Origin: an uncultured bacterium
GTDB lineage: Bacteria; Abyssobacteria; SURF-5
Length of the DNA stretch: 18,922 bases
Assembly: GCA_964510165.1 (NCBI GenBank)
Contig: CAZEBC010000065.1
Span: forward strand, 1 to 18,922
Reading direction: 5' to 3'
Shown here: piece after piece, positions 1 through 18,922 of the stretch
Layout: each line of letters opens with the position of its first letter
How positions within the stretch are numbered: position 1 is the stretch's first letter
Position numbers and translations under genes: made by a program
Notes under the pieces: generated by a model
What the model was told of the DNA's origin: nothing
Seen by the model: the letters and a program-made list of their open reading frames with translations, nothing else
Database searches by the model: none

Positions 1-25
1 AACCCGAAGTGACGCGAAAGAAAGG

Positions 26-47
26 GCAGGCAAGATGCCTGCGCTCC
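26..47 (-). repeat. REP-like short palindrome (GGAG + CGCAGGCATCTTGCCTGC)
   Basis: Minus strand reads GGAGCGCAGGCATCTTGCCTGC: a tetranucleotide followed by the GCAGGCA/TGCCTGC hairpin, the layout of REP elements. Only one copy of this type is in the window. Confidence 0.4.
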
Positions 48-163
48 TTTCGGCCTTTGTATAGGATAGGATACTCTAACCCGTCTTCCGCAGTTTAATC
101 CATCTTTTCTTGATCTGGGGTGAAAGTATCCAGAGAAGTCCCACCAAAGAAGGATTCTCACGA

Positions 164-193
164 GGGGAATGGCACAGGGCTGTGCCATTCCCC
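164..193 (+). terminator. Strong hairpin, likely intrinsic terminator or REP-like palindrome
   Basis: Perfect 14-bp inverted repeat GGGGAATGGCACAG-GG-CTGTGCCATTCCCC followed by aagttctttttcg. Confidence 0.5.
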
Positions 194-312
194 AAGTTCT
201 TTTTCGTTCTCCCAACTTCCTTGACCTTGGTTACGGATATTTGTTAAGATTCTGGCACATTTGGCGGTTTTGAGGTTGTGTGCGACCCACAGGCTTCAAT
301 ACCAAGAAAAGT

Positions 313-334
313 GTGCGAATGAATTGGCGCCTAC
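313..334 (-). repeat. GTAG-type REP-like element, copy 1
   Basis: Minus strand GTAGGCGCCAATTCATTCGCAC; shares GTGCGAATGAATT (+ strand) with the copy at 4506. Confidence 0.5.
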
Positions 335-339
335 GGTAG

Positions 340-1311
<972 letters not shown>

Positions 1312-1315
1312 GTGA

Positions 1316-2788
1316 ATGGCGCGGATGGATAAGCAGAAGCTGGCGGTCTATTTCGACTCGATGGCGCCGGAGCGCGACCGGTGGAAACAGAAGAACCGGT
1401 ATTATTATTCCGAGCTTGAGCGGATATGCTCGCGGATCATTCCGCCGCGCAAGTCGGTGCTGGAGATCGGCTGTGGCACGGGCGACCTGCTGAACAGCGT
1501 CAGGCCGGAACGCGGGCTTGGAGTGGACCTCAGCCGCGGCATGGTCGAGGCGGCCCGCGAGAAATATCCCCACCTCGAGTTTCGACAGGGCGACGCCGAG
1601 GCGCTCGACCTCAACGAGAAGTTCGATTTCGTCATCATGTCGGACCTGATGGGATTCCTGTCCGATATCTGGCAGGCGTTCGGTGAACTGCGCAAGGTGT
1701 GCCGGCCCGACACGCGAATCGTCATAACGCAATACAACTACTTCTGGGAGCCGGTGCTCAAGCTCGGCGAGAAAGTCGGGCTCAAGATGCCGCAGCAGCA
1801 TCAGAACTGGCTCGCATTCAAAGACCTGAAGAATCTGCTTCATCTGACCGGTTTCGAAACAGAGCGAGAACAGTTCCACCTATTGCTCCCCAAGAGCGTG
1901 CCCGTCCTCTCGACGCTGGCCAATGAATATATTGCGAAGATTCCCGGCCTGCATCATTTCTGTCTGCTCGAGGTGCTGGAGGTGCGTCCGCTCGCCGCGC
2001 CGCGTGAGAGCAGGAACTACTCGTGCTCGGTCATCATCCCCACTCGGAACGAGGCGGGCAACATCGAGGGGGCGGTGAAGCGCACGCCAGAACTGGGTTC
2101 ATGGACCGAGCTTATCTTCGTGGATGGCGACTCGACCGACGGCACCGTCGAGAAGATAGAGGAGATGTTGGAACGCTACAGGGGAAAGCGCGAGATTCAG
2201 TTTATCCGGCAATCGCCGGCGGTGGGCAAGGGCGACGCCGTCCGCAAGGGATTCGAGGCCGCCCGGGGCGACATATTGATGATACTCGATTCCGACCTCA
2301 CGGTCCCGCCCGAGGACATGCCGAAGTTTTATGCGCCGCTCGCCGAGGGGACCGCCGAGTTTGTTAACGGCTCGAGGCTTGTGTACCCGATGGAAAAGGA
2401 AGCGATGCGACTCTTGAACGTGATCGCGAACAAGCTGTTCAGCTACGCCTTTACATGGCTTCTGGAGCAGCGGATCACTGATACGTTGTGCGGAACGAAG
2501 GTGTTGTTCAAGAAGGATTATGACCGCATCGCCGCCAACCGCGCGTTCTTCGGCGACTTCGACCCGTTCGGCGATTTCGATTTGCTGTTCGGGGCGTCGA
2601 GGCTCGGGCTGAAAATGGTGGAGATACCGGTGCGATATCGCGCGCGCACTTACGGCGATATCAAGATCGAGCGGTTCAAGCACGGCTGGCTCTTGCTGAA
2701 GATGACGGTCATAGCGTTCAGAAAGCTGAAGCTCGCCAAGTGGCGGGAGAACACTCGGCGTTTTTTCATGAATTTCAGGACAGGGTGA
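1316..2788 (+). CDS. Bifunctional class I SAM-dependent methyltransferase / family 2 glycosyltransferase
   Basis: N-terminal VLEIGCGTGD and GVDLS motifs; C-terminal GT2 motifs SVIIPTRNE, FVDGDSTDGT, GKGDAVRKG, ILDSDL (DxD), DTLCGTK. Starts 4 nt after the fcl stop. Confidence 0.88.
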   Translation: MARMDKQKLAVYFDSMAPERDRWKQKNRYYYSELERICSRIIPPRKSVLEIGCGTGDLLNSVRPERGLGVDLSRGMVEAAREKYPHLEFRQGDAEALDLNEKFDFVIMSDLMGFLSDIWQAFGELRKVCRPDTRIVITQYNYFWEPVLKLGEKVGLKMPQQHQNWLAFKDLKNLLHLTGFETEREQFHLLLPKSVPVLSTLANEYIAKIPGLHHFCLLEVLEVRPLAAPRESRNYSCSVIIPTRNEAGNIEGAVKRTPELGSWTELIFVDGDSTDGTVEKIEEMLERYRGKREIQFIRQSPAVGKGDAVRKGFEAARGDILMILDSDLTVPPEDMPKFYAPLAEGTAEFVNGSRLVYPMEKEAMRLLNVIANKLFSYAFTWLLEQRITDTLCGTKVLFKKDYDRIAANRAFFGDFDPFGDFDLLFGASRLGLKMVEIPVRYRARTYGDIKIERFKHGWLLLKMTVIAFRKLKLAKWRENTRRFFMNFRTG

Positions 2789-2798
2789 GGAGAAGTCG

Positions 2799-3854
2799 AT
2801 GGAAAAAGTGCGGGTGGGAGTGATCGGGTGCGGGGTGATTGCGGACCTCACCACGTGGGGATACCGGAAGGATGAGCGGGTCGAGATCGTTGCGGTGTGC
2901 GACTCCGACCGGACGAAAGCCGAGACGAAGGCGCGCGAGTGGGGCGCCGCGAAAGTCTACGATGATTATCGCCGACTGCTCGATGACAAGGATATTGACG
3001 CCGTCGAGATCATCACGCCGCACGACCTGCATCGCCCGATGGCGATAGCCGCCGCCGAGGCCGGCAAGCACATATCCGTGCAGAAACCGATGGCGTGCAG
3101 CGTATCGGAATGCCGCGAAATGATCGCCGCCGCTGAGAGAGCGAACGTCATCCTGCGCGTCAACGACCCGTATGTGTTCTATCCGCCCATCGTGCGCGCG
3201 AGAGAGATGATCGAAGCGGGCGAGATCGGGCAGGTGAGCATGGTGCGCGTACGGACGACGGTCGGCGGAATGGACTGCGGCTGGCACGTGGACCCAGGCG
3301 CGTGGGCCTGGCGTTTCGACAAGAAGCGAAGCGGCGGGGGCAACATGCTTGACGACATGCATCACAAGTTTGCGGTCGCCATCCTCCTCGGCGGCGACGT
3401 CGAGAAGGTGTCTGCCTTTATCGAGAATCGCGACTACTTCATTGATGCGCCCGCGACTGTCATGTGGAAGTACAAGGCGGACCAGCGCTGCGGCGTGATG
3501 GAGTGCGTGCACGCGAACGACCTGCACATCAAGACGAAGTATTACAACTGCGAGGAGCGCTTCGAGATAACCGGCTCGAGGGGGATACTCTGGGTGACGC
3601 GCTGCACGGGGCAACTGATGGACCTGCCGGCGCTCATCATGTACCGCGAGGGCGAGACCCGGGGTTACAACGATATTCCCGCCGAATGGGAGGAGGGCTT
3701 CATCGGATCGAGCCGTCATTTTGTTGACTGCCTGCTTGACGGCTCGACGCCGCATCTCACCGGCGAGGAAGCAATCAAGATCATGCAGTTTGCGCTTTCG
3801 ACCTATGCCTCCGATGATACGCAGGCGGCGGTGAATCCGGAAACGATAGTGTGA
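2799..3854 (+). CDS. Gfo/Idh/MocA family NAD(P)-dependent oxidoreductase
   Basis: VGVIGCGVI nucleotide-binding motif, ITPHDLH, AGKHISVQKP (EKP variant), GGGNMLDDMHH; GAGGAG RBS upstream. Confidence 0.9.
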   Translation: MEKVRVGVIGCGVIADLTTWGYRKDERVEIVAVCDSDRTKAETKAREWGAAKVYDDYRRLLDDKDIDAVEIITPHDLHRPMAIAAAEAGKHISVQKPMACSVSECREMIAAAERANVILRVNDPYVFYPPIVRAREMIEAGEIGQVSMVRVRTTVGGMDCGWHVDPGAWAWRFDKKRSGGGNMLDDMHHKFAVAILLGGDVEKVSAFIENRDYFIDAPATVMWKYKADQRCGVMECVHANDLHIKTKYYNCEERFEITGSRGILWVTRCTGQLMDLPALIMYREGETRGYNDIPAEWEEGFIGSSRHFVDCLLDGSTPHLTGEEAIKIMQFALSTYASDDTQAAVNPETIV

Positions 3855-3915
3855 AGCATGCAAGAGCTTCTTTTTCGGATTGGCCCACGCTGTAGAGTTT
3901 CAACGGTTGCCGATA

Positions 3916-3945
3916 TTGACAGTCGGTTCCGCCCGTTTGTATACT
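3916..3945 (+). promoter_or_regulatory. sigma70-type promoter of the FmdB-family gene
   Basis: TTGACA (3916-3921), 18 nt spacer, TATACT (3940-3945), about 40 nt before the ATG at 3985. Confidence 0.6.
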
Positions 3946-3984
3946 AATCTCGATATCAAGCTGGTTGGAAACCTGAACACTGCC

Positions 3985-4479
3985 ATGCCGATCTACGAGT
4001 TCTACTGCAAGAAGTGCAACACTGTCTATAAGTTCTTCTCCAGGACCGTCAACACCGACAAGGTCCCCAAGTGCCCCGCCTGCAAGACGGTCAAGCTGAA
4101 GCGGATGGTCTCGATGTTCAATGCGCCGTCGGGCAGGAAAGAGGAAACCGCAGGGGACGCTGATATGCCTCCCCTTGACGAGGCGAAGATGGAGCGGGCC
4201 ATGCACATGCTCGAGCGAGAGGCGGCTGGAATCAACGAGGATGACCCTCGCCAGGCGGCCTCGCTCATGCGGAAGCTCTTCGACGCGGCGGGAGCGCCTC
4301 TCGGCTCGCAGATGGAAGAGGCGCTCCGGCGTATGGAGGCGGGCGAAGACCCCGAGAAGATAGAGGCTGAAATGGGCGACCTATTCGAGGGCGAGGACCT
4401 CTTCTCGCAGGAGTCGAAGGGCAAGAAGTCTCGCCCCACTCCGAAGCCACGGCTGGACGAAACTCTCTATGACCTGTGA
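3985..4479 (+). CDS. FmdB-family zinc-ribbon protein with acidic helical C-terminal extension
   Basis: MPIYEFYCKKC...CPAC...LKRMVS-F is the CxxC_CxxC_SSSS/FmdB pattern. Start moved from 3880 to ATG 3985 because the family begins MPIYE and the promoter lies inside the longer ORF. Confidence 0.85.
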   Translation: MPIYEFYCKKCNTVYKFFSRTVNTDKVPKCPACKTVKLKRMVSMFNAPSGRKEETAGDADMPPLDEAKMERAMHMLEREAAGINEDDPRQAASLMRKLFDAAGAPLGSQMEEALRRMEAGEDPEKIEAEMGDLFEGEDLFSQESKGKKSRPTPKPRLDETLYDL

Positions 4480-4505
4480 CCGGTCTCTCTTGGCTTGGAT
4501 ATGTT

Positions 4506-4527
4506 GTGCGAATGAATTCGCACCCAT
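4506..4527 (-). repeat. GTAG-type REP-like element, copy 2, inside a longer hairpin
   Basis: GTGCGAAT-GA-ATTCGCAC palindrome flanked by CTTGGAT...ATCCAAG; minus strand ATGGGTGCGAATTCATTCGCAC resembles the copy at 313-334. Confidence 0.5.
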
Positions 4528-4548
4528 CCAAGAGTTTCAGACTCGCCG

Positions 4549-4577
4549 TTGATATCTGCTCGGCAGTCGGCTACAAT
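4549..4577 (+). promoter_or_regulatory. sigma70-type promoter of the TolB-like gene
   Basis: TTGATA (4549-4554), 17 nt spacer, TACAAT (4572-4577). Confidence 0.5.
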
Positions 4578-4628
4578 TGCCTTGTCCCATTCCTCGTTTT
4601 CCCGCTCAAAATCCAAAGGGGTGACACG

Positions 4629-5705
4629 ATGAAAACCGCTCTGTCCATTCTCCTGTGTCTGCTGGTCATCGGATGCACGACGTCGTCAAAGAAGCTCGGG
4701 CCGGATAGCTACCGCGACCTCACAACCGAAGCGCCCTGCGCAGAGAAGATATCTCCTCATCTGGCCGGCCTCACGTGTCCCGCGGGCGAGTTCGACCGCT
4801 TCGTCATCAGGCAACTGACCGACTTCGGCGAGCGGCCCGTCTGGTCGCCCGACGGCGGGAGAATCGCGTTCATGGACAAGGAGTTCGGCAATGCCTACGA
4901 ACTTGTTCTGGCAACCGGAGAGACCCAGTGCATCACGTGCGAATTCGAGCATCAAGGTTTCCTGCGCGTGCACTACATGAAGGACGGGGATTATCTGCTT
5001 CTTGGCCCCAAGAAGTTCACGTCCACATTCCGAAGCAGGTACTTCGGTAATGGATTCTTCTGGATGCCCGCCGACCGCTCCTCGCCTCCGAAATGGCTTG
5101 GCGAGGAACATTATGAAGGCGTGGCCATCTCAAGGGAATCAAGGCTGATAGCGTATGCGAAGACATGGCTCTCGCATCCGTTCCTGATTCCGAGCAAGAT
5201 ATACGTTGCTGAACTCACGCCGGACGGTGAAATCACAGGCAGGCGTGTGGTCCACCGTACCATGCAGCTCGTCGAAGCTCAGGATTTCCTGCCCGGTGAT
5301 AAGGGACTGACGTTTGCGCGATATACGCCCAACTACGACGTCATGGTCCTGGATATCGAGACTGGCAAAGCGGTGAACAACTCCCAAAGCCCGGCCAGCG
5401 AGGAGCCGGAGGGCATCTTCCCCGGCGGCGAGTTCACCCTCATGGAAAGCGATCGGCACTCGGGCCAGCCCGGCGAGATGGACCTCGATATCTATATGCT
5501 CAGGCTGGACGGGACCGGCAAGGACGTGCGGCGCCTGACTCACTTCACCGATACGCCCGGCGAGAAGGCCAATAATCCCGTGGTCAGTCCCGACGGCTGC
5601 AAGATCGCCTTCATGAAGGCGCGGAAATCGGAGGACCGATACAAGGCGCAGGGCGAAGGGGCGGGCATCTTCCTGCTCGAATTCTACGAGTGCGCGTCAG
5701 AGTGA
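4629..5705 (+). CDS. TolB-like / PD40 beta-propeller lipoprotein
   Basis: Signal peptide with lipobox (MKTALSILLCLLVIG|C); PD40-like repeats RQLT..ERPVWSPDG, RRLT..NPVVSPDG, EGIFPGG; AAAGGGG upstream of ATG 4629. Confidence 0.75.
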   Translation: MKTALSILLCLLVIGCTTSSKKLGPDSYRDLTTEAPCAEKISPHLAGLTCPAGEFDRFVIRQLTDFGERPVWSPDGGRIAFMDKEFGNAYELVLATGETQCITCEFEHQGFLRVHYMKDGDYLLLGPKKFTSTFRSRYFGNGFFWMPADRSSPPKWLGEEHYEGVAISRESRLIAYAKTWLSHPFLIPSKIYVAELTPDGEITGRRVVHRTMQLVEAQDFLPGDKGLTFARYTPNYDVMVLDIETGKAVNNSQSPASEEPEGIFPGGEFTLMESDRHSGQPGEMDLDIYMLRLDGTGKDVRRLTHFTDTPGEKANNPVVSPDGCKIAFMKARKSEDRYKAQGEGAGIFLLEFYECASE

Positions 5706-5724
5706 GGGACTGAGGAGAGACACC

Positions 5725-6159
5725 ATGAACATCATGGCATATCAAGGGGCAGCGGAAGTGATAGTGGTCGCATTGGGGCCGGATGAACTGCTGCTCGAAT
5801 CCATCATCGAGGCGATAAAGTCGCACGACATTCGGAACGGCGTGGTCGTCTCCGGGATAGGCACACTCAAGACGTGCCGGATGCACTACATCAAGCATAC
5901 GGATTTCCCGCCCGAGGACGCCATCTTCATGCTCGAGGAGCCGCTCGAGCTACTGAGCGTCAGCGGAGCGATCGCCGACGGCGAACCGCATCTGCATGGG
6001 GTAGTTTCTTACGCCGACGAGGAAGCGCGCGGCGGGCACATCGAGCCCGGCTGCCGGGTTGCATATCTCGCGGAGATTGTCATCCATAAGTTCAATGAAC
6101 TGCGGATGGAGCGCCGGCGCGACCCTGAGCGCAAGATCAAATTGCTCGGTCCGAAATGA
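5725..6159 (+). CDS. PPC/DUF296 domain protein
   Basis: SGIGTL, ELLSVSG, PHLH, GGH and AEI motifs typical of DUF296; GAGGAG RBS. Confidence 0.88.
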   Translation: MNIMAYQGAAEVIVVALGPDELLLESIIEAIKSHDIRNGVVVSGIGTLKTCRMHYIKHTDFPPEDAIFMLEEPLELLSVSGAIADGEPHLHGVVSYADEEARGGHIEPGCRVAYLAEIVIHKFNELRMERRRDPERKIKLLGPK

Positions 6160-6219
6160 TTCGCATCCATGAGTCGGTCTTGCGGGACGATGCAGGTCGC
6201 GCGGAAGAGATTCTTGGAC

Positions 6220-6249
6220 TTGCGCCATGGTTTCCAAGTGTTATATAAT
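6220..6249 (+). promoter_or_regulatory. Putative promoter of the toxin-antitoxin operon
   Basis: TTGCGC (6220-6225), 18 nt spacer, perfect TATAAT (6244-6249); short inverted repeat CTTGGA/TCCAAG (6213-6238) overlaps it. Confidence 0.45.
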
Positions 6250-6306
6250 TTCAGTGAACGGTAAGGACTGTTGTCCCGCAGTTTTCTGGACGGCAAAAGG
6301 TGGGAT

Positions 6307-6525
6307 ATGACAAAGCTTCTGAAAAAGGCGTTTGACGAAGCCTCCAAGCTCCCTGAAGTCGAACAAAACGCTGTGGCAAAATGGCTGCTCGATGAACTGC
6401 ATTCTGAGAGGGAATGGACAAAGGCTTTCGCTGAATCGGAGGATATCCTGGAAAGGCTCGCAGATGAAGCCATAGGGCAAAAGGGTGAGGGCAAGACCGA
6501 AGCACTGGACCCCGGTCGCCTATGA
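6307..6525 (+). CDS. Putative type II antitoxin (72 aa, acidic, helical)
   Basis: MTKLLKKAFDEASKLPEVEQNAVAKWLLDEL; AAGGTGG RBS; stop overlaps the toxin start (ATGA at 6522-6525). Confidence 0.75.
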   Translation: MTKLLKKAFDEASKLPEVEQNAVAKWLLDELHSEREWTKAFAESEDILERLADEAIGQKGEGKTEALDPGRL

Positions 6526-6800
6526 AATCAAGCACAACGGAACGATTTTGGAAATGCTACGCTGTCCTCCCCACCGAAGTAAAAGCCCAAGCCAAGGAAG
6601 CATACGCTCTTTTCGAGAAGGACCCGTACCATCCCGGTTTACGCTTCAAGCGCGTCCATTCGACGCGAGCAATCTTTTCCGTTCGAGTGAGCCTGCACTA
6701 CCGTGCCCTGGGAATCGTCGAGGAAGACGAGATTACTTGGTTCTGGATTGGTTCACATGCCGACTATGACAACCTCGTTAGGCAGTTGAGAAACACATAG
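6522..6800 (+). CDS. RelE/ParE-superfamily toxin
   Basis: 92 aa; F-K-Y--LP, DPYHPGLRFKRV, SVRVSLHYRALG, WFWIGSHADYD match the RelE/ParE-like fold; translationally coupled to a small acidic upstream gene. Confidence 0.82.
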   Translation: MKSSTTERFWKCYAVLPTEVKAQAKEAYALFEKDPYHPGLRFKRVHSTRAIFSVRVSLHYRALGIVEEDEITWFWIGSHADYDNLVRQLRNT

Positions 6801-6849
6801 CCTCTGAATTCTTGCTTCACTCTTCGGTTGCCAACCTTGTGACGCGGCT

Positions 6850-7905
6850 TCAGTCGGTCGGGGTAAGCAGAAGTTCGATGTGGTCCTTGAGGCCGGATGA
6901 AACGAGAATCTTGAAGTTCTCGGGCGAGTCGCTCTCCTGATAAATCAACATTCCTTCCACGCCGGGCAGTTGCTCGATGAGCTGCATCCCTTTCTCGCTG
7001 CCCAGGACGAAAACGGAGGTGGAGAGCGCATCGGCGGCCATGGCGGTGTCGGCGATGATTGTGGCGCTCAGCATTCCTTCAACCGGCATGCCCGTGCGCG
7101 GGTCCATGATGTGACAATACTTTCTGCCTTTTATCTCGAAGAAGCGCTCGTAGTTTCCCGATGTCGCGACGCCCATTTCCGAAACCGGCAGTCGGGCGAT
7201 GACTTCATCGGGGCGCAATGGATGCCGGATGCCCGCCTGCCACGGCGCGCCGTCGGCCCGGCTTCCGATTGCGTAGAAATTACCGCCCGCGTCAATGATC
7301 GCATTCTTGACGCCATGTTTCTTCAACGCTCCAGCGGCCCGATCCACAGCGTATCCCTTGGCGATGCCCCCGAAATCCAATGCCATCCCTTCCTGCGAGA
7401 ACCTGACGGTGTTCCCTTTTTCATCGGATAGCACCTCTTCGAGGCCCACAAGGAGCGTGGCCGTCCGGAGTTCTTCTGCCGAGGGGAGATGGCCGCTCTT
7501 CTTCGTAAATCCCCACAGCTTCATGAGCGGATACACGGTCGGGTCAAACGCTCCCCCACTCGCATCAAAATAAATGCGCGACGCCGCGAGCACGGCCCTG
7601 AAATCCTGCCCGACGCTTACGGGCCGCCCGAAGGCGTCGCGGTTGACCTCCGATATCTCGCTGTCCTCCTTGTAGGTGCTGAGCAGTCGGTCGATCCTGC
7701 GAATCTCGTCGAACGCCGCCTTCGCCGCGCGCGCATGGTCACCCGGCCCTTGCAGCTTGATGGTGAAGACCGTGCCCATTATGTTGGCCTGTTCCTCGTA
7801 GGAAGAGGCTCGGGTCGCGCAGGCGGGGAGTGCGAACGAAAGCGACAATAGGAACAGCAGGCTCGCCAAGCGGACAGGAGCGCTGGGAACGCGCGGCCGC
7901 TTCAT
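6850..7905 (-). CDS. apbE: FAD:protein FMN transferase (lipoprotein)
   Basis: MGT, FDPTV, DFGGIAKGYAVD, DAGGN, ATSGNYER, HIMDPRTG, ADALST motifs; signal peptide with lipobox LPA|C. Confidence 0.93.
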   Translation of the reverse strand: MKRPRVPSAPVRLASLLFLLSLSFALPACATRASSYEEQANIMGTVFTIKLQGPGDHARAAKAAFDEIRRIDRLLSTYKEDSEISEVNRDAFGRPVSVGQDFRAVLAASRIYFDASGGAFDPTVYPLMKLWGFTKKSGHLPSAEELRTATLLVGLEEVLSDEKGNTVRFSQEGMALDFGGIAKGYAVDRAAGALKKHGVKNAIIDAGGNFYAIGSRADGAPWQAGIRHPLRPDEVIARLPVSEMGVATSGNYERFFEIKGRKYCHIMDPRTGMPVEGMLSATIIADTAMAADALSTSVFVLGSEKGMQLIEQLPGVEGMLIYQESDSPENFKILVSSGLKDHIELLLTPTD

Positions 7906-8642
7906 CTTGCCTGTGTCCTCGTGACGTGAATGTTTCGGGCGATCTCGCGGTCGATCGCAAGCTGGGTCTCGCCCACGATTATCACGAGAGACGGCTGGCG
8001 CTGGTGCACCCGCACGACCGTGCCCGGCAGCATGCCGAATGTCGTCAGCTTGTCGAGCCGCGCGTGATTACTCGTTTCGACGTAGAGTATCCGGCCCGAT
8101 TCTCCGCTGCGAAGCTCATCCAGGGTGAGCACGGCGGGCGCTGCCCTGTGAGCGCGGTCCTTGCAGCACGGGCCTGGCGGTATCTCTCTGCCATGCGGGC
8201 AGGTGCGCGGATGTCCGAGTATCGTGCAGATGCTGTCCACAATCTCCGGATTGAGCACGTGTTCCATTGCGCACGCCTGGCGTTCCATGTCCTGCTCCTT
8301 CTGAATCAGAAGCACGTCGGTGAGCAGGCGCTCGGCGAGCCGGTGAGCGCGAATGAGTTTTTCGGCCTCTTTTCTGCCGGCCTCGGTGAAGGCGACTGTG
8401 CCGTCACTGACCGAGACCAGGCCGCTTTCGATCGTGGAGGCCAGCAACTTGTCCACGTCGAGGTCCTCAATCGGTCGCGCTTTGAGTTCATCCACCGTGA
8501 TTTCACCGCCGAACTCTTTCAGGAGATAGATGAGTTCCAGCAGTTCATCCATGTCGGTCTTGCGATAGTCCAGAGTGGGCGGCTTGAACTCCGCCAGTTC
8601 CCGTCCGCCGCGCCAGCGATTCCTGCGTCCGCTCCAGTTCAA
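7902..8642 (-). CDS. DtxR/MntR-family metal-binding protein with C-terminal FeoA (SH3-like) domain
   Basis: HRLAERLL, ACAMEH, CPHG..IP motifs, then FeoA-like LTTFGMLPGTVVRV...AIDREIARNIHV. Start uncertain: TTG at 8642 (AGGAG upstream, overlaps the upstream TGA) or ATG at 8552. Confidence 0.85.
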   Translation of the reverse strand: MNWSGRRNRWRGGRELAEFKPPTLDYRKTDMDELLELIYLLKEFGGEITVDELKARPIEDLDVDKLLASTIESGLVSVSDGTVAFTEAGRKEAEKLIRAHRLAERLLTDVLLIQKEQDMERQACAMEHVLNPEIVDSICTILGHPRTCPHGREIPPGPCCKDRAHRAAPAVLTLDELRSGESGRILYVETSNHARLDKLTTFGMLPGTVVRVHQRQPSLVIIVGETQLAIDREIARNIHVTRTQAR

Positions 8643-8848
8643 TTCTCTTCGCTCCTTTTCCTGCCGAATTGTTTGTTGAGCCATGTGACCATGCTCGACT
8701 CCCTCGGGAAGCCGAACCCACAATTTGGGCAACAGATGATCTCGCAGTTCTTGCGCAAATTGCACCCGCTACACGTGTGCTCGTCGGGGCTGAATTCCGC
8801 GCCGCACAGCGAGCATTTTACCTTATTCTGTCCTTTTGCCGCTTCCAT
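8639..8848 (-). CDS. Small cysteine-rich protein (69 aa, 8 Cys) in the feo operon
   Basis: MEAAK...CSLC...CSGCNLRKNC...CCPNCG; GGAG RBS before ATG 8848; sits 17 nt after the feoB stop. Confidence 0.75.
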   Translation of the reverse strand: MEAAKGQNKVKCSLCGAEFSPDEHTCSGCNLRKNCEIICCPNCGFGFPRESSMVTWLNKQFGRKRSEEN

Positions 8849-8865
8849 ATCGCGCACTCCGTCGG

Positions 8866-10845
8866 CTACCCGGCATAATTGAGGGCGCGCAGAATCCAAT
8901 TGACGATGCCGCCCGTCAGTATCGCGATCGGGAAAATGAGTGTCAGCATCACGAGCGCCGTCTTGATTCCGCGCTCCTTGACAATCACGAAGAAGTTAGC
9001 TATGCACGGGATGAACAGGGTTATGACAACCAGGCTCACGATCACCTGGACGGGGTTCAACATGCCTTCCTCGTACAGCTTGTAGAGCCCCGCCGCGCCG
9101 TAGTCGCGCCTCAGGAAGCCCATCACGAAGGACACCGTGGTCTCGGCGGGCAGCATGAGGAAGCGGACGACAACTGGCTCGGCGACCCGCACTATCGCGT
9201 CGAGCGCTCCGAGGCGGTCGGCCACAAACAGCACGGACGTTCCCAGCAGAAACAGCGGAACAGCCTCTTTGAGGAACCACTCAACCCGTGAGATGGTCTT
9301 GAGGACGACATTGGATATCTTCGGCAGCCGGAACGGCGGTATCTCGATCATGAAGTCCGACACCTCGCCCGGCACGATCTTGCCTGCCAGAAAGCCGACA
9401 ATCAGCAACTGCGAAACGATCACGGCAGCGAACACGACGAACGCGCTGAGCGATACGCCGCCGAGTATCCCAAGGATGACTCCCAACTGCGCCGAGCAGG
9501 GGATCGCCAGCGCGAGCAGAAACGTCGAGATGACCCGCTCCTTCTTGGAGTCGAGGATGCGGGTTGTCAGCGTCGCCATGGTGTCGCAGCCCAGCCCAAG
9601 CACCATCGGCAGCACGGCCTTGCCGTTCATCCCCATCACCTTGAAGACTTTGTTCGCCATGATGGTCAGGCGCGGCAGGTAGCCCGTGTCCTCCAGGATA
9701 CCAAAGGCGAGGAAAAAGAACCCGACGATCGGGAGCACGATGGCGATCGAATAAGTAAGTCCCATCGTGATCAGTCCGAACTCGCCGACAAGCATGTCCT
9801 GGAGGAGCGGCACGGGAATCTTGCCGACCAGCCAGATGGCGGCGGGATTGATGTACTCGCCGAAGACGACCGACTCGATGAAATCAACGCAAGTGCCTGC
9901 CCCAAACTGCCCCACAAAGACAAACATGAAATACAGCACCAGGCCCACAATCGGTAGACCCCAGACCGGGTGCTGCGCGAGGTCTCCGACCAGCCGCAGC
10001 CACGACCAGCGGTCCTTGCTCTCGGCCTTGAGCACCTCGCCGAGCAGCGAGTCAATCTGGTCGAGGCGCCTCTTGCCGATGACGTAGGGGAGGGGCTCGG
10101 CGAAATGCGATTGGGTTTCCCGCACGATTGCGTCGATTTCCTCCATCTGCTCTTCGGCGCAGTTGCCCTTGAGCCAATCCTCGAGGCTATGGTCGCCGGC
10201 CAGAAGCATCGCGGCGATCGCCTCACGAGAGACGGGCCCGGAAGGCAGGCGCGCGGCTATCTTCTCGATCGCCTCACGGATACGGGGGTGCTGTTCCACT
10301 CTGAAAACGCTCGGCTTGGCAGAGCCGAGCAAGGATATCAGCTTGTTAATGCCCCTTCGCTCCGTGGCGACCGTCTCGACAACTGGGACGCCAAGCCGTT
10401 CGGAAAGCTTCTTCGTGTCGATGCTTATGCCTGCGCTGCGGGCCTCGTCGACCATGTTGAGCGCAAGCACCATCGGCAGTTCCATCTCGGCCATTTGCGA
10501 GGTGAGTATGAGCGAACGCCTCAGATTCTTTGAGTCGGCCACCTGCACGACGGTTGTCGAGTTCTGCGAGAGCAGCATGTCGCGCGCCACCTTCTCGTCC
10601 TCGCTCCTCGGAATCAAGCTGTTGGCGCCGGGCGTGTCGATCACCCGATGCAACCCGCCGTCGAAGCTGGAACTGCCCTTGGCAATCTCGACCGTGGTGC
10701 CAGGATAGTTTGAGACGGTCACATACTTACCCGTCAGATGCGAGAAGATGACGCTCTTGCCGACGTTCGGATTGCCCACCAATGCTATGGTTGGCACGGA
10801 GGCGGTATCTTTCACTACAGCTTTTTCGTGGGACCCGTGATGCAT
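8866..10845 (-). CDS. feoB: Ferrous iron transporter B
   Basis: G1 GNPNVGKS, G2 NYPGTTVE, G3 DTPG, G4 NMVD; membrane domain with LEDTGYLPR, GLGC, IPCSAQ, EIPPFRLP, FIPCIA. Confidence 0.95.
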   Translation of the reverse strand: MHHGSHEKAVVKDTASVPTIALVGNPNVGKSVIFSHLTGKYVTVSNYPGTTVEIAKGSSSFDGGLHRVIDTPGANSLIPRSEDEKVARDMLLSQNSTTVVQVADSKNLRRSLILTSQMAEMELPMVLALNMVDEARSAGISIDTKKLSERLGVPVVETVATERRGINKLISLLGSAKPSVFRVEQHPRIREAIEKIAARLPSGPVSREAIAAMLLAGDHSLEDWLKGNCAEEQMEEIDAIVRETQSHFAEPLPYVIGKRRLDQIDSLLGEVLKAESKDRWSWLRLVGDLAQHPVWGLPIVGLVLYFMFVFVGQFGAGTCVDFIESVVFGEYINPAAIWLVGKIPVPLLQDMLVGEFGLITMGLTYSIAIVLPIVGFFFLAFGILEDTGYLPRLTIMANKVFKVMGMNGKAVLPMVLGLGCDTMATLTTRILDSKKERVISTFLLALAIPCSAQLGVILGILGGVSLSAFVVFAAVIVSQLLIVGFLAGKIVPGEVSDFMIEIPPFRLPKISNVVLKTISRVEWFLKEAVPLFLLGTSVLFVADRLGALDAIVRVAEPVVVRFLMLPAETTVSFVMGFLRRDYGAAGLYKLYEEGMLNPVQVIVSLVVITLFIPCIANFFVIVKERGIKTALVMLTLIFPIAILTGGIVNWILRALNYAG

Positions 10846-10881
10846 GGCCCTTCATAGTCCTTTCCGGTGTGCTGTTTGTTG

Positions 10882-10916
10882 TATTGGGGACACCATGCCG
10901 CACGGTGTCCCCAATA
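10882..10916. repeat. 13-bp inverted repeat in the feoB leader
   Basis: TATTGGGGACACC-atgccgcac-GGTGTCCCCAATA; no U-tract follows on the minus strand. Confidence 0.6.
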
Positions 10917-10926
10917 TAACTTGCTT

Positions 10927-10945
10927 ATTGCGACTCCATCTCAAT
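10927..10945. promoter_or_regulatory. Fur-box-like operator upstream of feoB
   Basis: ATTGCGA-CTCCA-TCTCAAT, 19-bp 7-5-7 imperfect palindrome matching the site at 11407. Confidence 0.7.
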
Positions 10946-10962
10946 ACAAATCCACAAAAAAA

Positions 10963-11388
10963 TCAGTGACAATTCTCACAACGACCGAAAATGCGGAGAC
11001 TGTGATGCTCCGCCTGAAAATTTAGACTGTCGCACACCTTCTGCTGCAACAACTCGATGAAGCTGTCATCGAATTCTATCGTCCGCCCGCATTCGACGCA
11101 GATAAGGTGATCGTGGTGCTTGTGGCCGACGACGTGCTCATAGACCTTCCTCGATTCTCCGAGCTCCATGGCGTGCACCAAGCCCGTCTTGACCATGAGG
11201 TCAAGTGTGCGGTAGACCGTTGCGCGCGATATCCGCTTTCCCTTGCGTTTCAGGATTTCGACCAGTTGGTCCGCGTCGAAATGGCTGTGGATTTCGAATA
11301 CGGCTTCGAGGATTTCCTTTCGCTGCGGGGTAAACTTGAGGTCATCCCTGGCGAGGAACTCGGAGAAGAGTCTGTATTCGTCCCGCAT
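10963..11388 (-). CDS. fur: Fur-family transcriptional repressor
   Basis: TPQRKEIL, HFDAD, ISRATVYRTL, HHDHLICVECG, C-terminal CENC; directly upstream of feoB. Confidence 0.92.
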   Translation of the reverse strand: MRDEYRLFSEFLARDDLKFTPQRKEILEAVFEIHSHFDADQLVEILKRKGKRISRATVYRTLDLMVKTGLVHAMELGESRKVYEHVVGHKHHDHLICVECGRTIEFDDSFIELLQQKVCDSLNFQAEHHSLRIFGRCENCH

Positions 11389-11406
11389 TGTGGCCTTTCG
11401 TCATTA

Positions 11407-11425
11407 ATTGAGACTCAATCGCAAT
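11407..11425. promoter_or_regulatory. Fur-box-like operator over the predicted fur transcription start
   Basis: ATTGAGA-CTCAA-TCGCAAT, same 7-5-7 pattern as 10927-10945, 3 nt downstream of the -10 box. Confidence 0.72.
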
Positions 11426-11428
11426 AAC

Positions 11429-11457
11429 AGTATAAACGCATCCGCCTCTCTTGTCAA
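11429..11457 (-). promoter_or_regulatory. sigma70 promoter of the fur-feo operon
   Basis: Minus strand TTGACA (11457-11452), 17 nt spacer, TATACT (11434-11429). Confidence 0.78.
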
Positions 11458-11613
11458 GCTATTTCTTGCCTTCAGTCTCCTTTATTCTCCGACGGTCCTC
11501 CGCGTCGGTTTCCGTTTGGCAGATAGTGAGATATAGTTACAAGAGAAGAATAGATATGTGGGCATTAGCGGCCTTGAATCACGTGAACAGATCATATAAG
11601 GCAGGTCGAAGAA

Positions 11614-12447
11614 ATGGAAAACTATATCTGTAAGACGTGCGGAGTTCAGCAGGCGGCGAGCGAAAGGCCGCCTGAACATTGCATCATCTGCGAAGACGAG
11701 CGCCAATACATCGGCCCGAACGGCCAGGAGTGGACCACTCTGGCTGAAATGAAACAAGCGGGCTACCACAACCAGATGCGTCAACTGGAGCCCGGGCTGA
11801 CCGGAATCCAGACGCAGCCGGGCTTCGCCATAGCTCAGGTCGCCCTGCTGGTCCAGACTCCTGACGGCAATATTCTTTGGGACTGCCTCAGTTATATCGA
11901 CGACGAAACCGTCGAGAAAGTGAACTCGCTCGGCGGCATCCAGGCCATCGCGGCTTCTCACCCGCATTTCTACGACTCGATGGTCGAATGGAGTCATGCC
12001 TTCGGCCGGGCGCCGATATACCTTCCCGAGGCCGACAGGCAGTGGGTTGTTCGGCCCGATCCCGTCATAAGATACTGGGAAGGCGCGATTAAACCCCTGC
12101 CGACCGTTACCTTGATCCAATGCGGCGGCCACTTCGAGGGCAGCTCGGTCCTTCATTGGCCGAAAGGGGCGGGCGGCAAGGGAGTCCTTTTGGTCGGCGA
12201 TACGATTGGCGTTGCCATGGACCGGCGCCATGTGAGCTTCATGCGGAGTTATCCGAACCTGATACCGTTGCCGCCCTCCGCCATACGGGGCATTGCCGAC
12301 GCGGTTCGCCCGTACGCATTCGACCGGATATACAGCGCCTGGTGGGGAAAACTCATCGAATCCGGCGCGAAAGAAGCGGTCGAACGCTCTGCCGAGCGCT
12401 ACATACACTACATCACCGGCGAGGTCCCGCTCTCTGCAAGACGATGA
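11614..12447 (+). CDS. MBL-fold metallo-hydrolase with N-terminal CxxC...CxxC
   Basis: ICKTCG...CIICEDERQY, NILWDC, SHPHFY, GGHFEGS, GDT, SFMRSYPNLIPL motifs. Confidence 0.85.
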   Translation: MENYICKTCGVQQAASERPPEHCIICEDERQYIGPNGQEWTTLAEMKQAGYHNQMRQLEPGLTGIQTQPGFAIAQVALLVQTPDGNILWDCLSYIDDETVEKVNSLGGIQAIAASHPHFYDSMVEWSHAFGRAPIYLPEADRQWVVRPDPVIRYWEGAIKPLPTVTLIQCGGHFEGSSVLHWPKGAGGKGVLLVGDTIGVAMDRRHVSFMRSYPNLIPLPPSAIRGIADAVRPYAFDRIYSAWWGKLIESGAKEAVERSAERYIHYITGEVPLSARR

Positions 12448-12472
12448 CAGAAGGAGGCGGCGAGGTGAGGCC

Positions 12473-12868
12473 ATGAAGATACCGCCACAGGTGAAAGACC
12501 TTCTGACCGCCGCGCGGCTGGTTCAAGTGGCCACGGCGGACAAAGAGGGAACTCCCCACATGGCCGCCGCCAAGGGGGTTTACGTGCTTGATGATAAGCA
12601 CGTGGCCTTCGAGGAGTGGTTCTGCATGCAGACTTTGGAAAACGTGGACGCGAACCCCCGGATCGCGCTTTCAATTATCGATCCCGCCGGTCAGAAGGGA
12701 TACCAGCTTATTGGGGTCGTCGAGAAGGCAGTTCCCACGGAAATGCTTGACGGATACGCCCCGCAGGTCGAATCCAAGCTTGGCCGCATCCCCCAGGCCA
12801 AGCATCGTCTCAAGATCAAGGTTGAGAAAATCCTTGAGCTTTCCACCGGTCCACATTCAGACGAATAG
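12473..12868 (+). CDS. Pyridoxamine 5'-phosphate oxidase-like FMN-binding split-barrel protein
   Basis: VATADKEGTPH, TLENVDANPRIAL, GYQLIG, VEKILELS; GAGGTGAGG RBS before ATG 12473. Confidence 0.85.
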   Translation: MKIPPQVKDLLTAARLVQVATADKEGTPHMAAAKGVYVLDDKHVAFEEWFCMQTLENVDANPRIALSIIDPAGQKGYQLIGVVEKAVPTEMLDGYAPQVESKLGRIPQAKHRLKIKVEKILELSTGPHSDE

Positions 12869-12920
12869 TCATCTTGACTCAAAGCCACACGGCGTGGGCC
12901 AGCAGCCGGACAAAGAAGGT

Positions 12921-12955
12921 CCCTCTCCGCCACATTGAGACCGTGGCGGAGAGGG
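12921..12955 (-). terminator. Hairpin between convergent genes, likely terminator of the large lipoprotein gene
   Basis: CCCTCTCCGCCAC-9 nt-GTGGCGGAGAGGG 13-bp stem, followed on the minus strand by ACCTTCTTTGT. Confidence 0.55.
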
Positions 12956-12972
12956 TTCAGGGGGACGGTGGT

Positions 12973-15900
12973 TCACCTGGTCAGTTCAACTCTTATCCGG
13001 TTGAGCGGCGAGTTGGAGACCTCGACGCTCGCATTCACGCTGTCATCCTCTGAGATGAATCCCTCGATAGCGGGCGATGGCCCATTGACTGTGAACTGGC
13101 CGTCCGCAAAGGGAACGTCAAAAGTGTAAAGGTTGCTCTGCCCCGCCAGCGAAGTCAGTTCGGCGATGGTCGTCAATGTTCCGCTCTCGATGAGTTGGAA
13201 GACCTGACCCGCCGCCGGATAATATGAGGCTGCGGCCTCGCTCGCGACATATGAACTGCCGCTGGTCGCGTTGAAATCATGCCCGAACACCGCCTGCAGC
13301 CAGCCGGCGTCATCATCCTCGCCGCCAAAGCTCGTTCTATCTTTGCCAGTCCCGAGCAAAACCATGACTATGAACATGCTTCTGCCGGGGTTCGCGACCG
13401 TCGCGGAAAGATTGACCGCCGCGAAGAGCTGGGCGTCGGACGGAAGCGCGCCGTCTCCGACGGTGAAGACGCCGGTGAGCAGGTCGGAGTCAAAGAGGTC
13501 TTGCTCCAAGGCATTGTCCGCCGCCTCGAACGTCATCTGGAACAAGCCGTCCGTTGCGGCGGAGTACGTTCCGCGGCTGTCGTCTCCGGTCGAGAGCGTC
13601 GGCGTGACCGCGCCGCCGGTGTCCTCGTTCATGCTCTGGCTGAGCGCCGAGAGCGTGAACGTGGTGTCATCGGCGAACGTCACGATGCCTTGGAAGGTGG
13701 ACGCGGACTCGTTGCCCCCAAGGGGCGGGTAATCATGCACGAAGCCGAGCAGGCCCATTGTCTTGCCGGCCAGAGAGACCGGGTCAGCGCCGCTGCCTGC
13801 CTTGGTCAGGACATATATCGCGCTGGCTCGCTCGATCTGCTCGAGCGTGCCGGCAACGATGACGGTGTTGCCGTCGGGGCTGAGAGCGCCCATTCTTCCC
13901 TGGATGTTTCCCACAGGAGTGATTGTGACCACTCCGTTGTCGTTCATCACATACACCCCCGAGTCGCCGGGGTCGTCCACGATGGTTGTCGAGGGGACGC
14001 CGTCGCTGGTCACCTCGAACTTGTCGCCGCCCGCGCCGACGGTATAGGTTCCGTCGCCGGCAAAATTCACGCTGCCGCCGCCGATGAGGGAGGACTCCGA
14101 GCCAACAAGAGTCAGGTAGGTGTCATCGGCGGGGTCGAGGGCGTGGTTGAAGTCGTGCCTGAATACAACCATGTTATACGTTCCGCTCAGACTGGCCTCA
14201 GTGAAGCCGCTGGGGATGTTGCGGTCCTTGTATGTGAAACCGTTGTAGGGATTGCTCTCCTCGCTCACGTCGGTGTTTTCGACCACAACGTTGACAGTTC
14301 CGACGCCCGGCGGGGTGAGAGCGTATATTTCGGTTGCGCTCGCCGCGAGCGTGGCCAGTGCGTCGTCAAGCCCGAACCGCGCGACGACATTGCCCACATG
14401 GAACTGGATACCTCGGATATAGACCTCTGTCCCGCCGGCTTCCGGCCCTTCAGGCGGCCCGACGTATGTGATGAATGGCCTAGTCAGATATGTGAACGCG
14501 CTCGCGAGCGTGTCCCAATTTGTGTCCGGGTTGGTGACGCTCACGTCCACTATGCCCGTGCCGCTCGGAACGGTCACATCAATATGATTGCCGTCGACCA
14601 CGGTGGCGGCGCCGGGGTTGGCCGCGCCGAAATCGACCACTGCGCCGTCCTGGAATCCACAGCCGGTCACCGTCACATCGGTGCCGCCGATCGCCGGCCC
14701 CTGATTCGGTGTAACGCCCGCAATCGCAGGCTCAAAGGTGAAGTCTCCGGGAGAACAGGAAGCCCCGTTTCCGGGATTCGTCACCGTGACGGCGACCGTG
14801 CCGACGTCGTTCGCGCCGTTCGGTATATCCACATATAGGGTATTTGCGTCAGGGCGCTGAATGGTCGCGGCGTGGCCGGCCAAATCAACCTCGACATCGG
14901 TCGCGAAGCCGCAGCCGTCTATCTGGAACGGAGCGTCATCGCACGAGGCCGAGTCGGGCGTCATCGAGGCACACGAAGGGTCGAAACTGAACGTGAGGCT
15001 CGTGTCTGAATAGCCGGGCGCCTGAGGATCATCAACCGAGATCGTCTTGTCCAGCCCAAAGTCGGTCGCGCGACAGGGGATGCTGAACTGGGCTTCCGTG
15101 CCGGGCGTGGTGACCGTGACCGGCGTGAGCGCGCCGCCGATGGACATGCGAAGGTCCGTATCGAAGCCGCAGCCCGAGATCGTCACCGGCGGGTCTCCGA
15201 ACGCTCCATGCGAGACCGAAATGCCGGTGGTCACAGGGAGGAAGCTGAATGAACGGCCTGTGTCCGGATTGGCGGGCAGGTCGGGATCAACAATCGAAAC
15301 GGTCCGAAGCTGTCCGTAGCCGTCGCACGGGATCAGGAACTGTAACTGATTGCCGCTGACCACGGTTGGCGCGACGACGGCGCCGCCAATCGTCATCTGG
15401 ACATCTGTGTCGAAGCCGCAACCGGCGATTGCGACAGGACCGTCCCCGTTCTTGCCATAGGTAGGCGAGATGCCCATGGTTGCAGGCAGATAATCGAACT
15501 GTTGTGTAGTATCGGAATAACCGGGCAGGTCTGGGTCGGTAATCTCGACCGCCCTGTCCTGGCCGTAATCATTGACGCCGCACGGCACGTCGAAGCGTAT
15601 CGTGTTGGCATTGACTACGCGAAGGTTGTCGCTCGCGCCCAGGGTGGTTTGGCCCGAGGCGTTCGCAACCTTCACGACACTGTCTCGGTCGAAACCGTAG
15701 CCTGAGATCGTTATCCTGTCAGGGCTGATTCCGCTCTTGCCCTGAGGCGTGATGCTCGCGGTAACCGGCTGATAGCTGAATGTGTCGGTCGCATACGCGT
15801 CCGGATAGTCGGCGGAAGGATTGATTGCGGCGAGCACCCTGTCTTGTCCCGCGTCATATGGGCCGTTGGGAACGATAAGATCAATGCGGTCCAAACCGCT

Positions 15901-17226
15901 CCGGAAGTATTCGCCGGGAGCGTCAAGATCGCCGGGGCTGGCGACCGGAACCAGCGTGGTCACCCCCACGGGCGGGGAACCCCATTGCGCTATCCGGACC
16001 TGGGCGTCATCCGCGAAACCACAGCCCTGTATGACGACCGCATCGCCCGCCTTGGCAGCGGCTGGAGTCACACTGAAGATTTCAGGGGAATACGAGAATG
16101 CCGCGTCGTAGCCGAGCATCGAAGCGGGAGATACGTTGCCGTCGGCGTTAGTGACTATGACCGGCACGTCGTACGGCTCCGTTAGCGCGGGTGTCGCTCC
16201 CGGGAACGCGGGAGTCGTCACCACGAGCATTCCATCATCGGACTGCGCGAAATTGACCGCGGCAGTGTTGCCGTTTATGGTGACCTCGAGATTCGATCCC
16301 TCGTGAGACGCCAGGAATCCGCCACCCCATATCACGATCTGCTCGGCGCCCAGGCATGAGCCGGTAGGGTTGCCCGAAGCGTTCGTCAGGCCCGTTATCA
16401 CCGGGAGGTATGTGTACACGTCGTCGAGGCCCTGGGCGGTGGGAATTGTATCATCGGGATACGTGTCGTTCTCGACGCGAAGGTCGAGCGCGTTGCCCGC
16501 GCCCGGACTCAGGCGGCCCTGAATCCTGACGGTCGCATCGGGAAGCTGAGTGGCCGTGAGCTCGGTTATCGGGAATCTTGTTCCAGTTCCGTCCTCCAGG
16601 AAGAAGCGGTCGGTCGTGGCGAGATTAAAGCCCGTTATGGTCACCAATTCACCTGGGACATTCCCGGTGGGGTCGCTCGGAGGAGCGTCGGCCGCGTAGC
16701 CACGGTTGTCGGCGCCCTCATCCGCGAATTGCAGGACGGCCGGGTTGTTCTGAGTGGAGAAGGTGAACTCGACACGGGGATAATCGGTGAACGTTCCGTC
16801 CGCCGTGGCGTAAATATAAACCACATACTGGCCTGGGTGGAGAGACTTGAAGAGGATGGCGCCCTGTTCGCCGCTCATCTCCGCCTGCAATTCGGAGACG
16901 GCGAGGTCCGCGTAACTTGCGCCGGGCAAGAGGAACCCGCACCCTGGATGACTATCGGGATTGGCAAGCTCGAACATATATGCGATGAGTGTCTGGCCGT
17001 CACTGGCGACGCCGGCCGCGCTCATCGAGTTGAGCGAGCACACAAGCAACGGCTGATCGGCAAACGGCGTGCCTTCGTTGACGGTCACGGTGACATCCGC
17101 GGTCGGACCCGGCGGCGGGACGACCGCTCCGCCGCCGCTTCCACCGCTGCTGCATGCCGGAAACACGGCAGTGAGAACGGCGAGGAACAAAATCGACACC
17201 GATTTCATTCTGAAGTTGTCGTTCAT
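12973..17226 (-). CDS. Large surface lipoprotein with ~9 tandem IPT/TIG domains (1417 aa)
   Basis: GGAGGAG RBS before ATG 17226; signal peptide with lipobox FPA|C then SSGGSGGG; repeated P..(I/V)(S/T)P..G...V.I.GCGF...V.V.NP...F(S/T)Y units; very acidic, Gly/Thr/Pro-rich. Confidence 0.88.
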   Translation of the reverse strand: MNDNFRMKSVSILFLAVLTAVFPACSSGGSGGGAVVPPPGPTADVTVTVNEGTPFADQPLLVCSLNSMSAAGVASDGQTLIAYMFELANPDSHPGCGFLLPGASYADLAVSELQAEMSGEQGAILFKSLHPGQYVVYIYATADGTFTDYPRVEFTFSTQNNPAVLQFADEGADNRGYAADAPPSDPTGNVPGELVTITGFNLATTDRFFLEDGTGTRFPITELTATQLPDATVRIQGRLSPGAGNALDLRVENDTYPDDTIPTAQGLDDVYTYLPVITGLTNASGNPTGSCLGAEQIVIWGGGFLASHEGSNLEVTINGNTAAVNFAQSDDGMLVVTTPAFPGATPALTEPYDVPVIVTNADGNVSPASMLGYDAAFSYSPEIFSVTPAAAKAGDAVVIQGCGFADDAQVRIAQWGSPPVGVTTLVPVASPGDLDAPGEYFRSGLDRIDLIVPNGPYDAGQDRVLAAINPSADYPDAYATDTFSYQPVTASITPQGKSGISPDRITISGYGFDRDSVVKVANASGQTTLGASDNLRVVNANTIRFDVPCGVNDYGQDRAVEITDPDLPGYSDTTQQFDYLPATMGISPTYGKNGDGPVAIAGCGFDTDVQMTIGGAVVAPTVVSGNQLQFLIPCDGYGQLRTVSIVDPDLPANPDTGRSFSFLPVTTGISVSHGAFGDPPVTISGCGFDTDLRMSIGGALTPVTVTTPGTEAQFSIPCRATDFGLDKTISVDDPQAPGYSDTSLTFSFDPSCASMTPDSASCDDAPFQIDGCGFATDVEVDLAGHAATIQRPDANTLYVDIPNGANDVGTVAVTVTNPGNGASCSPGDFTFEPAIAGVTPNQGPAIGGTDVTVTGCGFQDGAVVDFGAANPGAATVVDGNHIDVTVPSGTGIVDVSVTNPDTNWDTLASAFTYLTRPFITYVGPPEGPEAGGTEVYIRGIQFHVGNVVARFGLDDALATLAASATEIYALTPPGVGTVNVVVENTDVSEESNPYNGFTYKDRNIPSGFTEASLSGTYNMVVFRHDFNHALDPADDTYLTLVGSESSLIGGGSVNFAGDGTYTVGAGGDKFEVTSDGVPSTTIVDDPGDSGVYVMNDNGVVTITPVGNIQGRMGALSPDGNTVIVAGTLEQIERASAIYVLTKAGSGADPVSLAGKTMGLLGFVHDYPPLGGNESASTFQGIVTFADDTTFTLSALSQSMNEDTGGAVTPTLSTGDDSRGTYSAATDGLFQMTFEAADNALEQDLFDSDLLTGVFTVGDGALPSDAQLFAAVNLSATVANPGRSMFIVMVLLGTGKDRTSFGGEDDDAGWLQAVFGHDFNATSGSSYVASEAAASYYPAAGQVFQLIESGTLTTIAELTSLAGQSNLYTFDVPFADGQFTVNGPSPAIEGFISEDDSVNASVEVSNSPLNRIRVELTR

Positions 17227-17296
17227 GGTACGGCTCTCCTCCCAAAGAAGCCTGTTCAGGATCTTGCGTACGGCGTATTTTGCCTTCGCCCAGCGG

Positions 17297-17312
17297 AGCA
17301 AGTTCCGTACCA
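17297..17312 (-). promoter_or_regulatory. sigma54 (-24/-12) promoter
   Basis: Minus strand TGGTACG-GAAC-TTGCT fits TGGYAYR-N4-TTGCW with exact GG-N10-GC spacing, about 70 nt upstream of ATG 17226. Confidence 0.7.
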
Positions 17313-17410
17313 TGATTGGCGAAAGTTGTAACTAACATTGCCGACAGGAGTTGTGCCGACGAAAGAAGATGTGCGCTTCAGCCATTTGTTCGTGATTTGG
17401 TGGTTGCCGC

Positions 17411-17431
17411 ACAGGAATGTTCGTTTCCTGT
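17411..17431. promoter_or_regulatory. Candidate enhancer (bEBP binding site)
   Basis: Perfect palindrome ACAGGAA-N7-TTCCTGT about 100-120 bp upstream of the -24 element; extra half-site CGACAGGA at 17342-17349. Confidence 0.4.
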
Positions 17432-17504
17432 CGATAGGCTTCCCGTAACCGCCGAAGGAATCTGGAACACCCATTGCGCGGCGGGGGCCGCCGCCGAAAG
17501 CCCC

Positions 17505-17606
17505 TCACCCCCGCTCGTCTTCGAGGGCGGCTGTGTTCGCGTTCCGAAGAAGCCCGGTCTGGGTTTGGATCTCGACGAAAGGAAGATGCTGGGTTTCGCG
17601 CTGTGA
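17505..17606 (+). pseudogene. 3' remnant of an enolase-superfamily (mandelate racemase/muconate lactonizing) gene
   Basis: PLVFEGGCVRVPKKPGLGLDLDERKM resembles the conserved C-terminal G...VP..PGLG.(E/D)LDE segment; upstream sequence is regulatory and lacks the rest of the enzyme. Left boundary approximate. Confidence 0.55.
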
Positions 17607-17626
17607 GTTGACGAGACGCGCCCAAT

Positions 17627-18817
17627 TCAAATCAATTCGAGCGCCTGGTCGAGGTCCGCGATGATGTCCTCGGGGTCCTCGAAGCCGACCGCCAGCCGAA
17701 CCAGTTCGTCCAGCACCCCGATCGCCAGTCTCTCTTCGCGGGTCAATGAGTAATACGTGACCGTCGCGGGATGTGTGATGAGCGATTCGGGCCCGCCAAG
17801 GCTGGGACCGATGAGGATCAGCTTGAGCGCGTCGAGAAACTTGAGCGTCTGGTCGAAGTTCGCGTCCACCTCAAACGTGACCACTCCGCCGAATCCGCGC
17901 ATCTGCTTCTTGGCGAGCTCGTGGTGGCGATGGCTCGGAAGGCCGGGATAATAGACCTTCTTGACCCGGGGGTGCTTCTCCAAGTGTTCGGCCACGAGCG
18001 TGGCGGTGCGGTTCTGACGCTCCATCCGAAGCGAGAACGTCTTGAGGCCGCGCAACAGCAGGTAACAGGAGTTGGGGTCGGTGATGCCGCCCGCCATCTT
18101 CTGGAAATTCTTGATGCGCTCGAAGTATTTCCGGTTGGTCAACACCGCGCCCGAGAGCACGTCGTTGTGCCCGCCGAGGAATTTGGTGCCGCTGTGAATG
18201 ACGATGTCGATGCCGAACTCGAGCGGCTTCTGGTTGTATGGCCCGCCAAAGGTGCTGTCGATGACCGTGGTCGCGTTATGTTTCCGGCCGAGCTCGGCCA
18301 CCTTCGCCATGTCAGCGATGTTGAGATACGGGTTCGTGGGCGATTCGGAGAACAGGACCGTCGTGTTCTTGCGGATCGCATTCTCCATCGCCTTGTTGTC
18401 GCCCATCGGGACAACGGTCACCTCGATACCGAAGCGCGGCAGGAAATTCTCCGCGAAATTGAGTGTCTGCTTGTAGGCGTCATCGGTCAGGATGATGTGG
18501 TCGCCCGTCTTCATAAGCGCGAGCAGGGTTCCGCTGATCGCGCTCATGCCGCAGTCGAACAAGAGACAACATTCTGCCCCCTCCAGCAGCGCCAGTTTTT
18601 TCTCCGCGGTTTCCTGTGTCGGGTTTCCGTACCTGCCGTATTCGTAGTGCGGCTTCTTGCCGGAGGTGTATTGAAGCACCTCATCCATGTTCTTGAAAAT
18701 GAACGTCGAGGTCTGCACAATCGGCGTGGTGACTGAGCCGCGCCATCTGTTCTCGCCCCCGTGAACAGCTATCGTCGATTCGCCGGGACTCTGTTTCTTC
18801 TTCTTAGACAACTTCAT
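17627..18817 (-). CDS. Cys/Met metabolism PLP-dependent enzyme, likely cystathionine gamma-synthase
   Basis: TPIVQTSTF, YEYGRYGNPT, ESPTNP, IDSTF, HSGTKFLGGHND (PLP lysine), RGLKT, YPGLPSH, SLGGPESL. Start ATG 18817 or TTG 18811. Confidence 0.9.
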   Translation of the reverse strand: MKLSKKKKQSPGESTIAVHGGENRWRGSVTTPIVQTSTFIFKNMDEVLQYTSGKKPHYEYGRYGNPTQETAEKKLALLEGAECCLLFDCGMSAISGTLLALMKTGDHIILTDDAYKQTLNFAENFLPRFGIEVTVVPMGDNKAMENAIRKNTTVLFSESPTNPYLNIADMAKVAELGRKHNATTVIDSTFGGPYNQKPLEFGIDIVIHSGTKFLGGHNDVLSGAVLTNRKYFERIKNFQKMAGGITDPNSCYLLLRGLKTFSLRMERQNRTATLVAEHLEKHPRVKKVYYPGLPSHRHHELAKKQMRGFGGVVTFEVDANFDQTLKFLDALKLILIGPSLGGPESLITHPATVTYYSLTREERLAIGVLDELVRLAVGFEDPEDIIADLDQALELI

Positions 18818-18875
18818 CCTCCTGTCCTGAGAGGGGTGGACCCTAGGTGCTGGTGAACCGATAAGAATACAGGAT

Positions 18876-18904
18876 AGACTATCACGAAACGGTTGAAACG
18901 TCAA
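18876..18904 (-). promoter_or_regulatory. sigma70-type promoter of the PLP enzyme gene
   Basis: Minus strand TTGACG, 17 nt spacer, TAGTCT preceded by TGn (extended -10). Confidence 0.55.
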
Positions 18905-18922
18905 ACGCGGCGCAAGGCGGCA

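Follow-up and report, generated by a model that had tools for sequence, protein, structure and literature searches.

A Feo iron-uptake module with a probably juxtaposed apbE gene in one family of Candidatus Abyssubacteria

Results

Gene content and layout of the locus

The window, by which we mean the whole 18,922-nucleotide stretch of DNA analysed here, is one complete contig of a Candidatus Abyssubacteria MAG (completeness 97%, genome 4.17 Mb). Protein identities were obtained from Pfam and NCBIfam profile searches, the Pfam scan taking in 17 ORFs of the window. Five genes, all on the minus strand, lie in series after a promoter: fur (10963-11388), encoding a Fur-family regulator of 141 aa (PF01475, 115.8 bits); feoB (8866-10845), encoding a 659-aa transporter of ferrous iron (408 bits with TIGR00437, whose cut-off is 315.65); a small gene (8639-8848) whose 69-aa product contains eight cysteines (the 8-Cys protein) and belongs to no Pfam or NCBIfam family; a DtxR/FeoA gene (7902-8642) with a TTG start, whose product of 246 aa matches both PF02742 (91 bits) and PF04023 (54.8 bits); and apbE (6850-7905), encoding an FAD:protein FMN transferase of 351 aa (PF02424, 309.3 bits). 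Only 17 nt separate the feoB stop codon from the ATG of the 8-Cys gene, which in turn overlaps the DtxR/FeoA gene in a TTGA at 8642-8639, and the DtxR/FeoA gene and apbE share a 4-nt ATGA at 7905-7902. The sequence-only reading of this DNA had described a co-oriented, tightly packed five-gene unit, and strand, gap and both overlaps are as it stated; its identification of fur, feoB, DtxR-FeoA and apbE is backed by the profile scores. The order of the five genes is kept in all seven complete loci that were compared within the same family.

Promoter and operators

A sigma-70-type promoter, TTGACA-17-TATACT, is located on the minus strand at 11429-11457 and matches at 11 of 12 positions; promoters of the same quality were also called at three related loci (L034, L039 and L040). 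Operator 1 (11407-11427) is an imperfect palindrome directly 3' of the -10 element and operator 2 (10925-10945) lies within the fur-feoB spacer, the two being a 21-nt inverted match with 81% complementarity. Among the eight family loci available for promoter and operator comparison, the -35 hexamer TTGACA is kept in all, as is operator 1 just past the -10 element, and operator 2 was found in five. A degenerate core motif of the operators occurs five times in the 4.17-Mb genome versus about 2.5 times expected, and two of the five occurrences are operators 1 and 2 themselves. Comparable modules from other phyla were also scanned 5' of fur or feoB: an operator-like site matching at 10/12 or more was present in 3 of the 21 regions, as opposed to 4 of 400 random segments. 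The strong promoter and the pair of matching operators noted earlier thus hold up, and iron-type regulation is supported by the family-conserved promoter and operator together with the similar sites in other phyla. We infer that operator 1 is bound by Fur, perhaps jointly with the DtxR-like protein.

The fur-feoB spacer also carries an inserted REP-like palindrome (10878-10920; 21-nt arms, 1-nt loop). It is not an operator: similar copies are found on more than 20 other contigs and the element is absent from the spacers of the relatives.

Proteins of the Feo side

The best NCBIfam matches of the fur product were Fur models, with 94 and 84 bits where the equivalog level begins at 200 and 146, respectively, and models for PerR and Zur match it too; the genomic context favours Fur proper over Zur/PerR. 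The genome has three Fur-family loci, this one included. FeoB comprises a G domain and a membrane domain (FeoB_N, Gate and FeoB_C; PF02421, PF07670, PF07664 and PF17910), and feoB is the sole strong FeoB_N match in the genome.

With regard to the DtxR/FeoA protein, its FeoA domain (residues 173-241) is the only one in the genome, and the TTG start of the gene is backed by the conservation, among the relatives, of an N-terminal peptide rich in Arg and Trp. The protein resembles the DtxR/IdeR/MntR repressors in combining the dimerisation domain PF02742 with an SH3/FeoA domain, whereas the N-terminal winged helix of these repressors appears in it only as a topology of the AF2 model, the N-terminal HTH region having no Pfam match. 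In this model, residues 30-100 (pLDDT 73-85; the rest below 50) follow a helix-strand-helix-helix-hairpin order that is winged-helix-like.

The 8-Cys protein is soluble, its cysteines are arranged as C-x2-C ... C-x2-C ... C-x3-C-C-x2-C, and it has a helix at the C-terminus. All eight cysteines are invariant across nine family sequences, and the protein probably binds zinc or an iron-sulfur cluster. A search with its profile retrieved 953 representative clusters (E<=1e-3), and in other phyla feoB was the gene directly 5' at 19 of the 20 loci examined; as judged by these profile matches and gene positions, the protein falls into a large family that is linked to FeoB and has no name. Like FeoC and the PF12669 Cys-rich peptide, it is small, rich in cysteine and encoded immediately behind feoB, but neither the protein nor 39 of its relatives matched FeoC or PF12669 at E<=0.01. 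According to a Feo survey, FeoC has a winged-helix fold and a single Cys cluster (PMC8749426).

As a whole, the unit resembles the Feo operons (feoAB, feoABC) under Fur control in its equivalog-level FeoB, its FeoA domain, the small Cys-rich gene after feoB and the Fur-family gene with palindromic operators at the promoter. It differs from them in that its FeoA forms part of a fusion with a DtxR-type metal-binding domain, that its Cys-rich protein belongs with neither FeoC nor PF12669, and that the unit starts with fur and ends with apbE. A term search of the main text of the Feo survey gave no mention of ApbE, DtxR or flavin (PMC8749426).

The association of apbE with the Feo module

Outside the phylum, 240 genomes were sampled and about 5 kb was inspected on either side of each module locus. 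The 8-Cys profile matched in 24 of these genomes, and in the 20 such loci that were examined a DtxR/FeoA or FeoA gene was found downstream in 17 and fur upstream in five. None of the 20 had apbE within about 5 kb, and the 18 ORFs scanned after the module in 16 of them included no ApbE, the follow-on genes being heterogeneous. Seven of the 20 genomes had no ApbE match at all among the matches listed, and no ApbE and FeoB lay less than 25 kb apart outside the phylum among the matches listed (150 of 203 and 150 of 309) when compared by eye. The set fur/feoB/8-Cys/DtxR-FeoA is a widespread module which in many phyla occurs without apbE. Among the loci compared, conservation of apbE beside feo is confined to one family.

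Within that family, the dtxR/feoA-apbE pair is kept in all nine assessable loci despite differing flanks; in the genome of the window, dehydrogenase and aldolase genes have been relocated to another contig (C16) and apbE remained with feo. As a control, we considered an unrelated Zn-dehydrogenase gene 3' of apbE, which is kept in seven of eight loci of the relatives. Since this gene is kept almost as well, adjacency alone is weak evidence in the family. The family ApbEs form one clade (support 96/94), sister to the ApbE of a sister family (92/75), and the tree does not resolve their kinship to ApbEs of the module type described below. In the sister family the orthologous apbE is located among methyltransferase, amine-oxidase and DUF362 genes, and its genome contains no FeoB (among the matches listed) and neither an 8-Cys nor a DtxR/FeoA gene.

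The suggestion that apbE is part of one transcript fared differently in the window and in the relatives. In the window, Fur-dependent co-transcription of apbE is likely because of the 4-nt ATGA overlap, and no sigma-70-like site was seen within 1 kb upstream of the gene. The relatives have a looser junction, where the spacers before apbE measure about 33 to 332 nt (likely starts judged by eye): one locus (L034) has a repeat insertion in the spacer, and another (L040) a 332-nt insert with inverted repeats at its ends and a terminator-like hairpin ahead. These spacers would allow separate transcription of apbE.

ApbE and its candidate clients

The PF02424 match covers positions 1-265 of the 266 of the profile, and the protein aligns over its full length with solved ApbE/FmnB structures (E=3e-56 versus FmnB, 7esa). 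The flavin-contact segment S-T-Y and the segment H-I-M-D-P are each aligned with their counterparts in 5mgy, 6nxi and 7esa, and the L-S-T-Y-K segment with the S-T-Y-R of Vibrio and Pseudomonas transferases. The N-terminus, read by eye, has a signal-peptide-like hydrophobic stretch ending in L-P-A-C, which places a Cys at a lipobox-like site; a Cys follows the hydrophobic stretch in eight of nine family sequences. A Pro at position -2 is unusual for a lipobox. As for the His conserved in H-x-x-D-P, its role in ApbE is treated in PMC12052999.

A profile search showed apbE to be the only ApbE gene in the genome. The sole FMN_bind match in the genome is RnfG, encoded on contig C21 next to RnfD in an rnfCDGEAB operon, and RnfG and RnfD are the only recognised ApbE substrate families among the known families searched in this 97%-complete MAG. 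Likewise, a single ApbE and a single FMN_bind protein are present in each family genome, the identity as RnfG having been read in the genome of the window. DUF2271 was not found by profile search, and a search for DUF3570 was uninformative, as it gave no match in any control genome either. The Pfam scan of the 17 window ORFs revealed no flavinylation substrate and no membrane electron-transfer component. The statement that the window lacks a substrate is hereby confirmed, and the recognised substrates of the genome are of the housekeeping kind alone.

ApbE enzymes transfer FMN to a Thr or Ser within a D-x-x-[ST]-G-A-[ST] motif of the client. The motif in RnfG reads D-A-I-T-A-A-T, and RnfG and RnfD are candidate clients of ApbE. 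An Ala-for-Gly change is reported to have lowered flavinylation of a model substrate to about 50% (PMC12052999). The window ApbE is similar to the ApbE/Ftp enzymes serving Rnf/Nqr in E. coli, Vibrio cholerae and Pseudomonas stutzeri in its full-length domain and Tyr class, and in being single-copy with RnfG and RnfD as only recognised clients; the signal-peptide-like N-terminus may make export a further shared trait. It differs from these in that its gene ends an iron-uptake operon instead of lying beside nqr/rnf or alone, and in the Ala that replaces Gly in the T-A-A-T of its RnfG.

Discussion

The locus is probably best explained as a Fur-type iron-regulated Feo operon of a widespread kind, downstream of which a single housekeeping apbE has been juxtaposed in one Abyssubacteria family. 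When iron is plentiful, iron-bound Fur, possibly with the DtxR-like protein, would occupy operators 1 and 2 and keep the unit off, and iron scarcity would lead to its transcription. FeoB would then import Fe(II), helped by the FeoA domain, with the 8-Cys protein probably assisting it as a FeoC-like sensor and the DtxR/FeoA protein acting as a sensor or as a partner of FeoB. ApbE would be exported and attach FMN to RnfG and RnfD. Its position at the operon end would stem from a single juxtaposition in the ancestor of the family, and the ATGA overlap would have welded it to the operon in the genome of the window, a wiring that need not have a function.

As a counterpoint, placing the only flavin transferase of a genome under what appears to be an iron-repressible promoter is an unusual arrangement for a housekeeping enzyme.

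Functional coupling is an unlikely alternative, in which the Fur/Feo unit retains apbE because levels of flavinylated Rnf have to track the iron status; Rnf may, for example, maintain ferredoxin or flavodoxin in the reduced state so that iron-sulfur clusters can be assembled under iron scarcity. The pairing in 9/9 family loci despite changed flanks, the ATGA overlap, Rnf as the only recognised client and the unexplained link between ApbE and iron-sulfur clusters in Salmonella (PMC12052999) all agree with such coupling. However, Feo modules of other phyla do without apbE (0/20 loci), the spacers of the relatives permit separate transcription, and the unrelated gene downstream is kept nearly as well (7/8).

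According to the sequence-only reading, flavinylation may be induced along with Feo so as to equip an extracytoplasmic Fe(III) reductase, a proposal that is not supported, given a single ApbE, recognised substrates limited to Rnf and a module that elsewhere lacks apbE. On this model, the reductase would be an unrecognised, non-canonical extracytoplasmic protein that is flavinylated by ApbE and feeds Fe(II) to FeoB, which we consider quite improbable. In one version, the present arrangement would be what is left of an iron module made up of a flavoprotein, a membrane protein and ApbE. Flavinylation genes do cluster with iron transporters (VIT1, P19/FTR1, PepSY-like) in the work of Meheust et al. 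2021 (PMC8238504), and in G016, one of the genomes sampled, three consecutive ORFs are an FMN_bind gene, one of 219 aa without Pfam match, and apbE. The window shares with the clusters described by Meheust et al. an apbE next to an iron transporter gene and probable iron regulation, but in the Pfam scan it lacks an FMN_bind, DUF2271 or DUF3570 gene and a membrane electron-transfer gene, and its transporter is FeoB, the main text of that paper naming VIT1 and P19/FTR1 and not Feo (PMC8238504). Nor does the genome of the window contain a second FMN_bind protein, DUF2271 or homologues of the G016 FMN_bind and membrane-partner proteins; no [ST][GAS]A[ST] motif is conserved among the family FeoBs, and a strict D-x-x-[ST]-G-A-[ST] scan in all six frames gave 14 matches of which none falls within a known substrate family. 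That ApbE is instead a periplasmic FAD pyrophosphatase like Treponema Ftp, with a free FMN shuttle reducing Fe(III) for FeoB, is very improbable indeed: such an enzyme class exists, but the S-T-Y alignment gives the window ApbE the Tyr diagnostic of FAD-binding transferases, and the E. coli Ftp gains pyrophosphatase activity when this Tyr is replaced (PMC4767422).

Juxtaposition of a housekeeping apbE with a widespread Feo module therefore remains our preferred reading. A more far-reaching view, which we hold to be rather doubtful, is that apbE stands under Fur/Feo control as flavinylation, of Rnf or of an unrecognised client, is part of the iron-starvation response and, separately, that the 8-Cys protein is a widespread third Feo component. 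The connection of ApbE to iron-sulfur metabolism comes from Salmonella genetics and is described as still unexplained (PMC12052999). If the more far-reaching view were true, the locus would provide a natural genomic handle on this link between ApbE and iron-sulfur clusters first seen in Salmonella.

Organisation and conservation of the feo-apbE operon

The window spans all of contig C65 of assembly G000, a 4.17-Mb MAG of 325 contigs that is 97% complete and has 58% G+C. On the minus strand, fur (10963-11388) is followed by feoB (8866-10845), a gene for a 69-aa protein with eight cysteines (8-Cys; 8639-8848), a gene whose product joins a DtxR-type metal-binding domain to a FeoA domain (dtxR/feoA; 7902-8642) and, as the fifth gene, apbE (6850-7905). 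The spacer between fur and feoB is 117 nt, feoB and the 8-Cys gene are separated by 17 nt, the 8-Cys gene overlaps dtxR/feoA by TTGA (8642-8639), and dtxR/feoA overlaps apbE by ATGA (7905-7902); the five-gene operon described in the sequence-only reading therefore agrees with the sequence in both gene positions and spacing. The reference collection contains 11 genomes of this phylum, ten from the window's own family and one from a sister family. All seven complete loci of relatives have the same five genes in the same order, with amino-acid identities to the window of 69–76% for Fur, 74–78% for FeoB, 44–57% for the 8-Cys protein, 69–73% for DtxR/FeoA and 61–69% for ApbE. Two more relatives are cut by contig ends: in G008 (locus L042) apbE and dtxR/feoA are present, the contig ending inside the latter, and no ApbE was found beside the module of G002 because the contig ends 66 nt past dtxR/feoA. 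A locus search with the DtxR/FeoA alignment returned six loci, all from the same family. The AF2 model of this protein had a mean pLDDT of 47, too weak for a fold search.

The flanks of the operon are not kept across the family. A Zn-dependent dehydrogenase gene follows apbE in 7/8 relatives, and a DeoC-type aldolase gene comes next in 6/7; in G000 the counterparts of both are on another contig (C16). The loci of relatives lack the flanking genes of the window, which are a ParE-like toxin-antitoxin pair in convergent orientation on the downstream side and an MBL-fold gene on the upstream side. The pair, located just downstream of apbE (6271-6800, plus strand), consists of an 84-aa ORF without family that overlaps a 92-aa ParE-like toxin-domain gene (PF24732), and marks a rearranged downstream flank. 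The upstream gene (11614-12447, plus strand, 277 aa) diverges from the fur promoter, matches metallo-beta-lactamases weakly and below the cut-off, and has an N-terminal C-x2-C ... C-x2-C pattern. It is followed by a PNPOx-like gene (about 12472-12868) and, on the minus strand, by a 1446-aa ORF (12973-17313) with five IPT/TIG repeats and no further Pfam match.

Promoter and operators

A promoter, TTGACA-17-TATACT (11457-11429, minus strand), lies ahead of fur and is immediately followed by operator 1, a 21-nt imperfect palindrome (11407-11427), which recurs in inverted form between fur and feoB as operator 2 (10925-10945). In all eight family loci examined the -35 hexamer is kept, as is operator 1; operator 2 occurs in five of them. 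In other phyla, operator-like sites that agree with the core at 10 of 12 positions were seen in 3/21 regions upstream of fur or feoB, compared with 4/400 random 300-nt segments at the same match level, and one of these sites, upstream of a fur gene, also has the same central bases. The Feo operon and its iron-type control are real and conserved, and we infer that the putative operators are bound by Fur or by the DtxR-like protein. Since G000 has two more Fur-family loci, the Fur of the operon may be dedicated to it. A degenerate motif scan of G000 gave three further matches (C13:23701, C39:14808 and one inside a gene on contig C44), a total close to the chance level. The core matches at C39:14808 and C13:23701 resemble each other; that at C39:14808 lies 44 nt upstream of an ORF that, by reading only, is UbiD-like. 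The fur-feoB spacer also contains a 43-nt perfect-looking palindrome (10878-10920). It is REP-like and recurs on more than 20 contigs, and as a dispersed repeat it was ruled out as an operator or attenuator and given no part in regulation.

Likely co-transcription of apbE

Among the family loci, the ATGA overlap with apbE is unique to the window. In relatives the spacer between dtxR/feoA and apbE is about 33–332 nt, with the starts read as those preceding the signal peptide. It contains a GC-rich palindrome in one relative (L034), and in another (L040) a 332-nt insert (6033-6360) with a 70-aa ORF, bounded by inverted repeats at both ends and beginning with a terminator-like hairpin. The bounding repeats look like the 43-nt REP-like palindrome of the window. 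Within 1 kb upstream of the window apbE, no other sigma-70-like site was found. Given the overlap in the window and the spacers in relatives, apbE is likely to be co-transcribed with the Feo operon in G000, and co-transcription is not guaranteed across the family.

The Feo module outside the phylum

Searched against 1.84 billion representatives, the 8-Cys profile matched 953 representative clusters at E<=1e-3, and 148 at the stricter threshold of E<=1e-10. Members are about 60–90 aa long, seven cysteines are invariant among 40 diverse members, and no Pfam or NCBIfam family covers the protein; its AF2 model (mean pLDDT 65.5) was too weak for a fold search. Thirty-four of the 251 sampled genomes matched the profile, comprising 10/10 of the family, 0/1 of the sister family and 24/240 others (about 10%). 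The loci concerned are that of the window (8639-8848, minus strand) and L058, L062-L080 and L094-L113. Among the 20 loci from other phyla, feoB was directly upstream in 19 and the downstream gene encoded DtxR/FeoA (14) or FeoA (3) in 17, and fur was found upstream in five when about 5 kb on each side was considered. The 18 ORFs that come after the module at 16 loci are heterogeneous, with RsgA, histidine kinases, TrkH, a ZIP transporter and AnmK among them. The 8-Cys protein is a candidate for a FeoC-like third Feo component.

The sequence-only reading had proposed surveying feo loci for an adjacent apbE, and outside the phylum this conservation did not hold: apbE was found within about 5 kb in 0/20 loci. 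In these 20 genomes ApbE was either on a different contig or without a match (seven genomes); for one of the genomes, G073, whose 8-Cys gene has no apbE within about 5 kb, the place of ApbE was not among the matches listed. Inspection by eye of the matches listed for the 251 genomes (150 of 203 and 150 of 309) revealed no ApbE-FeoB pair less than 25 kb apart outside the phylum, the closest pair among those listed being 26 kb apart in G175. Conversely, none of 21 ApbE loci outside the family had feoB, an 8-Cys gene or dtxR/feoA within 1.5 kb on each side, and two of them touch rnf genes.

Meheust et al. 2021 tie flavinylation clusters to VIT1, P19/FTR1 and PepSY-like proteins, and Feo occurs in their main text only in a reference title (PMC8238504). 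By term search, the Feo survey by Gomez-Garzon et al. 2022 names FeoC and PF12669 as the sole Cys-rich accessories and does not mention ApbE, DtxR, flavin or zinc ribbon (PMC8749426). Literature searches pairing ApbE or flavinylation with FeoB gave no FeoB among the matches listed, and those pairing FeoB with DtxR or zinc ribbon gave no description of the feoB/8-Cys/DtxR-FeoA module.

Origin of the arrangement

The ApbE of the sister family is 47% identical and its gene neighbours methyltransferase, amine-oxidase and DUF362 genes; in that genome FeoB (at E<=1e-30), the 8-Cys gene and dtxR/feoA are all missing. The ApbE tree (28 sequences; one row was left out because it held an internal stop) groups the family in a single clade (96/94) with the sister-family ApbE as its sister (92/75), and its deeper branches lack resolution. 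On this evidence apbE descends vertically within the phylum and came to adjoin a Feo module that occurs as a unit elsewhere. An ApbC/Mrp-type iron-sulfur carrier NTPase is encoded about 4 kb from the sister-family apbE on the same strand (L041, G010:C22, 1308-2438), probably by coincidence.

Candidate substrates of ApbE

Genome-wide, G000 has one ApbE and one FMN_bind protein, as does every genome of the family. In G000 the latter is RnfG; its rnfCDGEAB operon, located on contig C21, is not adjoined by apbE. RnfG carries the motif D-A-I-T-A-A-T, with Ala where Gly is usual (C21, locus L003; 8021-8635 and 6618-8024), and RnfD carries T-D-M-V-T-S-P-M-T; in a model protein, a Gly-to-Ala change of this kind reduced flavinylation to about 50% (PMC12052999). 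DUF2271 was searched for and not found, and the DUF3570 search, whose control matched nowhere, carries no information. The strict flavinylation motif gave 14 matches over all six frames. In another genome, G016, an FMN_bind gene, a 219-aa ORF lacking any Pfam match and apbE are consecutive (L015, G016:C194, 256-2499), and the feoB/8-Cys/DtxR-FeoA module is on another contig; no homologues of the FMN_bind protein or the 219-aa ORF were found in G000.

We favour, with some reserve, the reading that apbE encodes a housekeeping ApbE serving Rnf and owes its position at the end of the widespread Feo module to descent; in G000 this housekeeping gene would have been drawn into the transcription unit of the module. 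A genuine regulatory coupling of flavinylation to iron status appears unlikely when all its variants are taken together. One variant, put forward in the sequence-only reading, is that ApbE is co-induced with Feo and flavinylates an extracytoplasmic Fe(III) reductase supplying FeoB. That reading had itself named Rnf- and Nqr-type housekeeping proteins, as the only substrates, as a finding that would speak against it, and with RnfG as the only FMN_bind protein, DUF2271 not found and the Feo module elsewhere lacking apbE, the reductase role is not supported. FeoB as a non-canonical substrate was ruled out, since no [ST][GAS]A[ST] motif is common to at least four of eight family FeoBs. An Ftp-type pyrophosphatase is excluded, judging from sequence, by a Tyr in ApbE that marks the FAD-binding transferase class as opposed to the pyrophosphatase class (PMC4767422).

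Implications

If the housekeeping reading is true, apbE shows how conserved gene order within one family can imitate functional linkage, and the apbE part of the operon holds little new biology. As the genome's only ApbE, placed behind an iron-repressible promoter, it is an inexpensive system in which to test how ApbE is connected with iron-sulfur metabolism, a link so far without explanation. The family defined by the 8-Cys protein is large, is encoded between feoB and dtxR/feoA and has no Pfam or NCBIfam model; it bears on the accessory proteins of Feo systems and on how these act in FeoB gating.
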